Below, piece by piece: positions 1 through 64,000 of a DNA stretch of 64,000 nucleotides. Below the pieces are notes generated by a model. It did no database searches and was not told the DNA's origin. It saw only the letters and a list, made by a program, of their open reading frames with translations. The translations under genes and the position numbers were made by a program. Position 1 is the stretch's first letter. Every line of letters starts with the position of its first letter. Source of the DNA: Octopus sinensis (taxonomy: Eukaryota); the NCBI RefSeq assembly GCF_006345805.1, contig NC_043007.1:744001-808000 (forward strand), read 5' to 3'.

Positions 1-757
1 TATGTGCCACCGACACAGGTGCCAGACGAGGCTGGCAGACGGCCACGCTCGGATGGTGTTTTTATGTGCCACCGACACAGGTGCCAGATGAGGCTGGTGG
101 ACGGCCATGATCGGATGGTGTTTGTTACGTCCCCAAAGCACGGAGGCCAGTCTATGCGGTACTGGCTACGGCCACGTTCGGATGGTTTTCTTGTGTGCCA
201 CCGGCACTGGTACCGCAAAGATACAAATTCCATTGATGTTCATCTATTTTGATTTGTTTTGATTTGATTTGATTTTCACTTGCCTCAACAGGTCTTCACA
301 AGTGTCACAAGAAGAAGGTATGCACAGGTGGACTGACTACGTCCCAGGTAGGGGCCACGGGTTATGGCCTGACTAGTCTTGCCGGGTCTTCGGATGGTGT
401 TTTTATGTGCCACCGACACAGGTGCCAGATGAGGCTGGCGAACGGCCACGATCGGATGGTGTTTGTTGCGTGCCCACAGCACGGAGGCCAGTCGATGCGG
501 TACTGGCTACGGCCACGTTCGGATGGTTTTCTTGTGTGCCACCGGCACTGGTACCACAAAGATACAAATTCCATTGATGTTCATCTATTTTGATTTGATT
601 TGATTTGATTTTCACTTGCCTCAACAGGTCTTCACAGGTCTTCACAAGTGTCACAAGAAGGAAGGAAGGTATGCACAGGTGGACTGACTACGTCCCAAGT
701 AGGGGCCACGGGTTATGGCCTGACTAGTACTGGTACCACAAAGATACAAATTCCATT
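1..757 (-). mobile_element. RTE LINE 3' UTR fragment, tandemly duplicated (~341-bp period)
   Basis: Reverse complement matches the 3' UTR of the RTE at 19300-19760 (AAGACCCGGCA..., CTTGTGAAGAC..TTGAGGCAAGTGA, GTGCC/GGCAC hairpin units). The unit starting at ~50 recurs at 391. Confidence 0.8.
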
Positions 758-880
758 GCAAAATTGATTAAACGACTTGCAACCAATTCTTACTAAACTG
801 AACCGCTAACTTACCATTATGGTTATGAAACCAAATTTCCCATCAAATAATGAAACTTAAACCTTGAAAACTGCACTGTT

Positions 881-1035
881 TGGGAGCTGTGTGGTAAGTA
901 GCTTGCTTATCAACTACGTTGTTCCAGGTTCAGTCCCACTGCATGACACTGTGGACAAGTGTCTTCTAATATAGCCTCGAGCCGACCAAAGCCTTGTGAG
1001 TGGATTTGTTAGACAGAAACTGAAAGAAGCCTGTC

Positions 1036-1037
<2 letters not shown>
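881..1037 (+). mobile_element. tRNA-derived SINE family A (CORE-like), 5' half
   Basis: A-box-like GCTGTGTGGTAAG and B-box-like GGTTCAGTCC, followed by GACAAGTGTCTTCT...GAAACTGAAAGAAGCC; many homologues in the window. Confidence 0.8.
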
Positions 1038-1102
<65 letters not shown>

Positions 1103-1209
1103 TACTGTGAATTTGTGTGTGTAATCTGGGAATGCATACAATGAGCTTCTCTGCCCTGGGTATACGGAAAACAAACGGCGAGAAACAGAAGAAAATTTGA
1201 GGAAATAAT

Positions 1210-1255
<46 letters not shown>

Positions 1256-1551
1256 TTGAAAAATACCTTTGGAATGAGAACCCAGGTTTGAAATTTCTCC
1301 AAGACACCTAATGAAGGCTGTCATATGTAAATAATGTAAAATCTCTTTTTATTTTACGACCCCCAACAATCACAATTAAGAACAAAATCTAAGGCAGAAA
1401 ACCCATCACAAAGGTAGATTAGTAATTAACGATAATAAAATGGTGAATATGTTACTTATTGAAAGTGTAATGAAAATAAGAGGTACTTTAGCATCTTCTG
1501 TGTCAGGTAATGAATGCAAATGACATTTTTCCAGGGAGGTCTTTGGTCATT

Positions 1552-2342
1552 GAATCTTGATTGACATAGACTCTTGACTGACTAAAACTCTTGGTTGACT
1601 AAGACTCTTGATTGACTAAGACTCTTGATTGACTTAGACTCTTGATTGACTTAGACGCTTGATTGACTAAGACTCTTGATTGACTTATACTCTTGATTGA
1701 CTAAGACTCTTGATTGACTGAGACTCTTGATTGACTTAGACTCTTGATTGACTTAGACTATTAAGTGACTAAGACTCTTGATTGACTTAGACTCTTGATT
1801 GACTTAGACTCTTGAGTGACTATGACTCTTGATTGACTTCGACTCTTGATTGACTAAGACACTTGATTGACTTAGACTCTTGATTGACTAAGACTCTTGA
1901 TTGACTAAAAGTCTTGACTGACTAAGACTCTTGATTGACTAAGACTCTTGATTGACTTAGACTTTTGATTGACTGAGACTCTTGATTGACTAAGACTCTT
2001 GATTGACTGAGACTCTTGATTGACTTAGACTCTTGATTGACTTAGACTATTGAGTGACTAAGACTCTTGATTGACTTATACTCTTGATTGACTTAGACTC
2101 TTGAGTGACTATGACTCTTGATTGACTTAGACTCTTGATTGACTAAGACACTTGATTGACTTAGACTCTTGATTGACTAAGACTCTTGATTGACTAAAAC
2201 TCTTGACTGACTAAGACTCTTGATTGACTAAGACTCTTGATTGTCTTAGACTTTTGATTGACTTAGACTCTTGAGTGACTAAGACTCTTGATTGACTTAG
2301 ACACTTGATTGACTTAGACTCTTGATTGACTAAGACTCTTGA
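1552..2342. repeat. 17-bp minisatellite (consensus TTGATTGACTWAGACTC), ~46 units
   Basis: Directly visible tandem array; diagnostic variants recur at a 289-bp (17 x 17) offset. Confidence 0.97.
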
Positions 2343-3110
2343 TAGTGTCACACAACAAAGTTTATTCCAGCAATGTTCCACAGACCAACAACAAGGTTTA
2401 AAACCATAATAGTTTTGGGGAGTTTGTACGGCATTGGCAAACCTGATGCCAGGATATGGAAGACAACACTTGTTCAAGATTCCACGTAGTAAAACAGAAT
2501 CTAAAACCGAATTGCAAAGTGAAATACATACAACAAAACAGTGATTCTTGTGCCTCATAATCACTGTCTCACCACCACCAACAGCACCGCTGCCACCAAA
2601 AACATGTTCGTCTCTAAAGATGAGGTTAATAGAGTAAAAAATGTACAATCTTATATTATTGTTTTATTTAATATTTTATTTTCAATTTTATTTTTGTTTA
2701 CTATTTTCTCAAAAACATAATTCTGCTATACTATAGTTTAAGAATATTTTTTTCCGAAAAGTAATTAAAATTACTTTTATAAAACTGATTAAATTTGTCT
2801 AGGTAATTACTATTTCATGTGTAACAAATTGGTTATAAAGCCAGTTTCTTTTTTTTTTTTTCTTTTTTCGTTTTTCCTTCTTTTCTTTTGAAGACTTTTG
2901 ATGTGAAGGAAGATCAGGCTGGCACTAAACTATTAAAATAAAATAAGAAAGAATTTAAGAACGCCACATCATTTTCATCTCATCCACATCTCACCAACTA
3001 CTTGCAGAGTGCAAAGGGCATGATATTTCCTTCTGATACATATTAACCCTCTTGATTACCAACTCACCTGAAGCTACCCCTGGTTCTATGATGCAAACAT
3101 TCTGCTTTAA

Positions 3111-3746
3111 CCCATTCATGTCGATCGTCCGTTTAAACTGACCCTTAATTTATAAGGGTATAAAACAAATACTTTATTTGTGTATGATCTGTGTCAAAGA
3201 ATGAAACGCGTATGCAACCTGTATCTCTCTCTTTTTTACTCTTTTACTTGTTTCAGTCATTTGACTGCAGCCATGCTGGAGCACCGCCTTTAATCGAGCA
3301 ACTCGACCCCGGGACTTATTCTTTAGTAAGCCCAGTACTTATTCTATCAGTCTCTTTTGCCGAACCGCTAAGTAATGGGGACATAAACACACCAGCATCG
3401 GTTGTCAAGCAATGCTAGGGGGACAAACACAGACACACAAACACACACACGCATATATATATATATATACATATATACGACAGGCTTCTTTCAGTTTCCA
3501 TCTACCAAATCCACTCACAAGGCATTGGTCGGCCCAAGGCTATAGTAGAAGACACTTACCCAAGGTGCCACGCAGTGGGACTGAACCCGGAACCATGTGA
3601 TTGGTAAACAAGCTACTTACCACACAGCCACTCCTGCGCCTGTGGATTTCAATGAAATTCTTTTCAGTTGTTATTTAGGTCAAAATCCAAGTATCTGTGA
3701 AATTTCGGGCAATTTCATTCGCTAGAAAGATTTCAGCACGAATGGG
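3111..3746. mobile_element. piggyBac-like MITE (TTAA TSD) interrupted by a SINE
   Basis: TTAA|CCCATTCATG at 3107-3120 and CACGAATGGG|TTAA at 3737-3750 give CCC...GGG termini and a TTAA duplication. A second copy of the 5' part lies at ~4023-4160. Confidence 0.8.
3229..3640 (-). mobile_element. Full-length SINE family A
   Basis: Minus strand starts GGCGCAGGAGTGGCTGTGTGG, has B box GGTTCAGTCC, a central TA/TG microsatellite and the tail GACTGAAACAAGTAAAAGAGTAAAA. Near-identical to 52003-52412. Confidence 0.92.
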
Positions 3747-4022
3747 TTAATCCGGCGCAGAGGCTAGACTGCCCCATCCTCCATGACACACTTTTAATCT
3801 AGCACTTGGGCTAGAGCATTCCTCACTCCATGACCTACATTTATTCCAGCACTTAGTCTAGACTGCCTACTCCCTGCACAATCTACATTTAATCCAGCAA
3901 TTAAGCTAGACATCGTTAGCCCACATTTAGTCCGGTATGTAGGCTAATTTGCTTCCCCTCCACAGCCAACGTTTAATCCGGCACTTAGGCTAGACTGCTC
4001 CCTCTCCATGACTTACATTTAA
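3747..4022. repeat. Degenerate ~47-bp tandem repeat, 6 units
   Basis: Recurring TAATCCRGCACTTAGGCTAGACTGC...CTCCATGAC.TACATT units. Confidence 0.8.
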
Positions 4023-4256
4023 GCCATTCATGCCGATCGTTTAAACTGACCCTTAATTTATATGGGTATAAAACAAATACTTGATTTGTGTATGATCTAT
4101 ATCAAAGAATGAAACAGGTTCTTAACGAGTACACAATCTGTATCAAATGGATTCCAATGGAGCACCACCTTCAGTCAAGCAAGTCAACCTCAGAACTTAT
4201 TTTTTGTTAGTCTAGTACACTTATTCTGTCGGACTCTTGTTGCTGAACGACTATGT

Positions 4257-4580
4257 TTCAATAATGAAAGATATTATCTATATCAAATCATATAGAAAAA
4301 ATTTAAATAATATTATAATAAAAATTATTCAAAAATCACTAAATTAAATGAACATTAGTTAAATTAAATAAATTAAATAAACATTAATTCAGTGATTTTT
4401 TAATAATATTTATTATAGTATATTTAAATTTTTTCTATGTAGTATAGACAATGTCTTTCACTACTGAATTAATTAATAAAGGTTATTTCTCTCAATTATA
4501 TACATATATTATATATTGTGAATTTGATCTAGAATTACTAAATTGAATTTTTCCCTGTAAGTTTGGAATTATATTCCCAA
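4257..4580. repeat. AT-rich long inverted repeat (arms ~4257-4350 / 4382-4468) with a flank shared with 51110-51200
   Basis: The arms are reverse complements over ~90 bp. The flank CAAACTTACAGGGAAAAATTCAATTTAG (minus strand here) recurs on the plus strand at ~51140. Confidence 0.75.
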
Positions 4581-4616
4581 TTATTATTATTATTATTGTT
4601 ATTGTTATTATTATTA

Positions 4617-4675
<59 letters not shown>

Positions 4676-4696
4676 GAGTGAGAGAGCAGTTCATGC

Positions 4697-4740
<44 letters not shown>

Positions 4741-4743
<3 letters not shown>

Positions 4744-4907
4744 CGATGGGCTTTTTTCAGTTTCTGTCTACCAAATCCACTCACAAGGCTTTGGTCGGCC
4801 CAAGGATATAGTAGGAGACACTTGCCCAAGGTGCCACGCAGTGGGACTGAACCTAGAACCAAGTGGTTGGTAAGCAAACTACTTACCACACAGCCACTCC
4901 TTCACCT
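4741..4907 (-). mobile_element. SINE family A, 5' half
   Basis: Reverse complement of the family A head (AGTGGCTGTGTGGTAAG...GGTTCAGTCCCACTGCGTGGCACCTTGGGCAAG). Confidence 0.85.
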
Positions 4908-5030
4908 ATATATATATATATATATATGCACACAGATAAGTGGGGGGTTGCATGCATTGAGTGGTATTGTACCCAATGCTCCAATGATGACAGGAGCAAC
5001 CTTTATGATTGTCTCTATTATTATCATTAC

Positions 5031-5079
<49 letters not shown>

Positions 5080-5739
5080 GTTTAGTCAAGAAGTTCAGTA
5101 CCCACGACTATCCCTGAGATTTCCAAGGCTCACGACAGGAAGGGAAACAGGGGGGAAAAAAAAACATCCTCATAGCATAGCCCTCGTCCAAATGCTTGCA
5201 ACAACAGATTCGACTCCACCCAAGTTAATTAATAAATTCCTCATTACCCTTGTCTACTTACATCCCCTGAACCCTTCAGCTCCTTTAAAAACTGCATCAG
5301 CTCATTGCACCTAGCTTTCTCTTTCACTCCATATCTAATTTCTCTCTCCTGCTCTATGCTAACATTGGCATTTCAAAACAGCAATTCCTTCTGTCTGCTC
5401 CACTCGCCACCACCACCACCACCACCACCACCCTTATTCTATGCCCACCCACCGACCCTTATTTTCTTCTGCTTTCTAAGGTCGGGTTTTTTTTTCCCTT
5501 AATTCTCGTTTTTTTTTTTTAGGGTTCTATATTTGTTCTCCTCCCCGTCATATGATGCTATCGCCTATCAGAAACAGTAACATCTGATACTTCAGTTTCC
5601 TAACTTAGCTGCTTGCACAACGTTGGCCCCTATTTATTTATTTATTTATTTACTTTACCCTTATTCTTATTTTTATTTACTCATTTATTTTTTTTTTTAT
5701 TTTGCTTTCACGGGGAAAGGGGTTCTGCATTGTGTGTTC

Positions 5740-6162
5740 ATGTATATGTGTGTGTATGTGTATGTATGTATGTATATATATATATATGTATATATGTATA
5801 TATATTTATGTATATATATATGTATGTATGTATGTATATATGTATGTGTATATATATATATATCTATATATAAATATATGTATATATATATATATGTATA
5901 TATATATAGGTATGTATGTATATAGGTATGTATATATATATGCATATATATGCATATATATATGTATATATATATATATATATAGTCATACATACATGTA
6001 TATTAATGTGTGTATGTATGAGTATGTGTGCGTGTGTGCATGTGTGTGTGTTTGTTTGTATGTGTGTGTGTGTGCATGTGTGTGTGGATGTCTGTGTGTG
6101 TGCATGTGTGTGTGGATGTCTGTGTGTGCATGTGTGTGTTTGTCTGTGTATGTGTGTGTTTG

Positions 6163-6193
<31 letters not shown>

Positions 6194-6560
6194 ATATGTG
6201 TGCATATGTGTGTGTGTGTGTGTGTGAGGATGTGTTACCCTCTGCATTTCCATTTATGTGCACTTGTTGAACTGCCATCATCTCATTCTCATCAAAACAT
6301 TTGCAAACGCCATCTTCCATCCGTCTAATCATCATTACAATATTCACCATCATCATCATCATAATAATAATCTTCAACATAATCACCATCATTATCATCA
6401 TCTTCAACATGATCATCACCATCATCACCACCACCACCATCACCATCATCATCATCACCATCATCTTCATCATTATCGTCATCATCTTCCTCATTATCGT
6501 TGTCATCACTATTATCATCCTCATCATCATCATCATCATCTTTATCATTATCATCATCAT
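5740..6560. repeat. Compound microsatellites (TA/TG)n and (CAT)n
   Basis: Direct inspection. Confidence 0.95.
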
Positions 6561-6679
6561 ATGGTCATTTGACCTGCTAGAAATAGCAACCAAATAACAC
6601 CTAACTTGAAATCTCTCCTAACTGTCTTACAAAAACAAAGACATCCTGAATAATTTAGTCCTAGATACTCAGTGCCACT

Positions 6680-6986
6680 TTGAGGGCCACTTTAATCACA
6701 GGAAATTTTTGGCGGGGGGCCATTTGTATCCTGACAGAATTGAAAGCATTTTGCTTTCTCATGTTATTATTACAATAATGAATGATCGTTGATTCAACAT
6801 GAAATATTATCATTGCAAAAACAGTAGTAGCTTTCTTTTTTTACTTTTCATTAAAATCTTTAATTTTTGATAAAATTTTTTAAATGTTTGTTTAAATAAA
6901 CTCATTTCAAGAAAGCATGAAGTGGGCCACAAGGTAAAAGTCTACGGGCCACATGTGGCCCGCGGGCTTCAGGTTGGCCAGCCCTG
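6680..6986. mobile_element. Probable hAT-type non-autonomous element end
   Basis: Ends GGGCCACATGTGGCCCGCGGG...GTTGGCCAGCCCTG, resembling hAT/Charlie subterminal palindromes and a CAGGG terminus. The opposite TIR was not found. Confidence 0.45.
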
Positions 6987-7164
6987 ATCTAGAATAAAGG
7001 AAGGCCATAGGTGGAGAGTCTGATCAGAGATCTCCTTGGTGACTGTGGGGTTATGAACCTTGCTTCCCAATAATTTGGTCTTAGGTTCAGCCTTGCAGCA
7101 TTGCACACTGATGCCAGCCAAAGCCTTGTGACTGGATTTGGGAAACAGAAACCAAAAGAAACCC

Positions 7165-7209
<45 letters not shown>

Positions 7210-7344
7210 TGTGTATTTGTGGTGTGTGTGTGTATTTGTGGTGTGTGTGTGTATTTGTGGTGTGTGTATTTATGGTGTGTGTGTGTGTGAATGTGACTCT
7301 GACAATTATTGGTACTACTGCTACTTTTTTCATCAACCACAACT

Positions 7345-7596
7345 GCTTAACTTCCTAAGCTAACCTGTCATATCTCTCGACTTTTCTTTCTTCCTTATCG
7401 CATACCTTTTTGTCAGCTGGGCATGCTATATCTATGACCCAGCATAGTTTGTTTTCTTTCTCAATTGAGACTATGTCCGGCTTCCTATTCTCTATCTCAT
7501 GGTCGCATATTCCTTCTTGTGGCATACATTGCCAGGTAATATGCCATACGGTTTCACCGTTTTGTCCACAGATTCTGCACTTATCACTTTCTGCTG

Positions 7597-7597
<1 letters not shown>
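7345..7597 (-). mobile_element. R4/Dong-like non-LTR retrotransposon fragment (CCHC knuckle plus restriction-like endonuclease)
   Basis: Translation CRICGQNGETVWHITWQC...NRKPDIVSIEKENKLCWVIDIACP..K...ERKVERYDRLA fits the CCHC and PD-(D/E)xK RLE motifs, with an internal deletion. It abuts a long (TAA)n tract. Confidence 0.8.
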
Positions 7598-7648
<51 letters not shown>

Positions 7649-7697
7649 CATATTATTATTATTATTATTATCATCATTATTATTATTATCATTATTA

Positions 7698-7762
<65 letters not shown>

Positions 7763-8072
7763 CAGCTGGGAGTCTAATGCTTATGACCCATCAGAAGACC
7801 TCCAAGACTAAACGGAGAGCAAAAGGTATTTGAGATATTCTCAAACCCAAGACATGATGTGAAAGCAAAAAACAGCATCATCTCCTCTAAAGACGTCCAG
7901 GTAGTGATGCTGTGGTGTTAGACCAAGTTACAGACTAAGTCTACCGGCCAAGTAGGCCAGATGGTGGTGGTGGAAATGACGGTGAAGGTAATGAAAATGA
8001 TGCTGATGATGATGATATTGATGATGGTGCTGGTAATGATGATGATGATGATGACAACAACAATGATGCTGA

Positions 8073-8109
<37 letters not shown>

Positions 8110-8544
8110 AGTGGTGGTGGTGATGACAATGATGACAATCATGATGATGATGGTGATCATTGCGATGATCACGACGAAAACATTTGACGACGACAACGAC
8201 GATGCCAACGCGCCGCCAACGACGATGATTTGGTACGGTGACCTTTCGGGGGAAATAAATGAAAGTTTATTACCAACAACACAACACAACATCCTTACAC
8301 CAGTAACAATGGGTTTACATTAATGAAGCAAACAAATTGACATTTCCATTGAGGAAGGAAGAGAGAAAGCCTCTCTGTGAAAGTTCAATACGAACCGCAT
8401 TTAATAACCGACCAGACTTTGATTTGGCTGAAACAATGAGGTGTTGCTGGTCCTTCAAACAGAAAGGAATTATTGACCAATAGATATCGCTTTGGTCGAC
8501 GCTTTTATCCAGCTACAGGCTTGGTATTTGATAGATTTTTCCTT

Positions 8545-8709
8545 CTATATACATTCACATATACATACATGCATACATACATACGTACGTACGTACATGC
8601 ATATACACATACATACATATATACATACATATATACATACATACATATATACATACATACATACATACATATATACATATATACATATATACATATATAC
8701 ATACATACA

Positions 8710-8743
<34 letters not shown>

Positions 8744-8990
8744 CATACATACATATATACATACATTTATACATACATACATATATTCATACATACATAC
8801 ATATATACATACATATATACATACATACGTACATACGTACATACATATATACATACATACATATATACATACATACATACATGCATACATATATACATTC
8901 ATACATACATATATTCATACAAACATACATATATACATACATATATACATACATATATTCATACATACATATATTCATACATACATACAC
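8545..8990. repeat. (ATAC)n-type tetranucleotide microsatellite
   Basis: Direct inspection. Confidence 0.95.
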
Positions 8991-9243
8991 ATAGGCTCAA
9001 GCACACGTGTATACATGTTTAAATTCATGTATTGCACAGACACATACACTTACCTCTCAAATACAAGTACAGAATCTTGCACCACACAGGCATACACACA
9101 CACACACACACACATGCACACAGATTTACATACATCTCTAGTAACTAACTTAACACAAGAACACACATACACACATAAACACACAAACACAGATACACAC
9201 ATGTATACCCGTACATACACACAAACATACACACATACACACA

Positions 9244-9530
9244 CATGCTAGCATGGGTTGGACAGTTCGACCGGGGTCTGAGAAGCCAGGAGGCTGCACC
9301 AGGCTCCAGTCTGATCTGACAGTATTTCTACAGCTGGATGCCCTTCCTAATGCCAACCACTCCATGAGTGTAGTCGGTTCTTTTTATGTGCCGCTGGCAC
9401 AGGGACCAGAGGAAGCTGGCAATGGCCACGATCAGTTGGTGCTTTTTATTTGCCACTGGCACGGGTATCACAACTACAATTTCCATTTGATTTTTATTTT
9501 GATGTTGATGTACTTGACTCAGTAGGTCCC
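9244..9530 (-). mobile_element. RTE LINE 3' UTR fragment
   Basis: CATGCTAGCATGGGTTGGAC...CTGGATGCCCTTCCTAA plus two hairpin units. Confidence 0.85.
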
Positions 9531-9749
9531 CTATATGTGTGTGTATGTATGTATGTATATATGTGTTTGTATGTATGTATATGTAGGCTATGTGGATAAG
9601 AAGTTCACTTCCCAACCACATTGTTTTGAGTTCCATCCCAGTGTGTATAGCACCATAGTACCTTGGGCAAATGTCTTCTACTATACCCTTGAACTGACCA
9701 AATCCTTGTTACTTTATTTGATGGGCAAAATCTAAAGTCCATCACATCT

Positions 9750-10050
9750 ACATGTATGTGCAAAGCTGCTTGTGCTCCAAACAGTCGACAGACAACTTAC
9801 AGGCAAGACAATTGTGTGCTATGGTGCAGAGTTCTGTTGCCAAACATAGGGCTTTCCAGCAGCCACCTTCTTGACCCAGGGCAGCAGAACCTCCTTCGGG
9901 CACTTGATTTAGGCCTCCATGTTGAATGTGAAGCCATGTGGGAATTGTCTTGTCTGTTGGCGACTTGTCTGCATATGGTTCCAAACACCAACCATTTCCC
10001 AGGGTGTACCAAATGCTTTTTCCATGGTTCCAGCATAAGTGAGGCTGACA
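9750..10050 (-). mobile_element. Degraded LINE (RTE-like) ORF C-terminus
   Basis: Frameshifted minus-strand pieces 'AALGQEGGCWKALC' (cf. LAQDRxxW) and 'CLAC...CRLFGAQAALHIH' (C2H2-like tail). Confidence 0.5.
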
Positions 10051-10432
10051 TGAAGTTGGTAAGAATAAGGTTCCCTTCAGCTGAGTAGGGCTATTGCAGA
10101 GAGGGTTTTATGCTAAAGGGTTTTATACCAGGCTTTATACTCGGAGATGAGAGTTTCAAATATGAGTGACGGGTCCAGAACAAAAAAGGTTGTGAAAGAG
10201 CTACATGGTTACATTTTAGAAGAGGAGGTGAGAGTGATGGGGGGGGGAGATAAAATAGGGGTGATGTGGTATGAGGTGAGTAGAAGTGAGTGGGGACAGA
10301 AAAAAGGGAGCATGAATGGTTGGACATTGGAAGAGGATATAGGAAGAATAAGGGGCAGTTAGAGATGTGAAACAAATGAGGGATTGAATATAAATAAAGA
10401 ACTAGTATTGAGAGATAATAAATAGACATTGA

Positions 10433-10684
10433 AGAGAAGAGTAGGTGATGACTGTATGGATTGGGTACGGCTGTAGGGGTGATTGTAGTGAATAGTGCAT
10501 AAGGGTTAAGGAGTAATCAATGATGTATATGATCATGGAGGGAAGTAGGGGAGAGTAGGTGATGACTGTAAAGATTGGGTACAGCTGAGGGAGGGTGGAT
10601 GTAGTGAATAGTGATTAAGGGTTAAGGAGTAATCAATGATGCATATGATTTTGGAGGGAAGTAGGGGAGAGTAGGTGATGACTG
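10433..10684. repeat. ~116-bp tandem repeat, ~2.2 units
   Basis: GAGTAGGTGATGACTG recurs at ~10439, 10553 and 10669, with homologous intervening sequence. Confidence 0.85.
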
Positions 10685-11009
10685 GCAATACAGAGACGGG
10701 TAAACAGCAGCAGTATATTAACACTAATACAGTAAACAATGAAAGGAGGACAAAAACAGAGATGACTGTGAAAGTGTGAGGGGAGAGAGAGAGATATGGT
10801 ACATGAGGAGAGTGAGAGGTGTGTGGTTGGGGAAGGAGAGATAATTTGGTGGCACAGATGGTGTTACATTTGCACTTCCCAAAGATCAGTGGGCTAGGAG
10901 CGGTGATGTTGCTATTATTTCCCCTGTTGACAAATCACCCATTGCGTGAGGGGGGGTATACATATATGTATAAATACATTTATGCATACACTCACACACA
11001 TATATATAC

Positions 11010-11184
11010 AAGCTGCCAGACGAGATGGTGAAGATGCCGACGACCGCTTTGTTCAAAGCCTCCCTGGACCTCAAGTGGCCTGAACTCTTTACATGAACAC
11101 CACCCTGTACTTAACTCCATGTCCCCCTACATGGCCTTGCTATTTGCTTTTGAGCCAAATTAACTAACTAACTAACTAACTAAC
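11010..11184 (+). mobile_element. CR1-like LINE 3' end with (TAAC)n tail
   Basis: KLPDEMVKMPTTALFKASLDLKWPELFT* matches the CR1-group terminal motif (WNxLP...FKxxLD). A short UTR and a TAAC tandem tail follow. Confidence 0.75.
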
Positions 11185-11301
11185 ATACATATATACATAT
11201 ATATTTATGAGAGAGAGAGTGAGGAGAAAGAGAAAGACAGAGAGGTATTATATTTTGATGAAGTCTTTCTGTATGTATATGTATGTATATATATATATAT
11301 A

Positions 11302-11351
<50 letters not shown>

Positions 11352-11430
11352 GCAGATAGATAGATAAACAGACAGACAGATTGATAGGTAGGTAGGTGGG
11401 TAGGTAGATACACAGACAGACAGACAGATC

Positions 11431-11467
<37 letters not shown>

Positions 11468-12353
11468 GTAGTCAAACAGACAAATGGACGGATGAATGGA
11501 TGGGTGGACAGATGGACAGACGGACAGACGGACAGGCAGGCAGATAGACAGGCAAGCAGGCAGGCAGACTGACAGACAGACAGACAGATAGATAGATAGA
11601 TTAGATAGATAGATAGATACAGTTGTTTTCTTTTTTTAGGGTCATTTTTGAGCAGTGGGTGGGGACCATAAATAGGTATTCATAAAGAATACCCCCACGA
11701 ACCTTCTCTCTCCAACACCACTACAACCATCACCATCACCACAAACATCACCATCACCATCATTATCATCATTGTCATCATCATCTTCAATTTCACGACT
11801 ATATCAGCAGGTTGTCAGTTAGATACACCCTTGGCCAGGATGTGTATCTAAAGGTAATCAGATCTGAGGCGTAGGTAAAAAGGAGTTATTTGATACGGCT
11901 GCGGAAGAAAGTACAGTGTCAGTGATGTCAGAATATGTGTAACAATTCACCAAAACAGCCACAGAACTGAATCTGCGCTAGTTACGGAGGAATTATCTGA
12001 GAGGGTACAAAGTTAGAAGATGGGTGACTGAGGTAGACTGGCACCGAATTATGTAATTTGACATTTAATACGAAGAGTTTGTCGTGTTAACAGGTAAGGC
12101 AAGTGCTACACACACACACACACACACATATGCGCACATGATCACACGCACATACAGACATGTGTGTATATAGGGATGTACATTTATAGATAAATACAGA
12201 TGGAGAGAGAGACAGAGATAAAGAGAAAGAAATAGAGAGATAGGCAGGGAGACAGATGGTCGGACGGATGGATGGACAGATTGATAGAGAGAGAGAGAGA
12301 GGGAGGGAGAGGGAGGGAGAGAGAGGGAGAGGGAGAGGGAGGGAGGGAGAGAA

Positions 12354-12392
<39 letters not shown>

Positions 12393-12434
12393 GGCGGGCA
12401 GGTGGTTGGAAAGAGGGGACAGATAGATGGTAGT

Positions 12435-12508
<74 letters not shown>

Positions 12509-12578
12509 AAGAAAGAAAGAGAGTGAGAGAGAGATAACTGACAGACAAGCATAAATAGTTAGAGAGAGAGGGAGGAAG

Positions 12579-12634
<56 letters not shown>

Positions 12635-13010
12635 AGGAGAGAAAGAGGAGAGAGAAGGAGAGAGAGAGACCGACATAGGTAGATAGATAGACAGATAAAC
12701 AGACAAGCAGACAGACAGACAGGTAGGTAGGTAGGTAGGTAGATAAATAGTTAGATGGGCCCAGAGGAGTTATTGAAGCAACAAGTGAGATATTATGTTG
12801 TGTAATAAAACTGCTTAAGAAATTATGTGATGTAATCAGGGGAATTGTGTGATGTAAATGAATGATAAGATATTAAATAGTGAGATATCCTGTGAAATGG
12901 TATCTGATATTGTCAGGGAAGTTATGTAAGGTAAATAAATAATATGCAATTATGTGATATCCGCAGAGGAGATGTGTAAAATAACATAACAAATGATGAT
13001 GCTGCTGAAG

Positions 13011-13075
<65 letters not shown>

Positions 13076-13094
13076 GATAATAATGATAATAATA

Positions 13095-13129
<35 letters not shown>

Positions 13130-13182
13130 TAATGATAATAATGATAATAATGATAATAATAATAATAATAATAATATAATGA

Positions 13183-13673
13183 TCATCATCATCATCATCG
13201 TCGTTTAACGTCCGTTCTCCATGCTAGCATGGGTTGGACGGTTCGACCGGGGATCTGGGAAGCCAGAAGGCTGCACCAGGCTCCAGTCTTATCTGGCAGT
13301 GTTTCTACAGCTGGATGCCCTTCCTAACGCCAACCACTCCGTGAGTGTAGTGGGTGCTTTTTACGTGCCACCTGCACAGGTGCAAGGCGAGGCTGGCAAC
13401 GGCCACGGTCGGATTGGTGTATTTTATGTGCCACCGGCACGGAAGCCAGACGAGGCGGTGCTGGCATCGGCTACGAGTCGGATGGTGCTTTTTACGTACC
13501 ACCAGACCAGGGATCCTGGCTGGTTCAATTCGATTTCAATTTCGCTTGCCCCAACATGTCTTCGCAAGCAAGGGGTTTGGCATGGGTGCCTGTCGTACGG
13601 TCAGATTGGTGTATTTTACGTGCCACCGGCACAGAAGCCAGTGGGGGCGGCGCTGGCATCGGCCACGAGTCGG
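13183..13673 (-). mobile_element. RTE LINE 3' UTR fragment with (GAT)n tail
   Basis: (CAT)n-CGTTTAACGTCCG...CATGCTAGCATGGG plus several hairpin units. Confidence 0.9.
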
Positions 13674-13999
13674 TGATAATAATAATAATAATAAGAAGAA
13701 GAGAAGAAGAAGAAGAAGAAGAAGAAGAAAAGAGAAGAAGGAAGAAGAAGAAGAAGAAGAAGAAGAGAAGAAGAAGAAGAAGAAGAAGAAGAAGAAGAAG
13801 AAGAAGAAGAAGAAGAAGAAGAAGAAGAAGGATCCCTTCTACTAAGGCATAGGTTCTTAAAGTGGGTGCTACCGCCCACCCAGTAGGCGTTGAGAGGGTC
13901 CAGATGGGCGCTGGTGTCTAGTGAGGGAGTGCGGTAAAGAAAAAGGAGGTGTTGAAAGGAAGGCAGTGGATTGTAACCAATAATAAGAAACTATATGAT

Positions 14000-14960
14000 A
14001 GGCGCAAGCATGGCTGTGTGGTAAGAAGCTTGCTTCCCAACCACATGGTTCTGGGTTCAATTGCCACTAGTATTGCTTCAAGCCAACCAAAGTCTTGTGT
14101 ATGAATTTGGCTGAGAGAAACTGAAAAAAACTCGTCATGATGCAGGAGTGACTGTGTGGTAAGTAGCTTGCTTACCAACCACATGGTTCCAGGTTCAGTC
14201 TCACTGCATGGCACCTTGGGCAAGTGTCTTCAACTATAGCCTCGGGCTGACCAAAGCCTTGTTGGTGGATTTGGTAGATGGAAACTGAAAGAAGCCCATC
14301 GTATGTATATATATATATATATATATATATACATGCATGTGTGTGTATATGTTTGTCCCCCCAACATCACTTGACAACTGATGGTGGTGTGTTTACGTCC
14401 CCGTAGCCTAGCGGTTTGGCAAAAGAGATCGATAGAATAAGTACTAGGCTTACAAAGAATAAGTCCTGGGGTCGATTTGCTCGATCGACTAAAGGAAGTG
14501 CTCCAGCATGGCCACAGTCAAATGAATGAAACAAGTAAAAGAGTAAAAGAGTAGAGAGTGTGAGCGGAGGGGGGGTTGTCCTTCCCAACTGCTTGACTAC
14601 TAGTGTTGGTTTGTTTACATCCCTGTAACTTAGTGGTTTGGCAAAAGAGACTGGTAGAATAATTACTAGGCTTAAAAATAAGCCCTGGTGGGGGGGGGGT
14701 CAGTTTCATTGACTAAAGGCTTTCAAGGCAGTGCCCCAGAATGGCCACAGTCGCAGGACTGAAACAAGTAAAAGATAACGGATAATGTAGATGCAATTTT
14801 GGTTGTGTGGCTATGAATTTTGCTTCCCAACGGCCTGGTTTCAGGTTCGGTCCCACAGCATGGCACCTTGGACAAGCTCGCTTCTGCTATAGCCCTGGGC
14901 TGATCAAGGCCTTGTAGGGGCATTTGACAGAGGGAAACTGAAAGAAACCAGTTGTATATT
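14000..14960 (+). mobile_element. Cluster of SINE family A copies (full copy 14141-14553 plus partial copies)
   Basis: Repeated family A heads at ~14000, 14141 and 14800, and tails at ~14550 and 14775. Confidence 0.85.
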
Positions 14961-15399
14961 GATGTGTGTATGTGCGTGTGTGTGTGCGTGTGTGTGAGTG
15001 TGTGTGTGTGTGTGTGTGTGCGCTTGTGTGTGTGTGTGTTTGTGTGTCATGTGGGAGTGTGTGTGTGTGTAAGTGTATATGTCGGGGTGTCTGTGTGTGT
15101 ATATATATATATGTGTGCGTGTGTGAGTGTGCATTTGTGTGTCTGTGTGTGTGTGTCTGTGTGTGAGTGTTTGTGTGTGCATGATGGGTTGTGTCTTCTT
15201 GTCTTGATAATGTGTGATACTCGTAAACGAACATCACCCTCATACATGTGGTGTATCCTGTTTCCAGTCCCCCATGAAAATATGTCCGGTCATGGGGTGG
15301 GGACGGGGAAATATTAGCTTGCTTCCTTCCAAACGAGTGAGGGTTGGTTATGTTGATGAGTTAGGAAAGTGGAGTAGGTCACCAATGGATCTAGCTTTG

Positions 15400-16130
15400 T
15401 GAAGGCCAAGGAGATGATGGGTGAAGAGTGGGGGGTAAGAGGAGGACAGGAAGGGAGAGAAGAAGAGGAGGAGGAGCATGAGGAAGAGACGGTGGAGGAG
15501 GAGGAGGAGGAGGACAAGAATGAAGGGGAGGAGACGTTGGTGGAGGTGGAGAAGGAAGTGGAGAAGGGGGAGTGTCCTAGTGGAAGAAGAAGAAAACCTA
15601 GGAAGAAGAGGTGTGAGAAGAGGAAGGTGAGGCGGTTGAGGAAGAGAAAGTGAGAGGAAAGAGAGGAGGAAGGGGATGACAAGAATGAGTAGGAGGATGA
15701 GAAGAGGAAAAGAAGGAGGAGAACAAGAACGAAGTAGAGGAGACCTAAGTGGAAGGAGGAGATGGAAAAAGAAAAGGAGGAGAGTCCAAGAAGGAGGAGG
15801 TGGCGGAGGGGGGGAGGGGAAGATCTGTGAGAAGAGTGAGTTGAGGGGGGAGAGGAGCTGTAAGAAGGGGAGAAGCGGCGGAGAAGGAGTAGGAGGAAGA
15901 GGTAGATGGGGGAGGAGCGGGAGGAGGGGGAAGAAGCTGAGGAGGAAGAGGAGGAAGAGGAGGAAGGGGTAGAAGCTGAGGAGGAAGAGGTAGAAGCTGA
16001 GGAGGAAGAGGAGGAAGGGCATGAGGAAGAGAAAAGGGGAGGCGAAAGGGGAGGAGAAATAGGTGGTAGTGGTGGTGGTGGTGGTAGTGGAACAACAACA
16101 ACAACAAACACAAGCAAGAAAGTAGATTCT
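15400..16130. repeat. Polypurine low-complexity tract (GGA/GAA-rich)
   Basis: Direct inspection; source of the spurious Glu/Arg/Leu/Ser-rich ORFs. Confidence 0.9.
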
Positions 16131-16661
16131 AGGTAAAAAGAGTAACAAAAGAAGATAACAAATGAACAAGACAAAACAACACACACACACACCCACACAC
16201 AGGGAGGAGTAAAAAGCAATAAAGAAAGGCAACCAAGATATTTTAGAAACTACAAACAGATGTCGCATGAAGAGAGCACGGAACTAATGCAATAATTATC
16301 GTAAGATGTTGCTTGATTTCGTAGAGAAGAACTTTACACAGAAAGTCTCCATTCAATCTTCTTTCTCGTACACCAAAGTTTGCAGTTTGCCTGTGGAGGT
16401 GAAATTATAAATTGGCTCCAGAGATCAACCCCAAATTATATCCTAATTAGTTTGTTTTGAGTTCAGTGACAGAAGCCGATCGCATGATTGATTTGTGAAG
16501 GAGAAACTTAGATATTGAAGTTGTCATTATATGGCTTGAAAAGAACCAATCAAAAGACGGCATTGGAGTTTCATCTTCGGGCTGACGACTCGCTTTTATA
16601 ACAATGTATCCATCAAATTTCATAACAGTAATTGGTAGTCACACACAAACACACCTGTATG

Positions 16662-16695
<34 letters not shown>

Positions 16696-16902
16696 TGTAT
16701 GTATGTATATATGTGTATATATATTTATATTTATATATATGTATGTTATTTATATATTAATATATCTCAAGATTAATCAGCCGAAATTGCGAAGATGATC
16801 CGGTTCTTGACTGAAGATTGAAGGCTTCGAATGTCCCGTCCGTGTTTTTGTATCGTCTTCTAAATGTTTTACGTTCTTGTCCCAGTTTGTATTTTTTACA
16901 TT

Positions 16903-16979
<77 letters not shown>

Positions 16980-17006
16980 CATATATATATATATATATAT
17001 ATATAT

Positions 17007-19323
17007 CCCACAACATAGACTGGTAGTTAGTGACTTTAGGATCAGGACTAGGAGGACAACCAGAAGACGACAAATATGAGAAGAAGGATCTGGAAGCTTA
17101 AAGATCCTGCAAATGGACAGAGATTTAGGGACATATTACTTGAAGCCTCTGACGAAGTAGAAGGGGATAGAGCATCACAGGGGGTAGAAGACAGCTGGAC
17201 GTTTCTAAGGGACAACCTGCTGAGAGCCACTGACCAGATCTGGGGCTGGTGCAAAGTCCCCTCTCGACCTAGAATAACGTTGGTGGTGGAACAATATTGT
17301 AGACAGGGCTATTAGAGAAAAGAGACAGGCTTGGAAGGTCTGGAAAAATGGGGGTAGCAGGGAATTGTATCAGACTGCCAAAAGAGAAGCTAGAAGACAG
17401 GTTTATTTAGCCAGAGGGGAAGCAGATAAGAAAAATTTGCCAATGTTCTGCGCCGTGAGGACCAAAGACTGGAGGTGTTTCGTGTTGCAAGACAGTGTGT
17501 GAGAGAGAATCGTGATGTGGTAGGAGAGAAGTGTGTTCGCATGGAAGATGGTTCACTTGCGCTAAATGAGGATGCGAAGAGAGAGGTTTGGAGATGCCAC
17601 TATGAAAGGCTGCTGAATGAAGAAAATGAATGGGATAAAGAGAGTCTGCCGAATGTTGACCCAACAGAGGGACCAGCTATCCGAGTTGATAGTTCTGTGG
17701 TAGCTAAGGTAATTAGAAGCATGAAGACAGGGAAAGCCCCAGGCCCATCAGGAATCACTGCAGAGATGCTCAAAATGTCTGGTAGTGTCGGCTATAGCCT
17801 AGTCACCCATATAGTTAATCAGGTGATACACAAAGGGGTCATACCCAATGACTGGTTGTAGCAGTAATAGTCAACTGCTACAAAGGTAAAGGTGATGCCC
17901 TAGATACAAATAACTACAGAGGTATCAAGCTGTTGGACCAGGTGATGAAGGTTACGGAGAGGGTCATAGCCAACTAATTAGAGAGAGAGTTAGTTTAGAT
18001 GAGATGCAGTTTGGGTTTGTGCCAGGGAAAAGTACTACTGATGCTATATTCCTGGTAAGGCAGCTGCAGGAGAAATACCTAGCCAAAGATAAGCCCCTGT
18101 ACCTGGCTTTTGTTGACATGGAGAAAGCCTTCGACAGGGTCCCCCGATCCCTTATCTGGTGGGCAATGAGAAAACTAGGGATAGATGAATGGTTAGTGAG
18201 AGCTGTGCGGGCCATGTATAGGGACGCCACTAGTAGGGTGAGGGTTGGAAATGAGTACAGTGAAGAATTCCGGGTAGAGGTAGGGGTCCACCAAGGCTCA
18301 GTACCCAGCCCCCTCCTATTTATCATAGTCCTCCAGGCAATAACGGAGGAATTCAAGACAGGATGCCCTTGGGAGCTCCTCTATGCTGATGACCTTGCTC
18401 TAATTGCTGAGTCGCTATCAGAACTGGAGGAGAAGTTTCAGGTGTGGAAACAAGGATTAGAATCGAAGGGCCTCAGAGTCAATCTAGCTAAAACCAAAGT
18501 CGTAATCAGTAGGAAGGTAGACAAATCACAAACACCTTCAGGTAGATGCCCTGCTCGATCTGTAGAAAAGGTGTAGGTAGAAACTCTATAAGATGCACCA
18601 AGTGTAAGCTATGGACACATAAGAGATGCAGCAATGTCAAAGGAAGGCTAACTAGGAAGATGGTTTTTGTATGTGGCAGATGCTCAGGAACAATAAACAC
18701 TTCCGTCACTTTCCAGGGAGAAAAACTAGAAATAGTTGATAGTTTCCGTTACCTAGGTGACCAAGTCAGCAGCGGGGGCGGGTGTGCTGAAAGTGTAACT
18801 GCTAGAGTAAGAATAGCTTGGGCAAAGTTCAGAGAGCTCTTACCTCTGCTGGTGACAAAAGGCCTCTCGCACAGAGTGAAAGGCAGACTGTATGATGCGT
18901 GTGTACGAACAGCCATGCTACATGGCAGTGAAACATGGGCCGTGACTGCTGAGGATATGCGTAAGCTCGCTAGAAATGAAGCCAGTATGCTCCGATGGAT
19001 GTGTAATGCCGGTACTCACACTCGGCAGAGTGTAAGTACCTTGAGAGAAAAGCTGGACCTAAGAAGCATCAGTTGTGGTGTGCAAGAGAGACGTTTGCGC
19101 TGGTATGGTCATGTGGCGAGAATGGATGAAGATTGTTGTGTGAAAAAGTGTCACACCCTAGCGGTTGAGGGAACCTGTGGAAGGGCAGACCAGGAAAGGA
19201 AGAGGCGACCCGGGACGAGGTGGTGAAGCACGACCTTCGAACTTTAGGTCTCACTGAGGAAATGACTAGAGACCGAGACCTCTGGAAGTTGCTGTGCGCG
19301 AGAAGACCCGGCAGGACAAGTGA
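17007..19323 (+). pseudogene. Frameshifted RTE ORF: reverse transcriptase with inserted PHD-type finger
   Basis: KAPGPSGI, NYRGIKLL, QFGFVPGKSTTDAIF, FVDMEKAFDRV, GVHQGSVPSPLLF, LLYADDLAL and FRYLG. About six frameshifts (near 17075, 17280, 17450, 17860, 18548, 19200-19290). Confidence 0.92.
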
Positions 19324-19931
19324 GTCACAACCCGTGGCCTTCTACATGGGATGGAGCCAGCCTACGTATGCATACCTTCCCTTCTTGGGACACAAAACTC
19401 TACTTGTGTGAAGACGTGTTGAGGCAAGTGAGGATCAGAATCGAAATCGATCAATGGAAATTGCGGATGTGCTACCAGTGCCGGTGGCATGTCGAAACTC
19501 TGCTTGTGAAGACCCATTGAGGCAAGTGAGGATCAGAATCGAAATCGATCAATGGAAATCGATCAATGGAAATTGCAGATGTGTTACCAGTGCGGTGGCA
19601 TGTAAGAGAACTTTCCGTTTCGCGACCGTTGCCAGCACCGCCCCGTTTCGTGTCCGTTGCCAGCCTCGCCTGGCCCTCGTGCCGGTGGCACATAAAAAGC
19701 ACCATCCGTTCGTGGCCGTTTGCCAGCTCTGTCTGGCACCAGTGCGGGTGGCACGTAAAAAGCACCCACTACACTCACGGAGTGGTTGGCGTTAGGAAGG
19801 GCATCCAGCCGTAGAAACACTGCCAGATTTGACTGGGCCTGATGAAGCCTTCTGGCTTCACAGACCCCAGTAGAACCGTCCAACCCATGCTAGCATGGAA
19901 AACGGACGCTAAATGATGATGATGATGATGA

Positions 19932-19935
<4 letters not shown>
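17007..19935 (+). mobile_element. 5'-truncated RTE-clade LINE inserted in a (TA)n tract
   Basis: End of the APE domain (PQHRLVVSDF), RT motifs, post-RT 'MLHGSETW...RLRWYGHVARM', ~600-nt structured 3' UTR and (GAT)n tail; (TA)n on both flanks. Confidence 0.95.
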
Positions 19936-19969
<34 letters not shown>

Positions 19970-19987
19970 ATGATAATATACATAATG

Positions 19988-20205
19988 TCATCATCATCAT
20001 CATCGTTTAACGTCTGCTTTCCATGCTAGCATGGGTTGGACGATTTGACTGCAGACTGGCAAACCAGATGGCTGCGCCAGGCTCCAATCTGATCTGGCAG
20101 AGTTTCTACACCTGGATGCCCTTCCTAACGCCAACCACTCTGAGAGTGTAGTGGGTGCTTTTTACGTGCCACCAGCACAAGGGCCAGTCTAGCGGTACTG
20201 GCATC
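19988..20205 (-). mobile_element. RTE LINE 3' end, tail-to-tail with the main copy
   Basis: (CAT)n-CGTTTAACGTC...CATGCTAGCATGGGTTGGAC. Confidence 0.88.
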
Positions 20206-20652
20206 CGTGCTAGTGGATGATGATGATGATAGTAATGACTGTGATTTCTATGACACAGAGCTTGATGCCATTGCATTTACATAAATCGACAATTAAACAG
20301 AGCTACAGGAATATTTCACTTTTGCTTTCGCTTAATGTACGATTTCTGCTTTAACATTCAAATAAAATAAATTGCAATTCTTTAAACAAAATTGCAATTC
20401 TTTCTTCGGTTTTTATAATGAATACGGTTAATTTATACATTGCAAAGAACAAGCTTTACAATTCTTAAATACGTCTACAGAATCTTTCAAAGAAAAAGTT
20501 TCATAATTCAAAATATTGTTCACTTGGTGATTTACATTTTGGTTTATGCAAATAGAAAGGTTATTCTTGGTGTAAAATCTATATTTCAACAACTCATATA
20601 TATATATGTGTGTGTGTGTATATATATATATGTATATATATATATATTATAT

Positions 20653-20704
<52 letters not shown>

Positions 20705-22619
20705 ATAGAGGGCATTACTACACATAAATGCCTCACACTAAGAGGGACAAAGTCATTACTACCAAAATTATACTAAATAATATATATATATTCTTTTACT
20801 TCTATTCTTTTACTTGTTTCAGTCATTTGACTGCGGCTATGCTGGAGCACTGCCTTTATAGCCGATTGTGTGTGTGCGTGTGTGCACATGCAAGTATGTG
20901 TGTGTGTGGGTGGGTGGGTGTCTGTGTGTCTATGTGAGTGGATGTGTGTTTGTATGTGTGTGGGTGTGAGTGTGCACATGCAGGTATGTGTGTGTGAGTG
21001 GGTGTGTGTGTGTGTCCATGCATGTGTGTGTGTTTGTGTGTGTGTGTGCGTGTGCGAGCATCTGCACATAATGACACTTATCAATGTCTATTCGTTTCTG
21101 CTGGTCAATTATTTCCACCCTTTTTCCAATTCTAGAATGTTCTTGAAACTCTCAAATCTTTAAGCACGTCTTTTGCTTCCCAAGATGCTTCATTCTCTTT
21201 CTACCTCAACCCATCTTTCATCTTCAGCATCCTCCTCCTCATTCCCCTCACACTCCACCCACACCACCTTTCTCTAACCATCTCTCATTAACCCCCCACC
21301 CCCACCCCACGCATCGTATTCCTTCCTTCCAAAAATTAAGAATTCTTTGAGTGTCTTTTACTCAAATACCTTTAAATAGCTTTTTTGAGTGCCATTAGCC
21401 TTTGTTTCTCAGACTTCTTTTGCTTAATATGCATCCTCTTCTGTCTCATTATACTCTTCCTCTTCTCACTTGAAGGCACCCCCTTCTCCCTTTCTGCCTG
21501 TCTTTGAGGGATTGGTCCTTTCTGTCTCTCCACTCCAGTTCCTGTTTTGACCATGTTGAGTTTGTTTTACTCCTCTTTACTGAACCCCACCCCCATCCCA
21601 CCCTCTCACGAACCTCTCTCTCCCTCTTTCTTTCTCTCTTTCCCCCAGCTCTCTCTCTCTCTCTATCTCTCTCTTTCACTATCTCTCAACTTTTCTTTCC
21701 CATCATTCTCTCACATCACTTCCTTTTTTTCAGTTTCTTCCTAATTCTTACTCACACCCACTCTTTCTCTCTCTATCTCTCTCTCTCTATCTCTCTCTCT
21801 TTCTCTCTCCCTGTATATATATATAAAACATGTGTGTGTATTCATGTATGTGTGCATGTGTGTATGTTTGTATGTATGAATGTATGAATGTATAAATGTA
21901 TATATGTATGTATGAATGCATGTGTGCATGAATGTATGAATGTATATATGTATATATGTATGAATGTATGTATGTGTGTATGTATGTATGTATGTGTGTA
22001 AGTATGTGTGTGTGTATGTATGTATATATGTATGCATGTATGCCCTGAAATATTAAATTCTACACTCCTTTCAGCTCTTCTTTATATTTTTTCTTTTTTG
22101 TTCAAATTACCCTGTTTACAATAGATTTCAATCCTTCTTCACTTCTCAGTTGAGTGGTTAGCTGCAGAAATTGCAACTTTTCTGCCAACAGACCCATATC
22201 GAAAATATTAAATCTTGCTCTCTGCACAACAACCAAAGTTATTGAAAACTATAAACTCCCCCATGACTTTATAATAAGTAATGCCTTTCAAAGAATTTTA
22301 TTTTTGACATTTTTTAACATGTGGTTTCCCTAGATATGGTAGTTTTGTCAAGGGAGATAATCAATTCTTTATAGAATTGGGTGGGATTAGAAATTTGAAT
22401 TTATTCAAGAGAAACCAATGTTAATTCATGCTCAAGTCAGGCTTTGAAACTGAACAGTCGTTTGCAATATATATTCTACGTAATATTCTAAGATTTAAAA
22501 AATATAAACTACAATAAAAGAGCATTGTAAGACTTTTGGATGTGCTGCTTTGCAGTATTCGTTTCAACTCTTTGCCTTCAGAGTTCAAATCCTGCCATGG
22601 CCCATTTGTGCAGTAAAAT

Positions 22620-22945
22620 GAATCCATTGTTCAGTTTATCAAGGACTCTGGTCGGGTGTCCAGTTTAAGGTGTAATTCAGAAGGCACAAAGAAATCTTCA
22701 GGGATTGCAAATCGCAAACAGACGGGGAAAAAGTAAGACTATTATTATGTAAATTATCTCTGTCAGAACATAAAAAATATTGTAAGTTTATACTAATCCA
22801 AAAAGCTAGTGAAATAGGTTTCCAGAAAACAGTTGAAATACTATCAAAAATGTTCAGTGATAAGAGTTCCCTATTTAACACTCGATGGGAGTGTTGGAAT
22901 CTAGTTAAAAAAGAGGATAAAGACTTTGTTACATATGCTGGGAGG
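22620..22945 (+). mobile_element. Ty3/Gypsy LTR retrotransposon gag-region fragment
   Basis: Open from 22721: DGEKVRLLLCKLSLSEHKKYCKFIL...FQKTVEILSKMFSDKSSLFNTRWECWNLVKKEDKDFVTYAG, matching from memory the 'KVRLLL..L...EH..Y..FILP...SLFNxR..C..L.K...DF.TYA' N-terminus of K02A2.6-like Gypsy polyproteins. Confidence 0.7.
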
Positions 22946-23210
22946 ACAAGCATACAAATCAAATACACACACACACACATACACACTTACACAAACATGC
23001 ACAGACACACTATTACACACAGAGAAATATGAAAGGCTTCCACACAGTTTCCATCTACCAAATACATTCACAAGGCATTGGTAAGCTAAGAGCCATAGTA
23101 GAAGATACTTGGTTAAGGTCCTGCTCAGTGGGACTGAACCTGAATCCTCGCGGTTGCAAAGGAAGCTTCTTAACCACATAGCCATGCTTGCACCTATGTC
23201 AACAAACTAA

Positions 23211-23580
23211 ACAAGAGCACTCAGACAGTGCAAGCCTCCGCCAAGGCAATACCAATGTCCTCTCCACGATTAGCTGGAGATGATTTTTTAAATGAGAATA
23301 TCTGAAATCAACTCGATCGCTCTCACAAACAAGAATACTAAAAATGAACCTGACCGCTCTCAAAAAAAAAAAACACACAGGAAAAATAATCCAGAATCCT
23401 TGTCTGGTACCGGATTGATCCCAGAATCTAATTGGTTTGCGCCAGTCACATGGCCAAACGTTCCAGAAAGTTTCATCTGAATCCATCTTGCAGTTCTTGA
23501 GATATCTTGTCCATGGACAAACAAACAAACAAACAAACACAACTGAAAACAACACCTCTGCCTTCGCTAAAGCAGAGTAA
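23211..23580. mobile_element. Helentron/DINE-like non-autonomous element
   Basis: Starts ACAAGAGCACTCAG..CCTCCGCCAAGGC, has an internal (ACAA)n and a terminal hairpin CTCTGCCTTCGCTAAAGCAGAG (23556-23577). Opposite-strand homologues at 34848-35030 and 35281-35398. Confidence 0.65.
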
Positions 23581-24064
23581 ATAATACAATAATAAACTTG
23601 CAACAGTCATTACTTTCCAATTTTTAAGTGGTTACAAAATATACCCTGTTTAAAAGTCATTATTTTTCTTGTATAAGAGGTTACAAAATGTACCGACCTC
23701 GCACAACCTGGTCTATAAGTCATTGCAGTCACTTACTAAGTGCTTAGAAAATATACCTACTACATACAACCTAGTTTTATAAGTAAGCCAAATCAATTTA
23801 AGTAAACATTTTAGCTTCTAACAATAACAAAAAACAAAAATGAAAGCAAGAAAGAAGGAGAAAAACTAGGTTATCAGCTTAGAAATCAATGCATTTATTT
23901 CTTAAGGAAATAATCCCATAGCCATGGTTGTGTGGTTCAGAAGGTTTGCTTCTTAATCACAGAGTTACAGTTGGGTCCTCCCACTGCGTGGTACTTTGGG
24001 TGAGCGTGACATTTATTGTCACCCTGAAAAGATCGAAGCCTTGTGAGTGAATTAGATGCACAGA

Positions 24065-24250
24065 CGGTATTTCATCTGTCTTTACATTCTGAGTTCAAAT
24101 TCTGCTGAGGTCAACTTTGCCTTTCATCCTTTTGGGGTTGATAAATTAAGTACCAGTTATGCACTGGGGTCGATGTAATTGACTTAATCCCTTTGCCTGT
24201 CCTTGTTTGTCCTCTCTATGTTTAGCCCCTTGTGGGCAATAAAGAAATTA
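24065..24250 (+). mobile_element. tRNA-derived SINE family B (Meta-domain-like), nested in a family A copy
   Basis: GAGTTCAAATTC B box; CTTTGCCTTTCATCCTTTYGGGGTYGATAAATTAAGTACCAG core; TAAAGAAAT tail. Confidence 0.85.
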
Positions 24251-24317
24251 GAAACTGAAAGAAGCCCATCGTATACACACACACAGACACACACACACAG
24301 ACACACACACACACACA

Positions 24318-24361
<44 letters not shown>

Positions 24362-24785
24362 GCGCATAGGCATAGCTGTGTGGTAAGAAGCTTGTTTCCC
24401 AACCACAGTGGAACTAGGTTCAATCCCACTGCATAGCACCTCGGACAAGTGTCTTCTACTACAACCTCTGGCTGACCAAAGCCTTGTGAGGGGATTAGGC
24501 AGACGGAAACTGAAAGAAGTCCATCGTGTGTGTGTGTGTAAATATGTGTGTGTGTGTGTGTAAATATGTGTGTGTGTGTGTGTGTTTGTCATCCCCCCCA
24601 CCATCGCTTGGCAACTGATGTTGGCTTGTTTGTGTTCCTAAAACTTAGCAGTTCAGTGAAAGAGACCAATAGAATAAGTACTAGGCTTACAATGAATAAG
24701 TTCTGGGGTCGATGCGTTCGACTAAAGGCGGTGCTCCAGCAAGGCTGCAGTCAAACAACTGAAACGTACAAAAGAGAACAAAAGA
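24362..24785 (+). mobile_element. Full-length diverged SINE family A
   Basis: Head, central TG tract and tail are collinear with 52003-52412. Confidence 0.85.
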
Positions 24786-25145
24786 TATGTATATATATAT
24801 ATACACGCACATGTATGTATACATTTGTATATGTGTATATATATATATATACACATGTATGTATATGTATGTATGTGTGTCAATGTGTTTGTGTTTGTTG
24901 TGGTAGTTGTAAATAAGTGTTGCCGTCATTGTAATAGGTGTATTCAATTTGCAGCCTTTGATGTAAACATGTCAATCCATGGGGAAAATATTACTTTGTT
25001 AATCCCATGACCCAAATTCCTGACCTTCAGCCAATATTAAAACCAATTTCACACATCAAATAGATTTACCAACACCATATTTCTAACGCATCAGAGACAA
25101 TTATTCATCAACAATGACATTCATCGTAGTCATCATCATCATTTA

Positions 25146-25408
25146 ACGGAGCATACTACCTTCGTTTCTCTCCAGTCTACGCATGTCTTCTGCATTCAGA
25201 GCCCATGTCTCACTACCATGGAGTATAGCTGTTCTCACACAAGCATCGTACAGTCTACCTTTCACTCAGAGAGAGGGAATCCTTTTGTTGCCAACAGAGG
25301 TAGCAGCTCTCTGAACTTCCTCCACTCAATTCTTATTCTAGAAACAATACTTTCAGAGCATTCTCACCATTGCTAATTTGGTCACCTAGGTAATAGAAAC
25401 TATCTACT
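25146..25408 (-). mobile_element. Internal fragment of a related RTE ORF
   Basis: Minus strand reads VDSFYYLGDQIS...WRKFRELLPLLATKG...KGRLYDACVRTAILHGSETWALNAEDMRRLERNE, homologous to 18735-18990. Confidence 0.85.
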
Positions 25409-25630
25409 GGCACAATCGTTAGCACGCCGGATGAAATGCTTAGCAGTATTTCGTCTGCCATTACGTTCTGAGTTCAAATTCTGCCGAGGTCGACTTTGCC
25501 TTTCACCTTTTCAGGGTTGATTAAATAAGTACCAGTTATGCACTGGAGTTGATATAATCGACTTAATCCCTTTATCTGTCCTTGTTTGTTCCCTCTGTGT
25601 GTTGCCCCTTGTGTGTAGTAAAGAAATAAG
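25408..25630 (+). mobile_element. SINE family B
   Basis: TGGCACAATCGTTAGCACGCCGG head, B box, core and AAAGAAATAAG tail. Confidence 0.9.
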
Positions 25631-25957
25631 AAACTGGGGTTGATGAAGTCATAGAAATTCTTCAACAACCACTTCTGACTCTTTCCAGAGATATGGCAAG
25701 GAATTGAATCCAACTACAACACATATGGCCTTCCAGCAGCAACCCTCTCCAGCCAAGGGTTGACCACAGTCTCCAGCAGTTTCACTGACTGTCTGAATGG
25801 AACCTAAGGCCTACTCATCAGTTGTTGGATAAATCTCATCAAAAGGACACAATTATAACACCTGTTGAGTCCTTTCCTGTTGGCCACGGCTTTGTAATCT
25901 CTGTTGCAGCTCTCCATGTCACATCATTCAACCTTTATAGTGTTCACAGAGTATTAA

Positions 25958-27181
25958 CCCTTTTGTTGCTGTATTTATTTCGAGATGCTCTGTGTCCTTT
26001 TCAATTAATTCTAAATATAACAAAGAATTTAGTAAAAGAACTTGGTTTATCATTCAGCTAGTGTTAAGAGCATAAATTGTGACTAAGGTTTGGTGGAAGA
26101 TTTTAATTCAGAACTTATGAAAACAAGACATTTATCCTTCAGAGCCAAAGGTGGTTTCAGCCGGGTTGGTATCAAAATGGTTAAGAATTGTTTCTCTATT
26201 ATATATTTTAACCCTTTCATTATCATATTTCTGTTGAGATGCTCTGTGTTTCTTTCAATTCATTTTAAAATATAACAAAGAATTTAGTAAAAGAACTTGG
26301 TTTATCATTCAGCTAGTGTTAAGAGCATAAATTGTGACTAAGGTTTGGTGGAAGATTTTAATTCAGAACTTATGAAAACAAGACATTTATCCTTCAGAGC
26401 CAAAGGTGGTTTCAGCCGGGTTGGTATCAAAATGGTTAAGAATTGTTTCTCTATTATATATTTTAACCCTTTCATTATCATATTTCTGTTGAGATGCTCT
26501 GTGTTTCTTTCAATTAATTTTAAAATATAACAAAGAATTTAGTAAAAGAACTTGGTTATCATTCAGCTAGTGTTAAGAGCATAAATTGTGACTAAGGTTT
26601 GGTGGAAGATTTTAATTCAGAACTTATGAAAACAAGACATTTATCCTTCAGAGCCAGAGGTGGTTTCAGCCGGGTTGGTATCAAAATGGTTAAGAATTGT
26701 TTCTCTATTATATATTTTAACCCTTTCATTATCATTTTCTGTTGAGATGCTCTGTGTTTCTTTCAATTAATTTTAAAATATAACAAAGAATTTAGTAAAA
26801 GAACTTGGTTATCATTCAGCTAGTGTTAAGAGCATAAATTGTGACTAAGGTTTGGTGGAAGATTTTAATTCAGAACTTATGAAAACAAGACATTTATCCT
26901 TCAGAGCCAGAGGTGGTTTCAGCCGGGTTGGTATCAAAATGGTTAAGAATTGTTTCTCTATTATATATTTTAACCCTTTCATTATCATATTTCTGTTGAG
27001 ATGCTCTGTGTTTCTTTCAATTAATTTTAAAATATAACAAAGAATTTAGTAAAATAACTTAATTATCATTAAGATAAGTGTTAGGAACATAAATTGGAAG
27101 ATTTTAATTCAAAATTTACGAAGACAAGACATTTGTACTACAGAGACAGAGGAGGTTTCAGGCAGTTTGGTATCAAAAGGG
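25958..27181. mobile_element. Tandem array of five piggyBac-like MITE units (~254-bp period)
   Basis: Each unit is TTAA|CCCTTT...CAAAA(T/G)GG|TTAA plus a ~24-bp spacer GAATTGTTTCTCTATTATATATT. Confidence 0.88.
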
Positions 27182-27333
27182 TTAAACACACCTCTACATT
27201 TGGGCAGATGCACATTAGAAGCAGTTAGAAGGGTGTAGATTGAAGGAAATTTAGGTTATTATTTCTAGCATATAGAGTGACCACATTGAGGTCTCCTTCT
27301 CTTATGTCTTCTGTTGATTATTTTTCTTCTTAA

Positions 27334-27555
27334 CTCTTTTGTTACCATATTTCTGTTGAGATGCTCTGTGTTTCTTCCAATTAATTTTAAATGTAACAAA
27401 GAATTTAGTAAAATAACTTATTTATCATTAAGCTAATGTTAGGAACATAAATTGTGACTAAGGTTTGGTGGAAGATTTTAATTCAAAACTTATGAAAACA
27501 AGACATTTGTACTACAGAGCCAGAGAAGGTTTCAGCCAGGTTGGTATCAAAAGGG
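27334..27555. mobile_element. Solo copy of the same piggyBac-like MITE
   Basis: TTAA|CTCTTTTG ... CAAAAGGG|TTAA; collinear with the array units. Confidence 0.88.
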
Positions 27556-27587
27556 TTAAGCAGCAATCATAATGTTGGCATTTTGAT

Positions 27588-27805
27588 ACCTGGCACGAAT
27601 CATCTTGATACAGGTAACTCTTTTCCAATATTCAGATGACTTCCGGTCCTCCATGTCAGCTGCTATATTTTTTCTCAACTCATACAATTTCAATCTTTAT
27701 GCTCTCCAACATCGTTGACTCTTCACCAATACATCAAACTGTGTCTGAAAAAAAGGAGACATGAATAAAAGAAAAAACCCCACCAGATTTATCCCGGACA
27801 CCCCG
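27588..27805 (-). mobile_element. Tc1/mariner 5' end fragment with possible transposase N-terminus
   Basis: Terminus CGGGGTGTCCGGGA resembles the TIR at 31379-31403. ATG at 27654 gives MEDRKSSEYWKRVTCIKMIRA, a Tc1-like 'KR..I...RAG' start. Confidence 0.55.
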
Positions 27806-28040
27806 AAATGTTGCCTTAATCCCAATTTCTAGTGATTTTGCTTTATTTATACTCCTAATACCCTTGGGGAAGAAAGCAGATCATCGCAATCTCTTACATA
27901 TGTATCTTTTCTAAAACACTAGGCGTCTCTGTGCCAAGCCACAAAGAAATCTGGCAGACATCAAAGTAGTCATACTCGTAATGTGTACTTGCTGGTGTTA
28001 CTAATAAATATTAGTGCATTGATCTAAATATATATATATA

Positions 28041-28825
28041 GGCACAAGGGTGGCTGTGTGGTAAGAAGCTTGCTTCCAAACTGCGTGGTTCTGGGTTCAG
28101 TCCCACTGCGTGGCACCTTGGGCAAGTGTCTTCTACTATAACCTCGAGCCGACCAAAGCCTTGTGAGTGGATTTGGTAGACGGAAACTGAAAGAAGCCCA
28201 TCATATATATGCCGCTCGGCTGATAGAATAAGTACTAGGCTTACAAAGAATAAGTCCTGGGGTTGATTTGCTCGACTAAAGGCGGTGCTCCAGCATGGCC
28301 ACAGTCAAATGACTGAAACAAGTCAAAGAGTAAAAGAGTAAAAGAGTGTATATACATATAGGTGCAGGAGTGGCTGTGTGGTAAGAAGCTTGCTTCCTAA
28401 CCGCGTGACACTGGGTTCAGTCCCACTGTGTGGCACGTTGGGCAAATGTCTTCTGCTATAGCCTTGGGCCGACCAAAACTTTGCAAGTGGATTTGGTAGA
28501 TGGAAACTGAAAGAAGCCTATCATGTGTGTGTGTGTGTGTGTGTGTGTGTATCTACATGTGTGTGTGTGTGTATCTGCGTGTGTGTGAGTGTGTATCTGC
28601 GTGTGTGTCTTTGTGTCTTTGTGTCTGTGTTTATTTTTCCATTGTCGCTTGACAACCGGTGTTCGTGTGTTTGCTTTCCCCTAACTTAGCATTTTGGCAA
28701 AAGAGACTGATAGAATAAGTACTAAGCTTTAAAAAATAATTCCTGGGGTCGATTTGTTCAACAAAAACACTTCAAGGTGTTGCACCAGCATGGCCACAGT
28801 CAAATAATTGAAACAAATAAAAGAA
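28041..28825 (+). mobile_element. Two head-to-tail SINE family A copies
   Basis: Heads at 28041 and 28361; tails at ~28346 and ~28825. Confidence 0.9.
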
Positions 28826-29319
28826 TATACATACATATGTATGTATATAACGTGTGTGTGTGTCTGTGCATTTGCATTTGTCCTCTGCCACCCCTCCCTG
28901 ACAACGCAACCAGAGCTGGTTTGTTTATGTTCCCCCCCCTCCCATAACTTCGCGATTCACCAAAAAGAGATTAAGTACCAGATTAAAAGTAAAATAAGTC
29001 CTGGGGTCACTTCATTCAACTAAAACCCTTGAAGGCCGCAGTCCAATGACTGAAATACAAAAAAATTATTCAAAAAAAAATTTTTTTAAACAAAGAATCG
29101 GTGACAATAATTCCTGATCACAATGATTCCTGATCATAGATACACGTAGAGAAGGATTATTGATAGATTCTGTCTGGAAGGTTCTTCCTGTTGCAGGGTT
29201 GTTTTTTTTTATTTCTGGTGGTTTTCATTATTGTTGTTGTTACTGATGTTGTGGTTGTTGTTGTCCTAGGTGATGTTCTGGATGGTGTTGTCATTGGTAG
29301 TGGTTTTGATATGTCATCA

Positions 29320-29640
29320 TCATCCTTCTTCTTCTTCTTCTTCTTCTCCTTCTCCTCTTCCTCCTTCCCTTCTTCTTCTTCTTCTTCTTCTTCTTCTACT
29401 CCTTCTCCTTCTCCTCTTCCTCCTTCTCCTCTTCCTCCTTCCCTTCTTCTCCTTCTTCTTCTTCTTCTTCTTCTTCTTCTTCTTCTACTCCTTCTCCTTC
29501 TCCTCTTCCTCCTTCTCCTCTTCCTCCTTCCCTTCTTCTTCTTCTTCTTCTTCTCTTTCTTCCTTCCTCCTCCTCCTCCTCCTCCTCCTTCTTCTTCTTC
29601 TTCTTCTTCTTCTTCTTCTTCTTCTTCTTCTTCTCCCCCC
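29320..29640. repeat. (CTT/CCT)n polypyrimidine microsatellite
   Basis: Direct inspection. Confidence 0.95.
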
Positions 29641-29850
29641 CCCACCTTATAAATCTTTTTTAATGTATTTCATATGTTGAAAGAAGTCGGTGAAAAAATT
29701 TTAGTAAAAAAATTAAATTTTAATTTTAGATTAAGATGGATTGCAAGAGAATACCATTGATATTAAATAAGGCAAGCATTAAAAAAATATGTCAGTGTGT
29801 GTGTTTGCATATATGTATATACATATATATACATATATATATATATATAT

Positions 29851-30957
29851 CATCATCATCATCATCATCGTTTAGCGTCCGTTTTCCATGCTAGCATGGG
29901 TTGGACGGGTCAACTGGGGTCTGTGAAGCTGGAAGGCTTCGTCAGGCCCAGTCAGATCTGGCAGTGTTTCTACGGCTGGATGCCCTTCCTAACGCCAACC
30001 ACTCCGCGAGTGTAGTGGGTGTTTTTTACGTGCCACTTGCACAGGTGCCAGACAGAGCTGGCGAACGACCACGAACGGATGGTGCTTTTACGTGTCACCG
30101 GCACGGGGCCAGGCGATGCTGGCAACGGACACGAAACGTATGGTGCTTTTACGTGCCACCGACACGGGGCCAGACAGAGCTGGCAAACGGCCACGAGCGG
30201 ACGGTGCTTTTACGTGTCACCGGCACGGGGGCCAGCCGAGGCTGGCAACGGACACGGACGGATGGTGCTTTTATGTGCCACCGACACGGGGCCAGACAGA
30301 GCTGGCAAACGGCCACGAACGGATGGTGCTTTTACGTGTCACTGGCACGGGGGCCAGCCGAGGCTGGCAACGGACGCGAACAGATGGTGCTTTTACGTGC
30401 CACCGACACGGTTGCCAGACAGAGCTGGCAAACGGCCACGAGCGGACGGTGCTTTTACGTGTCACCGGCACGGGGGCCAGCCGAGGCTGGCAACGGACAC
30501 GGACGGATGGTGCTTTTATGTGCCACCGACACGGGGCCAGACAGAGCTGGCAAACGGCCACGAACGGATGGTGCTTTTACGTGTCACTGGCACGGGGGCC
30601 AGCCGAGGCTGGCAACGGACGCGAACAGATGGTGCTTTTACGTGCCACCGACACGGTTGCCAGACAGAGCTGGCAAACGGCCACGAGCGGACGGTGCTTT
30701 TACGTGTCACCGGCACGGGGGCCAGCCGAGGCTGGCAACGGACACGGACGGATGGTGCTTTTACGTGCCACCGACACGGGGCCAGACAGAGCTGGCAAAC
30801 GGCCACGAACAGATGGTGCTTTTACGTGCCACCGACACGGGGCCAGACGGAGCTGGCCAACGGCCACGAACGGACGGTGCTTTTACGTGTCACCGGCATG
30901 GGGCCAGGCGAGGCTGGCAACGAACACGAACAGATGGTGCTTTTACGTGCCACCGAC

Positions 30958-30958
<1 letters not shown>
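29851..30958 (-). mobile_element. RTE LINE 3' end with expanded 61-bp hairpin-unit array (15 full units)
   Basis: (CAT)n tail and RTE terminus at 29851-30029. Unit starts are at 30030, 30092, 30153, 30214 ... 30887, 30947. Confidence 0.93.
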
Positions 30959-31029
<71 letters not shown>

Positions 31030-31046
31030 ATGTACACACACACATA

Positions 31047-31403
31047 CAGGTTGTCCCAAAATTAAGGCAACCAATTTTTTTCAATTTTGTCGAGTGAGTC
31101 CATAGTTATGGCCACATCCAGATCAATCAGCAGTGGAACCAGAGAATTTTCCAGACAGTTGTTCCGTTAATTTTAAGCTTTGTTGCTATGGCTGTATTAT
31201 TACTCTCACCTTATTTGCGGAGAGTTATGATTGTATTTCAGTCTATAGCTGTTATTTAATTTATAAATCTGAACTTATTTAGTCTGAAGCAAAAAGAAGA
31301 CATATTAAGCTTTTATAATGATGTATAATTTTCATATCATATCACATTTATTGACAGTTAATAAACCTCAAAAGTTCAGTTGCCTTAATTTCCGGACACC
31401 CTG
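31047..31403. mobile_element. Tc1/mariner-type MITE, 357 bp, TA TSD
   Basis: TA|CAGGTTGTCCCAAAATTAAGGCAAC ... GTTGCCTTAATTTCCGGACACCCTG|TA; 25-bp TIRs with 3 mismatches. Confidence 0.9.
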
Positions 31404-31409
31404 TACATG

Positions 31410-31504
<95 letters not shown>

Positions 31505-31570
31505 TTAATCCAAACAGGTGGAGGAATAGAAGAAATGAAGATGAAGATGAAAATGAACAGAGAATATATT

Positions 31571-31740
31571 AGAATTAATTAGAATTTAATTATATTTTAA
31601 ACTATAGGAATTCACTTCACTGGTTTCATATTAGATTTCACAACACTGTTTCGTACGCTATACACTTTTAAAAATCTGATGAGAAACCAATAAAATGTAT
31701 TCTTATATTTTAAAAATATAATTAAAATATAATTAATTCT
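31571..31740. repeat. AT-rich inverted repeat (~68-bp arms), possibly Penelope-derived
   Basis: 31571-31638 is approximately the reverse complement of 31672-31740; the right arm starts AAATCTGATGAGAAAC. Confidence 0.7.
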
Positions 31741-31793
31741 CACTCTATTTCTAGGCATTTCCAACATTATTTCTTATATAGACAGACAGATAT

Positions 31794-32165
31794 CATTATC
31801 ATCATCATCATCATCATCATCATCGTTTAATGTCCGCTTTCCATGCTAGCATCGGTTGGACGATTTGACTGATTTCTGGCGAACCAGATGGCTGCACCAG
31901 GCTTCAATCTTGATCTGTCAGAGTTTCTACAGTTGGATGCCCTTCCTAACACCAACCACTCTGAGAGTGTTGTGGGTGCTTTTACGTGCCACCGGCACGA
32001 GGGCCAGTCAGGCAGTACTGGCAGTGGCCATGCTCAAATGGTGCTTTTTATGTGCCACCTGCACAGGAGTCAGTCCAGCGGCACTGGCAACGCCCTCACT
32101 CGAATGTTTTTTTCACATGCCACCAGCACAAGTGCTAGTAAGGTGACACAGGTAACGATCATGCT
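31794..32165 (-). mobile_element. RTE LINE 3' UTR fragment
   Basis: (CAT)n tail, conserved terminus and three hairpin units. Confidence 0.88.
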
Positions 32166-32355
32166 AGGAAGGATATATTATTTGGGCAGGTGCTGTATTA
32201 GCTCTCAATTAAGTTCCAGTTAATGGTTAACCACAACGATCAATATCTAACGTCTGCGACTATATTTAGTTGTTAGTCACTCTGTGAATTCTTTCAATGG
32301 GTAATTCTGTGTTCTCTTCAATGGACAGTAAAAATTGTCTGACATGTATATAATA

Positions 32356-32748
32356 CTAGCAGTATCGCCCGGCGTTGCTCAGGTTTGTTTCGACCCTTTA
32401 GAATTGGAATTTTTGAGAAGTCAAGATTTTGCATTATGTAGCTTGTTATTCTCTTCAAGTGAACATTTTTCTGGTTGAAATACACCGAAAAATGGCAACA
32501 CAGCAGTCAAAAAATCGTAAAAAATAGAGATTTTCATAGAAGAAAAAGCACCTTTTTGATGTAAATAATTTTTGGTGTTAACATGGTCCGATTTGAATTT
32601 TTTCTTCTACGGAAGGAAGAGCAAGCCTTCTTCTATCATACTCTCAATTTTGGTCAACTTGTGCTGTAGGGTCTCGGAGGAGATAGCATTAGTTGAAGGC
32701 TACCAAACCTGCCATACACAGACAACTTCAGCTTTATATATAGAGAGA
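32356..32748 (-). mobile_element. Non-autonomous Helitron, 393 bp
   Basis: Minus strand A|TCTCTCTATATATAAAG ... CCTGAGCAACGCCGGGCGATACTGCTAG|T: 5' TC, subterminal GC hairpin, 3' CTAG, inserted between A and T. Confidence 0.85.
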
Positions 32749-33012
32749 TTAATAATAATAAAGAGTATGGAGGCTTGTATGTCCACAAAATTTATTTTAT
32801 AGTTATATGTGGCATATTATAATGACCTACACATGTTTCCGCATCATCAGGAGCCTGATGAAGTTGCACTTACAATATTGCAAGGTTGAATCATCTGCAA
32901 CAGTGAGTAGTCGCTGCAGCAGAAACAATTGTAGGTCATTATGATATGTTGTATATAACTATAAAATAAATTTTGCGGATGTACATGTCTCCATACTCTT
33001 TATTATTGTTAA
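32749..33012. repeat. 91-bp-arm inverted repeat with hammerhead-like motifs (Penelope-like)
   Basis: 32749-32839 vs 32922-33012 are 78/91 identical as reverse complements; CTGATGA...GAAAC..GTA motifs occur on both strands. Confidence 0.8.
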
Positions 33013-33041
33013 TATTAATATAGATATACATATACATACAG

Positions 33042-33492
33042 ATCATCATCATCATCGTTTAACGTCCATTTTCCGTGCTGGCATGGGTTGGATGGTTTGA
33101 CTAGGGTCTGGGAAGCCAGGTAGCTGCACCAGTCTCCAATCTGATCTAGCAGTGTTACTACAGCTGGATGCCCTTCCTAACACCAACCACTCTGAGAGTG
33201 TAGTGGGTGCTTTTTACGTGCCACCAGCACAGGGGCCAGTGGAGATGGCATCAACCACGATCAGATGGTGCTTTTTACGTGCCACCGGCATGGAAGCCAG
33301 TCTAAGCGGCACTGGCATCGACCACATTCAGATGGTGCTTTTTATGTGCTACTGGCACAGGGGTCACAACTACAATTTCCATTTGATTTGATTTTGATAT
33401 TGATGTTGATGTTAATGTACTTGACTCAATAGGTCTCCTTAAGCATGGCATGTTGCTCTACGATCCAAGGTACTTTTGAGTGGGCTGGTTAT
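33042..33492 (-). mobile_element. RTE LINE 3' UTR fragment
   Basis: (CAT)n tail, terminus, three hairpin units and upstream UTR. Confidence 0.88.
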
Positions 33493-33574
33493 ACACACAC
33501 ACACATGTATATAATGCTATCAAATATTAAAAGAACAAACAAAATCATTCACCTCAAACTTTTCTATTCCTGAA

Positions 33575-33850
33575 CAGCCCTCACAGTTTCTCCAAATGCT
33601 GGACCTCATTATCATTGAGGACCCCTCCCAACAAAAGCACATCATTAGCTTAGTTAAGACCATATCCCAAGGATTGGTCCTTCGCTTCAGGGTTAGAAAA
33701 TATTTCAACCCACAACACCTTCTGACATTTAACATTGCTCAAATGAGGCTCACAATGAAAAACAGCCCCTACAACTAAGATGGTTTTGCTGCTCCTACAC
33801 CACACACTGGCATATTGGATTGCATTCAGAGGACAACTTGACTGACTGAC
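33575..33850 (+). mobile_element. Degraded CR1/Jockey-group LINE post-RT fragment
   Basis: LQMLDLII..D.SQQKHIISLVKTISQGLVLRFRVRKYFNPQHLLTFNIAQMRLTM resembles 'LG+.+...LSW..HI..+.K.AS..LG.L.R...YF....LL.LYKAQ+RP.MEY'. Confidence 0.65.
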
Positions 33851-34847
33851 ATTCAAACCCTAATTTACACACTCCTGGCCCACCATCTACAGTTTCTGCT
33901 CCGCAGTCTACAGTTTCTGGTGCGCAGTCTACAGGCCTGAAATTTTGGGGGAGGGGGCCAGATGATTTGATTGACCCCAGTATACAACTGGTGCTTAATT
34001 TATTAACCCCGAAAGGATGAAAGGCAAAAATCAACCTTGGCGGAATTTGAACTCAGAACATAAAGACAGACAAAAAACTGCAAAGCATTTTATCCAGCGT
34101 GCTAACAATTGTGCCAGCTTTCCGCCTTACCATTATCTTAAATAATGACAAAACCATTTTACTATATTCTTCGTTATTTAGAATGAAAATTGATTGAAAC
34201 AAAGCTCGTTTATTTGAATACGAAGAATTTGGTAACATAAGATTAGAATAAATAAAATAAAATCCGAAAACATCAAAAATGTAAATAATGCTATGTCTAG
34301 GTAAATTATCAAATGTATTGATTTCATATAAATATCAAATCTTGATGAAGGAGGAATAAATTTGGAATGAACGCCACTAATATTCACCATAGGAAAGAAA
34401 TTCCAAGAATGAAAGAGACAGGCAGACATCAGAGACAACTGTTACACAAAGCAGAACGCCGAGGTGATGTTGTGTGGGGTGGGGGTTTGGAGAAGATACC
34501 AATGACTGATTATTCTGTGAAAAGTTAATGAGTAAAGTTGGTGCTAGCATACTGTGGCCATGCTGCGGCACCCTCTTGAAGGGGTTTAGTCAAGCATTCC
34601 AACCTCAGTAGTTTATTTTTAAAACTGGTTGTTTTATCAGTTTCTCTTTGCCAAACCTCTAAGTAATGCATTTCATCTGTGTTTGTATGTTTTGAGTTCA
34701 AATTCTGCCGAGGTCAGCTTTGCCTTTCTTCCTTCCAGGGTCAATAAGATAAGTACCATTTGAATACTGGGGTTGATGTAATCGACTTACTCCCACCTCA
34801 AAATTGCTCGCTTTGTACCAAAATTTGAAACCATTATTATTATTAGG

Positions 34848-35393
34848 TGCCTCCACCTTAGCAAAAGCAGAGGTATTGTTTTCAGTTGCATTTGTTTGTC
34901 CATAGACAAGATATCTCAAGAACCACCTGATGGATCTGGTTGAAACTTTCAGGAATGTTTGGCCTCATGACTAGCACAAACTGATTAGATTTTGGGATCG
35001 ATCCGGAATCGGACAAGGATTCTGGAACATTTGTTATATATACCTTACATGAAGTATAACAATCTTATGTTAATTTTCAAGTCTTTCTCTGATTATCTCC
35101 CTTATATTATATATTATACATACATATTAACGCTTTACAGTACACTTACATATATACATACATCTATACATCGATCTAAAACAACAGGATCACTAAAGGA
35201 AGGCCGGAATTTAAAAGAAGAGAAAACCAAAAGGTCTCATACTATTCATTTAAAAATTCTTGAGTAGAGCTTATTACTTTTACCTCTGCCTTAGCAAAGG
35301 CAGAGGTATTGTTTTCAGTTGTGTTTGCTTTCTGGCTAATCGTTGAGAGGATGTTGGTGTTGCCTTGGGGGAGTTTGCACTCTCTGAGTGCTC

Positions 35394-35398
<5 letters not shown>
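34848..35398. mobile_element. Two partial copies of the Helentron/DINE-like element (34848-35030; internally deleted 35281-35398)
   Basis: CCTCTGCCTTAGCAAAGGCAGAGG hairpin and CTGAGTGCTCTTGT end, reverse-complementary to 23211-23580. Confidence 0.7.
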
Positions 35399-35429
<31 letters not shown>

Positions 35430-35671
35430 GTAAGCTGGCAGAATCATTAGCATGCCAGGCAAATGCTTAGCAGTATTTCACCCTTTGCTTCATTCTGAGT
35501 TCAAATTCCGTCAAGGTTGACTTTGCCTTTCATCCTTTCAGGGTCGATAAATTAAGTACCAGTGAAAAACTGGGATCCACTGTAATTGACTACTCCCCTC
35601 CCCCAAAATTTCAGGCCTTGTGCCTATAGCAGAAAGGTTTATTATTGTAATATTATTCTTATTATTATTAC

Positions 35672-35741
<70 letters not shown>

Positions 35742-35983
35742 TGGCAGAATTGTTAGCACACTGGGCAAAATGCTTAGTGGTATTTCATTCATCTATACAT
35801 TCAGAGTTCAAATTCCACCAGCATCAAGTTTGCCTTTCATCCTTTTGGAGGTCGATAAAATAAATACTAGTTACGCACTGGGGTCAATGTAATCGACTGG
35901 TCCCTTCCAATGTAACTGCTGGTCTTGTGTGCCAAAATTTGAAACCTTTATGCTTGTTGTTATTGCTGCTGCTGCTGCTGTTG

Positions 35984-36015
<32 letters not shown>

Positions 36016-36449
36016 GGTGGTGGTGGTGGTGGTGTCAAAAATTTGTTCGAGTGTCAGACAAAAGGCCTTGGGTGGGGGGTATACCTTCCAACTCTTTCTA
36101 CATTCTGAGTTCAATCCCTGCGAAAGTCAACCTTACCTTTCATCCCTCCAGGCTGATAAAACAAAACACAAATGAAATACTGGGATGGATGGATGGTATT
36201 GAGTAATCTCCTCCCCTTAAGATTCCAAGCTTTTTTCCTGAATCTGGAACCATTGTTATCATCATCATCATCACCATTATCATTATCATCATCATCATCA
36301 TCACCATTGTTATTATTGGTCAATGGCCAGTAATGTATTTTGTAATATACTTGGCCGTTAACCAGGGCATACAAGTTCACTTCTCACCTGAATCTTGCTA
36401 TTTTTAGCAGAGGATGAAGAATTCATTAATGTCAATACAAAGCAGGAAT

Positions 36450-36519
36450 TCACCATCATCATCATCATCATCATCATCATTATCATCAACATCATCATCA
36501 CTGATAATGTTGTTGTTAC

Positions 36520-36564
<45 letters not shown>

Positions 36565-36587
36565 CGGTGGCAGCAGTGGTGTAGGTG

Positions 36588-36622
<35 letters not shown>

Positions 36623-36662
36623 GGCTGTGGCAGTAGTGGCTGTGGCAGTAGTGGTGGTGGTG

Positions 36663-36700
<38 letters not shown>

Positions 36701-36777
36701 GGCGGTGGCAGTAGTGGTGGTGGTGGTGGTGGTGGTAGTGTTGTTGTTATTGTTGGTGGTGGTGGTGGTAGTAGTAA

Positions 36778-36813
<36 letters not shown>

Positions 36814-36860
36814 CGGTGGCAGTAGTGGTGGTGGTGGTGGTGGTGGTAGTGGTGGTGGTG

Positions 36861-36906
<46 letters not shown>

Positions 36907-36930
36907 GGGTTGTTGTTGCTGTTGTTTTGT
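36450..36930. repeat. Compound trinucleotide microsatellite (CAT/TAG/GGT)
   Basis: Direct inspection. Confidence 0.95.
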
Positions 36931-37456
36931 TATTCATGTTGCTAGCAGATGCCAGAGAGTGACACTAAATTCTTGGAAAAACAAGACAAGTCCACAGTCT
37001 TGTTTTCATTCACAGCCGGCGCCACCTTTCCTTCTGTTACGGTATTAATCTCTGTAGGGATGGGAGAGATGTTCAACACCAGTACTTTCCCATTTCCAAT
37101 ATTATCGAAAAATATCATGTACCCGGGTAGATTCACTTGACTAATGCCTGTTCTTTGGAAAATTTCAGCTTTTTGCCAAAATGGTAGAAAAAATCATTTC
37201 AATATTTATTTATTCTTTTTTTGAAATTTTAGAACTTTTTCCTTTTTACTTATTGCTGGTTCCAGTCATTGGACTGCGGCCAGGCTGGGGCAATGACCCG
37301 ATGGGCTTAATTGAATAAATCAACCCAGGTGCTTATTTATTTTTATATGTCTGGTATTTTTTCTATCGGGCTCTTTTGCTGAACTGCTAAGTTACAGGGA
37401 TGTAAGCAAACCATCAGTGGTTGTCAGGTAGTGATGGTGGGAACAAACACCACACA

Positions 37457-37501
<45 letters not shown>

Positions 37502-37804
37502 TCATATATGCACAAACAAATATATATATGACAGGCTTCGGTCTACCAAGTTCACTCACTAGAAACTGGTCAACCTGGAGCTATAATAAAAGCACTTGCC
37601 CATGGTGCCATGCAATGGCACCGGCCACAATCAGTTGGTGCTTTTCACGTGCTACCGGCACGGAAGCCAGTCAAGCAGCGCTGGCATCGGCCACGTTCGG
37701 ATGGTGCTTTTTACGTGCCACCGGCACAGGTATCACAACTACAATTTCCATTTGATTTTTTTGCCAATAATATATGTTAATATGTTAATAACATACGGTT
37801 ACTA

Positions 37805-38663
37805 ACTGACCTGGCAAGTAAAGTGAAATCACGGCTGTAGCCTACTCCAGTGTTGCATGACCAGCCCACTTAAAAAGTACCTTTGGAAAGTCGGGTGACA
37901 TGCTGGCAATGTTTCTACAGCTGGATGCCCTTCCTAATGCCAACCACTCTGAGAGTGTAGTGGGTGCTTTTTATGTGCCACCGGTACGGGAGCCAGTCAG
38001 GTGGGACTGGCATTGGTCACATTCAGATGGTGCTTTTTACGTGCCACTGGCATAGGGAGCCAGTCAGGCAGCACTGGCAATGACCCACGCATGAATGGTG
38101 CTTATTGCATGCCACTAGCACTATTGAGTCAAGTATATCAAAATCAAAATCAAAATCAAGATCAAATCAAATCACAATCAAATGGAAATTGTAGTTGTGG
38201 CAGATGCCAGTGCCACCTGACTGGCTCCCCATACCAGTGGCATGCCAGCCGCCCCCCAACTTGCTCCTGTGCCGGTGGCACATAAAAAGCACCATCCGAA
38301 CTGGCCAATACCAGTGCCACCTGACTGGCTTCCGTGCTAGTGGCACACAATAAGCACTATTCATGTGTGGGCTGTTGCCAGTGCCGCCTGACTGGCTCCT
38401 TATGCCAGTGGCACGTAAAAAGCACCATCTGAATGTGACCAATGCCAGTGCCACCTGACTGGCTCCCGTACCGGTGGCACATAAAAAGTACCCACTACAC
38501 TCTCGGAGAGGTTGGCATTAGAAAAGGCATCCAGCTGTAGAAACATTGCCAGATCAGATTGAAGCCTGGTGCAGCCTCCTGGTATGCCAGTCCCCAGTCA
38601 AACCGTCCAACCCATGCCAGCCTGGAAAGCACACGGTTTATGATGATGATGATGATGATGATG
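37805..38663 (+). mobile_element. RTE 3' UTR copy containing an internal inverted duplication
   Basis: The UTR runs 37805-37902 and resumes at ~38121 to the (GAT)n tail. 37903-38121 is a reverse-complement copy of 38334-38552. Confidence 0.85.
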
Positions 38664-39069
38664 AACCTGATAAGTACATAACTAAACAAAGCGAAAACAT
38701 AGTCACATAATCTATTCATTCATGCTTTAACAAAATGCCAAATATTTCAGTTTGTGTTGCTTTTTGTTCACATTAAATATATATTCACTTAATGTCCTAC
38801 AGACAAATAAGCAGGCAACAGACAGCCTAATACAGTTAGATTTTTTGCTCTACCAAATAGTTTTTGTACTGTTAATATGTTTAGTCAACCTTTTATTAAA
38901 TACAGAGTTGCTTCATTTAGTAAATTCATGGCTTGGAAATTTTTTAAATGTGACACTGATAGTGACAGTCTGTGAAACCAAAATTCATAACTCCTTACAT
39001 TGAATTCTTTACTCTTCTAAATTCCTGCACAGTTTTGTGTGTGTCTGTGTGTCCGTGTATGTTTGTTTG

Positions 39070-39100
<31 letters not shown>

Positions 39101-39473
39101 TGTGTCTGTGTGTTTGTGTGTGTGTGTGTGTTTGTGTGTGTGTGTCTGTGTGTGTGTCTGTGTGTTTGTGTGTGTGTGTGTGTCTGTGTGTTTGTGTGTG
39201 TGTGAGTGTATGTGTGTAATATGTATATGTATGTCAGGTGGTGGGGTGGCTGAATCGTTAGCATGCTGGGCAACGTGTTTAGCAGCATTTCTTCTGCCTT
39301 TGCATTCTGGGTTCAAATGCCACTATGGTTGACTCTCACTTTCATCTTTTTTTTTTACAGGGGTCCTTAAAATAAGTACCAGTTGTACTTATCCCCTGCC
39401 CTGAGTTTGGTGCCCTTGTGTCAAAATTTGAATCCAATATGTGTGTGTGTATGTATGTGTGTGTATGTGTGCG

Positions 39474-39516
<43 letters not shown>

Positions 39517-39923
39517 TGTGGTGTACCTCAGCCTATCAGCTACTGTGGTGTAAAGATTGCATCATAATGAGACTGTATGTGTTGCCTTTGACGAAAATGA
39601 ACATCATCCTCATTATCATCATCATCATCATCATCGTAATCATCATCATCGTAATCATCATCATCATCATCATCATCACCATTATTAACACTCCTCCTTC
39701 ATCATCATAATCATCACCATCACCGCCGCCACCACCACCATCATCATCATCATAATCATCACCATCATCGTTGTCATCACTGTTATTGCCGTCAATCATC
39801 ACAACCACCATTATTATTATCATTATCTTTTTTATCAGTTCTCAATATATTTTTTGACCAATCCTCTTTAAACCTGCCAACAGACAAAAACACAAAAAAA
39901 AAAAAAAATTTAACAAAAGTGTA

Positions 39924-40023
39924 NNNNNNNNNNNNNNNNNNNNNNNNNNNNNNNNNNNNNNNNNNNNNNNNNNNNNNNNNNNNNNNNNNNNNNNNNNNNN
40001 NNNNNNNNNNNNNNNNNNNNNNN
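39924..40023. other. Assembly gap (100 N)
   Basis: Run of N; contiguity across it is not guaranteed. Confidence 1.
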
Positions 40024-40237
40024 TACTTAAACATACATACATACATACATACAAACTTCATACATACATGCATACATACATATATACATACATACATATA
40101 TACATACATACAAACACACACAGACACACACACAGACACACAGACACACACACACACATATATTTATACATATGCTAATATATATATACACACTCATATA
40201 ACAATCGTCATTTATATGTGGGTGTGTTATATGTATA

Positions 40238-40463
40238 TTTCTTTACTACCCACAGGGGCTAAACACAGAGGAGACAAACAAGGACAGACAAACGAGTAAG
40301 TCGATTACATCGACCCCCAGGCGTAACTGGTACTTAATTTATCGACCCCCGGAAGGATAAAGGCAAAGTCGACTCGGCGGAATTTGAACTCGGAACGTAA
40401 CGGCAGACGAAATACGGCAACGCATTTCGCCCGGCGTGCTAACGTTTCTGCCAGCTCGCCGCC
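40238..40463 (-). mobile_element. Intact CpG-rich SINE family B
   Basis: Minus strand starts GGCGGCGAGCTGGCAGAAACGTTAGCACGCCGGGCG; B box, core and tail are present. Confidence 0.92.
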
Positions 40464-40954
40464 TTGTGTATATGTATGTATATGTATGTATATGTATACA
40501 CACATACACATGCATATATTTATATGCATATAAATGTATGTGTGCTTGTGTGTGTGTGGTAAGGAGGAGGGGAGGAAGAGGGGGGAGAGGAGGAGGGGGA
40601 GGAAGAGGAGTAGGGTAATCACTGGCATCAATGTTTCTGATTTTTTTTTTTCCTCCAGACCCAGCAAGTAAAGAAAATAACGAATTTTGGAGTAAGATCA
40701 CATACCTAATGTCAAAATGCTAAAAAGAGCAGCTGGGAACCAGCCATCACTCATAAGCAAGTAAGGCCTGGTGACACGTTGCCCTGCTTTTGTTGATTGC
40801 TTCAAGTGCTTCTCTAAGTCCCAAGCAGACATAGACCAATTTCTTGGCCCTCCCACCCTATCCAGATGTGACAGCAGGAGAGAGGGAGCAAGAGCATGTG
40901 CGTGTGAGAGAGAGAGAGAGAGCTGCTCCAGCTGGTACTCATGTACAACTGAGT

Positions 40955-41405
40955 TAGGGACATAATTCCTAGCCCAGGAATTGAACACACACCCTTATGA
41001 TTATGAGCCAAACATCCTCACCACAAGGCCATGTGATTTCATACTCACTTGCGAATAAAAAGACTACCTTGCTCAATGACACACTGTGGTACTTGGTCCA
41101 GGAGTTAGGATTGAACTCATAGCTTACTGATTATGAACTTGATACTCTAACCACAGAGCTAAGCTTTTTCACACACATGAGCCTTGCTCTCAGAGACAAC
41201 GTGCCACACGGTCCAAGAGTTGATCAAACTGATGGGTTATTAACCATGGATTGAACCCCTAACCATTAAGCTGCATGAATTCACACTCACACATGAAACA
41301 TTGTACCTTGCTCAAGAACACAATGTAGCACCCATTCAAGAACTGAACCCTCAGCCTCTTTACTCAAGAACAAAACCCCTTAAACACTAGAGCACGTGCC
41401 TTCGC
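40955..41405 (-). repeat. Four degenerate tandem tRNA-like SINE heads (~115-bp period)
   Basis: Recurring CCTTGCTCAA..ACAC...CCARGARTTGAAC....TGATTATGA......CTAACCAC units. Confidence 0.6.
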
Positions 41406-42791
41406 CAGTGACTAAAGAAATTATGAAAAAATATAATAAATCAACATATTTTTGTTTTAATAAATTTCACGGACAATCGTAATTAAAAAACATTCTGCTT
41501 CCTATATTTAGGAGGTTCCGGAGTGAACGTCCATTGTTATTTTGATAGCTTAGTCGGAGAAGGAAGGGCAGCATTTATGATTTGATTTCCGCACCCTCGA
41601 CCCTGGTGGGAGCAAGTTTTCTGCAAACCAGAAACTTGGCTTCGTTGCTTGCAATATTTACATAATGCATTGAACAGATTCAATGCATTATGTAAATATA
41701 TATGTGTGTGTATATATACGCAAATGTATGTGTGTATTTTTGCATGTGTATCTGTGTATGTATATGTGTGTATGTGTGTGTGTGGGTATGATTTATAGAT
41801 TTCATTATTCAAGGCATGGCATATTCACAAATCAAACAATCTAGACCAACATTAAAATAAATAAGACAAATCCATATATTTGTTTAATGTGTGTGGATGC
41901 GTGTGCGGATGTAGATTATTTCATTTGTGAACACACCATGCTTTCTGTAATGAATTATATGTGTGCGCACATGTATATGCATATATGTGAGTGTACATAT
42001 TTATATATATATATATATAAATATGTTTGAATAATGGAAGAGAAACAGTTAATAGTGAAAATTCTATCAATACTACATTCTTAATGCACGAGTTTATTTG
42101 AAATGCTAGAAGCTATAGTTTTCGACTGGGAAAATCCTTTTACAGATGTACTGTGTTAAAACAAAACAAAAAAAAAGAAAGCACAATATATATATCAAAC
42201 TTAGACAAAACAAAGTTGCCCCAGAAGTGACTGCGAGAGTATTGGATATGCATTTCAGCGTTGTTGCAGTCAATCAATATGATGTACTTATGCCACTTCC
42301 AAAATGAAATCAAATCATTTAGTTTGAAGTATATTTAAATAGCATATAAACTATATACTGGTTTGCACTGGTGCTACATAAGTTGAATAAATTCAAATTA
42401 AGTATTAAAAGTAGTCCTATAGTAAAAATTCTTTCATTACAATGCAATATACTTACTGAATGTGTGTAGTTGCATATATATGTATGTACATATCTATCTA
42501 TCTAATAATGTGTTAACATGTGACATTAATGACTGAGGTTACCGTGGTCTTTTCTGTAGGCTTTTCTTTCCATGGATAAACCTTATCTGCTTCCCCCTTT
42601 ACACTTTACATCATGACATTTCTGTGATACACAATCCCAATTGATCGTTTTTTCTTTTCTTTTTACCTTTCTACAATCCCTTTTGATCGAAAACCTACCA
42701 CACTTTTTTTCTTTTTTCTCCCCAAAAAGAAAAGCTCTACGTAGTAATTTGTCCCGCCTGTGTCCAGCCCTGTGTGGTTAATAAAGAAACA

Positions 42792-42834
<43 letters not shown>

Positions 42835-42839
42835 ATCTA

Positions 42840-42892
<53 letters not shown>

Positions 42893-44049
42893 TATATATA
42901 CACGTATATATCAAGGGTATGACCCAAAGAAGACCCAAAGGAAGCCAGTCATTGCACATCTTTATATAGGATAAGTACAGAGTTTTAAGAATTTTTTCCT
43001 TGTTTCTTTGGGTTTTTCTCTTTTATAATAAATGTGTGTGTGTGTGTGTGTGTGTATGTGTGTATGTATGTATATATGTATATACATATGCATATGTATG
43101 TATAAATATATGGTGTATTTGCAGTGGCTTCTATAAAGTTTTCTCTCAACCAAATTCCTGATGAGGTATTTTTCAGTTTGGAATTATTGTAGAAAATACT
43201 TGCCCCCAAGGTGCCCTGCAGTGGGACTGAACTTGAAATCATTTGATTCAGAACTGAACTTTTTAACCACTCAGCCATATCTGCACTTATATGATGCTTA
43301 TGAGCATTTTAATATGGAAACTGACAAATGCAGCAAACTGGCAGAACCGTTAGCACACCAGCCAAAATGCTTAGTGGCATTACAGTCATGTATACATTGA
43401 GAGTTCAAATTCTGCCAAGGTCATCTTTACATTTCATCCATTAATGGTCGATTAAATAAGTACCAGTTGAGCACTGAGGTCAATGTAATTGACATATCCT
43501 GCATCTGAAATTGCTGGCCTTGTGCTAAAATGTGAAATCAATATTAAGACGGACAGAAATTTCAATAGAATCACTTCTTGAATATATCCACAAAATGCTT
43601 TGGTAAAATTGGAATGAAAGATAAAACTGAACTGGGAAGCTGACACAAATAAAACCAAAAACCAAAAAACGAAATGCTAAGGAACTTAATGGAAGCAAAG
43701 CTTTCAGTTGTGCTACCAGCATGGTAATGGTAATAACGGTGCCTTTTACCTGGTGTATTATTGGCGATTCCTGAAAAAACATTATAGTCTTTGTGTTGCA
43801 CCACTTTGTCTAGTACAGAGTTTTAAGAATTTTTTCTTTGTTTCTTTGGGTTTTTCTCTTCTCTAATAAATGGTTTGGAAATCTAAAGGTTATGAAGATG
43901 AAAAATTCTTTTAAGAGATTCAACCTTTGTTGAATGATAATGTTCTTTCAGCCAAAAGAATATACAAAAATACATACAAATCCTTAGCAACCCTGCAAAG
44001 GCCATCTGTAGGTCTTTTTTCCTTTCTTTGACGATTCAAAACATAAATA

Positions 44050-44251
44050 GGCACAAGGGTGGCTGTGTGGAAAGAAGCTTGCTTCCCAACCCATTTGGTC
44101 CTAGGTTCAGTACCACAGCATGGCACCTTGGGCAAGTGTCTTCCACTAGAGCCTCGGGCTGATCAAACCCTTGTGAATAGATTTGGTAGACAGAAACTGA
44201 AAGAAGCCAGTCATATGTATATAGATAGATAGATATGTGTGTGTGCATGTG

Positions 44252-44288
<37 letters not shown>

Positions 44289-44510
44289 ATGTGTGTGTGT
44301 TTGTGTCTGTGTTTGTCCCCCATCACCACTTGACAACCAGTGTTGGTGTGTTTACATCCCTACAACCTAGCAGTTCAGTAAAAGAGACTGCTAGAATAAG
44401 TACCAGGTTTAAAAAAAAGTAGAGGGAGGGGGTCAATTCATTCAACTAAAAGTTCTTCAAGGTTTCGCCCCAGTATGGCCACAGTCTTAAGACTGAAACA
44501 TGTAAAAGAT
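44050..44510 (+). mobile_element. Full-length SINE family A
   Basis: Head GGCACAAGGGTGGCTGTGTGG through tail GACTGAAACATGTAAAAGATAAAA. Confidence 0.88.
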
Positions 44511-44569
44511 AAAAAAAATAATTAAAAAATATAAATAATAATAAAATATTTAAAAAATAATAAAATATA

Positions 44570-44915
44570 GGCTCAAGGCTGGAAATTTGGGGGAGGGAGC
44601 TAGTCGATTGCATTAACTGTAGTGCTTACTGGTACTTAATTTTTCGATCCCGAAAGGATGAAAGGCAAAGTCAACCTCAGCGGAATTTGAACTCAGAATG
44701 CAACTATAGGTGAAATATCTATTTCTTTACTACCCACAAGGGGCTAAACACAGAGAGGACAAACAAGGACAGACAAACGGATTAAGTCGATTACATCGAC
44801 CTCAGTGCATAACTGGTACTCATTTAATCGACCCCGAAAGGATGACAAGCAAAGTCGACCTCGGTGGAATTTGAACTCAGAACGTAGCGGCAGGTGAAAT
44901 ACTGCTAAGCATTTC
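44570..44915 (-). mobile_element. Two SINE family B copies
   Basis: Core CCCGAAAGGATGA.A.GCAAAGTC.ACCTC.G.GGAATTTGAACTC occurs twice. Confidence 0.85.
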
Positions 44916-45466
44916 AGAATAAAAGATAATGATAGCAACAACAGCCTAAATGAGAAAATTGAATTCTCATCATCAAATTGATATTAAATCATTGCCTGTT
45001 TTTTTTAATTTGTTTTATTTTTGTCTCTTTTGCACTTTACAATAGAATTTATTGCCACATAATAAACCGCGTCCAAACATCATATAAATTTCATGAGACC
45101 CTGGCAATCAATTTACACTTACTGTAACTTACCACGGATAAAGCCATATATCTCCTGTCTCATTTAGTGATTGTATGGTTAAAGAGCTTGTTTTCTAGCA
45201 GCATGGTCTCAAACCCTAGGTCCTGCTACATGGCACCTTGGACAAGTGTCTTCTACTGCAGCTCTGAGCTGACCAGCGCCTTGCAAGTGGATTATAACTC
45301 AATGAAGCCCATCATATACATATATGCGTACACGTAGTCTGTAAGCAGAACAGTACAAATGTGCAAGACTTTTCTCAAGTTTAAAATGTGACATTGTTTT
45401 TATTACCTACATGCCATTGATGGAGCTTTGTATCTTTGTTAGAAAGCAGATCTTCCTTAGAAGAGG

Positions 45467-45541
<75 letters not shown>

Positions 45542-45877
45542 TACATACATACACACCATACATACATAATTGCCTCCTCTTGTCAGATGATAGCCATCTT
45601 ACATTCAGCTGGAGAGCAAGATGGCTATCATCTTGTCAGAAAATATCCGTATTACATTGTTCTGATATACTTTCATCCTTGCATGCGTGTGGAAATGACT
45701 TTTTGCATTTCATGCCATGCATCCATCACCATCGAACTTTACAGAATACAAAATGGATCAAAAAACGGAATGATAGTGAGACATCTGTATGGCATTGGAT
45801 TTAAAGGATAAATGCCTGGACAGCACTTTTGCCGCTCTCTCGGTCACCACAATACTTTCCAGTGACAAGCATTACAA

Positions 45878-46332
45878 GATGGCTAAGCTGGCAGAAACGT
45901 TAACATGCCGGGTGAAATGCTGAGCAGTATTTCATCTGCCGCTACATTCTGAGTTCAAATTCTGCCGAGGTTGACTTTGCCTTTCATCCATTCGGGGTTG
46001 ATTAAATAAGTACCAGTTATGCACTGAGGTCAATGTAATCGACTTAATCCTTTTGTCTGTCCTTGTTTGCCCCCTCTATGTTTAGCCCCTTGTGGGCAAT
46101 AAAGAAATAAGAATCGTTAGCACACCGGGCGAAATGCTTAGTGGTATTTCGTCTGCCGCTACCTTCTGAGTTCAAATTCCGCTGAGGTCGATTTTGCCTT
46201 TCATCCTTTCAGGGTCGATTAAATAAGTACCAGTTATGCACTGAGGTCAATGTAATCGACTTAATCCTTTTGTCTGTCCTTGTTTGTCCCCTCTATGTTT
46301 AGCCCCTTGTGGGTAGTAAAGAAATAAGAAAT
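45878..46332 (+). mobile_element. SINE family B dimer (or self-nested pair) within one TSD
   Basis: Two head-to-tail copies; AAGCATTACAA at 45867-45877 and 46333-46343. Confidence 0.9.
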
Positions 46333-46874
46333 AAGCATTACAAAATGACTGGTACTATTTTGATGGCAAGTTTTATGTTACGGTATTTTTCTCTTAGAAG
46401 AGCTGCCTTCCCCACAGCTTTGTCAAAAGCAACAGGAGCCTTCTCTAACCCTATTATACATACATATATACACAGACAAAAAAACATAATTATCCAATAA
46501 GTTTCTTCCATTTTCCATCCACCAAATTCACTCATAGATATTGGTTGACTTGGAGCTATATAAGAAGACATTTCCCCAAATTGCTGTGTGGGAGGATTGA
46601 ACCAAAAACCTTGTGATTGCAAAGCAAACTTCTTAACCACTTAACCACACAACCAAGTCTGTAGATTACAGATGTAAGACAGACTCAATATGATGCTTAT
46701 TTGCATCGTAGTCAGCAAGATATTTCAGTTGTACCGTGGAATGTTCATTGGTCGTATCACAAATGTATCGTATATTCACTTTAAGCCGCTAATTCTTCCA
46801 ATCACAAGAACATTCCTTAGATGCTACCAATCTTTCATGAATGCCAGTCAATGTCTTCAGCTTTAACCAAAAGT

Positions 46875-46930
46875 TCTCCCTCTCTCTCTCTCTTTCTCTT
46901 TCTCGTTCCCTCTCTCTCTTTCTCTCTCTT

Positions 46931-46962
<32 letters not shown>

Positions 46963-47049
46963 CGCTCTCTTTCTCCCTCTCTCTTTCTCTCTCTCTTTCT
47001 CTTTCTCTCTCTCTCTTTCTCTCTCTCTCTTTCTCCCTCTCTCTGTCTC

Positions 47050-47117
<68 letters not shown>

Positions 47118-47130
47118 CCCTATCTCTCTC
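46875..47130. repeat. (CT)n microsatellite
   Basis: Direct inspection. Confidence 0.95.
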
Positions 47131-47619
47131 ACTACTTTGTACTATGATTTAACTTTACAAGAACGCTACATTTCCAACCAAATTTCATTTAGATTCACAT
47201 TTCTCTTTGTTTACCATTCTGTAGAAATTCTTCCTTCATAGATTGATCATACAAGCTTTTCATACAGACTTCTGACACAAAATACCATTTGAATCATAAT
47301 CTCTTTTATACAAATCCAGAGTATCTCTCAACCTATCAAAGATGCATTGTACATTTAATCACAATTTATCACACGTTTACATCTGGTAATCTTTTTGATG
47401 TGCCACGAGAACATTCGGACATGTTAATAATGCTTTCTTGGCTTTTAGTTTTCGCTTTATTAGCTGTTGCTGTTGTTGTTGTTGTTGTTGTTGTTTAATG
47501 CCAGGTCATCAATGATCAAGCAGATCTATGATCAAAGGCGTTCCAACCATGACCATCTCATCTTTTTTGTATTCTATATGCAAGGTAAACAGAACCACTT
47601 TAATTGACATGTTCAAAAT

Positions 47620-48176
47620 CAAATTCGATTATTGGCATCCGTGCTAGTGGGGTGCAAAGAGCACCATATGAGTGTGATCATTGACAGAGCGGCTAACCAG
47701 CTTCTGTGCCAGTGGCACATAAAAGGGCACCATTTGAGAGTAATCGTTACCAGCGTCGCCTTACTGGCACTTGTGCCCCGTGCTAGTAGGGTGCCAAGAG
47801 CACCATCCGAGCGTGATTGTTGCCAGAGCAGCCAACTGGCTTCCATGCCAGTGGCACGCAAAAGGGCACCATTCGAGCATGATCATTACCAACGTCGGCT
47901 TACTGGCACCTGTGCAGGTGGCATGTGTAAAAAGATTCGAGCGAGGTCATTGCTGGTACCGCTTGACTGGCCCCCGTGCCGGTGGCACGTAAAAAGCACC
48001 CACTACACTCTCGAAGTGGTTGGCGTTAGGAAGGGCATCAAGCTGTAGAAACTCTGCCAGATCAAGATTGGAGCTTGGTGCAGCCATCTGGTTCGCCAGC
48101 CCTCAGTCAAAATCGTCCAACCCATGCTAGCATGAAAAGCAGATGTTAAGCGATGATGATGATGATAATGATGATG
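47620..48176 (+). mobile_element. RTE LINE 3' UTR fragment with ~6 diverged hairpin units
   Basis: Repeated GTGC.AGTGGCAC units, conserved terminus and (GAT)n tail. Confidence 0.88.
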
Positions 48177-49452
48177 AAGAAGAAGATATGCAATATAAAC
48201 AGAACCACATTAATTGACATGTTCCTTTTGAATTGGGAGGTGTGATTTGAAGGAAATTTAGCTGGGTTTTTTAGCAGGTCAAACAACCACACAGGGATTC
48301 CCTAATTGGCTTGCAACCTTCCTTTGTTTAGCTTTTACACGGTGATCAGTTCACACCATTAACTGACCCTTAGGCTTAGAATGAACCAATGAGGGAGCTG
48401 GTCTGCTTCAATCAGTAACTAAATCTCCCTCAAGCCATACCCTGTGCTTGAATAATTTAGTATTAGGTACCTTGTGTCTGAAAAATGAGAAGTATAAAAA
48501 TAGGATGGTCATAGCTATAAGGTTATACATTCATTGATCTCTTCCATTCTGTTCAATCTTATTTATTACTGTTCTTATTCTAACTTATGTCCATTGTCCG
48601 GAAATCTTTCGACACACACCTGTGACCTCTCCAGCGACATTTTTCGTCTACCTGTGTGCTGTTGCTCCACTAACTCTGCTTTTCTTGTTTTAATTTTTCT
48701 TATTTGAGCCCTAAGTCTCTCTAGATCAGTTACCTGGTTTCTATAGCATATAAATGACTGAGATCACACCATTTCTTTGAATGGGACATCAGCCAGTTGC
48801 AGGGTTCCAGGTGAACCATTTTCAAGAGACAGGGCAAGTCAAATACATCAACCTCAGTACTTGACTGGTACTTTATTTTATTGACCCCCAAATGGAGGAA
48901 AAGCAAAGCTAACTGTGGCAGAATTTGAACTCAGAACATAAAGAGACCAAAGAAATACTGCCAAGCATGTTTATCCAACATACTAATGACTATGCCAGCT
49001 CGTCATCTTTTGTCTAAATTAGAAATAATTATTAAAATGCATTCACTTAGAAAATTACTTTCCATTTCAATCACAGCATGACATTAATCACTTGAAATTT
49101 CTCAGCTGATTTTAACTCTTTTTGTAGTAAAGATTATTTGCCAACATAACATGGCAGTCCTGGTTTAGGATGAATGTTGCTGTAATTTAGCCCCAGGAGA
49201 CATTGTCTCCAACTGGCTATACGACACAATCTGTGTCCTTATATTTTCAAACAAGGGAATCTAGCACCCCCACTCAGCTCAAATCAATATCTGTGTATCA
49301 TGATTTCCAGGTTATTTCCCTTCATCAGCACAGAATAATCGTTTGGCTAGAGGTGGCGCTGCCAAATTCCTGTTCGAAATATATAGTTTTCAAAGTGACA
49401 ACTAGTCACTGATCTCGTTGTGAGATTTAAAAATAGTAATTTTCTTATTTAA

Positions 49453-50150
49453 GATGGCAGGCAGCTGGCTTAGTGGTTAGGATGTTGCACTCATTGTTGT
49501 AAGACCATGGTTTCAGTTCCTGGACCAGGCAGTGCATTGTGTTCTTGAGCAAAACACTTCACTCCACTCAGCTGTACATGAATCCCAGCAATAGCAAGAG
49601 AGTTAACCCTGCAATAGACTGGCATCCCATTCCAGAGCATAGGGTGGGTGTATCGTAATCTCAGTTCCCAGTACACCATTCTACTATATGGCTCAGAAAC
49701 CTGGACGTTATCAAAGAAGCTTGAGAGGCGGTTGGATGGAACCTACACTTGCCTCCTTATGAGAGCTCAAAATCTCTCGTGGAAGCGCCATCCAACCAAA
49801 ATGCAAATATATGGGAAACTACCACCTGTGTCATCTCTTGTGAAAGGCAGAAGAGTCCAGTGTGCTGGACATTGTTGTAGAGCTGAAAAAGAGGTAATTT
49901 CTACTCTTCTCCTCTGGAAGCCATCTACTCGCAATACCAGAGGGCGCACACTCTCCTACTCTGATGTAATCTCCAGGGATACAGGCATCCAGCAACAGGA
50001 CCTCCGTAATGCTATGATAGACCGTGAAGTCTGGCGTAGCATGGTAAATTCCATTGTCTCGACCACAGTCGAACAATGATGATGATGACACCATGGAAAA
50101 TAAGTTAAACTCTGGCCTTGGGAATCGTAGGGATTCATAACAGCCCTAAG
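49453..50150 (+). mobile_element. Old tRNA-derived SINE interrupted by a LINE fragment
   Basis: TGGCTTAGTGGTTAG A box, GTTTCAGTTCC B-like box, GTGTTCTTGAGCAAAACAC and CCCTGCAATAGACTGGCATCCCAT; continues after 50094. Confidence 0.65.
49680..50087 (+). mobile_element. 5'-truncated second RTE-like LINE family with 7-bp TSD
   Basis: Uninterrupted LLYGSETWTL...RRVQCAGHCCR...LLWKP...AMIDREVWR...EQ*; the stop runs directly into (TGA)n. ACACCAT at 49673-49679 and 50088-50094. Confidence 0.88.
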
Positions 50151-50833
50151 ATAACAGGACATTATATGAGCATGGTATGGACATGATCTGGCTACTATTT
50201 CTAGCTGCTTGAGTATTCGATATTGCTCCTTTTGTAAGACTTAAAAATACATCCATTTAAATCTATCTTATATTAAGCGTTGTTGTCTTTAAATCAAGAC
50301 TGACCAGAGATTCTAAATAATACTTATGCTTCTTGTGTAGCATCTTCTCTCACAATCTGTTGTCTCCACCGTCTTTTATTGTTCCTGTACAAATGCAGGA
50401 TGAAAGATCTCTTTATTCTCTCTCCATTCAACCTAAACTGATGACTCACTTAACCATCTTCATTATCCGATTCAAGTACATTTACTATTCTTCTCTCTCT
50501 CTCTTTCTACGTCCGTACATCTGTCCTAGTTCTTCCATAGTTGAAAAATGTTGTGGGTGTGGTTGTTGTTGTTGTTGCTGCTGTTGTTCTCGTTGTTGAA
50601 GATTAACCTTGATTAGTTCTTCTTGAATAAACATGACGCACGGAGCGCTCCTCGAATGAGCCTCTGATTATTCAAGGATAACTTTGACATGCAAATATAC
50701 AGAAGCAGGCATGGCTGTGTGGTTAAGAAGTTCGTCTTGCAACCACTAGGTTTTGAGTTAAATCCTACTGTATGCCACCTCAGGCAAATGTCATCTATTT
50801 ATCACAGCCTTCAACTGATGAATAGTCCCTTGG

Positions 50834-51077
50834 TGTGGCACGTAAAATGCACCAATCCGACCGTGGCCGTTGCCAGCCTCGCCTGGCACCTGTGCAGGTG
50901 GCACGTAAAAAGCACCCACTACACTCACGGAGTGGTTGGCGTTAGGAAGGGCATCCAGCTGTAGAAACATTGCCAGATAAGACTGGAGCCTGGTGCAGCC
51001 TTCTGGCTTCCCAGATCCCCGGTCGAACCGTCCAACCCATGCTAGCATGGAGAAGCGGACGTTAAACGATGATGATG
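50834..51077 (+). mobile_element. RTE LINE 3' end
   Basis: Near-exact reverse complement of 13195-13435; (GAT)n tail. Confidence 0.9.
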
Positions 51078-51109
51078 AAACTATAGAAATCTCATCATGT
51101 ATATATATA

Positions 51110-51400
51110 ATAATAATAATAATTTGAGAGAATATTATTACAAACTTACAGGGAAAAATTCAATTTAGAAATACTAAATCAAATTTCACAAAATATAATA
51201 TATATTTAAATTAGAAAAAGACCACCTTTTATCAATTCAAAATGAAAACTTAAATTACACTATCTAGAAAATTACATATAATAGAAATATTAAATATATT
51301 AAATATAAGATATATAAGATATTATATGTAATTTTCTAGATGGCGTAATTTAATTTTTCCTTTTGAATTGATAAAAGGTGTTTTTTTTCTAATTTATATA
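51110..51400. repeat. AT-rich inverted repeat related to 4257-4580
   Basis: ~80-bp arms (~51205-51293 / 51320-51400); shared CAAACTTACAGGGAAAAATTCAATTTAG flank. Confidence 0.75.
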
Positions 51401-51420
51401 TATATGTGTGTGTGTGTGTG

Positions 51421-51891
51421 TGTAATAGTGTATAAACAATTTATGTATTTATACATTAAAGAGGTGACCTTTGACAGGACAATTTACATGCTAGAGGGGA
51501 TAAAGCCCGAACCATGAATAACAGCAAATTTCAAAGGGAATGAAAATAAAAGATATTTTTGTAGTTACCCTCAAGCTCGAGTTTCTGTATCAATGTACAA
51601 ATGAATTAATTTGCCATCTGTACTTCTTCAGTGAGGGTGCTAAAATTAATGCATATTTATGCAGCAAAGAGCACCAAAAATACACGTGCTACATACTTAT
51701 ACATTATAATTTTCAAATCCATCACGCAAGCGCAGTTACATTCAACAGCTTATAATAAAAAAAATCAAAACTGCATACCAGAAAGGTTTTGAAAACTTTG
51801 GTATTTGACTACCCCCTCTAGCATGTAAGGTGTCCCGTCAAAGGTCACTTCTTTCATGTATAAATATGTAAATTGTTTATATACTATTATA
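51421..51891. mobile_element. Unclassified MITE with 80-bp TIRs
   Basis: 51421-51500 vs reverse complement of 51812-51891: 70/80 identical; ~310-bp spacer. Confidence 0.8.
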
Positions 51892-52002
51892 TAAGAAAAC
51901 CTGTTATCTATTGACTTTATTACACATGCTAACCACTGGTATGAAAATTTTTCTAAATTTTCTACCCTTATTATTTTCACAGTATATATATATATACTGT
52001 GG

Positions 52003-52412
52003 CTGTGGCTGTGTGGTAAGTAGCTTGTTTACCAACCACATGGTTCCGGGTTCAGTCCCACTGCGTGGCACCTTGGGCAAGTGTCTTCTACTATAGCCTC
52101 GGACCGACCAAAGCCTTGTGAGTAGATTTGGTAGACGGAAACTGAAAGAAGCCCGTCGTATATATGTATATATATATATGTATATGTGTGTGTGCGTGTA
52201 TGTTTGTGTTTGTCCCCCTAGCATTGCTTGACAACCGATGCTGGTGTGTTTATGTCCCCGTCACTTAATGGTTCGGCAAAAAGAGACCGATAGAATAAGT
52301 ACTGGGCTTACAAAGAATAAGTCCCGGGGTCGAGTTGCTCGATTAAAGGCGGTGCTCCAGCATGGCCGCAGTCAAATGACTGAAACAAGTAAAAGAGTAA
52401 AAGAGTAAAGAG
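52003..52412 (+). mobile_element. Young full-length SINE family A
   Basis: Intact A/B boxes, CpGs retained, (AGTAAAAG)n tail. Confidence 0.93.
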
Positions 52413-52834
52413 TATATATATATGTGTGTGTGTGTGTGTGTTAGAAGGTTTTGAGGTGATGTACAGGTATTATATATTAGAATAAAATAAGGTACTCAGA
52501 AATCTGGATGGTTGTACATTTACAGATTTTTATAAATATGTCACATGTTTTTATAAATCATACATTAGAGCTTGCATCTACTCTAGTAGATTCTTCTGAA
52601 GAAACCCCAATCTCTTAAGAAAATTTGGTCTAAACAACATCTTGGTGAAAACGAAATTTTCTCTTCCGTCTTTGTGGTTCCTTACGGATGCAGAACTGCC
52701 AAAATCGTTTCAAAGGCAGTTTGAAGATTTGTTTAGTCTCTTATGGAAGTAAAACTTTAGGAAAGAGAAAGAAAACCATTAACAAAGACATATATTGTGA
52801 TTTTGCCAACATTTCAGACACGGGGACCATCTCT

Positions 52835-53045
52835 GACATCACCACCACCACCACACCACCACCACCATCATCACCACTATCAACACTATCATCATCATCA
52901 TCGTCATCATCCTCATCATCATCAGCAGCAGCACCACCACCACTACCACCACCAATAATACTACTGCATTAACTACTACTACTACTACTACAACTACTAC
53001 CACCACCACCACCACACCACCATCACTAATACTACTAGTGCTTTA

Positions 53046-53080
<35 letters not shown>

Positions 53081-53105
53081 CACCACCATCACCAATATTA
53101 CTATA

Positions 53106-53137
<32 letters not shown>

Positions 53138-53420
53138 CTATACTACTACTGCATTAGATACCACTGCCTCTATTACAACTACTGCTACAACGACAATGAA
53201 AATGATGATGACCACCACCACCGCCACAACCACCACCACTACTACTGCTACTACAACAACAACACCAATGATGATGATAATAACAATCGCCACCACCCCC
53301 GCCACCACCACCACACCACTACCACCACAACTATTACCATCACGTTTATTAATCCTTCCACCCTACCAGCACCACCACCGCCGCCGCCGCCGCCACTACT
53401 ACTACATCACCCACCACACC
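52835..53420. repeat. Compound CAC/CAT/TAC trinucleotide microsatellite
   Basis: Direct inspection. Confidence 0.93.
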
Positions 53421-54160
53421 TTATGTTGTTTCATTGTCACTAAGTGTGTCTGCTTCATCACTGTACCCTAGTTTTTTGGGGTTTTTTCGGTTATTTTTTC
53501 CTTCTCCTATATGTTATATATTTATATATACATTTTTTGTTTCATATTTTCAGATCTATATACATCGACACTTAAATACCTTCCACCCATATTTCACCTA
53601 CTTTCCTCTGTTATTCTATTCATATTATTCCTTATTAAATACACCTGCCATCCCAAGTTCTTTGCCAAACCTCATATAACATTTCATTATCCATGTCTCC
53701 TTTTTTTTTCCTCTCCATATTTGCTACTCTATTTTTTTTTCTTTATAATTCAGCCATCCATGGCAGTCTGCCACTATATGGTCCTGCGACTGTCTAATGA
53801 GGTTCTTAGTTCAACCACAAATATTATTAGTTCATTAGAATTAACCTATAATAAACACTGAGTTTACTTTTAATACTAGTCACCCGATTCTCTTCTATTC
53901 TGTTCAATCTATGTTGATTCTATTAAATGTAATTATGGTAACATTGTATGTTTGGAGTTGTTGCAGCTGCACCTGGTTTGGCGTGGAGTTGGCTGCACCG
54001 ATGACAGGGTGAAAAAGCGTGTTAGAATGTGAGCCAAAAGAACCTGGACATTCCGTGGTAGCATCAACAAGTTTTGAGTATCACTAGAGGAAACAATAAA
54101 GTTAGTGAGTGCTGAAATAATAGTGACTACCAGTTGGTGGCTGATGAAGGGTGCTATCCT

Positions 54161-54390
54161 ATTTCTTTACTGCCCACAAGGGGCTAAGCACTGAGGGGAC
54201 AAACAAGGACAGACAAAGGGATTAAGTTGATTATATCGACCCCAGTGCGTAACTGGTACTTAATTTATTGACCCCGAAAGGATGAAAGGCAAAGTCGACC
54301 TCGGCGGAATTTGAACTCAGAATGTAATAGCAGACGAAATACTGCTAAGCATTTCACCCGGCATGCTAACAATTCTGCCAGCTCGCCACC
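54161..54390 (-). mobile_element. Full SINE family B with TSD
   Basis: CTATCCT at 54154-54160 and 54391-54397. Confidence 0.9.
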
Positions 54391-54638
54391 CTATCCTTCC
54401 ACATGGTTTCTATCAATCATGTTTCACTCATAAGGCTTTGGTTAAGCAAATGACTATGATTAAAAAAATATTTGCTCGAGGTGCCCTGGAGAGGAATTGA
54501 ACTCAAAACAAAATAGTTCCATAGGGACCTTCTTGACCACACAACCATGCTTGTACCCTTATTAACATATTGGTTACTGTACATCATGTACATTGAAAGT
54601 ATGCATATAAATGTGTAACCCATTCATAAATAAAGAAC

Positions 54639-54838
54639 GATACTGTTAGATTCACAGGAAATCCTGTGGCTTTTGGATGATGCTGTTAGAATCACAGAAA
54701 TCTCTGTGGCTTTTGGATGATTCTGTTAGAACCACAGAAAATCCTGTGGCTTTTGAACGATTCTGTTAGAACCACAGAAATCCCTGTGGCTTTTGGACGA
54801 TACTGTTGGGATCACAGAAATCCCTGTGGCTTTTGGGT
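54639..54838. repeat. 40-bp minisatellite, 5 units, each with an internal hairpin
   Basis: GAT.CTGTTAGAAYCACAGAAATCCCTGTGGCTTTTGGAY; CACAG/CTGTG stem. Confidence 0.93.
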
Positions 54839-55564
54839 GATGAATGTTCATGGCATGGGAGCTTGTCAGATTGTAAAAGAAGTTTTGAGGGAAAATGCAT
54901 TTCTGATGATGATTCAGGGCTCTCCAAGAACTTCCTGCACTGCTTGCAGGGAATCTAATCGCAAGGTTCCAGAGTTCAAGTAGCTTCCAATCAAAGCTGG
55001 ATATGTCTATTTGAGGGCAAACGGTCATGTCTGTTGTTGCCAACATCCAGATGTGAAACTGCAATCATAACAAAGACAACACCAGTGTCCTAATTCACAA
55101 ACTGCACATAATTGCTCACGAGGAAAAGACTAAGTGCACACTGTAGACACGGGTGGTGTAGTTATCTTGGTGGGCGTGTTCTATAATCTGATTGTGACTC
55201 AACCTTTGACCTTTGAATGCCAAGATATTACCTTCAATTTTTTTAAGTAATATTGTAATATTAAGTAATATTAAGTACAGTACTGCACCATACAACATGT
55301 TAATTAAAATATATTTCTAAAAAATACGTAGGGTACCGTAGATGAGTAAACAAAGAATTGCACATACTGTATGGGAAAAGAAATTCGGGAGGCAAGTGAG
55401 GGGTGTGGTTTTGCTTCCTATTCACCTGGAATCATGTGAATAGGAAGCAAGCTTCTTACGACACAGCCACAATTCTTTAAGAATTTTTACTTTTTATATA
55501 TATGTGTGTGTGTGTGTGTGATGTATGTGTGTGTGATGTATGTGTGTGTGTGTGTGTGTATATA

Positions 55565-55772
55565 TCACGTGATCACGTGACCGACCAGACCATCTGATGT
55601 TGTTACACATCGCTGGTCACAATGCGTTCGCATTGTTTTTTAGCCTTCGAATGACGCCACCCCACTGGCTAAGCGAGCAGGCCAACAGAAGAAAGAGTGG
55701 TGAAAGAGTACAGCAGGGATCACCACCCCCTAACCGAGTCCGCTGCCCTAACCATTGGGCCATTGCGCCTCC
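55565..55772 (-). mobile_element. Internally deleted tRNA-derived SINE family C
   Basis: Minus strand starts GGAGGCGCAATGGCCCAATGGTTAGGGCAGCGGACTCG (tRNA-like 5' half; B box lost) and ends in CACGTGAT repeats. Confidence 0.6.
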
Positions 55773-55969
55773 ACGTGTGTGTATATATATACATATATAA
55801 TATAAATAATATATAAATGCATATATGTACATACCTATATACATGCATCTATGGGTACAGGACATCAAAAAAACGTTGAACACAATGGGAAACAAAAACA
55901 TAAAAAACAAATTTATGCAAATTATTAAAATAATTTTAAAAACTATACAGTACAGTACTGTTTTTCCCA

Positions 55970-56038
55970 TATCACAGGGTTTTCACCTATTGCAGGAGTT
56001 TTTGGGAAGTAACACCTGCAATAGTTGAGGGATTACTG
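55970..56038. mobile_element. pogo/Tigger-like terminal fragment
   Basis: Ends GAGGGATTACTG|TA (reverse complement TA|CAGTAATCCCTC); partner TIR not found. Confidence 0.5.
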
Positions 56039-56253
56039 TATGTGTAATTCAAAATATAAACATTAACAAACCATAAAATAAATTTTTATTTTTCAAAACG
56101 AAACAAAACAGTAAGAGGGAAATTAATGTTTATTTTTGTCTTTTTTCCGCTTTATTTTATATTTGAAAAGTTTTCTCCTACAATTTTTGAATCGCAAAGT
56201 TTTTGATCTTCACTATGACACCAGGAACACTTCAAAATTATATTTCCAATCAT

Positions 56254-56611
56254 AGGTGTAGGAGTGGATGTACGGTAAGTAGCTTCCTTACCAACCACAT
56301 GGTTCTGGGTTCAGTCCCACTGCGTGGCACCTTGGGCAAGTGTCTTCAACTATAGCTTCGGGCCGACCAAAGCCTTGTGAGTGGATTTGGTAGACGGAAA
56401 CTGAAAGAAGCCCATCGTGTATATATGTATATATATATGTGTGTGTGTGTGTGTATGTTTGTGTGTCTGTGTTTCTCCCCCCAACATCGCTTGACAACCG
56501 ATAGAATAAGTACTAGGCTTACAAAGAATAAGTTCCGGGGTCGAGTTGCTCGATTAAAGGTGGTGCTCCAGCATAGCCACAGTCAAATGACTGAAACAAG
56601 TAAAAGAGTAA
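56254..56611 (+). mobile_element. SINE family A with internal deletion
   Basis: Collinear with 52003-52412 except for a ~50-bp deletion after GACAACCGAT. Confidence 0.9.
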
Positions 56612-56735
56612 TATAAACCATTTTGAATATTATTTTACCAAGTCTAAAGCGATTTCATTTGTACCTTAAACCATTTACCATTTCCATGGTTCCATCCTCC
56701 CCTCGATGCCCTAAGCATGTGCATATTCTGCTTAA

Positions 56736-57197
56736 CCCTTTAACATTGAGATTACTCCGTCAAATGTAATTCTTATTTATTCACATTGCTTTGAATTACG
56801 TGTTATCGTGTAGCTTTGGGATTTCTTTGATGTGCTTGTTTATTTTCTGAATGATATTGTAGGGTAGGCAGCGAGCTGGTAGAAATGTTAGCACGCCGGG
56901 CAAAACGCTTAGCGGTATTTCGTCTGCTGTTACATTCCAAGTTCAAATTCCGCCGAGGTCGACTTTGCCTTTCATCGTTTCGTGTTCGATAAATTAAGTA
57001 CCAGTTACGCACTGGGGTCGATGTAATCGACTTAATCCATTTGTCTGTCCTTGTTTGTCTCCTCTGTATTTAGCCTCTTGTGGGTAGTAAAGAAATAGAT
57101 ATTGTAGGGTAGGTGTGAGAGGCTGGATCTAGTCAGTTTGCATGTAAAACAGGTAGAATATTTTGGGCCAGATATGGCTGGTTTAAGTGCTAAAGGG
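56736..57197. mobile_element. Third piggyBac-like MITE family (TTAA TSD) with nested SINE B
   Basis: TTAA|CCCTTTAACA ... TGCTAAAGGG|TTAA. SINE B (56869-57097) is flanked by a 16-bp direct repeat GATATTGTAGGGTAGG (56853-56868, 57098-57113). Confidence 0.88.
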
Positions 57198-57874
57198 TTA
57201 ATAGTTAATCCAGCGTTGGATATGATGAGCAAGTAGACCCCATTAAACCAGTGTTCTGGAGAGGAAAAACTGAATGTAGGTCTTTAAATACAACTGGTGA
57301 AAATAGAGAAGATGTTTTGATCTTGGTAGATCTTATCAATGAATTATATTCAACTCAACTGGACTAATGTACTGTTAATTTTAGCACCTACTGCAAGAGG
57401 TGCCCATCATTGTTATGTCTGTGTAAAAGAGTGCAGATGTCTTACAAGACTGAAAAGCCTCATCCATGATGCTCTAAGATAGGGGTCGCCAAAGGGGGTC
57501 CGAGAAAACTCTTACGGCTCAGTGAGGAATTAAAAGGGGTCAATGATAGCCAAGGGGTCGAATGGGGATCTGTGTGCGAAAGACCAGCTCACCCAGATGA
57601 ACTGCTTGAAATGCTTAGTCAGCGCCATGCCCATCCCTCCCATTGATGTTGTCAATTTCAATAAAAGATATTCCGGCAATATGATGCATTTTTCACATTT
57701 TGTAACTGAAAACAATTTCATAAAAATTGAAAGTTTACACACACACACATTCCAAAATGTAACTACATGTGGATTGTTGGTGATTTTTTCCTTCCGTCCT
57801 CCTTTTCTTTTGGACTTTCCTGTCTCCTGTTTTTTTCCCTCATGTTTTTTCAGGGATTAACTATATATATATAT

Positions 57875-58500
57875 AGGAATCCGAGGTAGAGGTAGACCCA
57901 GGAAGACATGGGATGAGGTGGTCAAGCATGACCTTCAAACGTTGGGCCTCACAGGAGTTATGCTGTGACTGCGAAGACCCAACAAACAACGTGAGTTCAT
58001 GGCTGTTTCCTGCACCAGCTTCACATAGAAGCTCCAGCCCATCCAAAGTACATTGGATCGCAGGACGGCCTGCTGTGCTTATCTTGGATCAAAGGGTGAC
58101 CTGCTGTGCTTTAGGAGACCTATTGAGTCAAGTACATCAACATCAAAATAAATATGAAATGGAAATTGTAGTTGTGATACCTGTGCCAGTGGCACATAAA
58201 AAGCACCAACTGATCGTGGGTGATGCCAGTGCCGCCTTGACTGGCTTCCGTGCCGGTGGCGCGTAAAAAGCACTATCTGATCGTGGCCATTGCCAGCCTC
58301 CCCTGGCACCTGTGCCGGTGGCATGTAAAAAGCACCTACTACCTTCACGGAGTGGTTGGCGTTAGGTAGGGCAACCAGCTGTAGAAACACTGCCAGATCA
58401 GACTGGAGCCTGGTGCAGCCTCCTGGTTTTCCAGACCCTGGTCGAACTGTCCAACCCATGCTAGCATGGAAAACAGACGTTAAACGATGATGATGATGAT
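57875..58500 (+). mobile_element. 5'-truncated RTE copy: ORF end plus 3' UTR
   Basis: RGRGRPRKTWDEVVKHDLQTLGLT followed by the UTR, three hairpin units, terminus and (GAT)n. Confidence 0.9.
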
Positions 58501-58777
58501 ATATAAATATATATATTATATATATATACCAGAGTAAGTGCATAAATGTGAAACAGGTGAAAACAGAGTGCTCAAATACCAGAGGTAGAGTAATATGCTT
58601 TATTAAAAGCAGAAGAAATATCTGATATTTCTTGTTTTTAATAAAGTATATATATATATATATATATATAACGCATATATATATATATATCTTACACACA
58701 CACACTTATTTTCAACATTACCAAAACCGTTTTATTTTTGGGTGTGTGTGTGTGCATGCGTGCGTGCGCGCGTTTGT

Positions 58778-58810
<33 letters not shown>

Positions 58811-59317
58811 GAATATAAAAGACAAGATAGTCGTGTAGTTTATTAAGACCACAGCACATTTTTCTTCACAGGTTCGTTCGACCGTTGCAGACCTGTGGTT
58901 AAGCAACAACAACGGAAAAAGTGCTTCGTACAAAAAAAAAACATTTACTAGTAAACCACCCGCCCCGCCCCACCCTCCCTCCCACCGTGACCACCACTAA
59001 ACAATATCATCACTAAATATGAACAAACAGTAAATATCAATGACATATGTAAACGATGTTACGCGTGTGCTTGCGATATGAAGGCCTGGTTTGTGTGCGT
59101 GTGTGCGCGTGTGTGTTGGTGGCTAATAATACTAAAGATATGGTAATACCCAGCTGCGTTACAGAAATACATTTTAATATCTGTTACATTACCGTGGGGT
59201 GTTGTACTATATAGCAACAATTTATAATCGATACCACTAGACCTCTCTCTACCTGCCTGTCAGATAGAGAGAGGTCGCATCCACACATACATATATACTA
59301 TACACATACATACATAC

Positions 59318-59363
<46 letters not shown>

Positions 59364-59376
59364 ATATATAATATAT

Positions 59377-59422
<46 letters not shown>

Positions 59423-59458
59423 CATACATATATATATACATAGTATATGTATATGTAT

Positions 59459-59500
<42 letters not shown>

Positions 59501-59531
59501 ATATTATATATATATATATACATACATATAT

Positions 59532-59565
<34 letters not shown>

Positions 59566-59571
59566 ATATAT

Positions 59572-59603
<32 letters not shown>

Positions 59604-60029
59604 AAGAATACAGACTTAGGACATATGTTCAAATCCCAGTAGGGTCGTCTTTGCGTTTAGTGGCGGTGCCCCAGCATGGCAAAGCCTTTCAGCTGGAACA
59701 GAAAGTTATATGCACACACACAAAGATATATATATATGCATACATACATGCATACACATATATTTTCACACACACACATATATATATAAGTTGAATTTCT
59801 CAAATCTTAGACCATCGTTCATACACACACACACACACATCCTCTGATACATAGAAAACGACGTGAATGTCACGGCTAGAAGGCTTTTGATGATTATCGT
59901 ACACGATCCGGTATGATTTAGGTTAAATAACTTAATGACAAACACTAAACCATACAAGAACATTCGATTAATGTTAGTCCGTCTGTAATGATCTCTTCTT
60001 CTCTTTCTTCGATATTATATTAAATACGC

Positions 60030-60171
60030 TTTCGGGGTCGATCCCTTTCGGGGGCGATTAAATAAGTACCAGTTACACACTGAGGTCGACGTAATCGACT
60101 TAATCCGTTTGTCTGTCCTTGTTTGTCCCCTCTCTGTGTTTAGACCCTTGTTGAGGGTAGTAAAGAAATAT
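60030..60171 (+). mobile_element. 5'-truncated SINE family B with 18-bp TSD
   Basis: ATATTATATTAAATACGC at 60012-60029 and 60172-60189. Confidence 0.9.
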
Positions 60172-60271
60172 ATATTATATTAAATACGCCACCACCATTC
60201 AAGCTGTGCGTATTTCTTACTTCCTTTTTCTTTCCTTGTCATTGTCGTCATCATCATCATCATCGTCATCG

Positions 60272-60303
<32 letters not shown>

Positions 60304-60492
60304 GTCATCGTCATCATCATCATCATCATCATCATCGTCATCGTCATCATCATCATCATCATCATCATCATCGTCGTCGTCGTCGCCGTTGCCAACATCA
60401 TAATCGTTGTCGTCGTGGTCAGTAACATCGTCTTCGTCATCGTTATCGTAATCATCATCATCATCGTCGTCACCGTCATCGTTATCGTCATC

Positions 60493-60735
60493 GGTACGAC
60501 TTGAGAACAGTGGTCCCGGTGCGCGCACTCGCGTAGTCGCGCTAGCTAGTCGTGACTAGTCGATCCTACAACGACTACCTAAGCAAAGTAAATAAAACAC
60601 AAAATAAATAAAATTTTTTCAAACAAAGTAAATAACACAAAAACACAAAGTAAGGATCGACTAGTCACGACTAGCTAGCGACGATGCGCAAGTACGCGAG
60701 TGCGCGCACCGGGACCACTGTTCTCAAGTGGTACC
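60493..60735. mobile_element. CpG-rich foldback/MITE with ~75-83-bp TIRs inside an (ATC)n tract
   Basis: 60493-60567 vs reverse complement of 60653-60735 is near-identical apart from one internal indel region; A-rich spacer. Confidence 0.88.
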
Positions 60736-63059
60736 ATCATCGTCATCATAATCATCGTCGTCATCGTTTCCGTCATCATCATACTGGACAACTCTAAATG
60801 TCGTCCTCTCTGTGTCTCTCCCTTCTTTCAACGTAACGCAACCATATCAATTTGGTATGATACTAAACCAAACTAAAGCCAACCAAACCATACCACAGCA
60901 CGCAAGCTATATCTCATTGAGGTAATCTAGGACAAAGGCGGCGTAAATTAAACTGAAACCAACAATAGTGGGTAATATGTAAAAATAGCGTAGATATCCT
61001 CAGTGACCGAAACGAAATAAGGAATGTTTCAAAATAGATCATATTTTTTTTAAATAAGAGATTACTATTTTTGTCTCCCATTACTAGCATTGCTGGAAAT
61101 GAGAAATGTCTAATTTAAAAAGAAAAATAAGTTCCTAATTTCGAAATAGTAACTGAAATATAATTATTCATTTGGAAAATTTCGACAGAGAAATTTATGA
61201 ATGAATGTGTACGTCGTCTTCAACGACAAGGCTTACTTACGTATGATGAAATTTTATATTTTCATTCATTTCGAAGTATTTCTTTTTCGATATTTCATTA
61301 AGAGGGTTACGCAAACTATTTTAAAGCATTTACTTATTCTTTTCGACCGTTGACGAGAGCTAAATTACTTTTGTACATTCCTCATTATTGATATTCTCAT
61401 TTTAATTAATTAAAATTTAGTCACTGATTACTTATTAATTATACTCGTGTTTGTCAAGGCGGGTTGCATGAAAAATCAATCTGGAGTTCCGAAAGTTGTC
61501 ATTTAAAAAAATAGAAAAATTCATTTAAAAAAATATTTACCATTTTTAAAATAATAAGTTATCTTTTTCAAATATTTTAAATATAGATTTATAAATTCTC
61601 TTAAAACTTTGTTTATTCAATGTCTTATAGCGGTGAGGGCTGTCCATAAAATAATAGATATGGTTTCTGTGATTTCTGGAAAAGCGTGTAAAGTTTCTGT
61701 AACGGAGTAGGTTTGAGGAACCACAACTATACACCATTTACCAATGTTTGTCTTAGACGAGGACCAGGGCTTGTGAAAGCTGGAACGTGTAGGCACTGCC
61801 ATGTTCCACAAAAATTAAACTGATTTTAAACTTTGTTAATTTTGGCGAAGAATTATTAGGACGCAAAATCGTTAATCGTTAGTCATCTAATTTATAGAAA
61901 GGTGATGGGGAATCACATAAAAGTTTTGGTAATCTTTCTGTTTTTTGTAGCTGTATTGGAAGGCAATAAAATGCCTGTAAACCGGTCCTCAGTTTTAGAC
62001 CCTAACGATGCAATGGTATCTATGAACATTGTATAAAGGACATGGATTTTCATCAAAAATCTATATTACGTCATGCTTTGAACTTGAGACAATTTCTTCT
62101 CATCTTACAAAAGTTTATTAGGCTTCGTTTTGGAAACCCTTAGGTACAGAAGATTTTTGTACAAAATAAAAACCGCGGTTTATTGTGTAATTGTTGGGCT
62201 GTTTGTTTCCTGTCTCTTTTGACGAGTAGATTAAAATGACTTGTATCTTTACAATTCTTCTTTATTCACAATAAAGTTGGACAAACTTGAAAAAGTCTAA
62301 AGCCATCTTAATGATTTTAAAACATGGCTTACAGGCCCCGTACAACGGCATGCGCAGCCATAAACCTTGTAACTGTAGTTCTGAAACTAATGCTAGACTC
62401 TCATCATCTCCCATCAAATATTAGGGGAATTTTATGCTCACTACCTCATTATTACTCAGTGAGCAAATCAGGGTCTCCATTATTATAATTCTTCTGTCTT
62501 CGCTATGGTGTTGAACAAACTTAAAATGTTTAAAACCATTTTGATTTCATTAAACACGATTGTTTGTTCAACCACCCTTTCAATTTCACAGGTCACTGCC
62601 TCTATGAGACAGTTTCCAGTTTTTTAACCTTGTTCATCGTCATAACCACGAAAGACAACAGTCATGGATGTAAAATCTATATTTCTATTAGTAAGCAGAA
62701 GAATCGATACAGCATTACTTTCGTCTTCTTACGTTATGAGTTCAAATCTCACAGAGATCAATTTTGCCTTTCATCTCTCTGAGGTCGATAAAATAAAGTA
62801 CCACTCCAATATTGAATATCGGCTTTGCATTGTTTCTTTTCTGTTTCTTTTTAATGTTGTGAGATTAAATCCTATCGGTGTCAACTTTGCTTTTCACCTT
62901 TTCGAGGCCGATAAAATAAAGGAATGAGTTTTGGGAATAGCTATCAGTACTTAACGGGGAAGGAAAGGAACACGGAAATTGCAGATGGCGGGCGAAAGGT
63001 ACAAAAACAATTGAAAATGTGTAGACACAGGAGTAAAAAAGCGAGAAAAGAAATTCTTT

Positions 63060-63245
63060 TATTTGTTTCAGTCATTTGACCGCGGCCATGCTGGCGCACC
63101 GCTTTTAGCCGAACAAATCAACCCCAGGACTTATTCTTTGTAAGCCTAGTACTTACTCTATCGGTCTCTTTGCCGAACCGCTAATTTACGGGGATGTAAA
63201 CACATCAACATCGGTTGTCAAGCGATGTTGGGGGGGACAAACACA
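63060..63245 (-). mobile_element. SINE family A, 3' half
   Basis: TTGTTTCAGTCATTTGAC.GCGGCCATGCTGG...CTAGTACTTA.TCTATCGGTCTC. Confidence 0.88.
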
Positions 63246-63524
63246 CACATACACATAAATGTATGTGTATTTTTTCAATGTTTACAAATAGCACGGAAAA
63301 AATAAATTGTTACCAGGGTAGCAAAAATTCACATAAGTACCAAGGATGTAACAGCCTACTTATAAAGGTAGAAATTCCATGTTTTGCGGAAATGATTTTG
63401 CATAACATAGGTAAATAAATCGAGTTAAACGCGAGTGTTATTCAGATCTTTATACTACCTACATATGTTTCGAAACATCTGTCGGAAGTATAAAGATTTG
63501 AATAACACCTACGTTTAACTCCAT

Positions 63525-63578
<54 letters not shown>

Positions 63579-63618
63579 GTCTGTCTGTCTGTCTATCTGT
63601 CTGTCTGTCTGTCTGTCT

Positions 63619-63780
63619 AGTGAGAATTTACAAAAAACAAAAGACGAAGACGGGTGTGTAAACAACAAACAGCTGTATTAGTTTAACGCTTGGGAAGTGA
63701 GAAAGTCTTTTACGTTTCGAGCCTACGCTCTTTGACAGAAAGGAACACAAAAATAAACAGGGAGAGAAAATAGAAAATGG
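63619..63780 (-). mobile_element. Possible Penelope-like terminal-repeat fragment
   Basis: Minus strand GAGCGTAGGCTC-GAAACGTA resembles stem II and the core of a degenerate minimal hammerhead. Confidence 0.35.
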
Positions 63781-63783
63781 TAT

Positions 63784-63872
<89 letters not shown>

Positions 63873-64000
63873 ATATGAGATGGTGTTGTGTTACATCCCC
63901 GTAACTTAGCGGTTTGGCAAAATATCCCGATAGAATAAGTACTAGGCTTCCAAAGAATGAGAATGTAATCTTCTCTGAGAAGATTACATTGTTTTACACC

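What the first reader, a model, noticed from the sequence alone, without database searches (positions are those of the whole stretch)
19324..19935. Long modular RTE 3' UTR built from double-hairpin units with conserved stems and variable loops
Seen: two independent copies (17007-19935 and 57875-58500) link the ORF end to this UTR, so it belongs to the LINE. Each ~60-nt unit has stem 1 GTGCC-GGT-GGCAC, stem 2 GCCAG-loop-CTGGC and a TAAAA(A)GCACC linker. Stem-2 interiors differ between copies (written on the antisense strand: ACAGAG, CCGAGG, TCAGGCAGTA, TCGATGCGGTA, TGGGGGCGGCG) while the stems persist. Unit number ranges from about 2 to 15 across ~12 copies. Inference: an RNA-structure array under selection, such as multivalent ORF-protein binding sites, a localisation or stability signal, or a small-RNA source. 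This is the best candidate for an undescribed system in the window.
Basis: partly seen in the sequence, partly recalled or inferred. Interest (0 to 1): 0.75.

Follow-up and report, generated by a model that had tools for sequence, protein, structure and literature searches.

The report
Duplication-grown repeats in a retrotransposon tail
The tail of a very common jumping gene (an RTE-type LINE, likely from an octopus) carries from none to fifteen copies of a ~62-base self-complementary repeat; only one of its two proposed hairpins is conserved and no paired changes support a shared RNA fold, so the repeat is likely a mostly neutral product of repeated duplication, sitting just upstream of the tail signal that the element's copying enzyme likely grips.

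Summary
The repeat is real. It lies in the 3' UTR of an abundant RTE-type LINE: 29 of 29 nearest copies join the ORF end to this UTR. The 19324-19935 copy holds one complete unit; other subfamilies hold 0-15. In the oldest subfamily sampled, both 'hairpins' derive from one 26-base motif (20/26 identical), and the spacer copies the ORF end (28/29). Stem 2 is conserved between 26 unit types (0.5 changes per site against 2.3, p=0.0004), but all of its changes break pairs. Stem 1 is not significantly conserved (p=0.08), is broken in successful subfamilies, and reaches predicted probability above 0.3 at 3 of 63 sites. Covariation equals shuffled controls. The likely enzyme-recognition signal is the last ~150 bases, whose end hairpin is shared with a SINE-like family lacking units. 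Verdict: a duplication-prone LINE tail with weak constraint on one hairpin; a multivalent binding array is not excluded. The scan has noted tandem growth of LINE tails elsewhere in this genome.

The parts
17007..19323 (+). 5'-truncated, frameshifted ORF of the LINE (subfamily A): reverse transcriptase, then a PHD-like finger; stop at 19321-19323; flanked by (TA)n
   Evidence: Pfam RVT_1 E=2e-27; PHD 23.1 bits, below the cut-off of 24
19324..19477 (+). 5' part of the 3' UTR, subfamily-specific, no units
19478..19601 (+). Two stem-1 words (19478-19490 and 19590-19601) bounding a ~100-base duplication of upstream UTR; no stem 2
19602..19678 (+). Degenerate unit with an internal short duplication and one stem-2 hairpin (19659-19674)
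19679..19741 (+). The only complete ~62-base unit in this copy: stem-1 word 19679-19691, linker 19693-19703, stem 2 at 19722-19726 with 19733-19737
   Evidence: predicted P(stem 1)=0.49, P(stem 2)=0.98
19742..19766 (+). Terminal copy of the 26-base motif (stem-1 word with its inner pair broken, plus linker)
19767..19912 (+). Conserved tail domain; end hairpin at 19885-19898 with outer stem 19876-19881/19904-19908; likely the RT recognition signal
   Evidence: 2-19% divergence between 7 subfamilies against 14-52% at four-fold ORF sites; hairpin in 7 of 7 subfamilies; modules shared with a SINE-like family
19913..19935 (+). (ATG)n tail
29849..30958 (-). 5'-truncated copy of subfamily F: 15 units, mostly alternating dimers, plus tail
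57876..58500 (+). Subfamily B copy: ORF end, two units, tail
1..732 (-). Subfamily C UTR with a ~340-base higher-order duplication; tail lies beyond the window edge
13182..13668 (-). Subfamily D UTR fragment with ~190-base duplications
47620..48172 (+). Subfamily E UTR fragment with five diverged units, some with broken stems

Best explanation
This is the 3' UTR of an abundant RTE-type LINE in which a 26-base self-complementary motif at the 5' edge of the conserved tail has been duplicated repeatedly, likely by template jumps during reverse transcription or by unequal exchange, giving subfamily-specific arrays that are likely near-neutral, while the enzyme likely recognises the last ~150 bases. 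Shown: the units belong to the LINE; the two 'hairpins' are paralogues of one motif and the spacer is a copy of the ORF end; arrays differ between subfamilies and vary in steps within one; stem 2 is conserved without covariation; stem 1 is not significantly conserved. Inferred: the duplication mechanism; that the tail domain binds ORF2; that stem 2 is under weak element-level constraint, probably acting on the copy next to the tail.
For: Paralogy: 20 of 26 positions identical, 0 of 100000 shuffles reach this; spacer 28 of 29 identical to the ORF end. Long duplications in subfamilies A, D and J leave the motif 17, 36 and 26 bases after its start and re-enter 98-245 bases upstream; C shows a similar junction into ORF-end sequence (seen). 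Complete units per subfamily run J 0, A 1, B 2, I 2, D 2-4, E 5, C at least 6, with no age trend. In F, 20 copies with an intact array start have 7-12 units, 13 of them 8. Pair-breaking changes are fixed in young, successful subfamilies C, D and F. No covariation. Unit regions fold no better than shuffles in 7 of 8 subfamilies. The end hairpin has predicted P of at least 0.96 in 9 of 10 sequences. Its modules occur without units in 21 of 26 hits to SINE-like tail queries.
Against: Stem 2 is the least-changed pair of 5-base windows, 1 of 841 and 1 of 690 in an unanchored alignment; strict neutrality does not predict this. The stem 2 next to the tail has P of at least 0.5 in 8 of 9 sequences. 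In F, two stem-1 changes are complementary between neighbouring units: 210 of 212 internal junctions pair. Near-invariant stems give covariation tests little power. The end hairpin itself shows no compensatory change among the 7 subfamilies, and without a span limit its predicted P fell below 0.4 in 4 of 8 sequences. Neither ORF2 binding nor the duplication mechanism was tested.
Confidence: 0.6

Rival explanations
1. The units are a selected RNA array. Each offers a short CCAG/CUGG-type hairpin, possibly closed by a helix between neighbouring units, that binds ORF2 or a host factor, so extra copies improve cis-preference or RNA stability.
For: Stem 2 changes 0.5 per site against 2.3 (p=0.0004). 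Stem 2 has predicted P of at least 0.5 at 26 of 45 sites. RNAalifold on 26 types gives stem 2 plus a between-unit helix with P 0.96-0.99. The F dimer has an A-U for G-C swap in that helix. Similar CCAG/CTGG inverted words also occur in the tail domain and in a new hairpin in D (seen). Stem-2 differences among old copies are depleted (35 observed against 59.7 expected), but not among single-copy changes once E is removed (20 against 21), which points to constraint before insertion.
Against: All 5 stem-2 changes break pairs; none is wobble or compensatory. Covariation is matched by 209 and 162 of 500 shuffles for the two structures. The F swap is a single event found after the fact, and the last junction is mismatched in both F arrays folded. 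Words the model leaves unpaired are nearly as conserved: the next-best window pair has 6 changes against 5. Subfamilies with 0 or 1 unit amplified well.
Confidence: 0.25
2. Stem sequences stay alike for DNA-level or copying reasons: duplications and exchanges between subfamilies resolve in the repeated GC-rich words and homogenise them, with no selection on RNA at all.
For: Tails are likely exchanged between lineages: B and D differ at 49% of four-fold ORF sites but 2.0% in the tail. Several natural copies lose a unit or half-unit at the shared TGGCAC word (e.g. L033 and L055; L009).
Against: No protection of stem 2 after insertion among single-copy changes in B and I. The 3' arm stays fixed even in units whose following bases differ from stem 1.
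Confidence: 0.1
3. The array serves the host or silencing, as a small-RNA precursor or an ADAR substrate.
For: Repeats in 3' UTRs are edited in squid (PMC9068888, passages). A second, inverted tail copy at 19988-20187 would form a long duplex with this one.
Against: Stems of 5-7 pairs are far shorter than typical Dicer or ADAR substrates (general knowledge). No Rfam match at gathering scores; the weak hits in 19200-20000 are all far below threshold, and 7 of 8 lie mainly on the microsatellite tail. Long duplexes come from inverted neighbours, not from the units.
Confidence: 0.05

Closest known systems
RTE-clade (RTE-BovB class) LINEs of octopuses, including the 'potentially active' RTE of Octopus bimaculoides and RTE-2_OV (PMC9115989, passages; PMC8967140, passages)
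   Same: One ORF with endonuclease and reverse transcriptase, a 3' UTR of about 600 bases, a microsatellite tail and large expansion. The best named protein relative is from O. bimaculoides (81% identity over 71% of the query).
   Different: RTE-2_OV has a C2H2 finger and a 3' UTR made mostly of microsatellite; this family has a PHD-like finger and a GC-rich unit array. Identity with the O. bimaculoides element was not tested. The passages seen do not describe units in the UTR.
Stringent-type LINE/SINE shared 3' tails with a terminal stem-loop (PMC3747384, passages)
   Same: Conserved last ~150 bases, an end hairpin with a variable 2-base loop, a tandem-repeat tail, and two modules shared with a SINE-like family.
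   Different: No compensatory change was seen here, and requirement for retrotransposition was not tested.
SINE-derived satellites of squamates (PMC10702118, abstract and Discussion)
   Same: Tandem repeats of part of a retroelement next to an intact terminus, variable unit number, elongation by dimers.
   Different: Here the source is a LINE 3' UTR, the arrays are carried by active masters, and the longest array I saw has 15 units against up to 1000.
Tandem duplications in L1 UTRs (PMC5381506, passages)
   Same: Subfamily-specific duplicated motifs of 70-200 bases in a LINE UTR.
   Different: Those are in the 5' UTR and in mouse and rat carry promoter signals; the vertebrate 3' UTR repeats described are low-complexity tracts.

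Membership tests
RTE-clade LINE | AP endonuclease and reverse transcriptase in one ORF | tested here: met
   Copy L064 covers residues 41-1049 of an EN+RT+PHD homologue in two collinear pieces; that copy has a frameshift and stops
RTE-clade LINE | No separate ORF1 | tested here: inconclusive
   No plus-strand frame of 100 aa or more upstream of the ORF in L064:900-1550, but the 5' end was not delimited
RTE-clade LINE | 3' tail of short tandem repeats instead of poly(A) | tested here: met
   (ATG)n in the window and in the subfamily A copies shown
RTE-clade LINE | RT phylogeny groups with reference RTE elements | not tested
   No reference set on hand; the clade name rests on architecture and on end motifs recalled from memory
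   Met for stem 2 (p=0.0004), not met for stem 1 (p=0.077)
   0 compensatory pairs in stems 1 and 2 among 26 types; scores equal to shuffles; one swap in a different, between-unit helix
   Predicted P above 0.3 for stem 1 at 3 of 63 sites; P of at least 0.5 for stem 2 at 26 of 45
   Needs a reporter assay
Stringent-type LINE 3' tail | Terminal stem-loop conserved across subfamilies | tested here: met
   7 of 7 subfamilies, loop TA or CA; one stem base in B differs only after my CpG correction
Stringent-type LINE 3' tail | Tail shared with a partner SINE | tested here: inconclusive
   21 of 26 hits are short-tail copies without units; a head-like motif in 3 and a loose B-box-like match in 8 of the 21; SINE status is inferred, with motifs partly recalled
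SINE-derived satellite | Derived from a SINE | tested here: not met
   Arrays lie behind a LINE ORF end (15 of 30 F loci show it within 500 bases)
Known Rfam RNA family (e.g. hammerhead, HDV-like, miRNA) | Match at gathering score | tested here: not met
   0 matches in the window; only sub-threshold hits in 19200-20000

The most novel reading that the evidence does not exclude
A single-ORF LINE evolves a variable-number array of short CCAG/CUGG hairpins, closed by helices between neighbouring units, as extra ORF2-binding sites that help its own RNA outcompete SINEs for the enzyme, and swaps this tail between ORF lineages as a module.
Probability: 0.2. Interest if true: 0.7.

Novelty: new variant of a known kind. 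Interest (0 to 1): 0.33.

Why it matters
As most likely read, it is a clear natural series of how a LINE tail grows a minisatellite: one 26-base motif, repeated duplications leaving from the same place, dimer-step expansion, and likely tail swapping between lineages. The tail domain occurs about once per 9 kb in the stretches sampled, roughly 300,000 copies if extrapolated. That matters for repeat annotation and satellite origin in this genome, but it is not a new system. If stem 2 proves to be a repeated ORF2-binding site, the subfamilies with 0, 1, 2, 5 and 8 units would be a ready-made test of how single-ORF LINEs keep their enzyme for their own RNA.

Tried and rejected
Rfam and tRNA scan: nothing relevant. 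A hammerhead reading of the CTGATGA word in the tail was dropped by eye, since no GAAA follows the stem. A Meta-domain (MetaSINE) origin of the tail was a recalled lead; motif searches in the supplements of PMC4824008 (2 files searched, 1 not searchable) and PMC5786205 gave no support. Capture of the units from a SINE was rejected, because they derive from the LINE's own sequence. Hairpin-protected mutation after insertion was not supported among single-copy changes. Synonymous divergence as a clock for the units was dropped, because tails appear to be exchanged. Sequencing runs: no RNA holder listed; the four runs laid were contigs mixing thousands of copies, so they say nothing on expression or editing. 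The first clustering mixed strands, and a regex parse missed degenerate units; both were replaced. A local re-alignment misplaced the stem-2 3' arm and did not recover the pair. Older full-length copies beyond those held were not examined, so the 5' end stays undefined. Literature searches listed no paper describing these units. Repbase and Dfam are not on hand, so the family may already be catalogued there. PMC7846101, PMC13295347 and PMC4758252 (passages) and PMC13282606 (part 1 of 3) added only background.

Full report
What is there. Window 17007-19935 is a 5'-truncated non-LTR retrotransposon between (TA)n tracts. It encodes a reverse transcriptase (Pfam E=2e-27) and a PHD-like finger just under the Pfam cut-off. 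A longer copy, L064, adds an AP endonuclease in the same collinear ORF. The architecture and the (ATG)n tail fit the RTE clade; I did not build an RT tree. The best named protein relative is from Octopus bimaculoides, so the host is likely an octopus. The UTR runs from 19324 to 19912. Of the 29 best other copies fetched (40 of 2579 candidates were scored), all 29 join the ORF end to the same UTR, 0.2% from consensus.

Abundance and subfamilies. In 120 stretches of 10 kb, chosen at round coordinates and not strictly at random, the tail domain was hit 136 times, in 50 of the 120 stretches. Of the 136, 63 had no stem-1 word next to the tail, 35 had it without a complete unit, and 38 had one or more units; many are truncated. 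I sampled seven subfamilies by their best hits. Copies used for each UTR consensus and their divergence were A 29 (0.2%), D 10 (0.6%), C 29 (0.7%, last ~900 bases only), E 7 (5.1%), B 25 (6.5%), I 23 (9.7%) and J 21 (12.8%), of 29 fetched each (19 for D). Copies without an ORF-end anchor or tail were dropped. Complete units number J 0, A 1, B 2, I 2, D 2-4, E 5 and C at least 6. An eighth group, F, includes the 15-unit array at 30024-30958. Among 30 F loci, 20 retain the array start; these have 7-12 units, 13 of them 8, and the longer ones add dimers. There is no trend with age: the youngest subfamily, the one in the finding, has one unit.

Origin of the unit. In J, the block that later forms stem 2 and the block made of stem 1 plus linker are 26-base paralogues, 20 of 26 identical (0 of 100000 shuffles). 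The sequence that follows the linker is a copy of the ORF end, 28 of 29 identical. The 'double hairpin' is therefore a diverged dimer of one motif plus a remnant of duplicated ORF end. Long duplications in A, D and J leave the motif 17, 36 and 26 bases after its start and re-enter 98-245 bases upstream; C shows a similar junction. In old-type tails, position 10 of stem 1 is G in only 7 of 25, against 60 of 65 in newer tails, so stem 1 is a late, derived palindrome. Whether the duplications arise in reverse transcription or by DNA exchange is not decided here.

Conservation test. I compared 26 distinct unit types: 20 from CpG-corrected consensus UTRs, 5 cluster consensus units and 1 natural unit; duplications over 74 bases were left out. 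Parsimony on a tree of the units gave 0.5 changes per site in stem 2, 1.4 in stem 1 and 2.3 elsewhere (permutation p=0.0004 and 0.077). The stem-2 arms are the least-changed pair of 5-base windows, 1 of 841 and 1 of 690 in an unanchored global alignment, though the runner-up, which includes a word the model leaves unpaired, has 6 changes against 5. All five stem-2 changes break a pair. Stem 1 has 10 broken and 16 wobble cells of 130, with no compensatory change. Among old copies, stem 2 shows fewer differences than expected from context (35 against 59.7). Single-copy changes give 23 against 32.4 (P=0.053), and 20 against 21 without E, whose query covered the units. Stem 1 shows no deficit, 107 against 98. 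The constraint on stem 2 thus likely acts in active masters and is weak.

Folding. With pair span limited to 150 bases, stem 1 exceeds probability 0.3 at 3 of 63 sites. Stem 2 reaches 0.5 at 26 of 45 sites, including the copy next to the tail in 8 of 9 sequences. The end hairpin reaches 0.96 in 9 of 10; without the span limit it fell below 0.4 in 4 of 8. Unit regions beat shuffles (z below -2, sense strand) in 1 of 8 subfamilies. The window's 19640-19915 stretch has z=-2.99, and that signal lies in the tail domain (z -3.04), not in the units (z +0.79). [quoted passage not shown] In F, one change in each half is complementary in the between-unit register: 210 of 212 internal junctions pair. This is one evolutionary event noticed after the fact; the 30 last junctions were left out of that count, and the last junction is mismatched in both arrays folded.

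The tail domain. It diverges 2-19% between subfamilies whose ORFs differ at 14-52% of four-fold sites. B and D differ at 49% in the ORF but 2.0% in the tail, which points to tail exchange between lineages. The end hairpin is present in 7 of 7 subfamilies with a variable two-base loop. Two of the tail's modules recur without any unit in 21 of 26 hits to SINE-like tail queries; their SINE status is inferred. This matches stringent 3'-end recognition as reviewed in PMC3747384 (passages). If those copies are mobilised by this enzyme family, the units are not needed for recognition.

Comparison with print. RTE-BovB expansion in octopuses (PMC8967140, passages) and full-length octopus RTEs (PMC9115989, passages) are known. 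Retroelement-derived tandem arrays with dimer elongation are described for reptile SINEs (PMC10702118, abstract and Discussion), and duplicated UTR motifs for L1 (PMC5381506, passages). Eight searches listed nothing on these units. Repbase, Dfam and the supplements of the octopus papers were not seen and may hold the family. Earlier notes of this scan report other LINE tails in this genome grown into arrays; I did not check whether the 69-base repeat in one of them is this unit.

Verdict. The feature is real and apparently undescribed in detail, but most likely it is a duplication-prone LINE 3' UTR with one weakly constrained hairpin, not a new double-hairpin system. Novelty: new variant of a known kind; interest 0.33. 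The selected multivalent array keeps about a one-in-four chance, and a reporter with 0, 1 or n units would settle it.

Noticed in passing
window 19988-20187 (-): A second tail copy lies tail-to-tail with the finding's element; arms of 104 and 107 bases are 88% and 80% complementary, so a read-through transcript would form a long duplex. A similar inverted pair lies at 37903-38121 and 38260-38662.
   Followed up: partly
subfamilies B and D (L032-L060, L302-L320): ORFs differ at 49% of four-fold sites while tails differ by 2.0%: likely tail swapping between LINE lineages.
   Followed up: partly
window 18546-18690; L064:3246-4322: PHD-like finger right after the RT domain, also present in many distant homologues.
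   Followed up: partly
window 13182-13668 (-), subfamily D: A hairpin of about 10 pairs has replaced the 5' half of stem 1 in D, possibly by a fold-back event (seen).
   Followed up: no
L120:-4628, L069:-7395, L112:+7626, L176:+3186: Old-type tails preceded by pyrimidine-rich sequence and a shared short motif rather than the RTE UTR; possibly another element using the same tail.
   Followed up: no
L170:-7341, L133, L180 and others: Abundant old SINE-like family sharing two modules of the LINE tail, without units.
   Followed up: partly
window 1555-2343 and 25982-27096: Unrelated tandem arrays: 46 copies of a 17-base unit and 4.4 copies of a 255-base unit at 97% identity.
   Followed up: no
window 17007, 30958, 57875: These three copies have their 5' ends in (TA)n tracts, and many fetched copies run into (TA)n at the 3' end, suggesting a microsatellite target preference.
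   Followed up: no
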